64,000 nt of DNA from an uncultured delta proteobacterium (GCA_963771175.1 CAVYSY010000052.1:192001-256000), one strand, 5' to 3'; positions 1 to 64,000 are shown, numbered from the stretch's first letter. A program made the numbers and translations. Notes: generated by a model from the sequence alone, not told the origin.

Positions 1-235
1 AGTGGAAGCGGGACACGGTGGGGTCATCGAGCGAGACGTCGTTGCTCGGGTGCGAGCCGATGGAGCACGCATCCGACACCGAGTCCCACACCGTGCCAGC
101 GCCGGGGCCCTCCACCACGGTGAGGAGGAAGCGACGGACCGCGGGCACGTCCGAGGGGCGCTGCACGTGCGCGTAGGGCCGCGTCACGTTGACGTCCTCG
201 GCGCCAGGGGCCACGCGGTCGATGGGGGGGGTCAT
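1..235 (-). CDS. FHA-domain protein, N-terminal part (probably a sigma-54-dependent activator); runs off the window
   Basis: Manual translation from ATG 235 gives MTPPIDRV...FLLTVVEGPGAG...CSIGSHPSNDVSLDDPTVSRFH, matching the FHA G-x...S-x-x-H pattern. Not in the ORF track because it is open-ended. Confidence 0.75.
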   Translation of the reverse strand, partial: MTPPIDRVAPGAEDVNVTRPYAHVQRPSDVPAVRRFLLTVVEGPGAGTVWDSVSDACSIGSHPSNDVSLDDPTVSRFH

Positions 236-461
236 GGCAGGACGTTATCACGACAGCCTCTCAACGGCCCGCGAGGTCGGAAGCTCGGGCTCAGGCCAGC
301 CGGGCGACGAGCTGCAGGACGCACCAGGTGCGGTGCCACCACTTGGAGTTCTTGTTCCAGCGGCGCTGGAAGTCGTTCCAGGCCTGGTGGCCGCCGGGCC
401 AGCCTCGTCGGTGGACGCGAGCGACGGAACGCGCGACGCTCGGCGCCGGAGGCCCACTGGG

Positions 462-803
462 ATGACGACACCTTCGAACAACGACGAGCGCTTCCATATC
501 GAGCTGCTCAAGCTGCTGCTGCACGTGGCCTGGAGTGATGACGAGGTGGACCCGCGCGAGGCCCGAGCGCTGCTCGGCGCGGCCCACCGCTGGAAGGTGC
601 CCGTGTCGGAGCTGCAGCGGCTGGAGCTCTGTCTGGACCAGGGCGAGCCCATGCCGGCGCCGAACCTGGGTCTGCTGCGCCAGCGCCCGGACGACGTGCT
701 CGCGACGGTGCGCACGCTCATCGAGAGCGACACCCACGTGAATCTCTCCGAGCAGGAGATGCTCTCCCAGATTCGCGAGCTGCTGGGCCTGCCCCCGGCC
801 TGA
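462..803 (+). CDS. TerB-like family protein
   Basis: LLKLLLHVAWSDDEVDPRE...LIESDTHVNLSEQEML resembles the twin A-D-G-x-x-x-x-E repeats of TerB folds; ATG at 462. Confidence 0.65.
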   Translation: MTTPSNNDERFHIELLKLLLHVAWSDDEVDPREARALLGAAHRWKVPVSELQRLELCLDQGEPMPAPNLGLLRQRPDDVLATVRTLIESDTHVNLSEQEMLSQIRELLGLPPA

Positions 804-812
804 GGCGGCGGG

Positions 813-1970
813 CTACTCGTCGAGCAGCGCCGACCAGAAGGTGACGAGCCGCCAGACGTCGGCCGCCGCCGCCTTCTTATCCATCTCGGCGTGGGTGATG
901 AGGGGCGTGAGCAGCGAATGCACCTCGGTCCGGGGTGCCAGCCAGCGCGCGAGGAGCTCGGACTCGATGGCGGGGATGACGGTGTCGTCCGTGCCATGCA
1001 GCAGGTAGACGGGCGAGGCCGGGGCTGGGGAGCGCTCGGGCGAGAGCGCGGGCTCCTGAGCGAAGGCCCGCGCGTGGGGCAGCAGCAGCGGGCCGAGCGT
1101 GGCGACGTCCCGCTCGTTCACGTACCTCATGAAGGTGGCCGAGGGCTCGGGCATCTCCGACTGCAGGCGCCGGGCCTCGGCGAAGGTGTCCTGGGCCCGC
1201 CGCGCGTCGTAGAGGGCGAAGTGCGAGGCGCGTAGGAAGGTGAGGAGGCCCGCGCGCAGCGTCTCCACCTGCTCGGGGGGAACGACCCGGTCGGTCACGC
1301 TCAGCAGGATGACGACCACGCCGTAGTCATGGGGCTTGCGCTGCTGGCCATCGGGCTGGACACCGGTGCACAGGAAGGTGAGCACGCGCTCGAGGTCCCC
1401 GTGCCCCCCGAGCGACAGGGTGAAGGAGACCTTGTCCCGGAGCTGGGGCCGTCCGGCGGCGACGACGGAGAGCCCACCGGCGAAGCTGATGCCCAGCAGC
1501 CCCACCCGTCCATCGGGCGCGAGCGCCGGCTGCGAGGCGGCCCAGAGCGCGGCGTCTTCAATCATGTCCGTCTCGCGCGGGGTGATTTGATAGCGCAGGA
1601 GGTCGGGCAGCTCGGGGGTGAGGACGGTGAGGCCCCCGGCGGCGAGGTCCCTGGAGAGCTTCACCAGCCGGGCCTCGTCGATGCCCTCCGCGTGCACGCC
1701 GGGCGTCACGAGGACGGTGCGTCCGCGGGGAGCCGCGGGCTGGTAGACACGGGCGCGGAGAGTCCCATGACGCGAGGGCACCTGCGTCTCCTGCTCGGTG
1801 ACGGGACCGGTGCGCCAGCGGGCGATGCGCTCGACGAGGCCACCCTTCAGGTCAGCGGCGCGGGCCACGAAGGAGAGGCCCCGGAGCAGGTCCGGGACGA
1901 CGAGCAGGGCGACGAGCAGCAGTCCCGCCAGGACGGCGAGGAGCATCACCCTCCAGGTGCGTGGGCGCAT
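813..1970 (-). CDS. Membrane-anchored alpha/beta-hydrolase fold protein
   Basis: N-terminal TM helix, nucleophile elbow GISFAGG, LLHGTDD and a C-terminal His. Confidence 0.75.
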   Translation of the reverse strand: MRPRTWRVMLLAVLAGLLLVALLVVPDLLRGLSFVARAADLKGGLVERIARWRTGPVTEQETQVPSRHGTLRARVYQPAAPRGRTVLVTPGVHAEGIDEARLVKLSRDLAAGGLTVLTPELPDLLRYQITPRETDMIEDAALWAASQPALAPDGRVGLLGISFAGGLSVVAAGRPQLRDKVSFTLSLGGHGDLERVLTFLCTGVQPDGQQRKPHDYGVVVILLSVTDRVVPPEQVETLRAGLLTFLRASHFALYDARRAQDTFAEARRLQSEMPEPSATFMRYVNERDVATLGPLLLPHARAFAQEPALSPERSPAPASPVYLLHGTDDTVIPAIESELLARWLAPRTEVHSLLTPLITHAEMDKKAAAADVWRLVTFWSALLDE

Positions 1971-2909
1971 TCAGTCCCAATGCCAGGAGAAGTTCACCCA
2001 GGGCAAGGGGAAGGGAAGGCCCGTCGCATAGGCTCCGCCGAGGTCCACCGTCCAGCGCTCGCCGAGGACCCGCAGGCCCACCGAGTTGACCAGCGTGGGG
2101 ACGTAGCTCGGGCCCAGTAGCACCCAGTGCTCGGTGACGCCGGCCAGCCGGTCCGTCAGCCGGAGGGAGCCGCCGAGCGACCCGGCAACGAGCTCCCCCA
2201 TCCGATGGCCCCCTCTGTAGAACTCGAAGGGGACCCCCGCGCTCAACGTGAGCTGCGCGTCCGCGGTGCCATAGGTGGCGGCCCCATAGACGAGCCCGAA
2301 GGTCGACGGCGCGATGGGCAACACGGCCGCCTCCACGCCCACGGCCAGATGGAAGCGCTCCGACACCGAGCCCCCCACCTTCAACCCGCCCGCCACGTGG
2401 ATGAAGCGCTCGTCCACCGCGAACAGGGGCAGCACGCTGCCGACCGACACCGTGACGTGGTCCGTCACCCCCAGCGACACCATGGTGAGGAAGAGCTCCC
2501 GCTGGCTGAAGAAGCCCTCGCCGCCGCGCAGCATCAGCGCGCTGTTGCCAAAGAAGTAGCGGGTCCGGCCGCGGTCGGCGAAGCGCACCTGGCCGCCCTT
2601 CGTCACGCGGGCGTCACGCTCCTCGTCCACGCGCTCCACCGCCTCGGCGGGCAGCGTCAGCCGCGAGCCCCCGGACACCTCCAGGACCACGCCATCCGTG
2701 TCATGGCGCACCACCTTTCCGACCAACACCTGCCCGTCCTTCAACGTCACCCGGGACAACCTCTCCTCGGTGGCCTCGGCGGGAGGAGGCGCGACCTCGG
2801 CCTGCTCCGTCTCCTCGGAGGGAGCGACGGGGGTGGGTCCGCCCTCGGGTTCGGCGGCGCGGGCCACGGGAGCGAGCAGCAACAGGGCGGCGAACAGTGG
2901 GCGGAACAT
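1971..2909 (-). CDS. Secreted/outer-membrane hypothetical protein
   Basis: Signal peptide MFRPLFAALLLLAPVARA, beta-strand-rich body, aromatic C-terminus (VNFSWHWD); abuts the hydrolase start. Confidence 0.65.
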   Translation of the reverse strand: MFRPLFAALLLLAPVARAAEPEGGPTPVAPSEETEQAEVAPPPAEATEERLSRVTLKDGQVLVGKVVRHDTDGVVLEVSGGSRLTLPAEAVERVDEERDARVTKGGQVRFADRGRTRYFFGNSALMLRGGEGFFSQRELFLTMVSLGVTDHVTVSVGSVLPLFAVDERFIHVAGGLKVGGSVSERFHLAVGVEAAVLPIAPSTFGLVYGAATYGTADAQLTLSAGVPFEFYRGGHRMGELVAGSLGGSLRLTDRLAGVTEHWVLLGPSYVPTLVNSVGLRVLGERWTVDLGGAYATGLPFPLPWVNFSWHWD

Positions 2910-3035
2910 GGGCCTCCTCGGAGGTGGGAACGCCGGGGAGGTTGCACGCTCCGGGCCAGGAAAGGCGAAGGGCCAGACCCGCCGGGGCATCCGCGCCCCG
3001 CGAGCCTGGCCCCTGGGAGCCCTCTCGGGCCCGAC

Positions 3036-3746
3036 TCAGCCGTTGATGATGCGCTTCAGCTCGGCCTTGTCGCTGGAGAACTGGAAGGCGTTGTAGAGCT
3101 GGAAGGAGTTCTGCCGGTCGAGGACTCGCGACCACATCACCCGCACCGCATCCAGCCGATCCTTGGAGAACTGGAACTGGGGCAGCACCTGCAGCACCTG
3201 GTTGACGGTGAAGTAGTTGTTGCCGACGGCGCCCTCGAGGACGTTCATCTTGTCATCGCCGAAGGGCTCGCGGGACATGGCGTGCATGATGCGCTGCAGC
3301 TCGCGATCCGCGATGGGCTGGTACACCGGAGCCGGGGGCGGGGGCGGAATGGGCGAGGGCGGCGAGGGACGCGGGTTGTTGTAGCCACGCGCCTCGGGGG
3401 CATCGGCGAGCACGTCGCGGATGTCGTTCAGCTCCTCGTAGGCCTCGCGCAGCTTGCCCTTGCCATGGCCACGACCGTTGCTGCGCTCGAAGGCGTCGCC
3501 GAGCAACTGCTCCAGCCGGGCGAGGCGCTGCTCCAGGTCCCCGCGATCCACCACCACCAGCATGCCGCGCCGGCCGCGCCGGAACTCGTTGTCGTCGTCG
3601 CCACCCCGGAACGACGGGGACGCGGTCGGGGGCTGGGTGCCCACGGCCTGGCCCGGGGGCGGAGTCATGGGCTGAGAGGTCTGGGCGGAAGCGGTGACGG
3701 CGGTGAGCAGGGCGACGGCGGCGAAGAGGGCCTTCATGGGGTTCAT
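3036..3746 (-). CDS. Secreted DUF4476-like protein
   Basis: Signal peptide, Pro-rich linker, C-terminal EPFGDDK...FTVNQV..VL..FQFSKDRL...FQFSSDK. Confidence 0.7.
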   Translation of the reverse strand: MNPMKALFAAVALLTAVTASAQTSQPMTPPPGQAVGTQPPTASPSFRGGDDDNEFRRGRRGMLVVVDRGDLEQRLARLEQLLGDAFERSNGRGHGKGKLREAYEELNDIRDVLADAPEARGYNNPRPSPPSPIPPPPPAPVYQPIADRELQRIMHAMSREPFGDDKMNVLEGAVGNNYFTVNQVLQVLPQFQFSKDRLDAVRVMWSRVLDRQNSFQLYNAFQFSSDKAELKRIING

Positions 3747-3923
3747 CCTTCTGGGAAATGACGTTGCTGCATCTGCCCACTCAGACGGGAGGAGGGCGTC
3801 CGCATTCAAACGCTCGGCATTCTGCCCCCCGGACGGTGCATCCCGCACCTGGACGCCCCGGACGTCCAAGTCCCTGGAAGGACTCGGGTTTGCCCCGGGC
3901 CCGGCCTTGCAGGGGGAGCGGGC

Positions 3924-4792
3924 ATGACGACTCTCTCCCACCCTTCCCATCCCCTTCCGAGCGCCCGCGGCCTGTCCCTCCGGACCTGGTTCAAGGGACT
4001 GCGCTCCTCTCCGGCCTGCTGAGCTTCGCCAGCTTCTGTGGCCTCACCGTGCTGTTCTACGAAGGCTCACTCGACGCCGCCGGCATGCTCGAGGCCTTCT
4101 CGGAACTGGACCCCGCGGCGGGCCGGATTCCCCTGCCCCTGATTCTCGCGAGCCTCCTCTTCGTGGGCGCGGCGCTCGGCCGCTGGCAGCACCAGCAGAT
4201 GTGGCGCATGGAGCAGCGGGGCAGGGAGTTGCTCCAGGCGGGAAGACCCGAGGCGGCCATCCGTGACCTCGAGGTGGCGGCCTCCTGCGGGAGTGAAGCC
4301 CAGCGGGCGGAGAGCCTCCACGGGCTCGCGCTCGCGTGGCTGCGCATGAGGGACATCGAGCGCGCCCTCTCGTTCGCGAGCCGGTCCGGGGAACCTGCCG
4401 CGATGGCGCTCGTGCTGGCGCTGGACGGCGAGCTGGAGCAGGCCAGGACGTGGGTGCAGGAGATCGAACGCCCCATTCTCGGCAAGACGGACCACGCGCT
4501 GCTCGCGCAGGCGGTGATTTTCTGCCGGGAGGGGCTGTACGTACTGGCGGTGAAGCGCATCCAGCGCACCGCGAGGGAGCACGTCCCAGTGATGGATGTG
4601 GGCGCGGTGGGCGTCATCCACGCCTTCGCGCGGAGCCGGCTGGGAGGGCAACTGGTGCCGCTCAAGCCGGGGTGCGTGCTGCCCGAGAAGCCCGGCCGGG
4701 GCTCCGGGTACGAGTACCTCGGGCAGGCGTGGCCCGAGCTCGCCGCCTTCCTGCGGGGCGAGGACGCGCCGACCGGGGCCCGCGAGGCGTGA
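3924..4792 (+). CDS. Membrane protein with TPR-like helices (one apparent frameshift near 4000)
   Basis: RBS plus ATG at 3924 gives MTTLSHP...TWFKGL, continuing in the long ORF frame ALLSGLLSF. Two TM segments, then TPR-like helices. Confidence 0.55.
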
Positions 4793-5601
4793 CTACTCCT
4801 TCACCGCGCCGGCGGTGAGCCCGCTGACGATGCGCCGCTGGAAGAGCACCGTCAGCACCACCAGCGGCAGCGTGGCGACCACCGAGGCGGCGGCGATCTC
4901 GCCCCAGGGCTCCTTGTGCTCGCTGGCGAAGAGGCTGATGGCCACCGGCACGGTGCGCTTCTCCGGCGAGGACAGGAAGGTGAGCGCGTAGAGGAACTCG
5001 TTCCACGCGAAGATGAAGACGAGGATGGCGGTGGTGGCCAGCCCCGGAGCGGCGAGCGGCAGCAGCACCCGCCAGAAGGCCCCGAAGCGGCGTGCACCCG
5101 TCCACCCGCGCCGCCCGGTACAGCTCGTCCGGGAGCTGCCGGAAGAAGGACGTGAGAATCCACAGCGTGAGCGGCAGCGCGAAGGTGGCGTAGGGCAGCA
5201 CGAGCCCCACCAGCGTGTCGCGCAGGCCCACCGCGCGCAGGATGAGGTAGAGCGGGCTCACCGTGGCGATGGGCGGGAACATGGACACCGCGAGCGCCGC
5301 GGCCAGCAGCAGGCCGCGCCCGCGGAACTCCAGCTTCGCCAGGGCGAACGCCGCCGACGCGCCCACCGCGAGGCAGAACAGCGTGGTCAGCCGCGGCCAC
5401 CAGCAGCGAGTTGAACACCACGCGCAGGAAGGGGCGGCCCCACAGCACGCTCGCGTAGTTGTCCAGGGTGAGGGTGCTCGGCAGCGGCCGGGTGAGCTCG
5501 ACCGTCCGGCCACAGCGAGGTGAGCACCTGCCAGAAGAACGGCCCGAGGAAGAAGGTGAGGAAGGCCACCGTCGCCAGCCACAGCACCCGGACCGCTTCA
5601 T
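4793..5601 (-). CDS. Carbohydrate ABC transporter permease (MalG-like), several apparent frameshifts
   Basis: LPDELYRAARVDG EAA loop and FIFAWNEFLYALTF; ATGA overlap with the upstream permease. Confidence 0.85.
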
Positions 5602-6483
5602 CGCCGCCCCTCCTGTCCCGAGCAGCCGCATGTACACGAGGCTCAGCCCCACCACGCACAGGAAGGTGGCCACCGACAGCGTCGAGCCGTAGCCGAAGTT
5701 CCCCGCGCGCATCAGCGTCTTGTACGCGTAGATGCTGAGCGTCTCGGTGGTGTTGGCGGGGCCGCCCTCGGTCAGCACGTAGATGGCGTCGAAGACGCGG
5801 AAGGCGTCCAGCGTGCGGAACAGCAGCGCCAGCAGGATGGCGGGCTTGAGCAGCGGCAGCGTGATGGACGCGGAACGATGCGCCAGGGCGACGCGCCGTC
5901 CACGCGCGCCGCCTTGTAGAGGTCCTCGGGAATGCCCTGCAGGCCCGCGAGCAGCAGCAGCGCCACGAAGGGCGTCGTCTTCCACACGTCCACCAGGATG
6001 GCCGCGTGCAGCGCGTACCCCGGCGCGCCCAGCCAGTTGATGTCCGCCGCCCGGCAGCAGCCGGTTGATGAGCCCGTAGTCCGGGTTGAACAGCCACGCC
6101 CACAGCTTCGCGCTCACCACGGTGGGGATGGCCCACGGCATCAGCACCGCGGCGCGCAGCACGCCCCGCCCCGGGAAGCGCGCGGTTGAGCAGCAGCGCC
6201 AGCGGCACCGCCAGCAGCAGCTCCACCGCCACCGCCACCGCGCGTGAAGTAGGCCGTGTTGCCGCAGCGCGCCCCAGAAGCGCGCGTCGCCCAGCAGGAA
6301 GGCGTAGTTGTCCAGGCCCGACGAACCGCCGCTCGCCGAAGACGAGGACGAGCCGCTGCAGGCTCAGCCACACCGCCGCGAGGATGGGGTAGAGCGCCAC
6401 GCCCACCGAGCACCGCCACCGACGGGCGCCACCAGCAGGTACGCCTGCCTCCGCTCGCGCAGCAGCGAGCCCGTCGCCTTCAT
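5598..6483 (-). CDS. Carbohydrate ABC transporter permease (MalF-like), several apparent frameshifts
   Basis: [54 protein letters not shown] spread across frames. Confidence 0.85.
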
Positions 6484-7791
6484 CGTGCCTTCTCCGGAAG
6501 GGCTCGACTGCCCGGTCAGGTGGTCCACCTGCCGCTGCGCCTGCGCGCAGCGCCTCCTCGGGCGAGCGCATGCCCGCGACGGCCGCGGAGAACTCGCTCT
6601 GCAGCACGTCCGAGAGCAGCGTGTAGTAGGGCGTCACCGGCCTCGGCCGCGCGCGCTCCACCATGCTGCAGCAGGTTGGCGATGAAGGGCACCGCGCTCC
6701 ACCAGCCTCGGGTCCTCGTAGACCGCGCGGCCGCGGCGGGTTGCGCCCGTAGGCAGCGCGAGCTTCACGTTGGCCTCCGGCGAGGTGAGGTGCGCGATGA
6801 GGCGCTCGGCGCGCGCGCCGCGGCGTCTCCGGACGACGTGCGCGTTCACCGCGAGCTGCCAGCCGCCGAGCGTCCCCGCGCCCGGCTCGCCGCTCACCGT
6901 GGGCAGCGCGGCGACGCCCACCTTCCCGCGGATGGGCGAGTCCGGCTTCTGCGCCTCGCTCCCACGCGTAGGGCCAGTTGCGCATGAAGACGGCGCGGCC
7001 CTCCTGGAAGACGCGCCGCGCCTCCTCCTCGGCGGCGGACGGTGACGCCCGGCGGCGAGATGCCGCTCGCGAGGAGCCCGCGCAGGTAGGCGAGCGCCTC
7101 GCGCGCCGGCTCCGTGGTCGAGCAGCAGCCGGCCCCGCGCGTCCATCGCCTGGCCGCCGTGGCCCCAGATGGCCTCGTAGACGTTGCAGTTGAGCCCCTC
7201 GTACTGCCGGCCCTGCCACACGTAGCCCTGCAGCCGGGGTGCCTTCGCCATCGCCTCGCGGGCGAACCGCTGGAGCTCCTCGTAGGTGCGCGGCGCCCGG
7301 GGCACCAGGTCCGTGCGGTAGTAGAGGACGCCCACGTCCACGTACCACGGCACCGCGTACGTGCTTGCCCGCCCACCACCACGGCCTCCACCGGGCCGGG
7401 GAGGAACTCCTCGCGCAGCCGCTCGGGCGGGAAGGCGCTCGGAGAGGTCGGCGATCCACCCGGCGCGGGCGAACTCGGGCACCCAGACGACGTCCACCAC
7501 CAGCACGTCGAAGTCGTCGCGCGCCGCCCTCCAGCGCGGTGAGGAAGAACTGGTGCGCCACGTCCGACGCGTTGGGCAGCGTCTCGGTGACGAGCTCGAC
7601 GTCCGGGTTGTTCGCGCTCGGAACTCCGTCGAGCAGCTCGCGGAAGGCCGCCGGGTCTCCCCAGCGGCTGGTACTTGAAGACGAGGGGCACCTTCCCCGG
7701 GCGCCGCGGCGGGCTCCGCTTTCCGGCGGCACCCCGGCACGCTCCACAGGACGAGCCCCAGCACGAGCACGGCGACGAGCGGGCGGCGCAT
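6480..7791 (-). CDS. Sugar (trehalose/maltose-type) ABC substrate-binding lipoprotein, heavily frameshifted
   Basis: Lipoprotein signal ending VPGC; DVVWVPEFARAGW, YVWQGRQYEGL, AVFMRNWPYAW, TLGGWQLAVN, RPRPVTPYY. Confidence 0.85.
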
Positions 7792-7919
7792 AGGCCTCGG
7801 ATGAGCCCACCTCCCCCGGTGGAGGGTCAAGGCAAGCCCTCCGGTTCGAGTCCAGGGTGTCCGGGAGCACACCGCTCGCGCCTCCAGAGTGTCAGCCTGT
7901 CTCCGGTACACTGCCGCGC

Positions 7920-8354
7920 ATGCGCTCCGGCCCCTCCGCCTCCACACCGCTTCCCCTCGCGCGGAGGCGGCTGTGGCTCCTGCCCCTGATGCTCCTCGTC
8001 ATCGCCCTGGGCCTGGGCTCGCGCTCCCCGGCGGCCGCCGCGCACCTGCCCCGCTTCCTCACCGCCTACGCGGGCGACACGCTGTGGGCCTCCATGGTCT
8101 ACCTGTGCCTCCTCTTCGCCCTGCCGCGCCTCTCCGTCCGCCACGCGGCGGCCTGGGCCCTGGGGCTCTCCGTGCTCGTCGAGCTCAGTCAGCTCCTGCA
8201 CACGCCCTGGCTCGATGCGCTCCGGGCCCACCGCCTCGGCGCGCTCGTGCTGGGCCGGGGGTTCCTCTGGTCCGACCTGGTCTGCTACGCGGCCGGCGTG
8301 GGGCTCGCCGCGGGCACGGACGCTCGCGCGGCAGCGAGCGGCTCCAGCACCTGA
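7920..8354 (+). CDS. DUF2809-like membrane protein
   Basis: YAGDTLWASMVY, VELSQL, LGALVLGRGFLWSDLVCY. Confidence 0.8.
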   Translation: MRSGPSASTPLPLARRRLWLLPLMLLVIALGLGSRSPAAAAHLPRFLTAYAGDTLWASMVYLCLLFALPRLSVRHAAAWALGLSVLVELSQLLHTPWLDALRAHRLGALVLGRGFLWSDLVCYAAGVGLAAGTDARAAASGSST

Positions 8355-8628
8355 GCCCTCTCACTGCCGGCGCCAGGGACCCGCCTGCCCGTCCGCCGCC
8401 CCCCCTCTTTCCCGGGAGTCCCTCGTGGGGCGGAATGTCCGGAACAGGGCCAGCCCTGGAAGTGTTTTGTGATGGATCGTAGCCTCACGCGCGATGTCCA
8501 GAAAGCGGCTCGGGAGGGTTTCCCGACTCGACTTCCCGACCTAGCGGGTGTACGCCCGATCGTCGCTCCTGGCGTGAGCGAGCAATTTGGGCGATGAACG
8601 CCCTGCTGAACGAGAAAGAAGCAGAAAC

Positions 8629-8835
8629 ATGGCAAGTGGTACCGTGAAGTGGTTCAATGATGCGAAGGGCTTTGGCTTCATTACCCAGGACAGCGGGGGC
8701 CCTGACGTGTTCTGCCACCACACCGCGATCCAGTCGGATGGATTCCGCACCCTGGCCGAGGGTCAGAAGGTGGAGTTCGACGTGAAGAAGGGCCCCAAGG
8801 GTCTGCAGGCCGAGAACGTCCGTCCGATCGGCTGA
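8629..8835 (+). CDS. cspA: Cold-shock protein
   Basis: [18 protein letters not shown]...DVFCHHTAI...[11 protein letters not shown] (RNP1 and RNP2 motifs). The exact paralogue letter is uncertain. Confidence 0.97.
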
Positions 8836-8865
8836 TTCGCTCGCGCGTCCCTACCTTTAGCTGAC

Positions 8866-8901
8866 GAGGCCCGGCCTCCCATGAGGCTGGGCTTCTTTTT
8901 T
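8866..8901 (+). terminator. Intrinsic terminator after csp
   Basis: GAGGCCCGGCCTC-ccat-GAGGCTGGGCTTC hairpin followed by T6. Confidence 0.85.
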
Positions 8902-8922
8902 ACATTCTTCCCCGGAGTACGC

Positions 8923-9105
8923 ATGCAGGGACGATCCACGAAGCGACAGAAGGAAATGGCACGCCAGCAGAAGCAGCGTGACAAGGAGGCCAAGAAGGCC
9001 GAACGCCAGCGCGAGAAGGATGGGCGGCCCACCCGCCAGCCTGGAGACGAGGATCCGGACATCGCCGGCATCGTTCCTGGCCCTCAGCCGCCCCTCGAGA
9101 TGTGA
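8923..9105 (+). CDS. Small charged hypothetical protein (60 aa)
   Basis: GGAG RBS; MQGRSTKRQKEMARQQKQRDKEAKK...EDPDIAGIVPGPQP; followed by its own hairpin. Confidence 0.7.
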   Translation: MQGRSTKRQKEMARQQKQRDKEAKKAERQREKDGRPTRQPGDEDPDIAGIVPGPQPPLEM

Positions 9106-9134
9106 AGCGGGCGAATGAACGCCTGCACGCCCTC

Positions 9135-9174
9135 GGGCCTGGAATCGCGAGCGATTCCGGGCCCTTCGTCTTTC
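9135..9174 (+). terminator. Probable intrinsic terminator
   Basis: GGGCCTGGAATCGC-ga-GCGATTCCGGGCCC followed by TTCGTCTTT. Confidence 0.65.
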
Positions 9175-9274
9175 TGAAGCCCCCCCCGCCCCTTGCCCCT
9201 CCACCTGTCCGACGCCATGCATTGAGCCTGTGACATGGCGGGAGGCGGTGCGAGGCCGCGCTCGAGAGGAGAGG

Positions 9275-9679
9275 ATGATGGGCAAGGAGGAAGAGCGCGC
9301 CCACGGCGCACTCGGGGAGTTCGAGGCCAGCAAGCCCGGCCAGACGAAGCACGTCTTCGACGAGCCAGCCACGCTCCGGGAGCCCGCGGCGCCTCGCGTC
9401 CCCCGGGTGATGCAGCCCTCGGCCGTGTCGGTCATCCCCCTCCCCAACGAGGAGCAGGCCCGCCCCACCGAGCCGCCCGCGACGCTCCAGGAGGCTTGTG
9501 AGGCCACTGACGCGCTGCTCCACGACATCCTCGAGGAAGACGAGGCAGGGGCCCCGGCAGCGCCCCCCAAACGGACTCCGGGCCAGTCCCCCCAGGAAGA
9601 GGACTGGCCCTCGGAGTCTGCACTCCATCTACCTGCCAGAAGACTGACGCAACCAGTCGTCCTGCTTCAGTCGCGCTGA
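9275..9679 (+). CDS. Acidic/Pro-rich hypothetical protein
   Basis: AGGAGAGG RBS before ATG; low-complexity product with no recognisable motif. Confidence 0.45.
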   Translation: MMGKEEERAHGALGEFEASKPGQTKHVFDEPATLREPAAPRVPRVMQPSAVSVIPLPNEEQARPTEPPATLQEACEATDALLHDILEEDEAGAPAAPPKRTPGQSPQEEDWPSESALHLPARRLTQPVVLLQSR

Positions 9680-9757
9680 CGCTCGTCCACGTCGCCCCGA
9701 CCGTCCTGGCCGATGCCACTCGGCGCCGTCTGCTCCTTCGGAGCCGACTGGAAGCCC

Positions 9758-10020
9758 TCACGGGTGCTGACCCACGCCCTCCCAGCGGGTGGGCACCACG
9801 GACGCGACGATGCGGAGCAGCTCGTCCAGCTCGAAGGGCTTGCTCAAGCACGCCACGGCGTCGACCTCCCGCGCGCGCCGCTGCGCGTCCTCGGCCGCCG
9901 TGCACACCACGATGGGAGCACGGCGACCGTGGCCGTCGGCGGAGCTCCGCCGCGAAGGTCCACCCGTCCATCACCGGCATGCGCATGTCGAGCAGGATGA
10001 GGTCCGGCACCTCGGCCGCC
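9758..10020 (-). pseudogene. Response-regulator receiver domain, 5'-truncated and frameshifted
   Basis: PDLILLDMRMPVMDGW...PIVVCTA...LSKPFELDELL; the N-terminal acidic-pocket strand is missing. Confidence 0.8.
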
Positions 10021-10061
10021 ACCACACACAGGTCACGGAGAATCCCGTTAGCGTGGGCTGG

Positions 10062-10327
10062 ATGAACCTCCTGGCCCCGAAGCGGGGAGTAGCGCTCCTC
10101 GGATTGCTGCTGACCGCGTGTGCCACCTCAGCGCCCGCCGTGTATGAGGACGACCTCGGAGCGCCTGACGTCGTGCACTCGTGGGAGGAGGCGCGCACGG
10201 ACCCGAGCTGCGTCGTGCCCCTGTGCGACGCGGAGCGCTGTGCACCACCGCGGACCCCGTCTTCGAGATTCCTGGCACAACTGGAAGGGGAGTGATGGGC
10301 CCGCTCGTGCCCTACTATTGCGACTGA
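10062..10327 (+). pseudogene. Internally deleted SitA6-type toxin lipoprotein copy
   Basis: Matches 12594-12775, then about 12939-12984, then about 13290-13325 of the intact copy; the toxin domain is removed. Confidence 0.85.
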
Positions 10328-10350
10328 GGAGAGGGGCTGGAAACCCACGT

Positions 10351-11106
10351 ATGAACTACTTCATCATCAAGAAAGACAAGGCGTCGGGCTACACGGGCGA
10401 CGTTGATGGCTCGTACAAGTGGGGCTTCCGGGTGTCATCTGCCCTCTCTGCAAGGCCATCTGGGGGGGCGGCGGCTACATGTACCCCTCCGTGGACCTGA
10501 CCCCGGTAGCCACCCTGGCCGACTTCGAGGAAGCCCGAGCCGAGCCCATCGAGGAGTACGAAAGGCTCCGTGAACTGGTCCGCCCCCTGCTGCCTCCGGG
10601 AGCCGTGCTGGGTCCAGGGACGGACGTTTGGCCCGTTCGTGGGCAGGGGCCAGGGTCGCTTCGGACCATTCGTGATGCCCGTCCCCTGGATATTGATGGC
10701 GCAGCGTGAGGCGCTCGAGAAGCTCCAGGCCGAGGGCCTGCGCGGCATCAAGGGCTGCCGCACCGAGTTGCGCTTCCGCCAGCGCAGCGCTCCCGAGTTG
10801 TTCGATTTGGAAGTCCTCCCCATGGGGCACCTGCACCCGGACTGCCTGCCTCCCCGTCCTCCCCCCTGCCCTCGCTGCGGCCGGGATGGAGTCTCGTTCC
10901 CTGACACGCCCCTGCTGGATACCGCGACGTTGCCAGAGCCCCTGGACCTGTTCCGGCTGGAGAACTTCCCCGGCATGATCGTCTGCACCGAGCGCTTCGT
11001 CGATGCCTGCCGGCGTCTGGGACTGGATGGCCTCACCTTCCACCCCCTCCCCATCAAGGACGGGGGAAATCCTCGGGCCCGGAGCGGGACTCCTCGGTCT
11101 CGGTGA
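10351..11106 (+). CDS. SitI6-type double-CXXCG immunity protein, copy 1 (apparent frameshifts)
   Basis: Paralogue of 13348-14100 with CPLCKAIWG and CPRCGRDG; small indels in G-runs. Confidence 0.8.
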
Positions 11107-11258
11107 AGAGCTGCCCGCAGTGCAACCACTACGGCTCCCTCGAGCGGGACTTCGGTTATCGCTCCATGGCTCGTCGTTATGTGCGGCCTCAGTCCTGGTG
11201 CAGAAGGTGCCGGAGCGAGGGGCAGCGACTCCTCATGGGTCGCCGCCGTCGCAAGTAG
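11103..11258 (+). CDS. 51-aa zinc-ribbon microprotein
   Basis: GTGA overlap with the immunity stop; VKSCPQC...DFGYRSM...RPQSWCRRCRSE with two CxxC pairs; below the ORF-track length cutoff. Confidence 0.65.
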   Translation: MKSCPQCNHYGSLERDFGYRSMARRYVRPQSWCRRCRSEGQRLLMGRRRRK

Positions 11259-11309
11259 AGGACTCCGCTCGGTGGGGCGAGGCGCTTCGGTCCCGCACCG
11301 CCACGAGGC

Positions 11310-12463
<1,154 letters not shown>

Positions 12464-12593
12464 TGGGTGGACTCCCTGCGCTGCGGGCCTCGTGTGCCCT
12501 GGTGGGAGGCGGATGCTCCCCTGGGATTGACTGGGAAATCAACCGAGGGGGGGCCTACCGGCTCGCGTCAGCGTGGGTAGTAGCGTGGGCCGG

Positions 12594-13325
12594 ATGAACC
12601 TCCTGGCCTCGAAGCGGGGAGCCGCGCTCCTCGGATTGCTGCTGACCGCGTGTGCCACATCGACGCCCGCGGTGCACGAGGACGACCTCGGAGCGCCTGA
12701 CGTCGTGTACTCGTGGGAGGAGGCACGCGCGGACCCGAGCTGCGTCGTGCCCCTGTGCGACGCGCAGCGCTGTGCCGTCTGGCGCTGCCAGGACGTGGCG
12801 GAAGCGGAGGCCCACCCCGTGCTGCTGGCGCAGGCCATGGCTCCGGTTCGGGCTCCGATTCCGCAACCGGCGCCGATGCTCCGCATTCCCAGCGTGGACA
12901 ATCCCTCCCGCTGGTGGGGAATCCCCCTGGCCGCCCCCACCACCGCGGACCCCGTCTTCGAGATTCCCTGGCACAACTGGAAGGAGCGCCAGCAGCTCGC
13001 GCTCAAGACGTACCGCATCTATTGCCTCCAGGGTCCTCATGAGCCCTATGAGAAACACCACATCTTCCCGCAGCAACCAGTCCTGGCCATGTGGTTCGCG
13101 CGCAGGCACATCGACATCCACGCCTTCACCGTCCGCGTTCCCAAGAGCTTCCACACCTGGCTGCACAGTGGCGGACCACAAGGCGGTCAGTGGAACGAGG
13201 CCTGGCGACAATTCATGAACCAGAACCGCGAAACCGCCGGCCCGGAGGACATCTGGCGGTTCGCGGGCGAGCTCATGATGCGGTTCGGCGTGAGTGGTCC
13301 GCTCGTGCCCTACTATTGTGACTGA
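12594..13325 (+). CDS. SitA6-type (TIGR02269/DUF2380) polymorphic toxin lipoprotein
   Basis: Lipobox LLTAC; Cys motif SCVVPLC...C..WRCQD; C-terminal HHIFPQ...IDIH...H..LHSGG..GGQWNEAW. Confidence 0.85.
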   Translation: MNLLASKRGAALLGLLLTACATSTPAVHEDDLGAPDVVYSWEEARADPSCVVPLCDAQRCAVWRCQDVAEAEAHPVLLAQAMAPVRAPIPQPAPMLRIPSVDNPSRWWGIPLAAPTTADPVFEIPWHNWKERQQLALKTYRIYCLQGPHEPYEKHHIFPQQPVLAMWFARRHIDIHAFTVRVPKSFHTWLHSGGPQGGQWNEAWRQFMNQNRETAGPEDIWRFAGELMMRFGVSGPLVPYYCD

Positions 13326-13347
13326 GGCGGCGGACAGGAACCCACGG

Positions 13348-14100
13348 ATGAACTACTTCATCGTCGATAGAGATAAGGCATCGGGCTACACGGGCGACGT
13401 CGATGGCTCGTACAAGTGGGGGCTTCCGGGCGTCATCTGTCCCCTGTGCAAGGCCATCTGGGGGGGCGGCTACATGTATCCCTCCGTGGACCTGACCCCG
13501 GTGGCCTCCCTGGCGGATTTCGAGAAAGCTCGAGCCGAGCCCATCGAGGAATACGAAAGGCTCCGTGAGCTGGTCCGCCCCCTGCTCCCGCCAGGAGCCG
13601 TGCTGACTCCGGGATCGGAGTTTGGCCCCTTCGTGGGCAGGGGCATGGGTCGCTTCGGGCCGTTCGTGATGCCCGTTCCCTGGATATTGATGATGCAGCG
13701 TGAGGCGCTCGAGAAGCTCCAGGCCGAAGGCGTACAGGGCCTCAAGGGCTGCCGCACCGAGCTGCGCTTCCGCCAGCGCACGTCCCCCGAGTTGCTCGAT
13801 CTGGAGCTCCTCCCCGTGGCCCGCCTGCACCCGGACTGCCTGCCTCCCCGCCCTCCCCCCTGCTCTCGCTGCGGCCGGGATGCCGTCTCCCTGCCCAAGG
13901 TCCGCCTGCTAGACGCCGCCACGGCCCCCAGCGACCTGGACCTGTTCCGACTCATACAATTCTCGGGCGTGATCGCCTGCTCCGAGCGCTTCGTCGACGC
14001 CTGCCGGCGTCTGGGATTGGATGGCCTCTCCTTCCAGCCCCTCCCCCTCAGACGAGGGGAGAGTCCTGGGGCCCGGTGCGAGAGTCCTCCGTCTCGGTGA
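13348..14100 (+). CDS. SitI6-type double-CXXCG immunity protein
   Basis: WGLPGVICPLC, YPSVDL, CSRCGRD, DLFRL, SERFV; directly downstream of the toxin. Confidence 0.87.
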   Translation: MNYFIVDRDKASGYTGDVDGSYKWGLPGVICPLCKAIWGGGYMYPSVDLTPVASLADFEKARAEPIEEYERLRELVRPLLPPGAVLTPGSEFGPFVGRGMGRFGPFVMPVPWILMMQREALEKLQAEGVQGLKGCRTELRFRQRTSPELLDLELLPVARLHPDCLPPRPPPCSRCGRDAVSLPKVRLLDAATAPSDLDLFRLIQFSGVIACSERFVDACRRLGLDGLSFQPLPLRRGESPGARCESPPSR

Positions 14101-14701
14101 TCAGCCCCTCTTCCTGGGCCAGCGTGCGCAGGTGCGTCTTGATGCGCTGGAACTGCTGGCGCAAGGCCGCCGCCCGCCGCTTGAGTCCCGCGTCCGTGAG
14201 CGCCTCCTCCCCATCGGACATCACCCGGGCCACCTCCTCCCACGACAACCTCTGGTCCACTCGCAGCAGCAGCAACATGCGCTCCTGGGGATCCAGACTC
14301 TCGCGCAGCGCGCGGAAACGCTCCTTCACCGAGGTGCGCTGCCAGGGGCGCGTCTCCGAGCGCGGCTTGAACGCCGCGTCCGGCAACTTCGACATGCTCT
14401 CCGGCTGCTCCCTCCCCGCCGGCGCGTGCATCACCTGGTAACACGCGTTGCGCGCCAGCCGGTACGCCCACGTCCGGAAGGAGCTCTCCCACCGGAAGCC
14501 CGGCAGCCCTCGCAGGAGGTTCTCGCTGAAGAGGCTGAAGGCATCCCGGCTCCGCTCATAGTCGTGCAGCACCGAGGCCATCAACCGCATGATCTCCTGC
14601 CCATATCCCTCCAGGGCCCGCTCCACGCCTCCGGCAATGTCGCCCTGCCGGCACAACTCGTGAATCTCCTGCTCCAGCTTCTCGCGCTCGTCCAACTGCA
14701 T
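14048..14701 (-). CDS. ECF sigma-70 factor
   Basis: Region 2 FRWESSFRTWAYRLARN; region 4 LRESLDPQERMLLLLRVDQRLSWEEVARVM. Confidence 0.9.
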   Translation of the reverse strand: MQLDEREKLEQEIHELCRQGDIAGGVERALEGYGQEIMRLMASVLHDYERSRDAFSLFSENLLRGLPGFRWESSFRTWAYRLARNACYQVMHAPAGREQPESMSKLPDAAFKPRSETRPWQRTSVKERFRALRESLDPQERMLLLLRVDQRLSWEEVARVMSDGEEALTDAGLKRRAAALRQQFQRIKTHLRTLAQEEGLITETEDSRTGPQDSPLV

Positions 14702-14746
14702 GGTGTTTCTCCCTGCTCCTGGCCTGTCGTCTTCCGCGTCGCTCCT

Positions 14747-17700
14747 TCACACCGGGCTCGGCGCCTCCGAGCCCGGGGCCTCCACGTGCATCCCCGCCTC
14801 CCCGGGCGGTGAACCCAGGGCCAGGGCGATGTGCCGCTCGTACTCCCGCGCTCCCTGCTCGCGCGCGATGCGCACGGCCTGGAGGAAACTCTCGCCGGCC
14901 TCCGCCTCGTGGCCCAGCGCTCGCTGGGCCTCCCCTCCGATGCGGTGCAGCTCCGCCTCGTAGAAGCGCTCCCCCACCGCCTCCACCCACTTCAACCCCT
15001 CGAGCACCGCCAGCAGCGCCTCGTGCGGCTGCCCCAGGCGCAGGTGCACCTCCGCCAGCAGGCCGAGGTTCTGCGGCATCCCCGCTCGCAGGCCCATCAT
15101 CCGCCACCTGCTCAACCCCTCGCGCATCAACGACAGTCCCTCCTCGGGCCGCCCCAGCTCCGAGAGGGCCCAGCCTCGCAGCAGGACGGACCACTCGAGC
15201 CACAACCGGAACCAGTGCTCGCGCGAGATGGCGTGGCACTCCTCGGCCAGCTCCAGCGTGCCCTGTGCGTCCCCACGCAGTTGGCAGGAGAGCGCCGCGT
15301 AGAGCAGCACGTAGGCCCGGGTGTTCGCATGGCCGATGCGCCCGGCCAGCTCCAGCGCTTCGCGCGCGGACTCCCGCGCCCGCTCCGGCTCGCCCATCAC
15401 CGAGTAGATGATGGAGGCGTGGATCCGCGCCATCGCGAGCGGGTCCACCCAGTGCCTGACGGCCAGCTTGTGGTGCTCCTCCAGCGAGAAGTCCGCCCAG
15501 GCCACCGCGCGCTCCACGTACTCGCGCGCCTCCTCCATCCGCCCCCAGGTGAAGAAGTCCGTGGCCATCATCCGATAGCCCAGGGCGAGCAGCTCCCGGT
15601 TGTGCTGGCGCGAGCCCAGCCCCACCAGCTGCTCGGCCAGCTCGTGCGACAGGCGGTACTCGGCACGGGCGAAGTAGTAGGCGAACGGTCCCCAGTAGGA
15701 CAGCTCCAGGCGCGGCAACACATCCCCCACCAGGAGGAAGAGCTCGCGCGCGCGGGTGTACGTCCGCTTCACCTCGGGCGAGCGGTAGCCCTGCACCTGG
15801 GACAGCGGAATGCCCAGGGCGATGAGGAGCTGCAGCTCCTGCTGGATGCGCTGCCCGGCGTCGGGCAGGGCGCGCAGCAGCTTCAGCGCCTGCTGCAGGT
15901 GGCTCACCGCCTCCAGGTTGGCCGAGCGCAAGCTGGCGCGCATGCCGGCCCGCATCCAGTGCTGGATGGCCGGCTCGTACTCGCCGGCCTCGGTGTAGTG
16001 GTGGGCCAGCACCTCGGGCTGCGTCTCCACCACCTCGGGGAACTGCTCCAGGAGCGCCTGGGCGATCCTCCGGTGGTGCTGGCGCCGGGTGCCGCGCAGC
16101 AGGGACTGGTAGGCCGCGTCCTGGAAGAGGGCGTGACGGAACTGGTAGCCGGGCCCGTCGACATCCTCCTCCCGCTGGAGCACCCCGGCGGACACCAGCT
16201 CCTTCAGGTCCTGCCCCAGCCCCGTGGCATCTCTCCGCGTCAGCGTGGCCAGCAGCGCCTGGGAGAAGCCACGCCCCACCACCGCGCAGAGCTGGGCAAG
16301 CGTCTTCTGCGACGCCGGCAGCCGGTCCAGGCGCGCCAGCAGCAGCTCGTGCAGGGTGACGGGGATGGAGGCCACCGTCCCGCGCTCCACCACCATGTGC
16401 GTCATCTCCTCCACGAAGAGGGGGATGCCGTCCGTCTTGGCCACGAGCTGGCGCACCGTCTCCTCCGACAGCGCGTGGCCCCCCGCCTCCTGCACCAGCG
16501 TCGCGGTGAGCCGCGCCGGCAGCCGCTCCAACCCCACCCGGTGCAGCCGGGCCGAGTCCGGCCACGCGTGCTGGAAGCTCGGGCGGGCGCTCAGCACCAG
16601 CAGGACGCGCGCGTCCTCCACCCGGCGCAGCACGGCGCCGAGCAGCTCCAGCGTGGACGGGTCCGCCCAGTGCAGGTCCTCCACCACACCGAACACCGGG
16701 CGCTGCTCGGCCATGCGCAGCAGCAGGCTCGACAGCGCCTCGATGGTGCGCTCCTTCTGTCGATCCGGCGAGAGTTGGAGGAAGGGCAGGTTCTCCTGCA
16801 CCGGCAGCGACAGGAAGGCGGCGATGAGGTCCATGTGCTCGCCCTCCATGCCCAGCGCCCCGAGCTGCTCCTCCAGCTTGCGCAGGTTGTCCCGCGGCGA
16901 GCCTTCCGGGTCCAACCGGAAGAGGTGCTGCAGCATGTTGATGATGGGGAGGAAGGCGCTGTTGGCGAACTGGCTCCAGCACTGGCAGCGCAGGCGGAAG
17001 CTGGAGAAGGGCGACACCCGCAGGCGCAGCTCCTGGATGAGGCGGGACTTGCCGATGCCGGCCTCGCCCGTGAGCAGCACGAAGGAGCCCCGGCCCTCGC
17101 GCGCCTCCTCCCAGGCGGAGAACAGCCGCCGCAGCTCGTCCTCGCGCCCCACCAGCGGGGAGAGCGCGCCAGTGACGAGCGCCCGATCGAAGCGGAACAC
17201 CTGCTTGCGCGCGCGCGTCACCCGCCAGGCGTCCACGTGCCGCGCTCCGGACAGGCCCTCGAAGGTAAGCGCGCCGAGCGACTCGGACTCGAAGGCACGC
17301 TGCACCAGGGTATAGGTGGTGTCGCTGAGCACCACCGTGCCGGGCTCCGCCCGCCGCGCCAGCCAGGAGGCGATGCGCGGAGCCTCGCCCTGGATGGTGG
17401 GCGTGCGCCCCCGCAGCTCCGGGAGGATGTCGTCGAACACCACCATCTCGGTGTGGATGCCCACCTGCACCGCCAGCGAGCGCAGGGAGGGGAGGCCGAG
17501 GCGCTGGCTGAGCTCGCCCGGCAGAGAGCCCACCAGTTGCAGCCCGGCGCTCACCGCGTGCTCCGAGTCCTCCTCGCGCGCCACCGGGTAGCCGAAGCAG
17601 GCGAGCACCTCGTCTCCCACACAGGTGGTGATGGAGCCATCATGCCGCTGGATGATCTCCGAGCTGCTCTTCTGGAAGGCGGCCTCCAGCTCGCTGAAGT

Positions 17701-18805
17701 CCTCGGGGTCCAACTCCTGGGCGAGCCCCACGAGACCCACCAGCTTGCAGGACACCAGCGTCACCGGCCGACGCTGGGGAGCCACCGAGCGCGGCTCCTC
17801 GCGCCAGGGCCCCAGCCGCTCCTCCAACCGGCGCAGCCTGTCGCGCAACACCACCGCCGAGGGCAACCGCCGCCGCGCCTCCTTCACCAGGGCCTCGGAG
17901 ATGAGCGTCTCCACCTCCTGCGGCACCTCCGGGCGGCGCGCGCGCACCAAGGGCACCGGCTCGTACCCCACCACCCGGGCGCGCAGCTCGTCCAGGGTGG
18001 CGCTCGGGTAGAGCAGCTCCCCGGTGAGCATCTCGTACAGCATGACGCCGGCGGACCAGAGGTCCGTGCGCTCGTCCTGTGTCTCGCCCCTCCACTGCTC
18101 CGGGGACATATACGGAGGCGTGCCGGCATCCGGCAGGCGGGGCATGGGCGAGCCACTCGAGGCCATCAGCCAGGCCAGCCCGAAGTCGAGCAGCTTCACC
18201 GTGCCGAGCGTGGTGATGAAGACGTTGCTGGGCTTGAGGTCGCGGTGGACGATGTGGCGGCCGTGCGCATGCGCCAGACCCGTGGCCACTCCCACCATGA
18301 GCTCCAGCGCGCGCCGGACGCCCAGCCGCTGCTCGCGCTGCAGCAGGGCGGCGAGCGACTCGCCCTCCAGGCACTCCATGACGATGAAGGGGATGCGCGG
18401 CTCCCAGGGCTCCCCCGTCCACTCGGACACGTCGAAGACGCTGACGATGTTCTCGTGGTCGAGCTGCGCGATGGCACGCGCCTCCTGGCGCAGCAGATCC
18501 ATCGGCCAGTGCGCGCCCATCCCCTCCTGCGGCAGGAGGAACTTGAGGGCCACCACGCGCTGCAGTTCCTCGTCGCGCGCGCGGAACACCTGCCCCATGG
18601 AGCCCCCCCCCAGCTCCCGGACGATTTCAAACCTGCGGCCATCCGAGCCCCCGAGCCGCTCCCCGGGGACAGGCTTGCGGAACAGCGGGGGCGCCTGGGC
18701 CACTTCCTTCAGGAAGGAATCGCCGAAGTCGGCGTCATCGTGCTGGGACGCGTCCACTTCGCGCGGGCGCGCCTCTCCGACATGCTGACCGGTCTCCTCG
18801 CGCAT
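14747..18805 (-). CDS. Ser/Thr kinase - class III cyclase-like - AAA/STAND-like ATPase - TPR fusion, copy 1
   Basis: VALK, HRDLKPSN, DFG, GTPPYMSPEQ; GDEVLACFGYP; Walker A GEAGIGKS, Walker B VVEDLHW; C-terminal helical repeats. Confidence 0.93.
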   Translation of the reverse strand: MREETGQHVGEARPREVDASQHDDADFGDSFLKEVAQAPPLFRKPVPGERLGGSDGRRFEIVRELGGGSMGQVFRARDEELQRVVALKFLLPQEGMGAHWPMDLLRQEARAIAQLDHENIVSVFDVSEWTGEPWEPRIPFIVMECLEGESLAALLQREQRLGVRRALELMVGVATGLAHAHGRHIVHRDLKPSNVFITTLGTVKLLDFGLAWLMASSGSPMPRLPDAGTPPYMSPEQWRGETQDERTDLWSAGVMLYEMLTGELLYPSATLDELRARVVGYEPVPLVRARRPEVPQEVETLISEALVKEARRRLPSAVVLRDRLRRLEERLGPWREEPRSVAPQRRPVTLVSCKLVGLVGLAQELDPEDFSELEAAFQKSSSEIIQRHDGSITTCVGDEVLACFGYPVAREEDSEHAVSAGLQLVGSLPGELSQRLGLPSLRSLAVQVGIHTEMVVFDDILPELRGRTPTIQGEAPRIASWLARRAEPGTVVLSDTTYTLVQRAFESESLGALTFEGLSGARHVDAWRVTRARKQVFRFDRALVTGALSPLVGREDELRRLFSAWEEAREGRGSFVLLTGEAGIGKSRLIQELRLRVSPFSSFRLRCQCWSQFANSAFLPIINMLQHLFRLDPEGSPRDNLRKLEEQLGALGMEGEHMDLIAAFLSLPVQENLPFLQLSPDRQKERTIEALSSLLLRMAEQRPVFGVVEDLHWADPSTLELLGAVLRRVEDARVLLVLSARPSFQHAWPDSARLHRVGLERLPARLTATLVQEAGGHALSEETVRQLVAKTDGIPLFVEEMTHMVVERGTVASIPVTLHELLLARLDRLPASQKTLAQLCAVVGRGFSQALLATLTRRDATGLGQDLKELVSAGVLQREEDVDGPGYQFRHALFQDAAYQSLLRGTRRQHHRRIAQALLEQFPEVVETQPEVLAHHYTEAGEYEPAIQHWMRAGMRASLRSANLEAVSHLQQALKLLRALPDAGQRIQQELQLLIALGIPLSQVQGYRSPEVKRTYTRARELFLLVGDVLPRLELSYWGPFAYYFARAEYRLSHELAEQLVGLGSRQHNRELLALGYRMMATDFFTWGRMEEAREYVERAVAWADFSLEEHHKLAVRHWVDPLAMARIHASIIYSVMGEPERARESAREALELAGRIGHANTRAYVLLYAALSCQLRGDAQGTLELAEECHAISREHWFRLWLEWSVLLRGWALSELGRPEEGLSLMREGLSRWRMMGLRAGMPQNLGLLAEVHLRLGQPHEALLAVLEGLKWVEAVGERFYEAELHRIGGEAQRALGHEAEAGESFLQAVRIAREQGAREYERHIALALGSPPGEAGMHVEAPGSEAPSPV

Positions 18806-19016
18806 TCCCTGCTCCCCGGTCGAGGGCCTCTCGCGACGGAGGCCTTGGCTGATTGAAGTTATGGGTCCCATGGCAGCCGAGCAACGCGAGGGGTCGGGAG
18901 GGCAGGCGCACCGTCCAGGGTCGGTGCCCCGCCCTGCCGAAAGACAGACATTCGTGACGCCAGGAAACAGAGCACCTGGACTCCTGGCGGGAAGAAGCAG
19001 CGCACCCGGCGGAGGG

Positions 19017-19610
19017 TCACCGGGCGGGACTCGAGGCCGGGTCCGGAGTGGCTCGGGGCGCGGCGAAGAACTGGCTGACGAGCTCGCGCACGCGCGCGGC
19101 GTTGTCGTCGAGGAGCTCGAGTCTCACGTCCGAGGAGCCCTCGAGGACACTCGCCTCGGGCAACGCGTGGTCGAGCAGGTAGTCGCGGAGGACCGCGTCC
19201 GAGGACCAGCTCCGCAGGGGCGGAGCGCAGTGGCAGTAGAGGTTCGCCTTCAGCGCGTCCCCGGCCACGTGGATGAGCTCCTCCAGGAACTCCCCCACGG
19301 TGTGGTCGAAGCGGGCCTCGAAGGCCAGCATCCGGCCGCCCTCGGAGCGCCCGTCCTGGGAAGGAGGGGCCGGCACGATGACCCAGCGCAGGGAATGCGT
19401 GCTCTTCAGCCCGTTGAAGCGGATGAGCGTGTCGCGACGGAGCTCCTCCAGCACCAGCGAGAGATCCTCGAGACGCTCGGGGCGGATGGGCACGAGTACG
19501 GTCAGCGCGTCGCGCCGCTCGGCCATGTGGGCCCGCCTCCGGGCCTGCTCGGGTGAGACCGCCTGCTGCTGCCCGCGATTCTGGAATGTCGTGGTAAGGG
19601 TGTCGTCCAT
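19017..19610 (-). CDS. Hypothetical protein
   Basis: ATG 19610 with RBS; LTVLVPI...THSLRWVIV...LAFEARFD...LYCHC. Confidence 0.6.
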   Translation of the reverse strand: MDDTLTTTFQNRGQQQAVSPEQARRRAHMAERRDALTVLVPIRPERLEDLSLVLEELRRDTLIRFNGLKSTHSLRWVIVPAPPSQDGRSEGGRMLAFEARFDHTVGEFLEELIHVAGDALKANLYCHCAPPLRSWSSDAVLRDYLLDHALPEASVLEGSSDVRLELLDDNAARVRELVSQFFAAPRATPDPASSPAR

Positions 19611-19870
19611 TCGTGTCGCTCCCGAAAAGGTGGAGCCAGGAGCGAGGCTTCGTGACGGCATGAGTTGGGAGCTGCCCTCCCTCCCGTACCGCGGGCGGCT
19701 AGACAGGGGCCGGCTCCAGGCTCCCGACAGCCCGAGCTTTCGGAGGGAGGCGCGGCAACGGTAGCGTTGCCCGGGAAGATTTTCGGGGCTGCTCGTTCTT
19801 GCCCTGGGAGGGCCGGTCCGCCGGCTCCGGGAGCACGGCCAGGGACGAGCGGGGGAGGCTCGGGTTGAAC

Positions 19871-22594
19871 ATGAATCGACGGATGCGGTGGTCGCTGGGA
19901 GTGGGGGGACTCCTCGCGGGCGCGGTGGCGCTGGCCCTGGTGCTCGGCGTGCCCTCGCCACGCGGCAGGTCCGGAGCGCTGTGGCTCACCGGCTCGCCCA
20001 CGCGCCGCATCGAGGCCCGGGTGAGCTACGCGGCGGCGGACGACTACCGGCCCTACGAGACGCTCCGCTCCGAGCGCCCGGCACCACCTCCCCCCGCCCC
20101 CCTCCAGGAGCTGGCACGGCTCGAGGAGTCCGGAGACGCGCATGGCATCGCCGCGGCGTACCTCCTGCGCGGCGCCTCGGAGCAGGCGGCGACGTGGCTG
20201 GAGCGGGCCGGAGCCTCCCCGGACGTCGACAGCGACCGGGCCGTGCTCGCCCTGGACCGGGGTCAGCCCACCGAGGCCCTCACCCTGCTGGAGCGCGTGC
20301 TGCGCCAGCACCCCCGCCATGCGCAGGCGCTGTGGAACCGCGGACTGGTGATGCGGGCATTGGACCTCCCGGCCCTGGAGGCGGAGTCCTTCGACGCGGT
20401 GGCCGCACTCGGCGAGCCGGGCTGGGCGGACGAGGCCCGCGCCCGCGCGGAGTCCCTGCGCACGAAGCTCCGCACCGCCCAGGAGGGCTGGAGCCGGCTG
20501 AGGGCCGAGTGCGATCCGTTCATCGCGGGAGCCGGCTCGCTGCCCCCGGAGTACGCGCGCCAGTGGCCGGGGTATGTCCGCCTGTGCCTCTACGACGCCA
20601 TCCGCGCGGCGCCCACGCCCGAGAGGCTGAAGGCGCTGTGGCCGCTGGCCGAGACGCTCGACACGTACTTCGGCGGCACGGCGCTGCGCGAGGCCGTCCG
20701 ATGGGCCGAGGCCCGCGACTTCCGCCAGCGCGCCCCTCTCGCGAAGCTGTACGTCAACGTCGTCCGCAAGCAACCCCTTCCGGGCGGGCTGCCCGCGTAC
20801 CTGGAGCGGCTGCGGCGCGCCGGAGAGCAGGACCTCCTCATGGGCACACTGGTGCTCACCCGGGCCGTCCTCGAGCACCTGGAGGAGTACCGCGAGCTCG
20901 CCGCGCGGACGAAGGACCCCTGGTTCCTCCTGCTCGCGGACGACGAGCGCGCCCGGAGCGCCATCGAGAAGGGCGCGCTGCAGGAGGCGGAGCGCATCCT
21001 CCTCCCGGCGCTGGAGCGGTGCGCGGCGCGGCCGCTGTACTACCGGTGCGCGCTCCTGGAGAAGCAGCTCACCCACCTGTACCGGGAGATGCATCGGCCC
21101 GCCGAGGGCTTCCAACAGGCCCTGGAGGCACGCCGGCTGCTCCAGGCGGAGAACGCCACCGGGCCCGAGCCCTGGTTCCTCCTGGAGCTGGGCCAGCTCG
21201 CCCGGTTCCGCGACCAGCCGCCCCTGGCTCGGGCCTATCTCAACGAGGCGCTCGCGCGCGTGCCCGAGGACTGCGAGGTCCGGCGCTTCGTCCACGAGAA
21301 CAACGCGGCCATCTTCCAAGGGGAGCTGGCGTTCTCCGAGGCCCGCCGCGAGCTGGACCGGGTGCGCCAGTGCCCCGGACCGCTGACGCCCGTGGGCATC
21401 CAGGTGCTCGCCGACCTCGCCCGCCAGCGCCCCGCGCCCGGAGATGCCCCCTGGCTCGCCGAGAGCATGGAGGCCCTGCGCCGTCCGGGAGCCCTGGAGC
21501 CGGGAGCGCTCCTGGTCGTCTCGCAACACGAAGCGCGCTTCACCCTGGAGCGGGACCGCGCCGCGGGCGAGGCCCTGCTGCGGCGGGTCATCTCCGAGGC
21601 GTCCCGGCTGCCGAAGTGGAACGCGGACGCGCGCAAGGCGAGGGCCTACGCCTACACCTCGCTGCTGCTCGCGGCGGGCCGCGCGGGCGAGCACGAGGCG
21701 GCACTGGCGCTCTTCGGGGAGGAGCTGGGCGGAGCGCTGCCCTCGCGGTGCGTGCTCGGCGTCACGATGGATGACGAGCGCACCCTGGTGCTCGCCCGTG
21801 GGCCGGAGGGACGGCTGCTGGGGCGCCACGACGCGAGCCGGACACGCCCGCTCGACGGCGAGGCCCGGGGACTGGTGCCCGAGGACGTCATCGCGGCGCT
21901 CCGGGGGTGCGAGCGCGTGGCCGTGGTGGCCCGCCCTCCGCTCCATGGCCGCGCGGGGCTGCTGCCTCCGGACGTCGCCTGGAGCTTCTTCACGCCGAAG
22001 CCCGAGCGGAGCCTCGCGCCCGCGCTCCCCGCGCGCCACCTCGTCATCACCGACGTGCAGGCGCCACCCCAGTTCCAGCTCGCGCGGCTCGGGACGTGGG
22101 GGAAGGCGCCCGCTGGGAGCTTCCTGCTGTCCGGAGCCCAGGCCACGCCGGGCCGGGTGCTGGAGGAGATGGCGCGGGCGACGGAGATAGAGGCCCACGT
22201 GCACGGCGTCATCAACCTGGCCGTGTCGGACGCCTCGTTCCTGGTGCTCTCACCGGAGCCGGGGGGCCGCTACGCGCTGACGGCGGACGAGGTCGGCGAG
22301 CGACGCCTGGAGGGAGCACCCCTGGTCATCCTCGCGGCCTGCCGCGCGGCCCACACCGCGCCCACGCTCCACGAGCCCTTCAGCCTGCCCGGGGCCTTCA
22401 TCCAGGCGGGAGCCCGCACGGTACTGGCGGCCACCGTGGACATCCCCGACACGGAGGCCGGAGCCTTCTTCGACGCAGTCCGCGAGCGCATCCGCTCCGG
22501 GCAGCCCGCCGCCAACGCCCTGCGCGACGTCCGGGTGCGCTGGCTGCAAGACAACCCCTCGAGCTGGGTGCGCTCGGTGCTCGTCTTCGACTGA
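19871..22594 (+). CDS. TPR + CHAT (caspase-like) domain protein with N-terminal TM/signal segment
   Basis: TPR motifs (ALWNRGLV); C-terminal ATPGRVL, HVHG, LVILAAC, SLPGAFIQAGARTVLA. Confidence 0.9.
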   Translation: MNRRMRWSLGVGGLLAGAVALALVLGVPSPRGRSGALWLTGSPTRRIEARVSYAAADDYRPYETLRSERPAPPPPAPLQELARLEESGDAHGIAAAYLLRGASEQAATWLERAGASPDVDSDRAVLALDRGQPTEALTLLERVLRQHPRHAQALWNRGLVMRALDLPALEAESFDAVAALGEPGWADEARARAESLRTKLRTAQEGWSRLRAECDPFIAGAGSLPPEYARQWPGYVRLCLYDAIRAAPTPERLKALWPLAETLDTYFGGTALREAVRWAEARDFRQRAPLAKLYVNVVRKQPLPGGLPAYLERLRRAGEQDLLMGTLVLTRAVLEHLEEYRELAARTKDPWFLLLADDERARSAIEKGALQEAERILLPALERCAARPLYYRCALLEKQLTHLYREMHRPAEGFQQALEARRLLQAENATGPEPWFLLELGQLARFRDQPPLARAYLNEALARVPEDCEVRRFVHENNAAIFQGELAFSEARRELDRVRQCPGPLTPVGIQVLADLARQRPAPGDAPWLAESMEALRRPGALEPGALLVVSQHEARFTLERDRAAGEALLRRVISEASRLPKWNADARKARAYAYTSLLLAAGRAGEHEAALALFGEELGGALPSRCVLGVTMDDERTLVLARGPEGRLLGRHDASRTRPLDGEARGLVPEDVIAALRGCERVAVVARPPLHGRAGLLPPDVAWSFFTPKPERSLAPALPARHLVITDVQAPPQFQLARLGTWGKAPAGSFLLSGAQATPGRVLEEMARATEIEAHVHGVINLAVSDASFLVLSPEPGGRYALTADEVGERRLEGAPLVILAACRAAHTAPTLHEPFSLPGAFIQAGARTVLAATVDIPDTEAGAFFDAVRERIRSGQPAANALRDVRVRWLQDNPSSWVRSVLVFD

Positions 22595-22651
22595 GCGCGC
22601 CCTGTCTCCCTCGTAGCTGTCCCTCGCAGTCCAGGAATGGAAGGAATCACG

Positions 22652-23317
22652 ATGTCGAGGAACCTGATGTTGTGCGTGCTGGTGGCGTGCGTGTCGGCCG
22701 GATGCGTGACGACCCGTGGCGGCGGGACGCCCGGAACGGGACCGGGAACGCAGATGTGCGCGACCCGCCCGGTGCCTCCGCCGCCCCCGCTGCCCGCCCC
22801 GACGCTCATGTCCACCCTGAGGCAGATACCGATGGAGGGAGTGACCCACCTCATCGTCGCCTACTGCCCGGAGACGCAGCACGTCGAGGCCCTCGGCGTC
22901 GATGTCCGAAGCAACGCCCTGCCCTTCCGCATCCAGGCGCTCGGAGGCGAGGTCCCGCGGTTCTTCGAGGCGGCGTACCGGAGCGGGCTGCCCATGGCCG
23001 TCTTCACGAGGAGCGTGCCGATGGAGAAGCCCATGCTCCCCGGGGTGAGCACCCCGACGAGCGTGAAGGGGACGGCGACGGCCAGCCTCCTCTCGAATGG
23101 TGACACCAATGAGGCGCCCGAGACGACCACGTGCGACGTCTGCCCCGGCGGGCAGACGGGCACCGGGACGGGCCTGGGAGGTACGGGTGGAGGCGCCGAG
23201 CCCGGCTGGCTCTACCGGTACTTCCCGGACGTCGCGCTCCGCACGGCGAAGGCCATGGAAACCGCGCTGAAGACCCGCGACGTCGAGTTCAACGAGGTCG
23301 CGCCGGCCGTGCAGTAG
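22652..23317 (+). CDS. Hypothetical lipoprotein
   Basis: Lipobox VSAGC; Pro-rich and Gly/Thr-rich linkers; co-oriented with the CHAT gene. Confidence 0.75.
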   Translation: MSRNLMLCVLVACVSAGCVTTRGGGTPGTGPGTQMCATRPVPPPPPLPAPTLMSTLRQIPMEGVTHLIVAYCPETQHVEALGVDVRSNALPFRIQALGGEVPRFFEAAYRSGLPMAVFTRSVPMEKPMLPGVSTPTSVKGTATASLLSNGDTNEAPETTTCDVCPGGQTGTGTGLGGTGGGAEPGWLYRYFPDVALRTAKAMETALKTRDVEFNEVAPAVQ

Positions 23318-23325
23318 GCTGAACC

Positions 23326-23362
23326 GGGCCCCTGGTGATGCACTCGCCAGGGGCCCTTCTGT
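23326..23362. terminator. Hairpin terminator between convergent genes
   Basis: GGGCCCCTGGTGA...TCGCCAGGGGCCC followed by TTCTGTT. Confidence 0.7.
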
Positions 23363-23396
23363 TGCTACGGGTAGCGCCGCCGGTACTCCTCGCGGT

Positions 23397-26300
23397 TTAC
23401 GGGTGCAACGGGGCCCCACCCGGCGGCCCCTGCGCCTGGAGCTGGCGGCGCAGGCTCGCCTGGGCGCGCCACTCGTAGGCGAACATCTCGTGCGCGTGGG
23501 CGTAGTGGATGGCCTCGAGGAACTCCTCGCGGGCCTCCTCCTCCCGGCCCGCCAGCCGCAGCAGCTCGCCGTGGATGCGGTGCAGCTCGGGCACCGAGGA
23601 GTACTCCTCCGTCTTCTCCGGCCAGGTCTTCGCCTCCTCGATGGTGGCGAGCCCCTCCTGTACCTGCCCCAGCCGCATGTGGATGTCGGCCAGCATGGAC
23701 AGGTGGTAGGGCATGCCCGTGATGATGCCGGAGCGCTGCTTCCACGCCTCCAGCGTCTGGCGCATCAGCACCAGCCCCTCCTGCGGGCGCCCCAGCTCGG
23801 ACATGGCCCAGGCCCGAAGGAGGGAGGACCACAGGAGCCACAGCAGGAAGCGGTGCTCGCGCGCGAGCGGGATGCACTGCTCGGTCAACTCCAGGGTCGT
23901 CCGCGCGTCCCGGCGGAGCTGGCTGCCGATGGCGCAGTACGTCAGCGCGAGGCACGTCGTGTGCGGGTGGCCGATGCGGCCGGCCAGCTCCAGCGCCTCG
24001 CGGGTGAAGCGCTCGGCCCGCTCCTCCTGTCCGGACACCGAGAGCGGCAGCGTCCCATAGGCCAGCAGGGCCACGCGCGGGTTGACCCACTGCCGGAGGG
24101 CGAGCCGCCGGTGTTGCTCCAGGTCCCAGTCCGCGCACTCCAGCCCCAGCTCGACGTGCCGCAGGGCGGTGCTCATCTGCCCCCAGGTGAAGAAGTCCGT
24201 GGCCATCATCCGGTGCCCCATGGAGAGCAGCTCCCGGTTGTGCTGGCGCTGGCCGAGGTCCACCAGCAGCTCCCCCACCTCGTGCGCGTCCCGCAGCTTC
24301 CCGCCCGCGAAGTAGAAGGCAAAGGAGCCCCAGAAGCTCAGCTCGAGCCGGGGCAGCTCCTCGCCCACCTGGCGGAAGAGCGTCTGCACCCGGGTGTACG
24401 TGGCCTCCACCTCGGGCGAGCGGAAGCCCTGCACCTGCATGAGGGGAACGCCCATGGCGATGAGGAGCTGCAGCTCATCCTTCGTGAGCGTCGAGGCGTC
24501 CGGGAGGCTGCGCAGCAGCTTCAGCGCCTGGTTGAGGTGGCTCACGGCCTCCTCGTTGGCCGAGCGCAGACCGGCGAGCAGGCCCGCCTGCCGCCAATAG
24601 TGGATGGCCTGCTTCACGTCCCCGGCCTCCGTGTAGTGGTGGGCCAGCAGCTCGGGCCGCGTCTCCACCACGTCGGGGAAGTGCTCCAGCAGGGCCTGGG
24701 CGATCCGCCGGTGGTACTGCCGCCGCGTGCTGCGGGGCAGCGACTGGTAGGCCGCCTCCTGGATGAGGGCGTGGCGGAACTGGTAGCGGCGCTCGGCGTC
24801 ATCCTCCTGGAACTGCAGCAACCCCGCGGCCGCCAGCCCCGTCACATCCCGGCGCAGCGCGGCGTCGCCGAGCCGGGTGAGAATGGAGAGCAGCGCATGG
24901 GTGAAGCTGCGCCCCACCACCGCGCACAGCTGCGCGAGCTGCTTCTGCCGGCGCGGCAGCGAGTCCAGCCGGGCCAGCAGCAACTCCTGCAGGGTGACGG
25001 GAATGGACGCCGCGGCCCCCCCCTCCAGCAGCACGCGCGTCATCTCCTCCACGAAGAGGGGAATGCCGTCCGTCCGGGCCACGAGCTGCCGCACCACATC
25101 CTCCGGCAGCTCCTGGCCCCGCGTCATGTCCCTCACCAGCCGCTCGGTGGACTCCGCCGGCAGGCGCTCCAGCGCGATGGGGTGGAAGCCGGAGTGCTGC
25201 GTCCAGGGGGGACGGAACTCGGGACGGGCGCTCAGCACGAAGAGGATGCGCGACTGCTCCGCGCGCGCGAGCAGGAAGCTCAGCAGCTCCAGCGTGGAGG
25301 GGTCCGCCCAGTGCAGGTCCTCCACCACCAGCAGCATCGCGCGGTCCCCGGCCGAGCGCGTCAGCAGCGTGGCCAGCCCCTCCAGCGTCTCCTCCTTCTG
25401 CCGCTGGGCGGAGAGCCGCAGGTGAGGGGAGTCCGGGGGCACCGGCAGCGACACCAGCGAGGCCAGCAGCCGCACCTGCACCGGCGTCAACTCCCGCTTC
25501 TCGAGCTGCGCCTCCAGCGCGCGCAGGTTGTCCTCGGGCGAGCGCTCCGGGCTCACCCACAGCCGCCGCAGCACCTCGATGACCGGGTGCAGGGCACTGG
25601 CGCTGAACTGGCTCCAGCACTGCATGCTCAGGTGCAGGGGCTTCTCCGGCAGCACGCGCTCGCGCAGCTCCTGGATGAGACGGGACTTGCCGATGCCGGC
25701 CTCGCCCTGGAGGAGGACGAAACCGCCATGCCCCTCGCGGGCCGCGCGCCAGTTGCCGAGCAGCGCCTCCACCTCGCGCTCGCGGCCCACCAGCGGACTG
25801 AGCGCCTCGCCCTTGCGGAGGGCCCCATCGATGCGGGACATCGCCTCGCGCGAGCGCAGCACGCGGAACACCTCCAGGGTGCGCCGCCCCTCCTCGAAGC
25901 CTCGCGCGCCCAGGGGCTCGATGTCGAAGTTGCGCCGCACCAGGTGGTGCGTGTTGGGGCCGAGCACCACCTCGTCCGGCCCGGCCTGCCGCGCCAGCCA
26001 GGTGGCGATGCGCGGCGCCTCGCCCTGGATGGTGGTGGTGCGCCCCCCCAGCTCCGGGAGGATGTCGTCCAGCACCACCATGTCCGTGTAGATGCCCACC
26101 CGCATCGCCAGCGTCGGGTGGACGCCCGGGGGCATCCGCTCCTGGAGGGCCTCACGGACGGCCTTGGGCAGGTCCAGACCCGCGCGCACCGCGCCATCGG
26201 CATCCCCCTCCTTCGCCACCGGGTAGCCGAAGCACGCCAGCCCCTCGTCCCCCATGCACATGGCGATGAAGCCGCCATGTTTCTGGATGACCTCCGACAT

Positions 26301-27443
26301 GGCGCGGTGGAAGGCCGACTCCAGCTCGCCGAAGTCCTCCGAGTCCACCTCCTCCGCCAGGGCGCTGAGCCCCGCCAGCCGGCAGGACACGAGCGTCACC
26401 TGCCGGCGCTGGGGCGACACCGAGCGCGGGGCCTCGCGACCGGGCCGCAGGTGCTCCTCCAGCTCGCGCAATTCCTCGCGCAGCTCCGCGGCCGACAGCA
26501 GGCGCTTGTCGGGGTCCTTGGCCAGCAGCACCGTCAGCAGGGATTCCAGCTCCCAGGGAATCTCCGGGTGGCGCTCGCGCGGCGAGGGCATGGGCGCCGG
26601 GGACAGCACCTTCTCGCGCATCTCCTCCACCAGGGCGCTCGGGTAGGGCAGCTCCCCGGTGAGCAGCTCATACAGCATGATGCCGGCGGCCCAGAGGTCG
26701 GTGCGCTCGTCCACCTTGCCTCCGCGCCACTGCTCCGGGGCCATATAGGGCGGCGTGCCGGCGGTGGGCAGGTGCGGCACGGCCGCGCCGTCCGCGGGAG
26801 ACAGCCACGCCAGCCCGAAGTCGAGCAGCTTCACCGTCCCCTGCTTGCCAATGAAGACGTTGCTGGGCTTGAGGTCGCGGTGGACGATGTGGTGCTCGTG
26901 CGCGTGCGCCAGCCCCCCAGCCACCCCGCGCATGATCTCCAGCGAGTGCCGCAGCCCGAGCGACTTCTCCCGCCGCAGCACGTCCGCGAGGGACTCCCCC
27001 TCCAGGCATTCCATGACGAGCACGGGGACGGAAGGCTCGCCCGGCCCACCGCGCCACTCGGACACGTCGAAGATGCGGACGATGTTCTCGTGGTCGAGCT
27101 GCGCGATGGCCCGGGCCTCCCGCAGGCCCATGCCGGCGAGCTCCTCGCGCGGGAAGAGGAGCTTGAGGGCCACCACGCGCTGCAGCTCGTCGTCATGGGC
27201 GCGGAACACCTGGCCCATGGCGCCCTCCCCCAGGGACTTGATGATTTCGAAGCGGCGGCCGTCCGAGCCCCCGAGCCTCTCCCCCGGGAGCAACCGGCGG
27301 AACGGCATATGGACATGGGAGTGGAGCACCTCCCCCAGGAAGGAGTCCCCGAAATCGGACTCCGCGAGGTCGAACTCCGCGTCCTCCTCTTCCTGGTGGG
27401 GGTCTTCCGGCCCCTGGCCGTCATGATCGCCGGTCCGTCCCAT
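23397..27443 (-). CDS. Ser/Thr kinase - cyclase-like - ATPase - TPR fusion, copy 2
   Basis: Same architecture and motifs as copy 1 (HRDLKPSN, DFG, GEAGIGKS, VVEDLHW). Confidence 0.93.
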   Translation of the reverse strand: MGRTGDHDGQGPEDPHQEEEDAEFDLAESDFGDSFLGEVLHSHVHMPFRRLLPGERLGGSDGRRFEIIKSLGEGAMGQVFRAHDDELQRVVALKLLFPREELAGMGLREARAIAQLDHENIVRIFDVSEWRGGPGEPSVPVLVMECLEGESLADVLRREKSLGLRHSLEIMRGVAGGLAHAHEHHIVHRDLKPSNVFIGKQGTVKLLDFGLAWLSPADGAAVPHLPTAGTPPYMAPEQWRGGKVDERTDLWAAGIMLYELLTGELPYPSALVEEMREKVLSPAPMPSPRERHPEIPWELESLLTVLLAKDPDKRLLSAAELREELRELEEHLRPGREAPRSVSPQRRQVTLVSCRLAGLSALAEEVDSEDFGELESAFHRAMSEVIQKHGGFIAMCMGDEGLACFGYPVAKEGDADGAVRAGLDLPKAVREALQERMPPGVHPTLAMRVGIYTDMVVLDDILPELGGRTTTIQGEAPRIATWLARQAGPDEVVLGPNTHHLVRRNFDIEPLGARGFEEGRRTLEVFRVLRSREAMSRIDGALRKGEALSPLVGREREVEALLGNWRAAREGHGGFVLLQGEAGIGKSRLIQELRERVLPEKPLHLSMQCWSQFSASALHPVIEVLRRLWVSPERSPEDNLRALEAQLEKRELTPVQVRLLASLVSLPVPPDSPHLRLSAQRQKEETLEGLATLLTRSAGDRAMLLVVEDLHWADPSTLELLSFLLARAEQSRILFVLSARPEFRPPWTQHSGFHPIALERLPAESTERLVRDMTRGQELPEDVVRQLVARTDGIPLFVEEMTRVLLEGGAAASIPVTLQELLLARLDSLPRRQKQLAQLCAVVGRSFTHALLSILTRLGDAALRRDVTGLAAAGLLQFQEDDAERRYQFRHALIQEAAYQSLPRSTRRQYHRRIAQALLEHFPDVVETRPELLAHHYTEAGDVKQAIHYWRQAGLLAGLRSANEEAVSHLNQALKLLRSLPDASTLTKDELQLLIAMGVPLMQVQGFRSPEVEATYTRVQTLFRQVGEELPRLELSFWGSFAFYFAGGKLRDAHEVGELLVDLGQRQHNRELLSMGHRMMATDFFTWGQMSTALRHVELGLECADWDLEQHRRLALRQWVNPRVALLAYGTLPLSVSGQEERAERFTREALELAGRIGHPHTTCLALTYCAIGSQLRRDARTTLELTEQCIPLAREHRFLLWLLWSSLLRAWAMSELGRPQEGLVLMRQTLEAWKQRSGIITGMPYHLSMLADIHMRLGQVQEGLATIEEAKTWPEKTEEYSSVPELHRIHGELLRLAGREEEAREEFLEAIHYAHAHEMFAYEWRAQASLRRQLQAQGPPGGAPLHP

Positions 27444-27810
27444 GGCGTAGCCCCCAGTCCCCTGATGCGGGCCCACGACGGGCGGCCCACCTCTCCCCAA
27501 GGGAAAGCTAGGAGTCACCCCGAGGGCTAGCAACGAGACCTCCCGGAAGGGAGGGGCTCCCGTCTTATTTCGCGTGCGACTCCAGGGAGGGAGCGCCCCG
27601 AGCCCGGACCCTCCCGCGTGCACCGACAAGGCGAGCGAGCCCCTCTCCTGGAGATGTGGCCATCCAGCGCAACGCGCACCAAATCTCACACATCACACCA
27701 GTGAGCAGTGGACTCCACCGGTTCGAGGGGGGCGGGAAGCACGAGCTCCCTCCTGGAGTAACCCCTCCCGGTCCTCGCTCTTTCCTTCGTGACACACGAG
27801 AGGTGAGGCC

Positions 27811-28269
27811 ATGAGCACGATTCTTCTTGTCGATGACGAAACCGAGCTTCTCGAGCTCTACGCGGAAGTGCTCGAGTTGATGGACCATCGCGTGCTGCGT
27901 GCGCACGATGGAAGAGAGGCGTTGGAGATCGCCCACGAGCGTCGGCCGGACCTCGTGGTGACGGACTGGCAGATGCCGAGGATGAGCGGCTTCGAGCTGT
28001 GTCAGCGGCTGTTGCAGGACGAGGAGCTGCACGACGTCCCCATCATCATGCACAGCTCCTCCGCCGACCCGCACGCCCCGGGTGTCCGGGCGTTTCTCTC
28101 GAAGTGCTCGGAGCTGTACGAGTTTGAAGCGGTGGTGAATCGGACGCTCGTCGACTCCGGGGCACTCCCCCAGGGGCCGCCAGACGGAGGCGACTCCCCG
28201 CGGGAGCTCTCGCGCACGGCGCGGGAGACCGCCTGGAAGCAGGAGCACGCGTGCGGCATGGTCCACTGA
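27811..28269 (+). CDS. Single-domain response regulator
   Basis: ILLVDDE, VVTDWQMPRMSG, conserved Lys in FLSK. Confidence 0.9.
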   Translation: MSTILLVDDETELLELYAEVLELMDHRVLRAHDGREALEIAHERRPDLVVTDWQMPRMSGFELCQRLLQDEELHDVPIIMHSSSADPHAPGVRAFLSKCSELYEFEAVVNRTLVDSGALPQGPPDGGDSPRELSRTARETAWKQEHACGMVH

Positions 28270-28292
28270 AGCCACGACGCACTGGATGGTAA

Positions 28293-28334
28293 GCGGGCCG
28301 GGAGACGAGCTGTTTCCCGGCCCGCGTTCGTTTC
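28293..28334 (+). terminator. Probable intrinsic terminator
   Basis: GCGGGCCGGGAGAC-gagct-GTTTCCCGGCCCGC followed by GTTCGTTTC. Confidence 0.65.
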
Positions 28335-28464
28335 GCGTCCTGGGTCCCTCCATCACGACAGGAGGCACCCATGGCACGACCAGGCACGGACACTGGAGTG
28401 AGCCCAAGGCGTCTTCAAAACGGCAGTCCCAGACAATGAATGGCATATAGAAAGACAGACGCCC

Positions 28465-29214
28465 ATGAACTCCAGCACGCATCACCTGCGCCAGGCCGCT
28501 CCCGCCATGAACGCCTCCCGCTCCGTCGAGACCCCGCCCCGCCGCCACCGCGTCGTGCGCGCGGTGGCACCGCTCGCGAGGAACGTCCTGTCCACCGAGC
28601 ACATCCCCGAGACGACTCCCGGCCGGCTGCAGCTCCGCGGGGTGACGGGCATCATCTTCATCGTCTTCGGGTTGATGAAGGCCTTCGACACCACGCTGCC
28701 CGTCCTCGTGGGAGCGCCGGGCCTGCACGTGAGCTCGGGGCCGGAGGGCTTCGCCCAGTTGCTCGCGGGCATCGGGGTGCCCTTCCCGCTGCTCAACGCG
28801 TGGGTGGTCATCGCGGTGGAGTTGCTCTGCGGGCTGGGCCTCATCCTCGGGGCCTGGCTGCCGGCGACGAAGCTCGTCACGCGCCTGAGCGCGCTGCCGC
28901 TGACCATTGACATGCTGGTGGCCCTCGCCGTGGGCATCCGCCAGGTGCAGGGCAACCCGGTGATGCTGGACGGGCTCCCCATCATGAACCAGTTCTGGCG
29001 GCTGCCGATGGAGCTCGGCCTGCTGCTGGGGGTGGCGTACCTGCTGTGGAAGCCGGTGGGGACCCCGAGGGTGACGCCGCGCCCCGTCCCCGTGCTGGTG
29101 CGAGAGCCCGAGAGCGTCCTCGCGAGGGAGAGTGAGAAGGCGCCCGGTGCCCTGATCTCACGGAGGGTGAGCGGGCAAGCGGGGCATGCCAGCACCTACA
29201 CGCAGCGTGCGTAG
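28465..29214 (+). CDS. DoxX family membrane protein
   Basis: LRGVTGIIFIVFGLMK, GVPFP, VELLCGLGLILG, TRLSALPL. Confidence 0.8.
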   Translation: MNSSTHHLRQAAPAMNASRSVETPPRRHRVVRAVAPLARNVLSTEHIPETTPGRLQLRGVTGIIFIVFGLMKAFDTTLPVLVGAPGLHVSSGPEGFAQLLAGIGVPFPLLNAWVVIAVELLCGLGLILGAWLPATKLVTRLSALPLTIDMLVALAVGIRQVQGNPVMLDGLPIMNQFWRLPMELGLLLGVAYLLWKPVGTPRVTPRPVPVLVREPESVLARESEKAPGALISRRVSGQAGHASTYTQRA

Positions 29215-29253
29215 CTTCACCCCCGCACCACAAACGCAGCAAGGAGGGGCTCC

Positions 29254-29814
29254 ATGCCTACACCAGCTCTGACGACCAGCGCCTACGTGCTTCACAACCT
29301 CGGTCTCGCCGCGGGCTTCGGCGGTTCGCTCTTCGGGCGCGTCGCGCTCAATCCGTCGGCGAAGCTCATCCATGACAAGCAGGACCGGGCGAGGATCGTC
29401 AACGCGGCGTGGAACGGCTACAACATCATCAACGCCCTGGGCGTGGGAGCCACCGCGCTCACCTGGTTCTTCGGTCGCTCCAAGATCAGCGGCCGGAGCA
29501 TCTCGCCGCTGGCGCGCAAGCTCGTCATCGCCAAGGACGTCCTGATGGGCGCCACGCTGGTCAGCGGGCTCGTCAACCTCATCGGCGGAGGCTTCCTGGC
29601 CAAGCGCGCCCTGAAAGAGGGCATCCCCATGGATTCCGGGAGCAAGGCCTCGGAGGAGGCGCCCCAGGACGTGAAGAACACCACCCGGCTCGTCAACGGA
29701 CTGGGAGTCTTCAACCTCGTCACCATGGCCGGCCTCATCGGTGTGTCCACGTGGCTGGATAACGTCGCGCAGACCCGCCTGAAGTGGCGGCTGGTGGCCA
29801 ACGTCCTGCCGTAG
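29254..29814 (+). CDS. Hypothetical membrane protein
   Basis: Strong RBS; hydrophobic segments; LHNLGLAAGFGGSLFG. Confidence 0.75.
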   Translation: MPTPALTTSAYVLHNLGLAAGFGGSLFGRVALNPSAKLIHDKQDRARIVNAAWNGYNIINALGVGATALTWFFGRSKISGRSISPLARKLVIAKDVLMGATLVSGLVNLIGGGFLAKRALKEGIPMDSGSKASEEAPQDVKNTTRLVNGLGVFNLVTMAGLIGVSTWLDNVAQTRLKWRLVANVLP

Positions 29815-29952
29815 TCGTCCGAGACAGCCTTCACGGCAGCTCCACACGGCCTCCGCGCGCACTCCGCGAGCGGGGGCCGTGCTGTGTCCGGGCCTCGCGA
29901 GTCCCCGTTGGCCCGCGGGGTGCAAACCCATTCCGGAAATGGAGGGAGATGG

Positions 29953-31218
29953 ATGCGAGGGAGGAGAGGAACACAGGTCATGGTGTGGGCATGGGCAATC
30001 CTCATGGTCGGCTGTGGTCCCCTCGTCCAGGAGAGGGAAGCAAACGTCTCCGAGCCGGCGCCGGGTGCGCCCGTGATGAGCGACCAGGAGGAGTCGCTGC
30101 CCGGAGGCGGGCTCGAGGTGGCCCCCATCCGGGTGGAGCCGCGGAGCCAGCCCCGGCCGTTGCCGCTCATGTTCCAGCCGGGCTTCCACCAGGCGCTGCG
30201 CTGGTCCTACAGCGCGAACGACGTGACGTTCCGCCTGCGCGTGCCGGTGGGCCGGGCGGGACAGCGGGTGCGGCTCGCCTTCCGCTCGGGAGACGGCAAC
30301 CTCGTGCTGCGCACGGCCACGGTGGCCCGGGCGGGGCCCGAGGGAGCGCTGGCCTCCGAGCCCGTGGCGGTGACGTTCTCCGGCTCGGCGGGCTTCTCCG
30401 TGGGCAAGCGGGTGCGCGTGGTGTCCGACCCCGTCTCCTTCCCCGTGGGCTTCCGCGACGAGCTGTTCGTGTCCTTCGAGGTGCAGGGCACGCTGGCGAT
30501 CAGCGCCATCCTGGCCATGCCCGGCAGCTACCTGCGCTCGGGCGCGTACGCGAGCGTCAAGGGAGCCATCGGCGGCACGCCGTGGGAGCACGCGGTGGGA
30601 CTGGCCACCGTGGACGTCGAGGGCCCGCCCTCGCGCGCCTTCGTCGCCCTGGGTGACAGCATCACCGAGGGCTACATCAGCGACCACGACGACGTGCGCC
30701 GCGCGTGGCCCGCCCTGGCGGAGGAGCAATTGGGGGTGCCCGTCGTCAACGCGGGCGTCTCGGGCCAGGGCTTCTATGACGAGCTGATGAACCTGGACCA
30801 GGAGGTGCTCTCGCTCCAGGGCGTCACCGACTGCATCGTGCTGCTGGGCACCAATGACCTGAGCGCACTGCCGACGACGAGCGAGCTGCGGGGGCGGATG
30901 AGCACGCTCCTCTCGCGGCTCAAACCCTTGTGCCGCACGTGGGTGGGCACGCTGCTGCCCAAGGAGAAGACCAACCACGGCGACTACACGGTGGTGAAGG
31001 CCCAGCGGCTGGAGATGAACGCGTGGATCCGCGCCACCTTCCCGGACGTCATCGACTTCGAGGCGGTGACGCGCCAGCGGGACAACGTGCACCTCTTCCT
31101 GGACGGGCTGGCGGTGGATGGCATCCACCCGAGCGCCGAGGGCCACCGGGTCATGGCCACCGAGGTGGTGCGCGTGCTGCGCGAGCAGGGGGTGCAACCC
31201 CAGGAGGGCGTGCGGTGA
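29953..31218 (+). CDS. SGNH/GDSL hydrolase lipoprotein
   Basis: Lipobox LMVGC; GDSITEG, NAGVSG, LGTND, DGIHP. Confidence 0.9.
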   Translation: MRGRRGTQVMVWAWAILMVGCGPLVQEREANVSEPAPGAPVMSDQEESLPGGGLEVAPIRVEPRSQPRPLPLMFQPGFHQALRWSYSANDVTFRLRVPVGRAGQRVRLAFRSGDGNLVLRTATVARAGPEGALASEPVAVTFSGSAGFSVGKRVRVVSDPVSFPVGFRDELFVSFEVQGTLAISAILAMPGSYLRSGAYASVKGAIGGTPWEHAVGLATVDVEGPPSRAFVALGDSITEGYISDHDDVRRAWPALAEEQLGVPVVNAGVSGQGFYDELMNLDQEVLSLQGVTDCIVLLGTNDLSALPTTSELRGRMSTLLSRLKPLCRTWVGTLLPKEKTNHGDYTVVKAQRLEMNAWIRATFPDVIDFEAVTRQRDNVHLFLDGLAVDGIHPSAEGHRVMATEVVRVLREQGVQPQEGVR

Positions 31219-31219
31219 C

Positions 31220-32629
31220 TCAGTCGCCCTCGAAGCGGACCCCCGCGGCCTTCGCCTCGGCGACGAGCCGGTCCACCTTCTCGAGATAGGCCTCCATGTC
31301 CGCCTTCCGCTCCAGGCCGCCGGAGGACATGTAGCGCACGGTGCCGAAGATTTCGCGCTCGCCCCAGGGCCGGTCGTGCAGGCCGAAGAGCCAGCCGACG
31401 TTCGCGTACGAGTTCGCGTCGCGCCCATCCAGGAAGTATGTGTTGTTGAGCGCCAGCGTGGTGCGGTACGCGTGCTCGGGGGTGCTGCTCCACTCCAGTA
31501 TCTTCTTCCCCCAGTACATGCGCATGGCGTTGTGCATGTAGCCCGTGTAACGCATCTCGCGCATGGCGGCGTTCCAGTACGGGTCGTGCGTGCGCGCCCG
31601 CTCGAGCTGCTCCTTCGTGTACTGGTGGTGCCGCGCGTCGCTCCGGTGCTTGTCCAGCGTCTTGCGAGCCCACTCGGGCACGCACTCGAAGGAGTCGTAG
31701 TGCGGCGTGTACTCGACGAAGTTCTGCGCCAGCTCGCGCCGGACGATGAGCTCCTCGAGGAAGCTCTCGCGCTGGGGGTCCGCCACCTTCGCCTCGCGCG
31801 CGGCGAGCGCCACCTCCACCGGGCTCACCTGCCCGAAGTGGAGGTACTTGCTCATGTGCGAGACGTGGGTCGTCTCCGGGTGTGGCCGGCTCTCCTGGTA
31901 CTCGGGGAGGTGCTCGGTGATGAATTGACGCAGCAGGCGCTTCGCCTCGCTCGTGCCACCCCGGAAGAGGTGGCTCACCGGAGGCACCGAGCGGTCCAGG
32001 TCCAGCTTCGCCAGCACCGCGTCGAGGTTCTCCAGGTCGAGCCCCTTCACGCCGAGCCCCAGCGAGTCCGTCTTCAGCGGCGTGGGCGCGAGCTCCACGA
32101 GGTACGCGCTCCAGAGGCGGTGGATTTTGGGGCGGAGGGTGCGAGCGGCGTACTCGGCCTTGCCCGAGGCGGCCTGCACCGGCACCACCACATCGCCCTC
32201 GACTTGAATCACCGGGCACGGGGCCTTGTCGGCCACCGTCTCGCGCCACTGCTTCTGGTGCCGCAGGTAGCCCCGGTCACACACCACCAGGGCGGCGTGC
32301 CGCGCGAGCTTCAGGGCCACCGCGTCCGGGCTCCCATGCTGGACCACGAGGGGAATCTTCCGGCGAGCCAGTGCCCGCTGCGTGTCCTGGAGCCCCTCCA
32401 GCATGAAGCGGTAGTGGCGGACGTTGGCCTCGGGGTAGCCGTCCATCAGCCCGAAGCCCACGAGCAACGGCAGCTTCGCCTCGTTGGCCCGCTGGATGGC
32501 GTACTCCAGCGCGGGATTGAACCCGGCGCGCTGGCTCTGCTGCATCCAATAGAGGATGTACTCGCCGCCCCGCGACTCGTGGGTGTTGAGCCGCTGGATG
32601 CGACCTTCCTCGATGGTCCTGCTCGTCAT
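31220..32629 (-). CDS. phrB: Class II CPD deoxyribodipyrimidine photolyase
   Basis: SHMSKYLHFGQ, GYMHNAMRMYWGKKILEW, LDGRDANSY, DRPWGEREIFGTVRYM. Confidence 0.95.
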   Translation of the reverse strand: MTSRTIEEGRIQRLNTHESRGGEYILYWMQQSQRAGFNPALEYAIQRANEAKLPLLVGFGLMDGYPEANVRHYRFMLEGLQDTQRALARRKIPLVVQHGSPDAVALKLARHAALVVCDRGYLRHQKQWRETVADKAPCPVIQVEGDVVVPVQAASGKAEYAARTLRPKIHRLWSAYLVELAPTPLKTDSLGLGVKGLDLENLDAVLAKLDLDRSVPPVSHLFRGGTSEAKRLLRQFITEHLPEYQESRPHPETTHVSHMSKYLHFGQVSPVEVALAAREAKVADPQRESFLEELIVRRELAQNFVEYTPHYDSFECVPEWARKTLDKHRSDARHHQYTKEQLERARTHDPYWNAAMREMRYTGYMHNAMRMYWGKKILEWSSTPEHAYRTTLALNNTYFLDGRDANSYANVGWLFGLHDRPWGEREIFGTVRYMSSGGLERKADMEAYLEKVDRLVAEAKAAGVRFEGD

Positions 32630-32738
32630 GGCTCCCCTTGTATGGAGCGGTCGGGCAGGCGTCCATTACCCCTGCCTGGTAGGTAGATTCCTGGCCTATC
32701 CTCCAGGGTCGTTTCCACTCGGGGGAAAGGCCACGGTC

Positions 32739-34466
32739 ATGCCCAAGGAGTACCTGGCAGTCCTCGTCCTCGTCCTACAGGCCGCGTGCGCCATGGGCTA
32801 CCCCATGGGCGGCCAAATCGCTGGGAGCAGCTACCGCCACCGCCAACTGGTGCACCAGGAGCGCGCGGATGCGAGGGAGCGCGCGGCGAAGGCCCAGGCG
32901 GCAGCGAGTGCGACGGCCGGCGCCTTCGGGGAGGGGCTGGCCTCTTCTGGCACCGATGCGCAGGACGCGGTGGACGGGGACGGGAGTGCCGCCGCGAGGG
33001 ACGAAGCGACCGGGAGTGCGCGGCACCACGGCCGCCGCGACGGCAAGGTGGACGAAGCGGAGGACCGGGAGGGCATCGGCGGGCCGGATGGGGTGGGGGA
33101 GGGCCGCCCCTACAAGGTGCCCTTCAGTGTGGACTACTTCCAGGGCTTCCTCGGGCGGGCCGGGGTGCCCTCCACCGCGCTGCCTGGGGACGGGCGCACG
33201 CTGTCTCCTCGGCAGGCGATGGAGCTGCTGCCGTACCTGCTGTCCACGCCGGTGACGCTGGGCAACTTCGGGCCGCGCCGCATGGCGGCGCACCTGCTCC
33301 TGGAGGTAGCCACGGGAGGCGTGGCGGTGTCGCGGGACGAGCTGCACGCACGCATGCGTCGCTTCTCGCGGTTGCTGGTGCTGCGCCCGGACGGATACCT
33401 GGTGAAGCCCGGCACGGGGACTGCCGTGCAGAAGGCGGGCGAGGTGATGCTGGCGGAAGACGGCACCCTGAGAGCCGGCCGGTTCGAGGTGGGCCCGTTC
33501 TACGCCATCGACGGCGGGCGGCTCTTCCCGGTGGATGAAACGCTCGAGGTGCCGCAGGGAGCCCGCCCAGCGGGCCTCTACGAGCCGGACGACAACGCCG
33601 GGCTGGCGGTGGCCGAGGGCGCGGTGCTGGCGGTGGTGGACATGGTGGAGGGCCTCTACCGGCTGGTCTTCCACACGGGCGAGACGCTCGAGGGGCTGGC
33701 TCAGCTCCCAGGCGCCGTGCGCCAGCTCTACGAGAACGCGCCGGAGCTCTGGGAGGAGTTCCGCCACAAGCCCTATGCGGAGAGGGTGCGCACCGTCTCG
33801 CGGCTCGCCACGGGCGCGGTGCTGACGGTGGGCACCTCGGGAGCGGGTGCCGCGAAGGCCGCATCCTGGGGCGGCAAGCTGGGGAGCCTTTCCGTTCCCC
33901 TCCTGTCACTCACAGGCGACGGCCTCCTGGCGGTGCGCCTGGTGGCCGTGCCCGTCGGAGGGGCCGTTGCCGTCGCGGGCAACGCGCTTGGCGCCACCTA
34001 CGTGCTGCACATGGCCAACACCGGCGCCCAGGGCGCGGGGGGCGGGAGTGGGTGGCCTCCGGTAGGCGGGCCCGGTCACTGGGTGGAGGACACCTCCAGC
34101 ATGTCCGAGCAGGCCCGTGACTACCAGGCCCAGGTGACGGGCGCACCCAGGCGGTGGGCCTACAAGGTTTGCCGAGGTGCCGACTGCGTGGATTACGACG
34201 GATTCGACCCAAAGACGGGCACCCTGCTCGAAGCAAAGGCTCTGGAATACGAGAAGTGGTGGGACGACGCTCTCAAGGTGAAATGGAAGTACAAGGGTGC
34301 ACAGCGCCTCATCGATCAAGCGAAGCGGCAGAGTCGGCTTGCGGGAGGGCTCAGGGTGCGCTGGCATGTGGCGGAGCCCCGGATGGTTCCCATCCTCAAG
34401 AAGATGTTCCTAGAGAACAACATCGAGGGGATCGAGGTCGTGCATACACCGCCGCCACTGCCATGA
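32739..34466 (+). CDS. Lipoprotein polymorphic toxin with C-terminal Tox-REase-5 domain
   Basis: Lipobox LQAAC; hydrophobic Gly/Ala middle; MSEQARDYQAQVTG...DYDGF...LLEAK...QAKRQ...WHVAE. Confidence 0.88.
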   Translation: MPKEYLAVLVLVLQAACAMGYPMGGQIAGSSYRHRQLVHQERADARERAAKAQAAASATAGAFGEGLASSGTDAQDAVDGDGSAAARDEATGSARHHGRRDGKVDEAEDREGIGGPDGVGEGRPYKVPFSVDYFQGFLGRAGVPSTALPGDGRTLSPRQAMELLPYLLSTPVTLGNFGPRRMAAHLLLEVATGGVAVSRDELHARMRRFSRLLVLRPDGYLVKPGTGTAVQKAGEVMLAEDGTLRAGRFEVGPFYAIDGGRLFPVDETLEVPQGARPAGLYEPDDNAGLAVAEGAVLAVVDMVEGLYRLVFHTGETLEGLAQLPGAVRQLYENAPELWEEFRHKPYAERVRTVSRLATGAVLTVGTSGAGAAKAASWGGKLGSLSVPLLSLTGDGLLAVRLVAVPVGGAVAVAGNALGATYVLHMANTGAQGAGGGSGWPPVGGPGHWVEDTSSMSEQARDYQAQVTGAPRRWAYKVCRGADCVDYDGFDPKTGTLLEAKALEYEKWWDDALKVKWKYKGAQRLIDQAKRQSRLAGGLRVRWHVAEPRMVPILKKMFLENNIEGIEVVHTPPPLP

Positions 34467-34478
34467 GGCGTACGAGAG

Positions 34479-35213
34479 ATGACGGAGAGCTACTACGCAG
34501 GCGTCTATTGGGGCCGCAGGCAGGAGTCCGCCGAGGAGTGCGCTCGTCGCGCGGAATTGTTCTTCCGCCTCCTGGAGCAGTGTCACCCGAGCTATGCGCG
34601 CTGGTACGAGCAGCAGGACTCGGAGGAGACGGAGGCCCAGTTCCAGTTCGAGCCCACGCGCGAGACCTTCGTGCGTTTCTTTGGAAAGGAGGAGTACCGC
34701 GGCGACGGGGGCGGCTTCCGTTTCGGCGCCTGGACGGGTCACGCGGAGCAGGACCAGGGGGGCATGGTCCTACTCTTCTGTGGGGCGCACGCTGAAGGCT
34801 CCTCGAATCACCTGGTTCTCTACTTCCCCGAGGAGGAGCCTGGCGGAGAGCGAATGCTCACACCCTCAGTGCTCTCCGGAGTGATGCGGGCCATGGCGCT
34901 AGCGTGGGAGCCGGACTGGGGTGTCATCGTCTCGGGGGACTTCCGGGACAGTATTTCGGAACGAGGATCCGCCGGCACCTTCGTGGGCTGGGTGACGTAC
35001 TTCTCGCATCAGCGTGGCGAGCTGCCAGGTCTGCCGGAGCCAGTGCGAGTGGAGCCGGTGGACGACAAGGGCAGCCTCCTCATTCTGACTCCCGACCGTC
35101 TGACCTCGAGCAATCCCGAGCACCTCGCCCTCGGCCGCCGCGTTCAGGGGTTGCTCGAGGAGCGGGGTCTGCTCAGGAGAGTCGTCGAGCCGCGGCCCAT
35201 GCACCACGAATGA
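34479..35213 (+). CDS. Imm52-like immunity protein
   Basis: YYAGVYWGRRQESAEECARR, AWEPDWG, FVGWVTY, VRVEPV; immediately downstream of the REase toxin. Confidence 0.85.
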   Translation: MTESYYAGVYWGRRQESAEECARRAELFFRLLEQCHPSYARWYEQQDSEETEAQFQFEPTRETFVRFFGKEEYRGDGGGFRFGAWTGHAEQDQGGMVLLFCGAHAEGSSNHLVLYFPEEEPGGERMLTPSVLSGVMRAMALAWEPDWGVIVSGDFRDSISERGSAGTFVGWVTYFSHQRGELPGLPEPVRVEPVDDKGSLLILTPDRLTSSNPEHLALGRRVQGLLEERGLLRRVVEPRPMHHE

Positions 35214-35273
35214 GAAGGGCGCGGCCCCGTTGCGCCCGTCAACGTCCCATCCACGCACTCCACGAGGAGTGAC

Positions 35274-35430
35274 TCACGGCTGGAGCGACTGGGGCTCGCG
35301 CTTCTTGTCTCGGGAGCGGGCCGAGACCGGCAGGTAGCACTTGCCCCCGTACTCCGCCTGGTTCTCGTAGCAGGGCGGGCGCTTGGCCAATTCCACCCAG
35401 CAGCCGCCATGGATTTCCACCTCGTAGTTG
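35274..35430 (-). pseudogene. Orphan C-terminal tail of a myxobacterial Ser/Thr kinase
   Basis: EVEIHGGCWVELAKRPPCYENQAEYGGKCYLPV...PQSLQP resembles the Cys-rich tail of such kinases; no kinase domain upstream. Confidence 0.6.
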
Positions 35431-35767
35431 GCCAGCCGCTCGATGGCGATGCTGAGCACCTCGAACATCGCGCACAGTTGGGACAGCCGGCCGGAACCCG
35501 GGGCCTTCTCCACCTCCACCACCACATAGGGAGGCACCGCCTGGGAGCGCAACCTCACCTGCCATTTCTCCTTGGGCTCCAGGAGCTCGTGCTCGCCCGG
35601 TATCACCACCAGCGCCGGGTTGCCCGGCCCTGACAGCGCCCCGTGGGTTTTGTCTGCTTCTGGCGCATGAGGAGCGACCCGGGAACGGGATGCTGGCCGC
35701 GGGACTCCTCCGTAGGTTCGCGGCCGCTCACCCTGCAAGTGTGGGCGGACATCCACGGAAGGTGGCC

Positions 35768-38700
35768 ATGCGAGCGAGGCGCGCAGCTTCAGCTGTCATC
35801 ATCGCAGTGATACTGCTCGCCACCGGGCTCGGAGGCAGCGAAGCCCAGGCCCTCTCGCTGACGGTGGTGGACTCCAGCGGCCGGCCGGTGGAGGGGTTCC
35901 GCTGGCAGCTCGAGGAGGACACGACGCTGCCCGTGGTGCCTGGGGTCCGAAGCAACGACATCCCCTCCCTCACCATCCACGGCAGCTACTCCCCGGTGGT
36001 GGCCAAGGGAAGCTCCACCACGTCCGTTGCCACCATCGATGTGCCGGCGAACAAGCGCTACCTGGTGTCCGTCCTCCCGTTGAAGGGACACACCCTGAGC
36101 GGCACCCAGGTGGCGGTGGGACAGGCGCTGGTGACGGTGGTGGTGAACACCGAGCCCATCCCCACCGCTCAAATCTCCGTCCTCGTCTTCCATGACCGCC
36201 AGCCCATCAACAACGCCCCGGACATCCCCGCCGAACCGGGCCTCGCTGGCTTCTCCGTCGTGCTCTCCGACGCGCTGGGGCAGGTGTCGCAGGACGCCTT
36301 CGGCAACCCGCTGGGCACCACCTATCAACAGAACGCGGATGGCTCCTTCGTGTTGGATTCGGAGGGACTGCCGGTGGTCGCACAGCCCGGCTCCGGCGTC
36401 ATCCTCACCGATGCCGCGGGTGAGGCGCTCATCCGCTTCCTGCCTCCCGGAAAGTACGGGGTCCGCGCCGTCCCGCCCATTGGCACCGACTGGGTGCAGA
36501 CCGCGACCATCGAGGGCACTCCGACCGTCGATGCCTGGGTCAAGGCGGGCGAGCCGCCCTACTTCTCCGAGTGGGGCACCCTCGACCACCACGCCTTCAT
36601 CGGCTTTGTCCGGCCGATGCGCTTCCCCGCGCCACCCACCGGCCCGGTGGGGACCCTCACCGGGCGCGTCGTCTACGTCCACGAGAACCGCCCGCCGCTG
36701 CAGCCGGGCCTGAATCCAGGGGTTCCGGTGGAGGAGTGCTGGGTCGGGCTGAACGCACTGGGGGGCGCCGACGAGCAGGTCTACTCGCAGCCCTGCGGCC
36801 CTGGCGGCGGCTTCACCATCGAGAACGTCCCTCCGGGCGTCTACCAGCTCGTGATGTGGGACTTGCCCCTCGACGCCATCATCGACTTCCGCACCCTCAC
36901 GGTGCCTCCGGGAGGCGGAGTGCTGGCGCTCGGGGATGTGTCCGTCTATGCGTGGTTCGGCTTCCTCGAGGGCAGCGTCTTCTACGATGCCAACGCCAAT
37001 GGCTATCGGGAGCTCGGCGAGGCAGGCATCCCCAACCAGGCGCTCAACCTGCGCTTCCCGGACGGCTCGCTCTACAAGGCGACCATCACCGATCCGACCG
37101 GACGCTACCGCTTCAAGGAGGTCTTCCCCTTCTTCCACTGGCTGGTGGCCGAGGTGGACTACACCCGCTACAAGCCCACGGGGATGACCGCCGTCATCGA
37201 TGAGGGCGGCCCACTGCCGCCGGGCGCGAGGAGCACTCCGCAGCCCCAGCCCGTCATCAACCCCAACACCGGCGACAACCTCTCGCGCACCGAGAGCGGC
37301 GAGGTGCTCACCCAGGCGATGCTGCTCTACGCCGGGCAGACCCACCGGATGGACTGGGGCAAGGTGGCCTACGGCCGGACGGAGAATGGTGGCATCTCCG
37401 GAATCGTGCACTACGCCACCACCCGCGCGGAGAATGATCCGCGCTACGCCGTGGGGGATGACTGGGAGCCCAAGGTGCCCCGCGTCCAGGTGAACCTCTA
37501 CTCGGACACCAATGGCGACACCGTCATCGACGATCTCAATGGCGACGGCCGGGTGACGCCGGCGGACGTGGACAACGCGCCCTTCGACGACTTCCCCGGC
37601 CCGGGGGACGTGGATCGCAACGGCGACGGCACCTTCACCCCGGGCGACGCCCTCAACGTCATCCACACCGACAGTTGGGACGACAGCCGCCCCACCGGCT
37701 GCGTGGGCCCGCCGCAGCTCGTCCACGGGCAGCCGGTGCGGGACTGCGCGGAGACGCTGCGGACGTGGAGCCAGCTACGCCCCGGCGTGTTCGACGGAGG
37801 CTACCTCTTCTCCTCGTACTTCCCGGGGGGCATGGGCTCGGGCAGCTCGGAGGTCCAGGGGCTCCCGCCTGGCCTCTACGTGGTGGAGGCCAATCGCTCC
37901 GCCCGGGTACGAGACCGTGAAGGAGGAGGACAAGAACGTCGACTTCGGTGAGCAGACCACCCCGAACGAGCTCGTGCCTCCCGTCTGCGTGGGCGAGCCG
38001 CACCGGGTCCCCGCCGAGCTCTCGCTCTTTCCGGGCGTGCCCGCGCCCTTCGCCGGCACCACGCGCCCGCTGTGCGACCGCAAGCAGGTCCGCATGGGGC
38101 GCGGGCAGAACAGCGCGGCCGATTTCTTCGTCTTCACCGAGGTGCCCAAGGCGGGCCGCATCTGGGGAATGGTCCTCAACGACGTGCTGCTCGAGTTCAA
38201 CCCCGACAGCCCCAAGAAGGGCACCAACTTCGGGGTGCCGTGGCTGCCCATCTCCATCAAGGACTTCCGGGGCAACGAGCTCGTCCGCACCTACAGCGAC
38301 GAGTGGGGCAAGTACAACGCGCTGGTGCCCTCCACCTACACTGTGAACCGGCCCACGCCGACCGGCGTGTCCCCCGGAATGCTCACCGTCTGCCTCAACG
38401 ATCCGGGCCCCATCCCGGATCCGAGCACCCCCGGCCGGCTCATCACGGACCCCTGGTACAACCCGGCCTACGGGCACGTCTGCACGAACTGGGAGTTCTA
38501 CCCGGGAAAGACGACCCCGCTGGACACGCCCATCCTGCCCATCGCCGCCTTCACGGCGAACCGGCGTCCGCTGGACTGCGAGTTCCCGGAGGGCACGCCG
38601 CTCATCGAGTCGGTGAGCGGGCCCGCGGGAGGGCCGCACGTCCCCGCGCCCGGCGGGCTCATCACCCTCACCTCGGTGGGAGCGATGACCGTGCCCAACC

Positions 38701-40679
38701 CGGCGTATGACCCGGACACGCCCGGCAGCCCGCCCACCGTCGTCCGAGACTACGGCTTCGGCGGCACCCCCGGGACGGTGACGGTGGATGGCACCCCCTG
38801 CCCATCGTGAGCTGGGCGGCCGACGGCTCGCGCATCGTGGCGCGGGTGCCCGCGAGCGTCCGCACCGGACAGCTCCTGGTGCGGCGTGGCAACGGGAGGA
38901 CCTCCGAGATGGGCCTCACGCTGCACGTGGGCCCGCGCGCCATCCGCCGCGTCTCACCGGGCGGCTCCATCCAGCAGGCCATCGACGCCGCCCCGCTGGG
39001 GGCCCTCATCCTGGTGGCGCCCGGGACGTACAAGGAGAACCCCATCCTGTGGAAGCCCGTCCAGCTCCAGGGCTGGGGCGCCTTCTCCACCGTCATCGAG
39101 GCCGGTCCCCTCTCGCCCGCGGAGCAGGCCGCCTGGGATGCGAAGCTGGCCGCCCTCATCGACTCCGGGGATATCCAGCTCCTCCCCGGGGAGCGGCCCG
39201 ACTTCTTCCTCGAGCAAGGGGCTGGCATCACCGTGGGGTCCCGGCCAGGCCGCTTCACCGCCGGGGCGCAGGGGCGGCATCGATGGCTTCACCATCACCG
39301 GAGCCCTCAAGGGCGGCGGCATCTTCGTCAACGCCTACGCGCCGTTCCTCACGCTCAGCAACAACCGGCTCATCAGCAACCAGGGCAGCTTCGGGGGCGG
39401 CATCCGCGTGGGCACCCCCTCGCTGGTGAATACCGCGGGCAACGGCTACCTGAGCTCGAGCAACGAGAACCTCCGCATCCACCACAACCACATCACCCAG
39501 AACGGCGCCATCGACGGCGGGGGCGGCGTGGCCCTGTTCAACGGCGCGGACGGCTACCAGGTCACGGACAACTTCGTCTGCGGCAACTTCACGCTGCTGT
39601 ACGGCGGCGGCATCGCCCACTTCGGCCTGAGCGACGAGGGGCTGATCTCCCGAAACCGCATCGTCTCCAACCAGTCCTTCGACGAAGGCGGGGGGCTCAT
39701 CATCGCCGGGGAGCTCGTCCCGGCCGGGGCGCCACCCGGAACGCTGACACCTGGCGCCGGCAGCGTGCGGGTGGTCTCCAACCTCATCCAGGGCAACCAG
39801 GCCGGGGACGACGGTGGCGGCGTGCGCACGCTGATGGTCAACGGCCAGGACGTCCAGCGCCGGCCCACCTCGCCCTCGCGCTGGTACCAGGTGGCCCTCC
39901 TCAACAACCTCATCGTCAACAACTCGAGCGCCGACGTGGGCGGCGGCATTTCCCTGGATGACACCGCCCGGGCCATCGATCCTCAGCAACACCATCGCCC
40001 ACAACGACAGCACCGCCACCGGGGTGGACGCCTTCGGCGGCCCGTGCATCCCCGATGCGCCGTCGGGCCAGTTCTGTCCCGAGGAGGGAGGCACCATGGG
40101 CGGCATCACCACCTCGGTGCCGCAGGTAGCGGGCCTCGCCGCCAGGGCCCACAGCACGGGCCTCCAGGCCGCGTTCGGCCCGGGCTTCGGGCAGGAGTTA
40201 CTCCGACCCCGCTCCTCCACGACAACATCCTCTGGCACAACCGGGCCTTCTACTGGGATGCGGCGTACCGCGACGGCCTGGGCGGCCTGCGCCCGGATCT
40301 CACCGCCGGCGAGGCCCCCCACTACTGGGACCTCGCCGTGTACGGCACGCTCACGGCGCAGTTCCTCGAGCCGCACTTCTCCATCCTCTCCGAGCCCACG
40401 CCGGGAGATCCCACCAACGTGGCGGTCGATCCGCGGTTCGTCGCGGGCTACTTCAACCAGTACCAGGCGACGTCCAAGGGCTCGGCCTTCGGCAACTTCG
40501 TGACCACCACCTTCCTGCCCACCGGGCGCGTCGGTGACTACCACCTGGGCCCCGGCTCGCCCGCGAATGGCGTGGGCGCCGGCCTCTTCCGGCTCCTCTT
40601 CCCCGAGCTCCTCTTCGACATCGATGGCGAGCCGCGGCTCGGCTTCACCGTGGACGTCGGTGCGGACGAGTCACGCTGA
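35768..40679 (+). CDS. Giant secreted protein (~1,630 aa) with SdrD-B/Cna-like and IPT/TIG Ig domains and a parallel beta-helix; about 5 apparent frameshifts
   Basis: Signal peptide ending AQA; GSVFYDANANG...GEAGIPN; DxNGDG loops; GFGGTPGTVTVDG; SIQQAIDAA..G..ILVAPGTYKEN followed by N-x-I-x-x-N / GGG repeats. Stitched from five consecutive ORF pieces. Confidence 0.8.
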
Positions 40680-40703
40680 GCACCCCCCGCGAGGAGTCAC
40701 ACC

Positions 40704-41908
40704 ATGAAGGCGCTCCAGAGACTTCCCCTCCTGCTCGTGCCGCTGTGGCTGGCATTGGCCTCCGGGCCGGCCCACGCGGCCGTCTCCACCCAGTGTCCGC
40801 CGGATACCGATGGCGTGGACACCGACGGGGATGGCAACCCCGCCAACGACATCGTCTGCATCCACCTGGCCGCCGGCGACGGCTTCGTCAACATGGCCGA
40901 CGGCCGCCTCCATGTACATCTTCGGCTTCTCCAACGTCACCGGCGTCCCCGACGAGCAGGTGATGCAGGAGGCGATGCTGGGCGCCCAGCTCCCCGGCCC
41001 CCACGCTCGAGGTGAAGGGAGGGCCAGCAGCTCTACCTGACGCTCACCAACGTCGGCATGATGATGCGGCCGGACCTGTTCGACCCCCACTCGCGTCCAC
41101 TGCCACGGCTTCCCCAACGCCGCGCCGATCTTCGACGGCGTGCCCGAGGCCGCCGTCGCCATCAACATGGGCGCCAGCCTCACCTACTTCTACGACGTGC
41201 GAGCGACCCGGGCACGTACATGTACCACTGCCACGTCGAGGCGACCGAGCACATGCAGATGGGGATGCTCGGCAACCTCTACGTGCTGCCCGCGCCAGGA
41301 CGGGACGCGAGCGCGAGCACCCGCCGGGCTCGGGCCGCCCCTACCGGCAAGTTCGCCTACAACGACGGCGACGGCTCCACGGGGTACGACGTGGCCGATT
41401 CCCGCTCCAGATCGCGTCCTTCGACCCGAAGTTCCACGACGCGAGCCTCGCCATCCAGCCGCTGCCGTTCGCCGCCATGAAGGACACCTACCCGCTGCTC
41501 AACGGCCGCGGCTACCCGGAGACCATCGACCCTCTCCCGCGGAGCAACAGCTTCAACGGGCGCGCGTCCCAGCCGCTCGGCTCGCTGATCCGCGCCACGA
41601 GGGGGCAGCGGATCCTCCTGCGCCTCTCCAACCTCTCCACCACCGAGTACTTCACGCTCACCCTGCCGGGCCTCCCCATGCAGGTGGTGGGGCGGGACGC
41701 CAGGCTGCTGCGCAGCGCCTCGGGGGAGAACCTGTACCAGACCACCACCACCGTCACCCTGGGAGGCGGCGAGTCCGCGGACGTCATCCTCGACACGGCC
41801 GCCGTCCCGCCGGGGACGTACTTCCTCCACACCACCAATCTGCACCAACTGAGCAACGACACCGAGGATCTCGGCGGGATGATGACGGAGATCGTCATCA
41901 CCCCCTGA
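40704..41908 (+). CDS. Two-domain multicopper-oxidase-like subunit A (frameshifted)
   Basis: Signal peptide ending AHA; domain 1 PHSVHCHG (reconstructed across an indel) and YHCHVEATEHMQMGM; domain 2 ligand motifs degenerate. Confidence 0.85.
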
Positions 41909-41932
41909 GCAGGCCCCGGCAGGAGACGGACC

Positions 41933-43180
41933 ATGAGGCACGCATCACACGAAGGAAGGGCGCTGGCGCTGCTGCTGCTGCTGCTGCTGCCGGTGCGGCC
42001 CACGCGACCATCGACGGGGTCACCGGGCCCCAATTCGAGCTCATCGCGCGGGAGGGCTTCATCCTGACTCCGGATGGCAACAGCATCTACACCTGGGGCT
42101 ACGGCGTGGCGGGAGGAGACATGCAGTACCCCGGCCCCACCCTCATCGTGAACCAGGGGGAGCTCGTCACCCTTCAGCTGACCAACGAGCTGCCCGTCCC
42201 GGTGTCGATTGTCTTTCCCGGCCAGGAAGGCGTGGCGGCCACGGGCGGTGTGCCGGGGCTGCTGACCCGCGAGGCCGGGCCGGGCGAGTCCGTGAGCTAT
42301 ACGTTCCGGGCGAGCGAGCCGGGCACGTACCTCTACCACAGCGGCACCCGGCCCGAGCTCCAGGTGGAGATGGGGCTGGTGGGCGCGCTCATCGTCCGTC
42401 CGGCCACCCCCGGGCAGGCCTACTCGCACCCCGCCACGGCCTTCGATCATGAGTACCTCTTCCTGCTCACGGAGATGGATCCGCGCATCCACGAGCAGGT
42501 GGAGCAGGGGAGGATGGAGCAGGTGGACACGACCGACTACCGCCCGGTCTACTGGTTCATCAACGGGCGTGCCTCGCCGGACACCATGGCCCCGGCCGGC
42601 GCGCCCTGGCTGCCGAACCAGCCCTACGACTGCATGCCGATGATGCACCCGGGGGAGACGATCCTGCTGCGGATGATCGGCGCCGGGAGGGATCCGCATC
42701 CGTTCCACACGCACGGCAACCACGCGACCGTCATCGCCCGGGACGGCACGGCTGCTGGAGAGCGCTCCCGGCTTGGGACCGGACCTGGCGCGTGAGCACT
42801 TCACCGTGACGGTGGCGCCCGGGCAGACGACGGACGCGCTGTTCCGGTGGACCGGTGAGAAGCTCGGCTGGGACATCTACGGCCACGCCGCGGGCGACGC
42901 GCCGCAGCCGGGCGAGTACGCGCCGGACCATGGCAAGCCCTTCCCCGTGGCGCTGCCCCACAGCAACGAGCTCACCTTCGGCGACTTCTACAGCGGCACG
43001 CCCTTCCTCGGGGTGCTCGGGCCGCTCCCTCCCGGACAGGGGACGCTCAACCTGGAGGGCAGGGCTACTTCTTCATGTGGCACTCCCATGCCGAGCGGGA
43101 GATGGTGAACAACGACGTCTTCCCCGGGGGGATGATGACCATGCTCATGATCGTCCCCCCGGGCGTCGACGATTCCGTGA
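41933..43180 (+). CDS. Two-domain multicopper-oxidase-like subunit B (frameshifted)
   Basis: Poly-Leu signal; PGPTLIVNQG; domain 1 degenerate (VSIVFPG, YHSGT); domain 2 HPFHTHG and WHSH. The stop at 43180 is inferred across an indel. Confidence 0.82.
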
Positions 43181-43197
43181 AGGAAGAGGGTGGAGAC

Positions 43198-44211
43198 ATG
43201 AGGACGTGTCACGGTCGATCGCTGCTCTTCCTCGGCCTGGTGGTGGCCTCCCTCGAGGCCTCCGCCGCCGAGTACTTCCTCCAGGTCCAGCCCCTGTCCC
43301 GCACCATGCCCGATGGGCAGGTCGTCACGATGTGGGGGTACGCACTGGACGAGGATCACGACTTCACGACCCTGGACTCGCCAGTCACCGTGCCAGGGCC
43401 GCGGCTCGAGGTGCCCGCTGGGGACACGACGCTGACCGTCCACCTCTACAACGGGCTGACGGTCCCCACCTCGCTGCTCCTCCCGGGCCAGGTGACGGCC
43501 CTGTCACCGACCTGGGTGGATGGCGGCGCCGTCTACGTGGGCCAGCGGCCCGCGGGCAACGTCACCGCCCGGGTCCGCTCCCTCACGCAGGAGACGGCTC
43601 CCGGGACGGCCGGGGTGTACTCGTGGACGGGCTTGAAGCCAGGGACGTGGCTGTACCAGAGCGGCACCCACTCGGCGGTCCAGGTCCAGATGGGGCTGTA
43701 TGGCGCGATGGTGAAGGCGGCTGGCGCCGGCGAGGCCTACCCTGGCATTGCGTACGAGCGGGAGGTCACCCTCCTCTTCAGCGAGGTAGACCCGGTCCTC
43801 CACGAGGCGGTGGCCAGTGGCACCTATGGGCCGGGCGGCACCGTCACCAGCACCATCGGCTACCAGCCGCGGTACTTCCTCATCAATGGTGAGCCGTACT
43901 CGGCCGCGGTGAGCCCGTTGCCCGCGGGGCGCGTGGGGGAGCGGATCCTCCTGCGCTTCCTCAGCGCCGGACAGCAGACGCGAGTCCCGGTGCTGCAGGG
44001 CGCATACCTGTCGCTGGTGGCGGAGGGAGGGAGCCCACTGCGCTACCCCCAGCGCCAGTACTCGGTGCTGCTGCCAGCGGGCGGCACGGTGGATGCGTTG
44101 CTGACCCCGGGGGCCCCGGGAGTCCTGCCGCTGTACGACCGGCGGCTGGGGCTCTCCAACGGCACGGCCACCGGTGGAGGAATGCTGCGCCTGCTCCAGG
44201 TCTCCCCTTGA
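43198..44211 (+). CDS. Two-domain cupredoxin subunit C, lacking copper ligands
   Basis: RBS and signal peptide ending ASA; VPGPRLEV, TSLLLPG, YQSGTHSAVQVQMGLYG, YFLING. Confidence 0.85.
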   Translation: MRTCHGRSLLFLGLVVASLEASAAEYFLQVQPLSRTMPDGQVVTMWGYALDEDHDFTTLDSPVTVPGPRLEVPAGDTTLTVHLYNGLTVPTSLLLPGQVTALSPTWVDGGAVYVGQRPAGNVTARVRSLTQETAPGTAGVYSWTGLKPGTWLYQSGTHSAVQVQMGLYGAMVKAAGAGEAYPGIAYEREVTLLFSEVDPVLHEAVASGTYGPGGTVTSTIGYQPRYFLINGEPYSAAVSPLPAGRVGERILLRFLSAGQQTRVPVLQGAYLSLVAEGGSPLRYPQRQYSVLLPAGGTVDALLTPGAPGVLPLYDRRLGLSNGTATGGGMLRLLQVSP

Positions 44212-44243
44212 GGGCCCGGCGGCCCGCGAGGCAGGGAGGAAAC

Positions 44244-44705
44244 ATGCACGGAAGAACCGCGAGCTGCTCGGTACTGGGCGTGACGGCCCTGGCGATGCAC
44301 CTCCTGCTGGGGGCGGCGGGCTGCGCCTCCAGCCGCTCCGTGAGGGCTCCAGCGGCGACACCGCGGGAGGAGCTCGCGGAGCGATGGGGGGTGGAGGTGC
44401 AAGGGATTCGGCGGGTGGCCGCTGGCTACGTCCTGGACTTCCGCTACCGGGTGGTGGATCCGGAGAAGGCGGCGCCACTGTTCGAGCGGCGCGTGAAACC
44501 CTACCTCGAGGACCCCTCGACGGGCGCGAGGTTCCAGGTCCCCAGGCCACCCAAGGTCGGCTCGCTCCGTCAGACCCCAGCCGCGCCCGTGGACAACCGG
44601 ACCTACTTCATCCTGTTCGCCAACCCGGGCCGTGCCCTCGAGCCGGGAAGCCGGGTGACGGTAGTGATTGGAGACTTCCAGGCGACAGACGTGACGGTGG
44701 AGTAG
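44244..44705 (+). CDS. Small beta-rich lipoprotein, last gene of the oxidase operon
   Basis: GGAGG RBS; lipobox AAGC; WGVEV..IR..AAGY.LDFRYRV.DPEKA, YFILFANPG. Confidence 0.8.
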   Translation: MHGRTASCSVLGVTALAMHLLLGAAGCASSRSVRAPAATPREELAERWGVEVQGIRRVAAGYVLDFRYRVVDPEKAAPLFERRVKPYLEDPSTGARFQVPRPPKVGSLRQTPAAPVDNRTYFILFANPGRALEPGSRVTVVIGDFQATDVTVE

Positions 44706-44736
44706 GCCCCCATGGACACGAGCGCGTCGAGCCGGT

Positions 44737-45480
44737 CTACGGAGTGGAGGCCGGCATGCAACCCCACTGCTTCAGGTCCTCGGAGACCGTGGTGCATCGC
44801 CATCCCTTGCCACAGGAATCCAGGTCGAGTGGATCGCACCGGCTGAAGCACGTGCTCACGGTGGCGCTCCCCATTCCGCAAATCTGACCGCCGGGGCAGC
44901 TGTCCGCCAGCAGCGGATTGCAGATGCGCGCGCACCAGAAGACTCCGTGAGCCCGAATCACCTCCGCGTTACAGCGTTCGCCCGGGCCACACGGCGTTTC
45001 GGGACAGTCCCCCTGGATGCGCGCGAGGCATCGGTATTCGGAGTCGCCGAGGCGTTTGCACCGTTCTCCCCGAGGACAGCCGAGCTTCCGGCAGTCCGCA
45101 TGGCACGCCGGGCCATCGAGGGAATCCTCACACGAATGTCCATCGGGACAGCTCAACGGCTCATCCAGCCGACAACGCACGCCACATGTCCCGGAGAGGC
45201 ACACCAGCCCCTCCCGACAAGCCCCCCCCGGAGAGACGTACCCGAAATCGCATGGCTCTCCTTCTCCGCGTTCACCCTCGGGCGTGCAGCGGCGGACGAC
45301 CACGCCCGTGGCCCCGGTGGTCACCGCACGGCAGACGGAGCCAGGGAAGCAATGCACGTCCTCCTCGCATTCCGAGGCCATGCACTCGAAGCGGCGGGTC
45401 TCTCGATTTCCCACACACCCCTGCCCCGGCGGACAGTCGCCATCGATACGGCAACTCCCACAATTGAAGAACGTCCCCGC
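44737..45480 (-). CDS. Cysteine-rich repeat protein, 5' end disrupted or uncertain
   Basis: More than 30 Cys in C-x(4-5)-C units. The frame stays open upstream of the called GTG (CGSCRIDGDCPPGQGC) but has no signal peptide or clear start. Confidence 0.6.
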   Translation of the reverse strand, partial: AGTFFNCGSCRIDGDCPPGQGCVGNRETRRFECMASECEEDVHCFPGSVCRAVTTGATGVVVRRCTPEGERGEGEPCDFGYVSPGGACREGLVCLSGTCGVRCRLDEPLSCPDGHSCEDSLDGPACHADCRKLGCPRGERCKRLGDSEYRCLARIQGDCPETPCGPGERCNAEVIRAHGVFWCARICNPLLADSCPGGQICGMGSATVSTCFSRCDPLDLDSCGKGWRCTTVSEDLKQWGCMPASTP

Positions 45481-45830
45481 CTCATTCCACGTGCAGCGAA
45501 AGGCGGAGGCGGGAAGACCATCTGGCGTGTGGTTTCCTTTTTCCCGGGCTCACCACTACAAGGGCAGAACCGGTGCGGTGCCGTTCGTCCCAGTTCCGCA
45601 TGGCGGACAAGCTGCGTCGTTGCGTGCCGTACCGGGCCGGCTGACACGCACGTTCTCGCCTTCCGCACCGGCGGGAACGAAGGCTCCACGGCTCCATTGA
45701 GTCGCCCAGATGGCTTGAATGGTCGGAATCACCCGTCCGAGGAATCTGGTCGCATTCGCCAGCTTTTTCTCGACTGTCCGCATTTGTCGAAGGTGACCGC
45801 TAGAGTGGGAATCCCCCATCGGAGGCGCTG

Positions 45831-47159
45831 ATGACGTCCACGCTGCTGCTGCTGCTGCTGCTCTCCCAGGAGGAAGGGCCTGACAACCCACCCGCTGGGG
45901 CCACGGAGCCACCGCTGTCGGCCTCCCCGGCAGGAAAGTGGCGATACCTGGCGCGAATGGAGGCCTCCGGACTGGCGCTGCTGCCGCGGGCGGGCGCGGG
46001 CGCGGAGGAAGCCTTCGCGCAGGTGGAGCCCACGCTCATTCTCGACGGTGGGGCGGAGCTCGGCCTCAACCTCGGTGCCCCCGTGCGGCTGCGCCTAGGG
46101 CGCGGCGGTGAGGGCGCGGGCCTCGTCCGCCGGGAGGACTGGGACAGCCTCTCGGACTGGGGGCAACTCGTCCGCGGCCTCAAGCTGGGCTCGGACAACG
46201 CGCCCGTGGCCCTCTGGGTGGGCGGGCTGGAGGGCTACAGCCTCCTCTCCGCGCACCTGGTGCGCCGCTACTCCAACCGGGCCAACCCGGACTACCACCC
46301 GGCGGGCGCCTTCCTCACCGGCACGCTGGGGCCCCTCTACGCCGAGGCCTTCGCCTCGGACGTGCTGGGCGCGCGGCTGCTGGGCGCGGAGGTGGCGCTG
46401 GACGTGCAGCACCTCCTCCTTGGCCAACCCAGGCAGCGCGGGCGCTACACGCTGGCACTGTCCGCCGTGCATGACTGGGGCAGGGCCGGAGGGCAGGCAC
46501 CCCCGGTGACGCTGGCGCATGTGGACGGGACGGCGGTGGTGGTGGTGCGCCCGGGCTTCGAGGCGCACGTGCTCGCCGGCTGGGGCGGACGGCCGGGCCA
46601 GGGCGGCGCGTGGGGCGCCGTGGTGGGGGCTGGCGCGGATACGGTGACGCCCACCCTGGACATGACGCTGCGGCTGGAGGTGCGCAGGCAGCACGGGGGC
46701 TTTCGCCAGGGGTACTTCGGCCCGAACTACGAGTTGGCGCGCTTCCGGGCGGTGGGCCCCGAGGGCGTGCCTGTGGCCGAGGCGCCCTTCCCCGACGGCT
46801 TCTCCCTCTACGCTGAGGCGGTGGTGGGGTGGGACTCCGTGCGCTACGGCGGGCTGCAGAAGCACTTGCAGCTTTCGCTCGCCGCCGAGGCCTTCACCTG
46901 GGGCCGCTTCGACGTGGACGGGCGCGTGGCGGTGCAGCTCTTCGGCCGCGGCCTCGAGGTGGCCGTGAAGGGCCTCGCGGTGGGCATGGGGCAGCCTGGG
47001 GCGCGCTACCTGGGCGCGGCGGAGGTGCGCTGGCGCTTCCTCGGGGGGCGCCTGTACGCGCTGGGCACGGCCGGCACGCTGCTGTTTCCGGAAGGCGGGG
47101 GCGCGCTGCGCCCGGGCGCCTTCGTTTCCATGGGCCTGGGGGTGGACAATGCGCGCTGA
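45831..47159 (+). CDS. Putative outer-membrane beta-barrel protein coupled to a toxin gene
   Basis: Short hydrophobic leader, alternating amphipathic strands, 11-bp overlap with the toxin start. Confidence 0.7.
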   Translation: MTSTLLLLLLLSQEEGPDNPPAGATEPPLSASPAGKWRYLARMEASGLALLPRAGAGAEEAFAQVEPTLILDGGAELGLNLGAPVRLRLGRGGEGAGLVRREDWDSLSDWGQLVRGLKLGSDNAPVALWVGGLEGYSLLSAHLVRRYSNRANPDYHPAGAFLTGTLGPLYAEAFASDVLGARLLGAEVALDVQHLLLGQPRQRGRYTLALSAVHDWGRAGGQAPPVTLAHVDGTAVVVVRPGFEAHVLAGWGGRPGQGGAWGAVVGAGADTVTPTLDMTLRLEVRRQHGGFRQGYFGPNYELARFRAVGPEGVPVAEAPFPDGFSLYAEAVVGWDSVRYGGLQKHLQLSLAAEAFTWGRFDVDGRVAVQLFGRGLEVAVKGLAVGMGQPGARYLGAAEVRWRFLGGRLYALGTAGTLLFPEGGGALRPGAFVSMGLGVDNAR

Positions 47160-48695
47160 CTCGTCAGGGGCGAAGGGGACGGGGCTGTTGCTCGCCCTGG
47201 CCCTCCTGTCCAACGCCTGTGTGTCGCTGACGCCACCGCCTGGCCCGGGGCGGAGCCTGCGCTACACCCCGCACGACGCCACCGGGCCCGCCGTGGCCGG
47301 AGGGGCGGGCGAGGTGTCGCCGCTCGTCCTCGACTCCCAGCCGCCCTCCCCGCCTGCGCCCGAGGCACCGGAGCGGCTGCACCGTCGCCGCGGCTCCCGG
47401 GAGGCGGTGACGGGGGCCGGCCCTGGCAGCGCCGACGCCACAGTGTGGCAGGGCGCTCTCGCTGCCCACCTGTCCTTTCGCAAGGGCGTGGGCGAGGTGT
47501 CCGGCACCACCCGCCGCCTCTCCCGCGAGCTCTCCAGGCTCAGGGCCAGCCACTTCGGCATCGCTGGCGGGGCCAACGGCCTCTTCGTCCCCTACGTCGA
47601 CTACGGCGAAGCTCAGTTGCGGTGGATTGACGCCGAGCTCGCCGCCGCCACGGAGCTGGCCGCCGAGGCCTCGGAGGTGGAGGACCCGGACATGCAGCTC
47701 GCCCTGCTGCGCCTCGCCGGCCCACGGCTGGAGGCCGCCATGCTGGGCTCCATGCTGCTGGCCGTGTGGTTCGACTTCCTCAACCTCACCGACGCCTCGC
47801 TCTCCCGGAACCTCTACAGCGTGGAGACGCTCTACGTGAAGATGGACGACTGGCAGAAGATGCTGGAGCCCTCCATGGCCGCACTCTCGTCCGTGGAGCC
47901 GGAGCAGGTGGAGTCAGCGGTGGAGGACATGCCCGCCCTGGTAGGCCACCTCACGGACGAGTTCTCCGCGGTCCTCGAGGCCATTCACAAGGGGCAGAAA
48001 GTCCTCGCGACGGTGCTGGTGCTGAAGGAGTCCATGGAGGCGCTCACCACAATGTCGGTGCTGAAGTTCACGTTGCCCGCGCTGCGCGCGGCTACTCCCG
48101 CCATGCTCGGCGCGAGCCTCATGGCGGGCACCGAGGGGTTGATGATGGGGACGCGGATTGTGGTGTCCGCCGAGTGGGTGGAGATGATGCGCCAGTTGGT
48201 GCGCGCGGGCGTCCTCTCCGTGCCCGCCGTCAGCGCCATTGTGCGGATTCAGGCCGGCCAGGTGATGATGGCGCAGGGGCACGGCGACCTCCCGCGGGGC
48301 GTGCGCGACGCGCTGGGCGATGCGCCCGAGGTGCGGGCCATGCGCGTGACGGGCAAAACGGGCGCCGGCATGGCCGAGCGCCCTCGTCACCACGTCATGC
48401 CGAAGGAGTTCCGCGAGTGGTTCGAGAAGCGCGGCTTCACCGGCAAGATGAGCATCGACTGGTTCTGCGTCACGCTGCAGCAGGCACACCACCAGGCGAT
48501 TCACGGCGGTGGACGACTGGAAGCTGGGACGCACATGGCCCGGCGAATGGAACCGGATGTTCATGGAGGCGCTGTACGAGGCCGAGGCCAAGGCTGGCCG
48601 GATGTTGACGCGGAACGAGGTCTTGAAGATCGTAGCGGAGCTATATGAAGTTCTACGACATCCCGATGAACTTCGTCCGCTGTCGTGGGAAATGA
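47149..48695 (+). CDS. Long-form DUF2380 lipoprotein toxin, copy 1 (frameshifts near 48510 and 48645)
   Basis: Lipobox LSNAC; HHVMPKEFREWF...HQAIHGGG...WPGEWN; colinear with 54800-56335. Confidence 0.82.
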
Positions 48696-48698
48696 GCG

Positions 48699-49171
48699 AT
48701 GACCGACGGACGTTCCTGGGAGGGTAACTGGAGGGTGCGCCTGTACGAGCGGGTCCGCGAGCGAGGTTACGACTCGCTCACCGCCTTCGCCGAGGCGCGC
48801 CCCACTGCTTCGCTGATGGCTGCTGGCCGAGGAGCTTGGGTCCGGACGACATCGCCGGAGTGCAGGTGTTCAGCGGGTTGCTCGCCGAGGCGGAGCGACG
48901 CCACCAGGTCACACGCTTCGTGCGCGATCTGCTCGTGCGCGATGTGGCGAGAGTCTTCCCGACGGCTGGCCGGCCGTGCTCGACGACGCGAACCGCTTCA
49001 AGGTCGCCAAGGCGCTCGGCACGTGGACCGCCGACACCCCAGAAACCCACAAGGAGCGCGTCAGGCAGGCCCGGGCGAGCGCTCCGCGCCACGCCACCGC
49101 CGCCCGGCTGGCGCCCGCTCGGGCCCGACGACGAGCTGCTGCTGACGCTCCTGCCCGACGAAGCAGCCTAG
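48699..49171 (+). CDS. Putative immunity protein (frameshifted)
   Basis: WEGNW..RLYERVRERG...PPPGWRPLGPDDELL; directly behind the toxin, with two more paralogues at 56.3-57.3 kb. Confidence 0.75.
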
Positions 49172-49229
49172 CTTCAAGCCTCGGGCGAGCCGGGCCGTGC
49201 GGCTGACAGCGCCCGCTACTGGGGAAACG

Positions 49230-50157
49230 TCACGTTGCCAAGAGTGACGGCGCGCTGCCGCTCCGCGTCCCAGAGGATGAGGGTGTACGTACCCGGGGCT
49301 CCTTCTCCGTGGCCAGTACCTCCACCACGACGCGGCCCCGCTTGCCCTCGGCGCCTGGGGTGGGAGGGAGGATCGGCTCGGACGGCCAGAGCGGGAGCGG
49401 CTTCAACACCTCGTCCTTGGCGCTACGCAAGACCGCACCCGCCGCCGTCCAGGGCGTCGTGCCCGGATTAAGAGAAGTATACCTCCACCGCCACCCGCCT
49501 GGCGCGGTAGCTGGCGACGCGGTCTTTGGCGAGGGCGTTGCCTTCCTTTTCTGTGACGTCGTTCGACAAGTCCTTGACGGCAACCCCCCTGCCGCCAGCT
49601 ACCAAGCCGGAGGCGATGGCGCCCCTCAGTCCGTCCGGCACGCCGCGTTCGGCGCGGAGCTGCTGAACCTCAACCCGCAGGCTCCGAGCCTCATCCTGGG
49701 CCTCCTTCGCGACTTGCTGGTAGTAGGCCACCGGGCGCGGTTGGCGGAACACCGCTGCACCTGATGCATCCCGAGCCCGGGATGCACCACGAGCACGAAG
49801 GAGGCGCACGCCGGGGCGGCACCGTCCGCGAAGCAGACTTCCAGTTCGGAGCGCTTGCCCGCGACCAGGTTGTCGCGAGGGACCAGCGCGAAGGTCTGCT
49901 GCCCCGCGGACCAATCCTCGAACCAACCCCGGTCCTCGATTTTCAGGGACTGCTGCTGGAGCGCGGAGTCGAAGCGAAAGGTAATGGGCAGGCCGGGGCT
50001 GAGACACACCACGGGCGGCCTTCCCCCAGGCGTGGCGGACAGCTCGATGCGCGGGCTCGCCGACTGCGCACTCGTCCGCGGAGGGAGCCGCGGAAACTTC
50101 GGCGGGAGTGGACAGGAGCGCCAGCGCCAGGAGGCCGGAGGGGGATGCGAGGAGCAC
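49230..50157 (-). CDS. DUF2381 (TIGR02268-like) secreted protein, frameshifted
   Basis: VCLSPGLPITFRFDS, LEVCFADGAAPACASFVLVVHP, NPGTTPWTAAGAVL. Confidence 0.8.
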
Positions 50158-50270
50158 GGGAAATCAACCTCGAAAGAGGCGCGGGGAGTCGCCCCGGAAG
50201 CATGGGCCTCTACCACACCTCCGCGATCCCTGTGCCCGGCCTCCGCCGCCAGCCGAACCCAGGCACCGCC

Positions 50271-52499
50271 CTATTCGAAGCGCTCCACCGCCCGGACGTC
50301 CGCTGCGAGAGAAGACGACAGCGGAATCAGGACCGCCGTCCCGCTGGATCTTGACGCCACGATCGCGTCCGGTACCGAAGCTCCAAGCAGACCGAGTACG
50401 TCTGCCCGCCCCGCGATCTGGCTTGCCTGGCCTGAGTGAAGCGACCGTAGACGCGGTCCTGCCCAAAGATGAGCCGGCCGGAGAGGACGGTGCCCGCCTT
50501 CAGCGTCCCCAGGTCGTCCAGCAGCGTGAACGTGGTGAACTCGTTCACGGGGACGGGCTTGGAGCCGCCGACGACGGGGAATGTGGCCGGCGGCCTCGTC
50601 GTCAATGTCGATGTCCAGCTCCTTCATGGTGGCCAGGGCCTTGGCGGAGCAGTCCTCGGGCTTGGGCATGGGGCGCACCGGGGGCGTACCCGCGCAGGCG
50701 CCGAGGACGGCGCAGCAGGCGGCGCCGACGCACTTCTCCACGAAACGGGCGCGCATGCCCTTGCGCTGTAGCTGAGGAGCGGGCGTCTCTTCGGGCCTCG
50801 AGGGGGAGTCTTCCTTGCGAAGCATGGTGGCGAATCCGGGCGCGGGGGTGGGGGCCAGGTAGAAGGCCGCGCCCACCCCAGCTTCACGCCTCTCCTGGGA
50901 ACTCGCCACTTCACGGACGGCACAGAACGGCGCAGCAGGGCCCGCTCGCAGCGACTCGACAGGTGGTGAAGGCGAAACCACCGACCGCGCCGTGGAAGAC
51001 GAGCCGGGCGCCGGGCGCGTATGCACCACCCACGCGCCAGCGCTCGCCAGGGCCAGCGCCCCCACCGCCACCACGAAGAGCGCGGCGGGCCGGAGGGACG
51101 CCACCGCTACGGCGCGCACTGGAAACATCCCGAAGCTCGTGGGGAAGACGCGCGCGAGGGCCCGACGGAGGGGGGCGCGCGCCTTCCGCGAAGGCCCAGG
51201 CCGTGCGAGGCCCGGCGCCCGCCGTGGAGCGGGTTCCGCCCTGGCGGCAGCGGGGACTCCAGGCGGCGCAGACGGCGGGGCGGACTCGGGCACCGGAGGC
51301 GGCAGGCCCTCCCAGGCGTGTTGCGGCGCCACCTCCGCCAACACCGCCACGAGGGCCTCGGCTGGCGAGGCCGCGGCCCGCGCCACCTTCGCGGGGGCAG
51401 GAGGCTCGGCCAGCTTCGCTGGCAGGGGGGCGGGGACGGCCGGAGTGCCGTCGCTCTCCCGCACCGGCTGCGGCTTCTGGGCGGCCTTGCGTCCACGCCG
51501 GGGACGGTCCGCCTTCCACGCGAGGCCCGCCTGCGCCTCCCCTGCCGGGGGCCCCATGCCGGGAACCTTCACCGTGGGCGTCGCGTCCGGCGCATCCGGG
51601 TCCATCAGCGGCACGTCCCAGCGCGCGTCCCCGTCCGCCGCGGCGAGGGCCGCGTCCAGGGCGCCACACAGCTCCACGTAGTCGGAAAAGCGCGCCTCCC
51701 TCCCCTTCTCCAACATGCGCATGCACACGGCGCTCAAAGCCGGGGGCACGCGCGGGTTGCGCTCGTGAGGCGCGGGCGGTGTCTGGGTGTGAATCCTGTC
51801 GTAGAGGCCCCCTTCAGCGCGGTGGCCGAAGGGCAGCACATCGGTGAGGAGCCAGTAGAGGGTGACGCCGAGGGCCCACAGCTCGTCGCCCACGTCGGGC
51901 CGATAGCCCGCCTTGCCCTGGGAGGTGTCCTGCGCATGGCGGACGAATTCGGGCGCGCGGTACTCGTCCGTCCCGGGCAGGTAGCGCTCGCCGGTGATGG
52001 TGGGCTCGCCCGCCAGGTAGCCAATGCCGAAATCCACGAGGACAGGCCGCCCATCCGAGTCGCGAATGAGGATGTTCTCCCGCTTCAAGTCCCGGTGCAG
52101 CACCCCCTGCTTGAGAATCTCGGCGAGCGCGAGCGCCACCTCGAGCAGGACGCGCACCACCTGGCGCGCGGTGGGGTTCTCCTCCAGCGCCCACTGCTCG
52201 AGCGTCCGGCCCACGACGAGGTCCATGATGAAGCACAGGTAGCCGTGGTCCGGGTCCGGCCACCTGTCGCACGCCCGGAAGCGGACGACGTTCTCGTGCA
52301 CCACGTGCCGGAGGATGGTGATTTCCCGCTGGCCCCAGCTCTCCAGCTCGCGGGCGCGGATGACCTTCATGGCGAAGGAGCGGCCCGCGCGCTCCACCTT
52401 GTAGACGAAGCCGAAACCACCGTCGCCCAGCTTCTCCTCCACACGGTAGTCCCCCACCATGTCACCGTACTCAGGGGGCTTGAAGGGCGGGGCATGCAT
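50271..52499 (-). CDS. Membrane Ser/Thr protein kinase (compensating frameshifts near the C-terminus)
   Basis: LGDGGFG, FAMK, HRDLKREN, VDFG, GTDEYRAPE; Pro/Ala linker, TM segment, internal lipobox-like VLGAC. Confidence 0.9.
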   Translation of the reverse strand: MHAPPFKPPEYGDMVGDYRVEEKLGDGGFGFVYKVERAGRSFAMKVIRARELESWGQREITILRHVVHENVVRFRACDRWPDPDHGYLCFIMDLVVGRTLEQWALEENPTARQVVRVLLEVALALAEILKQGVLHRDLKRENILIRDSDGRPVLVDFGIGYLAGEPTITGERYLPGTDEYRAPEFVRHAQDTSQGKAGYRPDVGDELWALGVTLYWLLTDVLPFGHRAEGGLYDRIHTQTPPAPHERNPRVPPALSAVCMRMLEKGREARFSDYVELCGALDAALAAADGDARWDVPLMDPDAPDATPTVKVPGMGPPAGEAQAGLAWKADRPRRGRKAAQKPQPVRESDGTPAVPAPLPAKLAEPPAPAKVARAAASPAEALVAVLAEVAPQHAWEGLPPPVPESAPPSAPPGVPAAARAEPAPRRAPGLARPGPSRKARAPLRRALARVFPTSFGMFPVRAVAVASLRPAALFVVAVGALALASAGAWVVHTRPAPGSSSTARSVVSPSPPVESLRAGPAAPFCAVREVASSQERREAGVGAAFYLAPTPAPGFATMLRKEDSPSRPEETPAPQLQRKGMRARFVEKCVGAACCAVLGACAGTPPVRPMPKPEDCSAKALATMKELDIDIDDEAAGHIPRRRRLQARPRERVHHVHAAGRPGDAEGGHRPLRPAHLWAGPRLRSLHSGQASQIAGRADVLGLLGASVPDAIVASRSSGTAVLIPLSSSLAADVRAVERFE

Positions 52500-52692
52500 G
52501 GGAGTGAGGCGTCCTCCTGGCTCGAAAAACCAGCATGGCATGGGAGGAGGCACCGTGCCGCCGCGGGAGGCCGCGCGCGTGCCACGGCTCCCCTCTTGGG
52601 CTGTCGCCGGAGCCAGGGGTAGCGCACACCGGAACCCCTCCGGAACGGGTGCGGCTCGGCCCCTGGCCCCGGCTCCAACTCGTGAGGCGCGG

Positions 52693-53067
52693 TTACTCGT
52701 CGGCCGGGCCCTCCAACACCTTCGCCACGCGCATCAGCCGTTTCACTTCCCCGGGGCGCCACCCGCGCAACATGCGCACGAGCTGCCGCAGCTCCGGGGA
52801 GAGGCTGCCCTCCGGGGTTGGTGCCTCCAGGGAGAGAGCCACGTCCGCCCTGCTCAACTCCAGCAGCACGTCGGCGGAGATGCCGAGGGCGAGGGCCATC
52901 TTCCGCAGCGTGGGGACGGACGGCATCATGCCGCCGCGTTCAATGCGTCCGTAGACGTTGGGAGCAAGGCAGGCCTGCTTCGCCACCTGGGCCTGGGTGA
53001 GCCCCAGCCGCTCACGTGCCATGCGGCAAACGTTACCGAGGGACTTCTGGAGGTGTGGGGGTTCCAT
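52693..53067 (-). CDS. XRE-family HTH transcriptional regulator
   Basis: ARERLGLTQAQVA...VYGRIERGGMMPSVPTL..MALALGISADVLL. Confidence 0.92.
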   Translation of the reverse strand: MEPPHLQKSLGNVCRMARERLGLTQAQVAKQACLAPNVYGRIERGGMMPSVPTLRKMALALGISADVLLELSRADVALSLEAPTPEGSLSPELRQLVRMLRGWRPGEVKRLMRVAKVLEGPADE

Positions 53068-53087
53068 GGAGGGCGTGGCGAGCGGGC

Positions 53088-54266
53088 TCAGTGGACACCG
53101 CCGGGCTCGTCGGACTTCAGGTCCGGGGGCACGGGAAGGACGCCCTGCTCCACGTCCACATGAGCCGCCAGCTTCCGCAGGTCGGAGGCTTCCTTGAGGA
53201 TTTCACTCATCTCCGCCTCGGCCTCCTTCGCACCGTAGGTCCGGCCTGGACGGGCGTGGAGGAAGTCGCGCAGGTCGTAGCGCATGTCGTCGGCCGACGG
53301 GTAGCGCTCGGCGGGGTTGGGCCGCAGCGCCCTCGTCACCACCTTGCGCAGGGGCCCGGGCAGCTCCCTGGCCGCGCGCTCCACCTCGTCCGGGCCGAAG
53401 TGCAGCACGCGGTTGGCGAGCGTCTCCAACGGCAGCAGCGTGGAGCGCTCGGCGCGTACCTCGGGAGGGAAGCGCTCCTCGAGGTCCTCCCACAACTGGT
53501 CGGGAGGGTCCAAGGGGTAGCGGGAGAGCAACATCTCCAGCAGCACCAGGCCGAGGGAGAAGATGTCGGCCCGGCCGTCCAGTTTTCGGGGCGTGAGCAG
53601 GTCCCTCTGCCGAGCCTCCGGCTTGAGGAAGCCGAGGAGGATTTCCGGGGCGATGTAGGCCGGGTCTCCCCGAAGCAGCCCGTGCCGCGTGGGAATCCGT
53701 CCGAGCAGCTCCGCGTAGGCGGCGCCGAAGTTGGTGAGCTTGACGCGACCACTCGCCCCCAGGCGGATGCGCATGGGGCCCACGGCGCGGTGGACGAGCT
53801 TGAGGGGGTTGCCGTCCTCGTCCTCACAGCGGTGCGCGTAGTCGAGGGCGGCGGCCACCTCGGCGGCGACGTACGCCGAGAAGTCGGGACTCAGCTTGCG
53901 CCCCACCAACCAGGCCGCGTCCATGAGGGTGAGCAGGAAGCAGCCGCGCAGGTGCTCCATGACGATGGAGGGCTGCTCATCCCACACCACGTACCCGTAC
54001 ACGGTGGCGATGTTGGGGTGACGCAGGACCTTGGAGAGACTCACCTCCTCCAAGGCCCGGTGCCTCGCCTCACGCCCGTGCTCCATGACGATGGGCTTGA
54101 GGACGACGAGCTTCGCTCCTCCCCCCTGGAGGGGCTCTCGCGTGGCGAGCAGGAGGGTGTCGTAGTCGGGGTGGACGACGAGGGGACGCACCACCTCGTA
54201 GCGGAAGTCGCCCACCTGGAAGGGCTGGTGGGGCTTGAGTCCGCCGGGATTCTTCGGCTCGGACAT
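53088..54266 (-). CDS. Degenerate Ser/Thr kinase (pseudokinase)
   Basis: Kinase fold (LRHPNIA, YIAPE, ADIFSLG) with HRAVGP in place of HRDLKP, TNFG in place of DFG, and no Gly-rich loop. Confidence 0.88.
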   Translation of the reverse strand: MSEPKNPGGLKPHQPFQVGDFRYEVVRPLVVHPDYDTLLLATREPLQGGGAKLVVLKPIVMEHGREARHRALEEVSLSKVLRHPNIATVYGYVVWDEQPSIVMEHLRGCFLLTLMDAAWLVGRKLSPDFSAYVAAEVAAALDYAHRCEDEDGNPLKLVHRAVGPMRIRLGASGRVKLTNFGAAYAELLGRIPTRHGLLRGDPAYIAPEILLGFLKPEARQRDLLTPRKLDGRADIFSLGLVLLEMLLSRYPLDPPDQLWEDLEERFPPEVRAERSTLLPLETLANRVLHFGPDEVERAARELPGPLRKVVTRALRPNPAERYPSADDMRYDLRDFLHARPGRTYGAKEAEAEMSEILKEASDLRKLAAHVDVEQGVLPVPPDLKSDEPGGVH

Positions 54267-54647
54267 GGGAGGCTCCTGGGAGTCAGTACTCGTCCAACTC
54301 CGCGAGCGCACCGCGCGTGGATGCATACGCCGGGGGCGGCGTGTTGCTGGCGCACGCCAGGGGATACAGCCACGCGAGGAAGACGGCGACAAACAGGCCC
54401 GGCGAGAGACGGGCGGAACCCATGGACAGACGACTCCCCTTCCGGCGCGAAAGAGCTTCGCTCGGCACGATGGCACCTCCAGAGCACCAATGACTTGGAT
54501 TTGGCTGACGACCAGACAGGTAGCACAGCCCAACGAAGGAGGGAAGCCCTGTCCAACCACGGAGGTCATCCAAACGGGCCAACCCGTCAGAGCGGCAGAT
54601 GCCTGTTTTCACGCGAGGAGCGCCAGCCTCGGCGACTTGGAATCGAT

Positions 54648-54671
54648 AAGTCAGGCCAGCCAGCCTGACTT
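54648..54671. promoter_or_regulatory. Perfect 9-bp inverted repeat, candidate operator
   Basis: AAGTCAGGC-cagcca-GCCTGACTT in the divergent intergenic region. Confidence 0.45.
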
Positions 54672-54799
54672 CGTACGTTGGTCGCCACGCAAGCTTGAAA
54701 GCATGAAGCTCCCGGTGCATTCCGCATCGGGCGCGGCGCGCACCCCTTGATGGTAGGAAGGCGCCACCATGGCTCGCCTGACCCTGCCCCCACCATCCA

Positions 54800-56335
54800 A
54801 TGCGCGCTGACCCGGCCTGGACTCCGCGGGCGGGCTTGCTGCTCGCCATGGCCCTGCTCTCCGCCGGCTGTGCGTCGCTGACACCACCGCCCGGCCGGGG
54901 AATGAACCTGCGCTACATGCCGCACGAGGCCACGGGGCCCTCGCTGGCCGGAGCGCCGGGCGAGGAGTCTCCGCTCACCCGCCCCTCCCCTCCTGAGCCC
55001 GAGGCACCGGAGCGGCTGCACCGTCGCCGGGACTCGCGGGAGACCGTGACGGCGGCGGGCCCTGGCAGGGCCGAGGGGAATGCGTGGCTGAGCGCCCTCT
55101 CGGCCCAGGTGGCGTTTCTCGGGGCCGCGGACGAGGTGTCCTCCTCCTCGCGCCGCATCTCCCGCGAACTCACCAGACTCAAGGCCAGCTACCAGGGCAT
55201 CGCCGGCGCGGGCAACGGCATCTTCGTCGGCTACCTCGAGTATGGCGAACGTCAACGGCGGTGGATTGACGCCGAGCTCGCCGCCGCCACCCGGCTGGCC
55301 ACCGCCGCCTCGGAGGTGGAGGACCCGGACATGCGGCTCGCCCTGCTGCGCCTGGCCGGCCCACGGTTGGAGGCCTCCATGCTTGGCTCCCTTCTGCTGG
55401 CCGTCTGGTTCGACTTCCTCGACCTCACCGACACCGCGCTCTCCCGGCACCTCCATGGCGTGGAGACGCTGTACGTGGACATGGAGCGCTTCCAGCAAAT
55501 GCTCGAGCCCTCCATGACGGCGCTCTCCTCCCTGGAGCCAGCGCAGGTGGAGGCTGCGGCGGAGGACATGCCCGCCCTGGTAGGCCACCTCACCAGCGAG
55601 TTCGCCGCACTCCGTGAGGCCATGCGCAAGGGGGCGGAAGTCCTCCAGACGGCGCTGGTGCTGAAAGAGGCCATAGAGGCCCTCACCACGCTCTCGGCGC
55701 TGAGGTTCTCATTGCCCAGGCTGCTGCCGCGAGCTGGCCCCGCCACGCTCGGCGTGGGCCTCATGGTGGGCTCCAACGGCGTGATGATGGGCACACGGAT
55801 TGTCGTCTCCGCCGAGTGGGTGGAGATGATGCAGCGGCTGGTGCGGGCGGGCGTCCTCTCACTTCCCGCCGTCAGCGCCGCCGTGCGGATTCAGGCCGGC
55901 CAGGTGATGATGGCCGAGGCGCACGGCGAGCTGCCCAGGGGCGTGCGCGAGGCGCTCGGCGATGGGCCCGAGGTGCGGGGCATGCGCGTGACGGGCAAGG
56001 CGGGGGCCGGCATGGCCGAGCCCCCGGAGCACCACGTCCTGCCCAAGGAGTTCCGCGAGTGGTTCGAGAAGCGCGGCTTCACCGGCGAGATGGACATCGA
56101 CCAGTTCTGCGTCAGGCTGGAGCAGGCAAACCATCAGGCGCTCCATGGTGGTGGCAGCTGGCAGCTCGGGCGCAAATGGCCCGGCGAATGGAACCGGATG
56201 ATCATGAAGGCTCTGCGCGATGCCGAGGTTGATGCTGGCCGGATGTTGACGCGGAACGAGATCCTGAGTCTCGTCGCGAAGCGAATGAAGGACTACAATA
56301 TCCCGATGAACTTCATTCGCTGGAGAGGGAGATGA
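54800..56335 (+). CDS. Long-form DUF2380 lipoprotein toxin, copy 2 (intact)
   Basis: Lipobox LSAGC; HHVLPKEFREWF...IDQFCV...HQALHGGG...WPGEWN. Confidence 0.87.
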   Translation: MRADPAWTPRAGLLLAMALLSAGCASLTPPPGRGMNLRYMPHEATGPSLAGAPGEESPLTRPSPPEPEAPERLHRRRDSRETVTAAGPGRAEGNAWLSALSAQVAFLGAADEVSSSSRRISRELTRLKASYQGIAGAGNGIFVGYLEYGERQRRWIDAELAAATRLATAASEVEDPDMRLALLRLAGPRLEASMLGSLLLAVWFDFLDLTDTALSRHLHGVETLYVDMERFQQMLEPSMTALSSLEPAQVEAAAEDMPALVGHLTSEFAALREAMRKGAEVLQTALVLKEAIEALTTLSALRFSLPRLLPRAGPATLGVGLMVGSNGVMMGTRIVVSAEWVEMMQRLVRAGVLSLPAVSAAVRIQAGQVMMAEAHGELPRGVREALGDGPEVRGMRVTGKAGAGMAEPPEHHVLPKEFREWFEKRGFTGEMDIDQFCVRLEQANHQALHGGGSWQLGRKWPGEWNRMIMKALRDAEVDAGRMLTRNEILSLVAKRMKDYNIPMNFIRWRGR

Positions 56336-56801
56336 GCGGCGGAGGTGCATGGGAGGGCAACTGGAAGGCGCGCCTGTATGAGCGGGTCCGCGAGCGCGGT
56401 TACGCTTCGCTCACCGCTTTCGCTGAAGCTCGCCCCGCCGTCCCGCTGTACTTGCTGGCCGAAGAACTAGGCAAAGACGACGTTGCCGGAGTGCAAGTGT
56501 TGAGCGGGTTGCTCGCCGAGGCCGAGCAGCGCAAACAGGTCACGCGCTTTGTGCGCGATGTACTCGTGCGCATGTTGTCCAAAGCGTCCCCGACGGTTGG
56601 CCGGCAATCATGGATGATGCCAATCGTTTCAAGGTTGCCGAGGCGCTCGGCTCCTGGTCTGCCTACACCCCTGAAACTCATGAGAAGCGCGTCGAACGGG
56701 CCAGGGCAGCGCTCCGTGCCACGCCGCCACCACCCGGTTGGCGTCCACTCGGCCCCGATGACGAGCTACTCCTCACGCTCCTGCCTGATGAGGAAGCCTG
56801 A
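56332..56801 (+). CDS. Putative immunity protein 1 (one frameshift near 56585)
   Basis: ATGA overlap with the toxin; ends WRPLGPDDELLLTLLPDEEA. Confidence 0.78.
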
Positions 56802-56823
56802 ACTTCGTCCCGTGGAGAGGGCG

Positions 56824-57294
56824 ATGAGAGACGGACGCACCTGGGATGGCAATTGGCGGGCCCGCCTGTATGAGCGGGTTCGCGAACGTGGTTACGCTTC
56901 GCTCACCGCCTTCGCCGAGGCGCGTCCTGCCGTCCCGCTGTATGTGCTGGCCGAGGAACTGGGCAGGGACGACGTTGCCGCCGTGCAGGTGTTGAGCGGG
57001 TTGCTCGCCGAGGCCGAGCAGCGCAAGCAGGTCACGCGCTTCGTGCGCGATGTGCTTGTGCGACAGTTATCCCAGAGTCTCCCCGAGGGTTGGCCAGCCG
57101 CGCTGGACGACGGCAACCGTTTCAAGGTCGCCAAGGCACTCGGTTTATGGTCTGCCTTCACCCCAGAAGAATATGAGGAGCGCGTCGATCAGGTCGGCGA
57201 TGCGCTCCTCGCCACGCCACCGCCGCCCGGGTGGCGCCCACTCGGCCCCGACGACGAGCTGCTGCTCACGCTCCTGCCCGACGAGGAAGCCTAA
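56824..57294 (+). CDS. Putative immunity protein 2 (orphan tandem paralogue)
   Basis: Intact 156-aa paralogue of the preceding gene. Confidence 0.8.
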   Translation: MRDGRTWDGNWRARLYERVRERGYASLTAFAEARPAVPLYVLAEELGRDDVAAVQVLSGLLAEAEQRKQVTRFVRDVLVRQLSQSLPEGWPAALDDGNRFKVAKALGLWSAFTPEEYEERVDQVGDALLATPPPPGWRPLGPDDELLLTLLPDEEA

Positions 57295-57597
57295 TCATCT
57301 TCAGGGAGTTCGGTTGACGAGCGGGTTGTTGCACAAGAGCCATCTCCCGTGGAGGCCGAACGAATCTGGAGTGAGCTGGCTGGGGTATGGAGAGAACGTG
57401 TGAGAAGTTCAAGACGAGCGCGGCGACCCTGGAACTGTATGGAGCGACTTCATGGCGGGTATTCTTTCAGAGGCTCTGGGTGAACAAGGCCGCATCGAGT
57501 TCCAGGAACTGCCCCACGAGCAGCTCGCTCATTCACCGAGTACCCAGCTCCCCCGCCCTCCCACCGTCCCCCGGCCCCCAGCCCGGGAGGAGAGCGC

Positions 57598-60331
57598 TCA
57601 ATCGAGCACCTTCACGGCCTTCACCACGCTGTCCCCGAAGCCCTCTCCCTGGTGGATGGTGAAGCCCAATTGGCGGCAGACGTGCTGCATCGCTCCGTTG
57701 CCCCTCAGGATGTCCGCCACGATGTGCCGCAGCTCCCAGTCCCGTCCCACCTCCACCAGCCGCTTCAGCACCTCCGTCCCCAGGCCCTGACGTTGGATCG
57801 CGTCGCTGATGAGCAGCGCGAACTCGGCGTCCTCCGTCCCAGGCAGCCTCGTCAGGCGCCCCACTCCCAGAATCTCTCCCCCGTTCACCCGCTCCACCAC
57901 CAGCGCCATCTCGCGCCCGTAGTCGTTGAAGCAGATGCGCGCCAGCCGCTCGTGCGCCACCCGCTGGTCCAGCTTCATCATCCCCGCGTACCGCAAGAAC
58001 ACCGACTGCTCCGAGAGTGTCTTGTGGAACTCCACCATCCTCGGCTCGTCCTCGGGACGGATGGGCCGGATGACCACCGGCTCCCCATCCTTCAGCACGC
58101 ACCGCTCCACGTACTTCGTCGGGTACGGGAGGATGGCCAGCCTCGGCAGCTCCGCCTCCGTCACCTCCGGGCCGTGCAGCACCACCCGCGCGTCCAGCGC
58201 CACCAGCCGCTCCGCCGACGCCAGCAGCGGGTTGATGTCCAACTCCTTGATGAAGCGCTGCTCCACCACCAGCTGGCTGAAGCGCACCAGCAGCTTCTCC
58301 AGCTCCCCCAGGTCCACCGGCTCGCGCCCTCGCACTCCGCGCAGCGCCTCGTGGATGCGCGTCTGCTCCATCATCCGCCGCGCCAGCGTCGTGTTCAGCG
58401 GCGGCAGGCCCAGTGCTCTGTCCTTGAACACCTCCACCAGCGTGCCGCCCGCGCCGAACAGCAACACCGGCCCGAACTGCGCGTCCAGGCTGCTGCCCAC
58501 GATGAGCTCGTAGCCGTCCAGCTTCACCATGGGCTGCACCGTCACTCCCTCGAACGCGTCCGCCTGCCCGAGCTCCTCCAGCTTCTCGCGGATGTCCGTG
58601 AAGGCCTCGCGCACCTCCTCCGCCGTCCCCAGGTTCAGCTTCACCCCGCCCACGTCCGTCTTGTGGGTGATCCGTCCCGAGTGCAGCTTCAGCACCACCG
58701 GGTAGCCCAGCGACTCCGCCTCGCGCACCGCCTCGTCCGCGCTCGTGGCCAGCCGCGTCTCCACCACGGGAATCCCATACGCCGCCAGCAGCCGCTTGGA
58801 CTCGTGCTCCGTCAGCAGCAGGCGGCCCGCCTCGCGTGCCTCGCGGATGAGCGCCTCGGCCTCCTCGCGCCGCGCCGGCTCCTCCGTCAGGGACGGCGTC
58901 TCGTACAGGCCCGCCAGGTTGTACGAGTAGCGCCACATGTAATTGAAGATGCGCGCCGCCGTGTCCGGATAGCCGAACGTCGGAATCCCCACGTCGTTCA
59001 GGATGCGCTCGCCCGCCGCCACCTCCGAGCCTCCCATCCAGCTCGCGAGGACGGGCTTGCCCATCTTCACGTAGGGCTTCAGGCGATCCGCCGTCTGCGT
59101 GGGCTCGGTCATGTCCTGCGGCGTGAGGATGACGAGCAGGCCGTCGTTGTTCTCGTCCGCGCCCGCCACCTCGAGTGCCTTCGCGTAGCGCTCGGGGTCC
59201 GCGTCGCCCAGGATGTCCACCGGGTTGCCGTGGCTCCACGCCGACGGCAGGAAGCCGTCCAGCTCCGCCAGCGTCTTGTCCGACAGCTTCGCCAGCTCGC
59301 CGCCGCCCATCACCAGCGCGTCCGTGGCCAGCACCCCCGGGCCTCCCGCGTTGGTGAGGATGGTGAGGCGCCGGCCATCGGGGCGCGGCTGCTTGGCCAG
59401 CACCTCGGCCATGTAGAAGAGGTCCGCGATGGAGTCCACGCGCAGCACGCCCGTGCGCCGGAAGGCCGCGCTCAGCACCTCGTCGCTGCCCGTCAGCGAG
59501 CCCGTGTGCGAGGCCGCCGCCGCCGCCGCCTGCGCCGTGCGTCCCGCCTTGATGACGATGATGGGCTTGTGCAGCGCCACCTCGCGCGCCGCCGACAGGA
59601 AGCGCCCGCGCGTCGCCGATCGACTCCATGTAGATGAGGATGCTGCGCGTGCGCGGGTCGTCCCCCAGGTAGTCGATGACGTCGCCCCAGCCCACGTCCA
59701 GCATCGAGCCCATCGACACGAAGGCGCTGAAGCCCACCGCCTCGCGCATGCTCCAGTCGAGGATGGCGGTGAGCAGCGCTCCGCTCTGGCTGATGAAGGC
59801 CACGTTGCCCGACCTCGCCATCTCTCCCGCGAAGGTGGCGTTGAGCCCCGTGGGCGGTCGCATCACCCCCAGGCAGTTGGGGCCGATGATGCGAATGCCC
59901 GCCTGCCGGGCGATTTGAAGCACCTCCTGCTCCAGCTTCGCGCCCTCGGGGCCCACCTCCTTGAAGCCCGCCGAGATGATGATGACGCCCTTCACGCCCA
60001 GCTCCGCGCACTCGCGCATGACGTCGGGCACCGTGGTGGACGGCGTCACGATGACGGCGAGGTCCACCGGCTCGGGTAGCGCGCGCAGGGACGGCCAGGC
60101 CTTGATGCCCAGCACGTTCGGCCGCTTGGGGTTGATGGGGTAGACGGTGCCCCCGAAGGGGTTGCTGATGAGGTTCCAGAGGATGGTGCGACCCACGCTC
60201 CCCTGCCGCTCGCTCGCGCCCACCACCGCCACGCTGCGCGGGTTGAAGATGGCATCGAGCGGGTGACGGCCTCGTTGGTGCAGCAGGTCGTACGAGGGGT
60301 CGTTGGGCGGCGGGCGAGTCATCTGGGCCAT
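57598..60331 (-). CDS. Acetate-CoA ligase-like / GNAT fusion (Pat-type protein lysine acetyltransferase), one frameshift near 59600
   Basis: [62 protein letters not shown]...QRQGLG. Confidence 0.92.
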
Positions 60332-60475
60332 AGGGACTGCCTTCTCAGCCCGAACCCGCCTCCGGTTCAACCCTCAACGGAGTGACGAGTGCGTGTTGCG
60401 TTACCTGTGAGGCAGTGGAGCCCGGGGCCGTGGCGGGTGTGGAACAGGCCCGCTCGGAGGTAGGCTCTCCGGACC

Positions 60476-60997
60476 ATGGCTCGCCGCAAACAGGCCGATG
60501 AGACCACCGCCCGCGTCCGCAATCTGATTGCCCTCGATGCCGCCCACATCATGCGGCGGCTCGAGGCGCGCCGGAGCGAGATGTTCGTCCTCTTCTCCCG
60601 CCTGCGCAGCCGCGAGCCCATGCTCAGCACCCTCGCCACCCGCTACTCCTCGGCCACCTTCCACGACCTCGTCCACCTCCCCGCGCGCGAGCAGTCCGTC
60701 GTGGACCACTTCTACGAGAGCCTCGACGCCCTGCGCTGGTACTTCACCTACACCGAGGACATGCCCAGCACCGCCCAGCAGACCTTCAACACCCTCCACC
60801 GTCGGCTGGAGGAGGCCCACCGGTTGCTCGTCACCACCCTGGGCCACCCCGTCACTCCCGACGGCGTCACCATCGTCGAGGGCGAGGTTCTCCGCCGCGC
60901 CGAGCCCGCCCCCGAGGCCGCGCTCGTCCGCGCCTCGTCTCCTCGCAAGCGCCGCGTGGCTCCTCCCGCGAACGGCACGAGCGCCTCGGACGAGTAG
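60476..60997 (+). CDS. Hypothetical protein
   Basis: Clean ORF with high GC3 codon bias; no recognisable motif. Confidence 0.7.
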   Translation: MARRKQADETTARVRNLIALDAAHIMRRLEARRSEMFVLFSRLRSREPMLSTLATRYSSATFHDLVHLPAREQSVVDHFYESLDALRWYFTYTEDMPSTAQQTFNTLHRRLEEAHRLLVTTLGHPVTPDGVTIVEGEVLRRAEPAPEAALVRASSPRKRRVAPPANGTSASDE

Positions 60998-61141
60998 TCA
61001 CGGCACCTCCTCCCTCGGCGAGCGGGGACTCGGGCGTGAGCCCGCTCCCCGAGGAGCACCCGGGCGGCAGAGCCCTCGGTCCGGGCCACCTCCCCTCCCC
61101 GGGCTTCGGGGCCCACCCTGTGAAACGGGGAGGTCTCCGTC

Positions 61142-62578
61142 ATGTTCTTCCAGGCCATCCAGACGCCCGGCATCGCCCATGTCTCCTACGTGCTCGGCAG
61201 CAACGGGGAGGCCCTCGTGGTCGACCCGCGGCGCGACGTCGACGTCTATCTCGACGTGCTCCAGTCCCAGGGCCTGAACCTGCGCTACGTCCTCCAGACG
61301 CACCGCCAGGAGGACTTCGTCCTGGGCACCACCCTGCTCGCCCGCCTCACGGGCGCCCGGATCGTCGCTGGCAAGCACCCCATCACCGGCTATGCCGACC
61401 TCCTGATGGGCGAGCGCGAACGGCTCCAGCTCGGCGGCCTCTCCCTGCTCGCCCTCCACACCCCGGGCCACACCCCGGAGAGCATGAGCTGGGCCGTCTA
61501 CCTCGACACCCACCCCACCCTCGCCTGGGGCGTCTTCACCGGAGATGCGCTCTTCGCCGGGGAGACCGGCCGCACCGACCTGCAGGACCCCGAGCGCACC
61601 TTCGACAACGCCGCGCTCCTCTACGACTCGCTCCACCAGAAGGTGCTCCCCCTTGGGGACCAGGCGCTCGTCCTCCCGGCGCACGGCGCGGGCTCGGTGT
61701 GCGGCAGCCACATCGCCGACCGGGATTGGACCACGCTCGGCCTCGAGCGCCACCGCAACCCCGTCTTCACCCTCGAGCGCGACGCGTTCATCGAGCACAA
61801 GCTGCGCGAGCGCCTCCCCCGGCCGCCCCACTTCTGGCACATGGAGGAGCTGAACCTGCAGGGTGGCCTCGCGCTCGCCCGCAGGCCGAACGTCATCCCC
61901 CTGCTGTCACCTCGGGAGTTCCAGCAGTCCTCCCAGGACTGGCCCATCCTCGACGCGCGCGAGCCCGAGGCCTTCGCCGGCGGCCACCTCCCCGGCTCGT
62001 TGAACATCTGGATGGGCGGCCTGCCCATCTTCGCCGGCTGGGTGGCCCGCCACGACTCGCCGGTGTTCCTCGTGCTGCCCGAGCACGCGGAGGTCCAACA
62101 GGCGGTGCTCTCGCTGGCCCGCATCGGCATCGACCAGGTGGAGGGCATCCTCTCCGGCGGCTTCCGGGCCTGGAGCAGGGAGGGGCTGCCCGTCGAGCAC
62201 CACGCCACCCTCTCGCCCCTCGCGCTGCACGAGAACGCCCGGCGCTTCCAGACGCTGGACGTGCGGGAGATCTCCGAGTTCGAGGAGGGCCACATCCCGG
62301 GCGCCCGCCACGCCTACGTGGGCGAGCTGGAGGAGCGCCTGGCCGACCTGGGGCTGCGCGAGGACATGCCGGTGGCGGTGACATGCGGCTCGGGCCATCG
62401 GTCCGGATTGGCCACCAGCCTCCTGCTGCGCCAGGGCTTCCGGCGCGTGGCCAACCTGCTCGGCGGGATGAACGCGTGGAAGAAGCTGGACCTGCCGGTG
62501 GAGACAGGGGCGGCGCGTCCGGGCGAGGCCCCGCGCCCCTCGGAGGCGCAGGTCGGCGACGAGCTGTACTACGAGTAG
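61142..62578 (+). CDS. MBL-fold hydrolase / tandem rhodanese fusion
   Basis: VVDPRRD, THRQEDF, HTPGHT, FTGD, PAHGAGS.CG, two GH[LI]PG rhodanese domains, C-terminal CGSGHRS. Confidence 0.9.
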   Translation: MFFQAIQTPGIAHVSYVLGSNGEALVVDPRRDVDVYLDVLQSQGLNLRYVLQTHRQEDFVLGTTLLARLTGARIVAGKHPITGYADLLMGERERLQLGGLSLLALHTPGHTPESMSWAVYLDTHPTLAWGVFTGDALFAGETGRTDLQDPERTFDNAALLYDSLHQKVLPLGDQALVLPAHGAGSVCGSHIADRDWTTLGLERHRNPVFTLERDAFIEHKLRERLPRPPHFWHMEELNLQGGLALARRPNVIPLLSPREFQQSSQDWPILDAREPEAFAGGHLPGSLNIWMGGLPIFAGWVARHDSPVFLVLPEHAEVQQAVLSLARIGIDQVEGILSGGFRAWSREGLPVEHHATLSPLALHENARRFQTLDVREISEFEEGHIPGARHAYVGELEERLADLGLREDMPVAVTCGSGHRSGLATSLLLRQGFRRVANLLGGMNAWKKLDLPVETGAARPGEAPRPSEAQVGDELYYE

Positions 62579-62665
62579 GCGAGCGAGCGACGAGTCATTC
62601 CTCCGACAGGCCCTCCGGCCGGTTCCTGTCGGGCTCCGGGGCTTTCGTTTAGAGTCCCGGGCCGC

Positions 62666-64000
62666 ATGATCGAAGCGTCTCGTGGCCGGCGGTGGGCGGT
62701 CCTCGTCCTCGTCCCATTCCTCCTTGGAGCACTCGCCTGGGTGCTCTGGAAGCCCGGCTCGGAGTCCAAGGCTCCCCGGCATACACGTACTCCCCGCGCC
62801 CAGCGGCCCGACGCGGGGCTCCCCGCCAGGCCCCTCCGGCTCGCCCAGGCCGCCTCGCCCGCTCCAGCCGCCCAGCCCGCCGCGGCCCCGGAGCCCTCCG
62901 TCCAGCGAGCGATGCCCGCCCCCTCGCCTCGCGCCCGGAAGCTCCACCTGCTCGGCAAGAAGCTCGGCGCCCACGAGCCCCGGCTGGAGAACCCCTGCCT
63001 GTCGCAGTCGGGCCCGGCCTGCACCCGCTCCGCCCTCACCCCCTTCTTCGAGTCCCTCGACGCGCTCTCCTCCGGCAAGGCCAGCTCGCCCGCCGTCATC
63101 GAGGCGTTCGGCAACTCGCTGATCGCCGGGGACCGCATCGTGGACGTCGTCCGCGAGGAGCTGAGTGCCACCTTCGGGGATGGCGGCCGCGGGGTGCTCT
63201 CCGTGGACCGGCTCGCCGCGTACGGGCCGCGCGCCCGCGCCGGGTTCGCTCGCGGCGGCTGGGAGGCGCGCACCCTGGGCGAGCTGAAGCCCGCCGAGCT
63301 GCCCTTCGGCATCACCGGCACGTACCACGTGTCCACCGCCTCGAGGGCCAGCAGCCGCTTCGCCCTCACCGGCGAGCCGCGCGGCACCCTGTGGTGGTTG
63401 GACGTGCCTCGCGCCGGTCGCCTCTCCCTCCACGTCGATGGCAAGCCGGTCGCCCGCGCCGAGCCCCAGGGCAGCGGTCAGGCCCAGGCGCTCACCGTCG
63501 ACCTCCCCGAGGGCGCGCGCACGCTGGACGTCGTCGCCGAGGGCAAGGGCGCCGTGGTGCTCGGCGTGGTGCTGCAGCACGAGCGCCCGGGCATCGTGCT
63601 CGACACCCTGGGCGTGCCCTCCGCGGATGCCAACCTCTTCCTGCGCGCCCGCGAGGACATCTTCCGCGCGCAGCTCGTCGAGCGCTCGCCCCGCCTGCTC
63701 CTGTTCATCCTCGGCGGCAACGAGGCCAAGCGGCTCGAGTGGGGTCGCTCCAAGCTCCAGGAGGTGGAGGAGGGACTGCGCACCTTCGTCCGCCGCGCGC
63801 GCACCGCCGCGCCCGACAGCGCCTGCCTCGTCGTGGGCCCCATCGATGCCGTCCGCGGGGGCGACGGGCCCCGCAAGCTCACCCAGCGGCCCTACCTCGA
63901 CGAGGTCATCTCCCTCGAGCGGCAGATCGCCCTCGCCGAGGGCTGCGCCTTCTTCGACATCTTCTCGGCCATGGGAGGCTCCGGCTCGCTGGCCCGCTTC
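62666..64000 (+). CDS. Membrane-anchored SGNH/GDSL-family protein; runs off the window
   Basis: Manual translation gives an N-terminal TM segment, FGNSLIAGD...FGDGGRG, DTLGVPSA, ILGGNE and CAFFD...MGG.GS. Confidence 0.8.
   Translation, partial: MIEASRGRRWAVLVLVPFLLGALAWVLWKPGSESKAPRHTRTPRAQRPDAGLPARPLRLAQAASPAPAAQPAAAPEPSVQRAMPAPSPRARKLHLLGKKLGAHEPRLENPCLSQSGPACTRSALTPFFESLDALSSGKASSPAVIEAFGNSLIAGDRIVDVVREELSATFGDGGRGVLSVDRLAAYGPRARAGFARGGWEARTLGELKPAELPFGITGTYHVSTASRASSRFALTGEPRGTLWWLDVPRAGRLSLHVDGKPVARAEPQGSGQAQALTVDLPEGARTLDVVAEGKGAVVLGVVLQHERPGIVLDTLGVPSADANLFLRAREDIFRAQLVERSPRLLLFILGGNEAKRLEWGRSKLQEVEEGLRTFVRRARTAAPDSACLVVGPIDAVRGGDGPRKLTQRPYLDEVISLERQIALAEGCAFFDIFSAMGGSGSLARF

Follow-up and report, generated by a model that had tools for sequence, protein, structure and literature searches.

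Three adjacent cupredoxin paralogues with divided copper ligands: a candidate heterotrimeric multicopper oxidase

Related copper oxidases and heteromeric enzymes

In the two-domain multicopper oxidases of type C, the trinuclear copper cluster is located at the junction of two successive chains, the first contributing its domain 1 and the second its domain 2. Both sets of cluster histidines are held by one chain in enzymes of the 3G5W type, which are homotrimers with three type-1 (T1) sites and three clusters. NirK is also a trimer, and its catalytic copper, a single type-2 (T2) copper bound by three His, is found at the subunit interface, where it is fed by the T1 site of domain 1. Rings of the ceruloplasmin type comprise six cupredoxin domains and one trinuclear cluster at one domain interface; ceruloplasmin itself is a single chain whose T1 sites lie in even-numbered domains and whose cluster lies between the first and the last domain. 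To our knowledge, the eight cluster His of known multicopper oxidases belong to one chain or to the identical chains of a homotrimer, and our literature searches yielded neither a counter-example to this rule nor a description of a split, three-gene multicopper oxidase. A route to six-domain oxidases by gene triplication and division of the ligands has been proposed but, as far as we know, never observed.

Multicopper oxidases may be accompanied by other gene products, as in the Bacillus Mnx complex, in which the oxidase purifies with other proteins of the same operon. In the Hal3/Vhs3/Cab3 heterotrimer, a single active site is made of residues from two different subunits. This yeast phosphopantothenoylcysteine decarboxylase is reported to be a heterotrimer of paralogues, while the enzyme is homotrimeric elsewhere (PMC4626798); with an unrelated fold and chemistry and no metal cluster, it represents a conceptual parallel only. 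The iodide oxidase IoxA/IoxC resembles the system described below in that the oxidase copurifies with proteins of its operon and SCO1-type chaperones are encoded nearby (PMC9415286). All four copper-binding regions are located in IoxA itself, a 62-kDa protein, so that its partners are not required for ligands, unlike the present case, in which no chain is self-sufficient; identity with the IoxA/IoxC system was rejected on this ground (PMC9415286). The 'heterotrimer' of Nmar_1354 was also set aside as a precedent. It is an alpha-alpha-alpha' assembly of one gene product, one copy of which is without the pendant domain, and it is therefore not made of three paralogues (PMC11761707).

The three genes and their state in the window

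The locus lies in a window of 64,000 nucleotides, i.e., the whole stretch of DNA that was analysed, for which an earlier note had claimed three two-domain cupredoxin paralogues at 40704-44211. This identification holds, as judged by the presence of Pfam cupredoxin domains in all three proteins and by profile comparison. The genes, all on the plus strand, are A (40704..41908), B (41933..43180) and C (43198..44211); they are preceded by gene G (35690..40679), delineated from ORFs, its L001 orthologue, Pfam and an AF2 model, and followed by gene D (44244..44705), all likewise on the plus strand. The segment 40600-44300 was translated in three frames to look for the motifs given in the earlier note. 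Gene A yielded ...DPHS followed, after a 1-base shift, by VHCHGFPN and further on by YHCHVEATEHMQMGM, gene B yielded HPFHTHG and WHSHAEREM, and in gene C no ligand motif of the A or B type was found in this translation.

In the window, the C-terminal piece of A matches the Pfam family Cu-oxidase (1.1e-9), B matches Cu-oxidase_3 (1.3e-16) and Cu-oxidase_2 (7.7e-8), and C, which is intact and 337 residues long, matches Cu-oxidase_3 (1.6e-4, 22.2 bits). For L001, an intact orthologue with 89% nucleotide identity to the window, the matches are Cu-oxidase_3 (2.1e-14), Cu-oxidase_2 (2.8e-13) and Cu-oxidase (5.5e-10) for A, Cu-oxidase_3 (2e-16) for B, and a score of 17.8 bits, under the 21-bit cut-off, for C. 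Profile comparisons of C with B (probability 100, E 5.4e-62, 251 columns) and of A with B (probability 100, E 1.6e-42, 309 columns) show that the three proteins are paralogues along their full length. In L001 each of them is encoded by a gene of its own, complete with start, N-terminal hydrophobic signal and stop. The L001 A protein has 396 residues, L001 B is the shortest B protein of the loci found, and the three mature chains total approximately 1,074 residues.

In the sequence of the window, genes A and B are not readable as ORFs. By comparison with L001, A carries 10 frameshifting insertions of 1-2 nt between 40912 and 41398, B carries four (at 41984, 42745, 43061 and 43170), and G has six frameshifting indels. 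An apparent B-C read-through ORF (43075-44211) arises from the inserted base 43170; if this base is discounted, B, which starts at ATG 41933, ends with ...VEIP-TGA as in L001, at its natural stop (43178-43180). It might be argued that the operon is a recently inactivated pseudogene cluster in this genome and that the insertions in G, A and B are real, as 24 indels of 1-2 nt fall within 37896-43184, with none in C, D or the first 1.9 kb of G, and a GC3 frame plot shows that other parts of the window hold long genes with a stable frame. The damage is therefore restricted to this region. However, 21 of these 24 indels are insertions and none is in a homopolymer run, which is unusual for natural decay. 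Discounting the insertions leaves no in-frame stop in G, A or B, the dN/dS values of these genes relative to L001 (0.31, 0.36 and 0.26, respectively) are similar to those of the intact C (0.29) and D (0.38), and all ligand codons are intact in the window copy. Inactivation thus appears rather unlikely. Because the window copies of A and B are broken by frameshifting insertions, the analysis was run on L001 and 79 further loci, and the residue numbers of A, B and C in the ligand scheme and in the model are those of L001.

Partition of the copper ligands

The 80 loci were collected with B as bait, and counts are therefore blind to lone A-like or C-like genes. They were drawn from 10 named phyla, among them some lineages whose names refer to sulfate reducers and other anaerobes, and the relatives bear only generic database names (e.g., 'multicopper oxidase domain-containing protein', 'hypothetical protein'). 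In all 80, the three genes follow one another directly on one strand, in the order A-B-C. With this conserved order and the near-invariant partition described below, the orthologues in these loci neither lose ligands at random nor occur singly, which favors the interpretation of the earlier note.

Two motifs in domain 1 of A, both recognized by translation and by comparison with relatives, harbor its predicted ligands. The first (41088..41109, plus strand) reads H-S-V-H-C-H-G, with one inserted base between the Ser and the Val; its first His would be a T1 ligand and the next two would be cluster ligands. The second (41226..41267, plus strand), H-C-H-V-E-A-T-E-H-M-Q-M-G-M, would provide the Cys, the His and the axial Met of the T1 site, as well as two further cluster ligands, the His flanking the Cys. 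The ligand His, Cys and Met of this domain are found in 77-78 of the 78 sequences that cover the region, with H172, C173, H180 and M185 in 78/78 and H174 in 77/78. In relatives the first motif takes the form HxxH(W/F/Y/V)HG, with its His in 77-78/78. In one locus, L025, A has Cys and Gln at two ligand positions. The claim that A has a full ligand set in domain 1 only, a T1 site plus four T2/T3 His, is borne out by these figures, and two of its details call for amendment. Of the string HSVHCHG, the motif His are retained in relatives, but the string spans a frameshift and its Cys is replaced by W, F, Y or V in the 78 relatives and is never a Cys; the spacing of the second motif is HCH-x5-H-x2-M-G-M and not HCH-x4-H-x2-M-G-M. 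In domain 2, A carries F or Y, T, and P, L or M at the positions where His would be expected, and an A-A interface would therefore hold only half a cluster.

The reverse situation is found in B, whose predicted cluster ligands lie in domain 2, in the motifs H-P-F-H-T-H-G (42697..42717) and W-H-S-H (43078..43089), both on the plus strand and identified in translation, the first also in relatives. H266 and H268 are present in 80/80 loci, and the first His of their motif in 72/80, the remainder having Y or F. The second motif is H-(S/N/G)-H in 73 of 78 aligned relatives, and four of the five misfits carry WHSH behind an insert of ~90 residues. The residue between its two His, which corresponds to the T1 Cys and is Ser in the window, may be S, N or G but in no case C, so that the earlier description of B, with T2/T3 His in domain 2 only and Ser in place of the T1 Cys, also stands. 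C is stripped of ligands, as had been stated: in its alignment, not one His, Cys or Met is invariant or reaches 90% conservation. Across all 80 loci, A is devoid of the domain-2 His set, B of the domain-1 set and C of both. The T1 ligands are confined to domain 1 of A, with none in the other five domains, and no His was found at ligand-equivalent positions of the four remaining domains in any of the 80 loci. Thus, in the sequences of the relatives, the eight cluster His are never in one chain, four coming from A and four from B. This partition is far beyond chance, as the same pattern recurs in 80 independent loci, and the His of A and B are together predicted to constitute the set of a trinuclear cluster.

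The closest solved structure is 3G5W (A, E 2.3e-14; B, E 3.6e-13), entitled 'Multicopper oxidase type 1' in the PDB, another entry of this type being 2ZWN ('two-domain type laccase'). Domain 1 of 3G5W (HTIHWHG...YHCHVNVNEH...M) aligns with A and its domain 2 (HAIHTHG...HDH) aligns with B; A has therefore kept the domain-1 set, and B the domain-2 set, of one ancestral chain. With these type-C oxidases, A, B and C share two cupredoxin domains per chain, A alone shares the domain-1 T1 site and its HCH-x5-H-x4-M spacing, and B shares the HxxHxH and the Cys-less H-x-H of domain 2. Unlike in the 3G5W type, the ligand sets are split between A and B and C has none, so that three chains together can form no more than one T1 site and one cluster. 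The comparison with ceruloplasmin put forward in the earlier note is retained as an architectural analogy, in that the assembly would likewise be a pseudo-threefold ring of six cupredoxin domains and would have only one trinuclear cluster. It does not extend to kinship, since the closest relatives are type-C two-domain oxidases such as 3G5W and ceruloplasmin is not among the best 60 PDB matches listed; moreover, the present system consists of three chains, each exported separately.

Alternatively, the three proteins might function separately and form no cluster, A being a blue-copper carrier or a NirK-like protein, B a copper-binding protein or chaperone and C a structural protein, in which case the ligand pattern would be a leftover of decay. 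The full ligand set is indeed absent from every single chain, and NirK, also built of two-domain cupredoxin chains, is among the closest solved relatives (E ~1e-11). None of the three proteins reaches a curated NCBIfam cut-off for oxidases (CopA/PcoA, CueO, laccase, ascorbate oxidase, FtsP), the best score being 60.9 bits for TIGR01480 against 478.95; the NirK model TIGR02376 gives 38.8, 44.8 and 20.7 bits for A, B and C, respectively, against a cut-off of 296.3. Nevertheless, random decay is not expected to preserve a set of precisely eight complementary His in 80 loci of 10 phyla and in hundreds of clusters. Furthermore, HxH and HCH in A with HxH and HxH in B correspond to the cluster pattern of 3G5W, with eight His in A and B together, and not to the T2 pattern of NirK, and the two His sets are placed face to face in the model of A with B (see below). 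We therefore regard separate functions as highly improbable.

The modelled A-B interface, the probable place of C and the partners G and D

The complex of L001 A (residues 25-396) and B (residues 34-421) was modelled in three runs, with three controls. A score of 0.91 was obtained in 3/3 runs, compared with 0.00 for the best control; of 157 solved complexes, 116 attain this mark, as do 2 of 215 mismatched pairs, a calibration that is approximate because custom alignments were used, and the score may reflect memorised look-alikes such as homotrimeric two-domain oxidases and NirK, so that it shows likeness and not binding. The runs share at least 96% of their contacts, with a partner pLDDT of at least 92. 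Every contact residue of B is numbered 211 or higher and thus belongs to domain 2, and those of A include residues 126, 132-140, 174-179 and 181-182. Five of the eight cluster His are at the contact (A His132 and His174; B His266, His268 and His392), while A His130, A His172 and B His390 are absent from the contact lists. This confident model thus predicts a contact between domain 1 of A and domain 2 of B, consistent with the A/B His interface anticipated in the earlier note. B has an insert of ~70 residues in domain 2, absent from 3G5W, that touches A in the model; 23 of the 62 contact residues of B fall in an insert that is specific to B and lacks an equivalent in A, so that this portion of the contact was not taken over from homotrimers. 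Interface-equivalent positions in B, C and A are no more conserved than the rest of each protein, in a test that is powerless: the modelled faces of A and B do not themselves differ significantly from the rest (p = 0.09 and 0.34), and in this comparison the donor-equivalent positions of C give p = 0.022, a value to which no weight is given.

The place of C has been approached through its genomic distribution. C is present in 77/77 loci whose contig extends far enough. A tree of 27 loci, taken from the 62 that are complete, sets off A, B and C from the others by a single branch each (SH-aLRT 100, 95 and 94), and the same two sub-clades recur within each of them. In most other loci, C is extended at its C terminus by Ig/cadherin-like domains (Big_9, cadherin-like, He_PIG, LamG). 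Fusions were found between G and A (L034, L056, L063), between C and G (L064, L067, L069) and, in a single sequence from one contig (P0005), apparently between B and C through a linker; in the alignment made for P0005, the C rows are stacked on the B half and invariant columns occur only in residues 70-408. P0004 and P0013 were rejected as B-C fusions, as they are frameshift read-throughs. At E<=1e-20, A has 227 long relatives, 120 of them among the matches listed; the seven that were read proved to be fusions of G with A, proteins extended at the N or C terminus, or PAP2/VCPO-like fusions. B has 19 long relatives, and the 11 read comprised the apparent B-C fusion, the two read-throughs and various extensions. 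No A-B fusion was found among the long relatives inspected (7 of A, 11 of B), which is weak evidence of absence.

C might be a separate adaptor or adhesin of cupredoxin fold, connected to the surface or to G, while A and B would make up a catalytic heteromer (A-B-B, A-A-B or larger). The modelled contact involves A and B only. C also diverges faster, with a mean column identity of 29% compared with 37% for A and 41% for B, it usually carries the adhesin-like domains mentioned above, and its counterparts of the acceptor-face positions show no conservation beyond background, again in the powerless test. On the other hand, C retains the full two-domain fold of B over the 251 columns of the profile comparison, it has co-diverged with A and B, and it accompanies them in every locus in which its presence can be judged. 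The fusion of G with A in some genomes and with C in others places A and C in one assembly, and the apparent B-C fusion also argues against a separate C. An A-B enzyme with C as an outside adaptor is accordingly considered unlikely, and synteny, fusions and fold together suggest C as the third member of the ring. We therefore favor, with a probability of about 0.7, the interpretation that A, B and C are three ancient type-C oxidase paralogues that share out the ligands and work only together, most likely as a pseudo-threefold ring of six domains; copper binding, a 1:1:1 stoichiometry, the position of C and oxidase activity are what we infer for this assembly.

G and D are additional conserved partners of A-B-C. 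G is a giant secreted protein of ~1,640 residues, starting at 35690 or at an internal ATG at 35765, and is composed of SdrD_B-like/CarboxypepD_reg beta-sandwiches, Asp-rich segments and a C-terminal right-handed beta-helix (Pfam SdrD_B, 6.3e-14; Beta_helix, 1.1e-5). A homologue of G is found at 66/80 loci. The AF2 model of its last 621 residues has a pLDDT of 90.5 and a pTM of 0.92, and in a fold search the beta-helix retrieved only generic carbohydrate-active beta-helix enzymes, with TM-scores of 0.2-0.44. Assignment of G to the NosD type was rejected, since its N-terminal match of 25.9 bits against a cut-off of 300 does not indicate membership. D, a small lipoprotein-like protein of 153 residues with an Ig-like beta-sandwich (AF2 pLDDT 89.6), is encoded directly behind C at 60/80 loci. 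It has no Pfam or NCBIfam match, its Atlas matches are limited to unnamed clusters, and its fold search gave generic Ig-like matches only, with no PDB neighbor at E<=0.001.

In the mechanism that we propose for the A-B-C ring, the three chains would each be exported on their own signal peptide and assemble with domain 1 of A against domain 2 of B. A single trinuclear copper cluster would be bound there by His130, His132, His172 and His174 of A and by His266, His268, His390 and His392 of B. The T1 copper of A (His127, Cys173, His180, Met185) would accept electrons from the substrate and pass them through the His-Cys-His bridge to the cluster, where O2 would be reduced to water. C would fill the third position of the ring, bearing Ig/cadherin-like domains in most genomes. 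Tethering of the ring to the beta-helix protein G, in the company of the lipoprotein D, would make this a secreted or cell-surface oxidase.

The odds seem slightly better than even that these genes define an undescribed and widespread class of enzymes, i.e., an obligate A-B-C heterotrimer with one T1 site and one cluster, tethered to G and D in a five-part cell-surface machine, and that this class represents a living step between homotrimeric two-domain oxidases and single-site six-domain oxidases. If so, a cluster that can be built only from two gene products, in a ring completed by a third, ligand-free paralogue, would amount to a quaternary solution new to a much-studied family, and gene triplication with division of the ligands would have turned a symmetric enzyme with three sites into an asymmetric one with a single site. 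Annotation pipelines that consider single genes would label A, B and C as defective or generic oxidases and overlook the enzyme. The family is large, with 841 clusters of C-type subunits (50% identity, E<=1e-30) and at least 10 phyla. Its fixed pairing with a giant beta-helix protein suggests a surface oxidase whose substrate is possibly polymeric or mineral. Leads to the substrate come only from the beta-helix of G, which resembles those of polysaccharide enzymes, and from the PAP2/vanadium-haloperoxidase-like and alkaline-phosphatase domains to which A or B is repeatedly fused. As for neighboring genes, a SCO1/SenC gene is located after the cluster in L003.

A ligand-partitioned triad of cupredoxin genes

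Three consecutive genes encoding the cupredoxin fold of multicopper oxidases were identified on the forward strand at 40704-44211, in a window of approximately 70% G+C, from the three-frame translation, the ORF list and the Pfam matches. An earlier note had proposed that their products, A (40704-41908), B (41933-43180) and C (43198-44211), form a split, single-site A-B-C heterotrimeric oxidase, and all the motifs that it named are present in the three-frame translation. Gene A carries DPHS / VHCHGFPN and YHCHVEATEHMQMGM, gene B carries HPFHTHG and WHSHAEREM, and ligand motifs of the A or B type are absent from the three-frame translation of gene C. The second motif of A reads HCH-x5-H and not HCH-x4-H as first described, and the letters of its "HSVHCHG" motif are present but are split by a frameshift.

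Relatives of B were collected with a 250-residue piece of B as the query and one genome per species; 100 were confirmed, and the best 80 of them were kept as loci. B is immediately preceded by an A-type gene in the same orientation in all 80, and immediately followed by a C-type gene in all 77 whose contig continues, L018, L063 and L079 being left out of that count because their contigs end before the position of C. These loci belong to Pseudomonadota (23), Thermodesulfobacteriota (10), Myxococcota (9), Acidobacteriota (9), Nitrospirota (8), Actinomycetota (7), Chloroflexota (4), Kiritimatiellota (2), Planctomycetota (2) and Binatota (1), with five lacking a phylum assignment. Cultured strains with an intact orthologue include Myxococcus sp. 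RHSTA-1-4, Methylocaldum sp. GT1BB and Paraburkholderia ginsengiterrae DCY85.

The distribution of copper ligands over the three chains is maintained across the homologous loci. In domain 1 (D1) of A, H130, H132, H172, C173, H180 and M185 are found in 78/78 sequences, and H127 and H174 in 77/78 each, two further A genes being truncated. In domain 2 (D2) of B, H266 and H268 are invariant (80/80 each), H263 is conserved in 72/80 and is otherwise replaced by Y or F, and H390 and H392 are aligned in 73/78. Four of the five misfits at this last pair (L005, L014, L021, L031) do have the WHSH motif, after an insert of some 90 residues that misled the alignment, and the fifth (L018) is truncated where its contig stops. 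The residue between these two His is S in 65 cases, N in 8 and G in 3; Cys does not occur there. When the loci were tabulated one by one, the corresponding positions of domain 2 of A, domain 1 of B and both domains of C proved to be without His in all 80, and none of the invariant or 90%-conserved columns of C is His, Cys or Met. The sole degenerate case is L025, where two ligand positions of the A protein are occupied by Cys and Gln. The ligand-partitioned A-B-C triad is thus confirmed. A His residue in the inter-domain linker, within the motif D-P-x-(F/I)-H, is also widespread (78/80 A, 80/80 B, and the consensus in C); it corresponds to A His240 and B His194 (window positions ~41430 and ~42490), and to our knowledge this is not a copper ligand position.

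Damage to the window copy

The closest relative found for this locus is L001, an intact orthologous locus of Myxococcus sp. RHSTA-1-4, which aligns over 8.7 kb at 89% nucleotide identity. Compared with it, the window has 24 indels of 1-2 nt at 37896-43184; 21 of these are insertions on the window side, and none falls in a homopolymer run. Gene A has ten frameshifting insertions inside 490 bp, gene B has four, and the giant β-helix protein gene upstream, G (35690-40679, forward strand), has six indels, as against zero in C and in the small downstream gene D (44244-44705, forward strand). A joint B-C open reading frame at 43075-44211 was discarded as the product of an inserted base at 43170, without which B ends with VEIP-TGA as in L001. 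The genes elsewhere in the window are long and stable in frame according to the GC3 frame plot, so the damage is local, and we read the cluster of indels as a local assembly error. Its confinement to 37896-43184 in an otherwise frame-stable window would also fit a very recent pseudogene, but this is unlikely, as G, A and B contain no in-frame stop once the insertions are discounted, and their dN/dS values relative to L001 (0.31, 0.36 and 0.26, respectively) equal those of the undamaged C (0.29) and D (0.38). The protein analyses are based on the intact genes of L001, encoding A, B and C proteins of 396, 421 and 337 residues, and not on the window copy; residue numbers refer to L001.

Within an error-dense stretch, the two cluster His of the first motif of A are separated by TGC (Cys) in the window (41101-41103) and by TGG (Trp) in L001; this column is W, F, Y or V in 78 relatives, with Cys in none of them. 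The similarity to L001 ends at the end of gene D (window position 44703 onward), so that G-A-B-C-D looks like a five-gene block common to the two genomes. Past D, the window encodes a Cys-rich protein on the reverse strand (44737-45414), where L001 carries a different gene.

Descent and predicted assembly of the triad

Profile-profile comparisons relate C to B (probability 100, E 5.4e-62, 251 columns) and A to B (probability 100, E 1.6e-42, 309 columns). None of the three reaches an NCBIfam model, the best score being 60.9 bits for a cut-off of 478.95, and their best matches among solved structures are the two-domain multicopper oxidases 3G5W and 2ZWN, followed by copper nitrite reductases. 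Domain 1 of 3G5W (HTIHWHG ... YHCHVNVNEHVTM) aligned to the two motifs of A with identical spacing, and its domain 2 (HAIHTHG ... HDH) to the two motifs of B. These alignments indicate that A retained the ancestral domain 1 ligands, B those of domain 2 and C neither set. The position of the Ser in the HSH of B is already devoid of Cys in 3G5W, where it is Asp, so that domain 2 of B probably never had a type-1 (T1) copper site.

A maximum-likelihood tree was built from the A, B and C sequences of 27 loci, picked for diversity from 62 complete ones. Each of the three types occupies one side of a branch (SH-aLRT values of 100, 95 and 94 for A, B and C), and a matching pair of sub-clades recurs within all of them, a pattern that indicates a single old triplication followed by joint inheritance. 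Among 1.84 billion cluster representatives, C-type proteins account for 841 clusters at E<=1e-30.

The A-B pair was modelled from L001 A (25-396) and B (34-421), with a 62-row alignment for each and the locus order matched. The model scored 0.91 in three of three runs, compared with 0.00 for the best control, a mark reached by 116/157 solved complexes and 2/215 mismatched pairs (rough counts, as our own alignments were used), and in families with solved look-alike complexes such a pass shows likeness rather than binding. Contacts agreed between runs to at least 96%, with a partner pLDDT of at least 92. A two-chain model is free to pair domain 1 of A with domain 2 of B or domain 1 of B with domain 2 of A, and all contact residues of B are numbered 211 or higher, which sets domain 2 of B against domain 1 of A. 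The A/B His interface anticipated in the earlier note appears there: five of the eight His of the predicted trinuclear copper cluster are named among the contacts (His132 and His174 from A; His266, His268 and His392 from B), with A His130, A His172 and B His390 not among them. In addition, 23 of the 62 contact residues of B lie in a B-specific insert of domain 2 that has no counterpart in A and is skipped in the 3G5W alignment. The choice of the A(D1)/B(D2) interface and the contacts of the insert still go beyond family likeness. This insert of some 70 residues (residues ~313-365; window ~42860-43020), absent from A, C and 3G5W, includes the conserved W313 as well as the sequence FYSGSPFLG. 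Another segment absent from 3G5W is the Cys-flanked, Asp/Gly-rich start of mature A (residues 25-55; window 40776-40870; consensus QCPGD..GD...C.HL.AGDGF), which resembles an extension that binds calcium or is stapled by disulfides; its residues 27, 29 and 31 contact B in the model.

Every computational test run supports the interpretation proposed in the earlier note, which remains a prediction: we give a probability of roughly 0.7 to an A/B heteromer with a shared cluster and C as the third member of the ring. The proposed place of C in a 1:1:1 ring rests on its complete two-domain fold, its presence in every sufficiently long locus, its co-divergence with A and B, and gene fusions that connect it with the other components. 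From the anatomy of the proteins and by analogy with two-domain oxidases and NirK, the three chains would be exported separately, each by its own N-terminal hydrophobic signal (signals seen by eye), and would then assemble into a six-domain ring. Its sole complete copper centre would be located where A(D1) meets B(D2), the remaining two interfaces being structural. The T1 copper of A would draw electrons from the substrate and relay them via the His172-Cys173-His174 bridge to the cluster, where O2 would be reduced to water.

We propose that the triad works like, and descends from, type-C two-domain multicopper oxidases, whereas the defining feature of the latter, both His sets in each chain, is found in none of A, B and C. 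The comparison with ceruloplasmin made in the earlier note holds for the predicted outcome, six domains with one cluster, but not for kinship, as ceruloplasmin is a single chain and the type-C enzymes are the nearest kin. In the iodide oxidase IoxA/IoxC, according to passages of PMC9415286, the catalytic chain is self-sufficient, in contrast with the division of ligand sets over A and B. The "heterotrimer" of Nmar_1354 was rejected as a precedent for a heterotrimer of paralogues, since it is described in passages of PMC11761707 as an alpha-alpha-alpha' form of one gene product. Full-text searches of a library that covers only a minority of subscription journals found no description of a multicopper oxidase whose subunits differ and complement each other's ligands.

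Partner proteins and substrate leads

G adjoins the triad in at least 66/80 loci. This giant secreted protein of ~1,600 residues (L001:2-4684) comprises SdrD_B-like and CarboxypepD_reg-like β-sandwiches, Asp-rich segments, an IPT-like segment discerned by eye, and a C-terminal right-handed β-helix (modelled with a pLDDT of 90.5 and a pTM of 0.92). It is fused to the N terminus of A in L034, L056 and L063 and to the C terminus of C in L064, L067 and L069, which argues for A and C being part of one assembly; a β-helix Pfam family was also detected in 12 of 120 long A relatives, among those listed. A single relative, P0005 (870 residues), is an apparent B-linker-C fusion; two further long hits proved to be frameshift read-throughs.

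D (153 residues) is lipoprotein-like, directly follows C in 60/80 loci and is confidently modelled as an Ig-like β-sandwich. It has no relatives in Pfam, NCBIfam or the PDB, nor named ones in the Atlas, and none of its His, Cys or Met residues is conserved. C itself is extended by Big_9, cadherin-like, He_PIG or LamG domains in the majority of loci. Past D, some loci encode an S8 subtilase (L002:10939-12741, L003:9649-12511, L010:9612-11528, L024:9359-11807), with a MopE-type putative metal-binding motif in two cases, accompanied in L003 by a SCO1/SenC copper chaperone and in L024 by a DsbA-like protein; these genes are absent from the window and from L001. Together, G, D, the downstream genes and the extra domains of C point to a putative secreted or surface-bound machine.

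As for the substrate, one lead is the axial Met and the two conserved Glu beside the T1 His of A, one of these Glu being common to 3G5W. Another is the β-helix of G, whose fold neighbours are polysaccharide-active β-helix enzymes of generic likeness only (TM-scores of 0.2-0.44). A proteins from many genomes, and two B proteins, have an N-terminal domain of some 430 residues that matches PAP2 and, in vanadium chloroperoxidase, the second helical bundle. Such fusions occur in 22 of the 120 long A relatives, among those listed, in the A genes of L004:3456-5855 and L007:3465-5858, and, among other proteins, in P0031 and the B relatives P0001 and P0002. They may be clues to the substrate or the chemistry, as may the fusion of one A relative, P0050, to an alkaline phosphatase.
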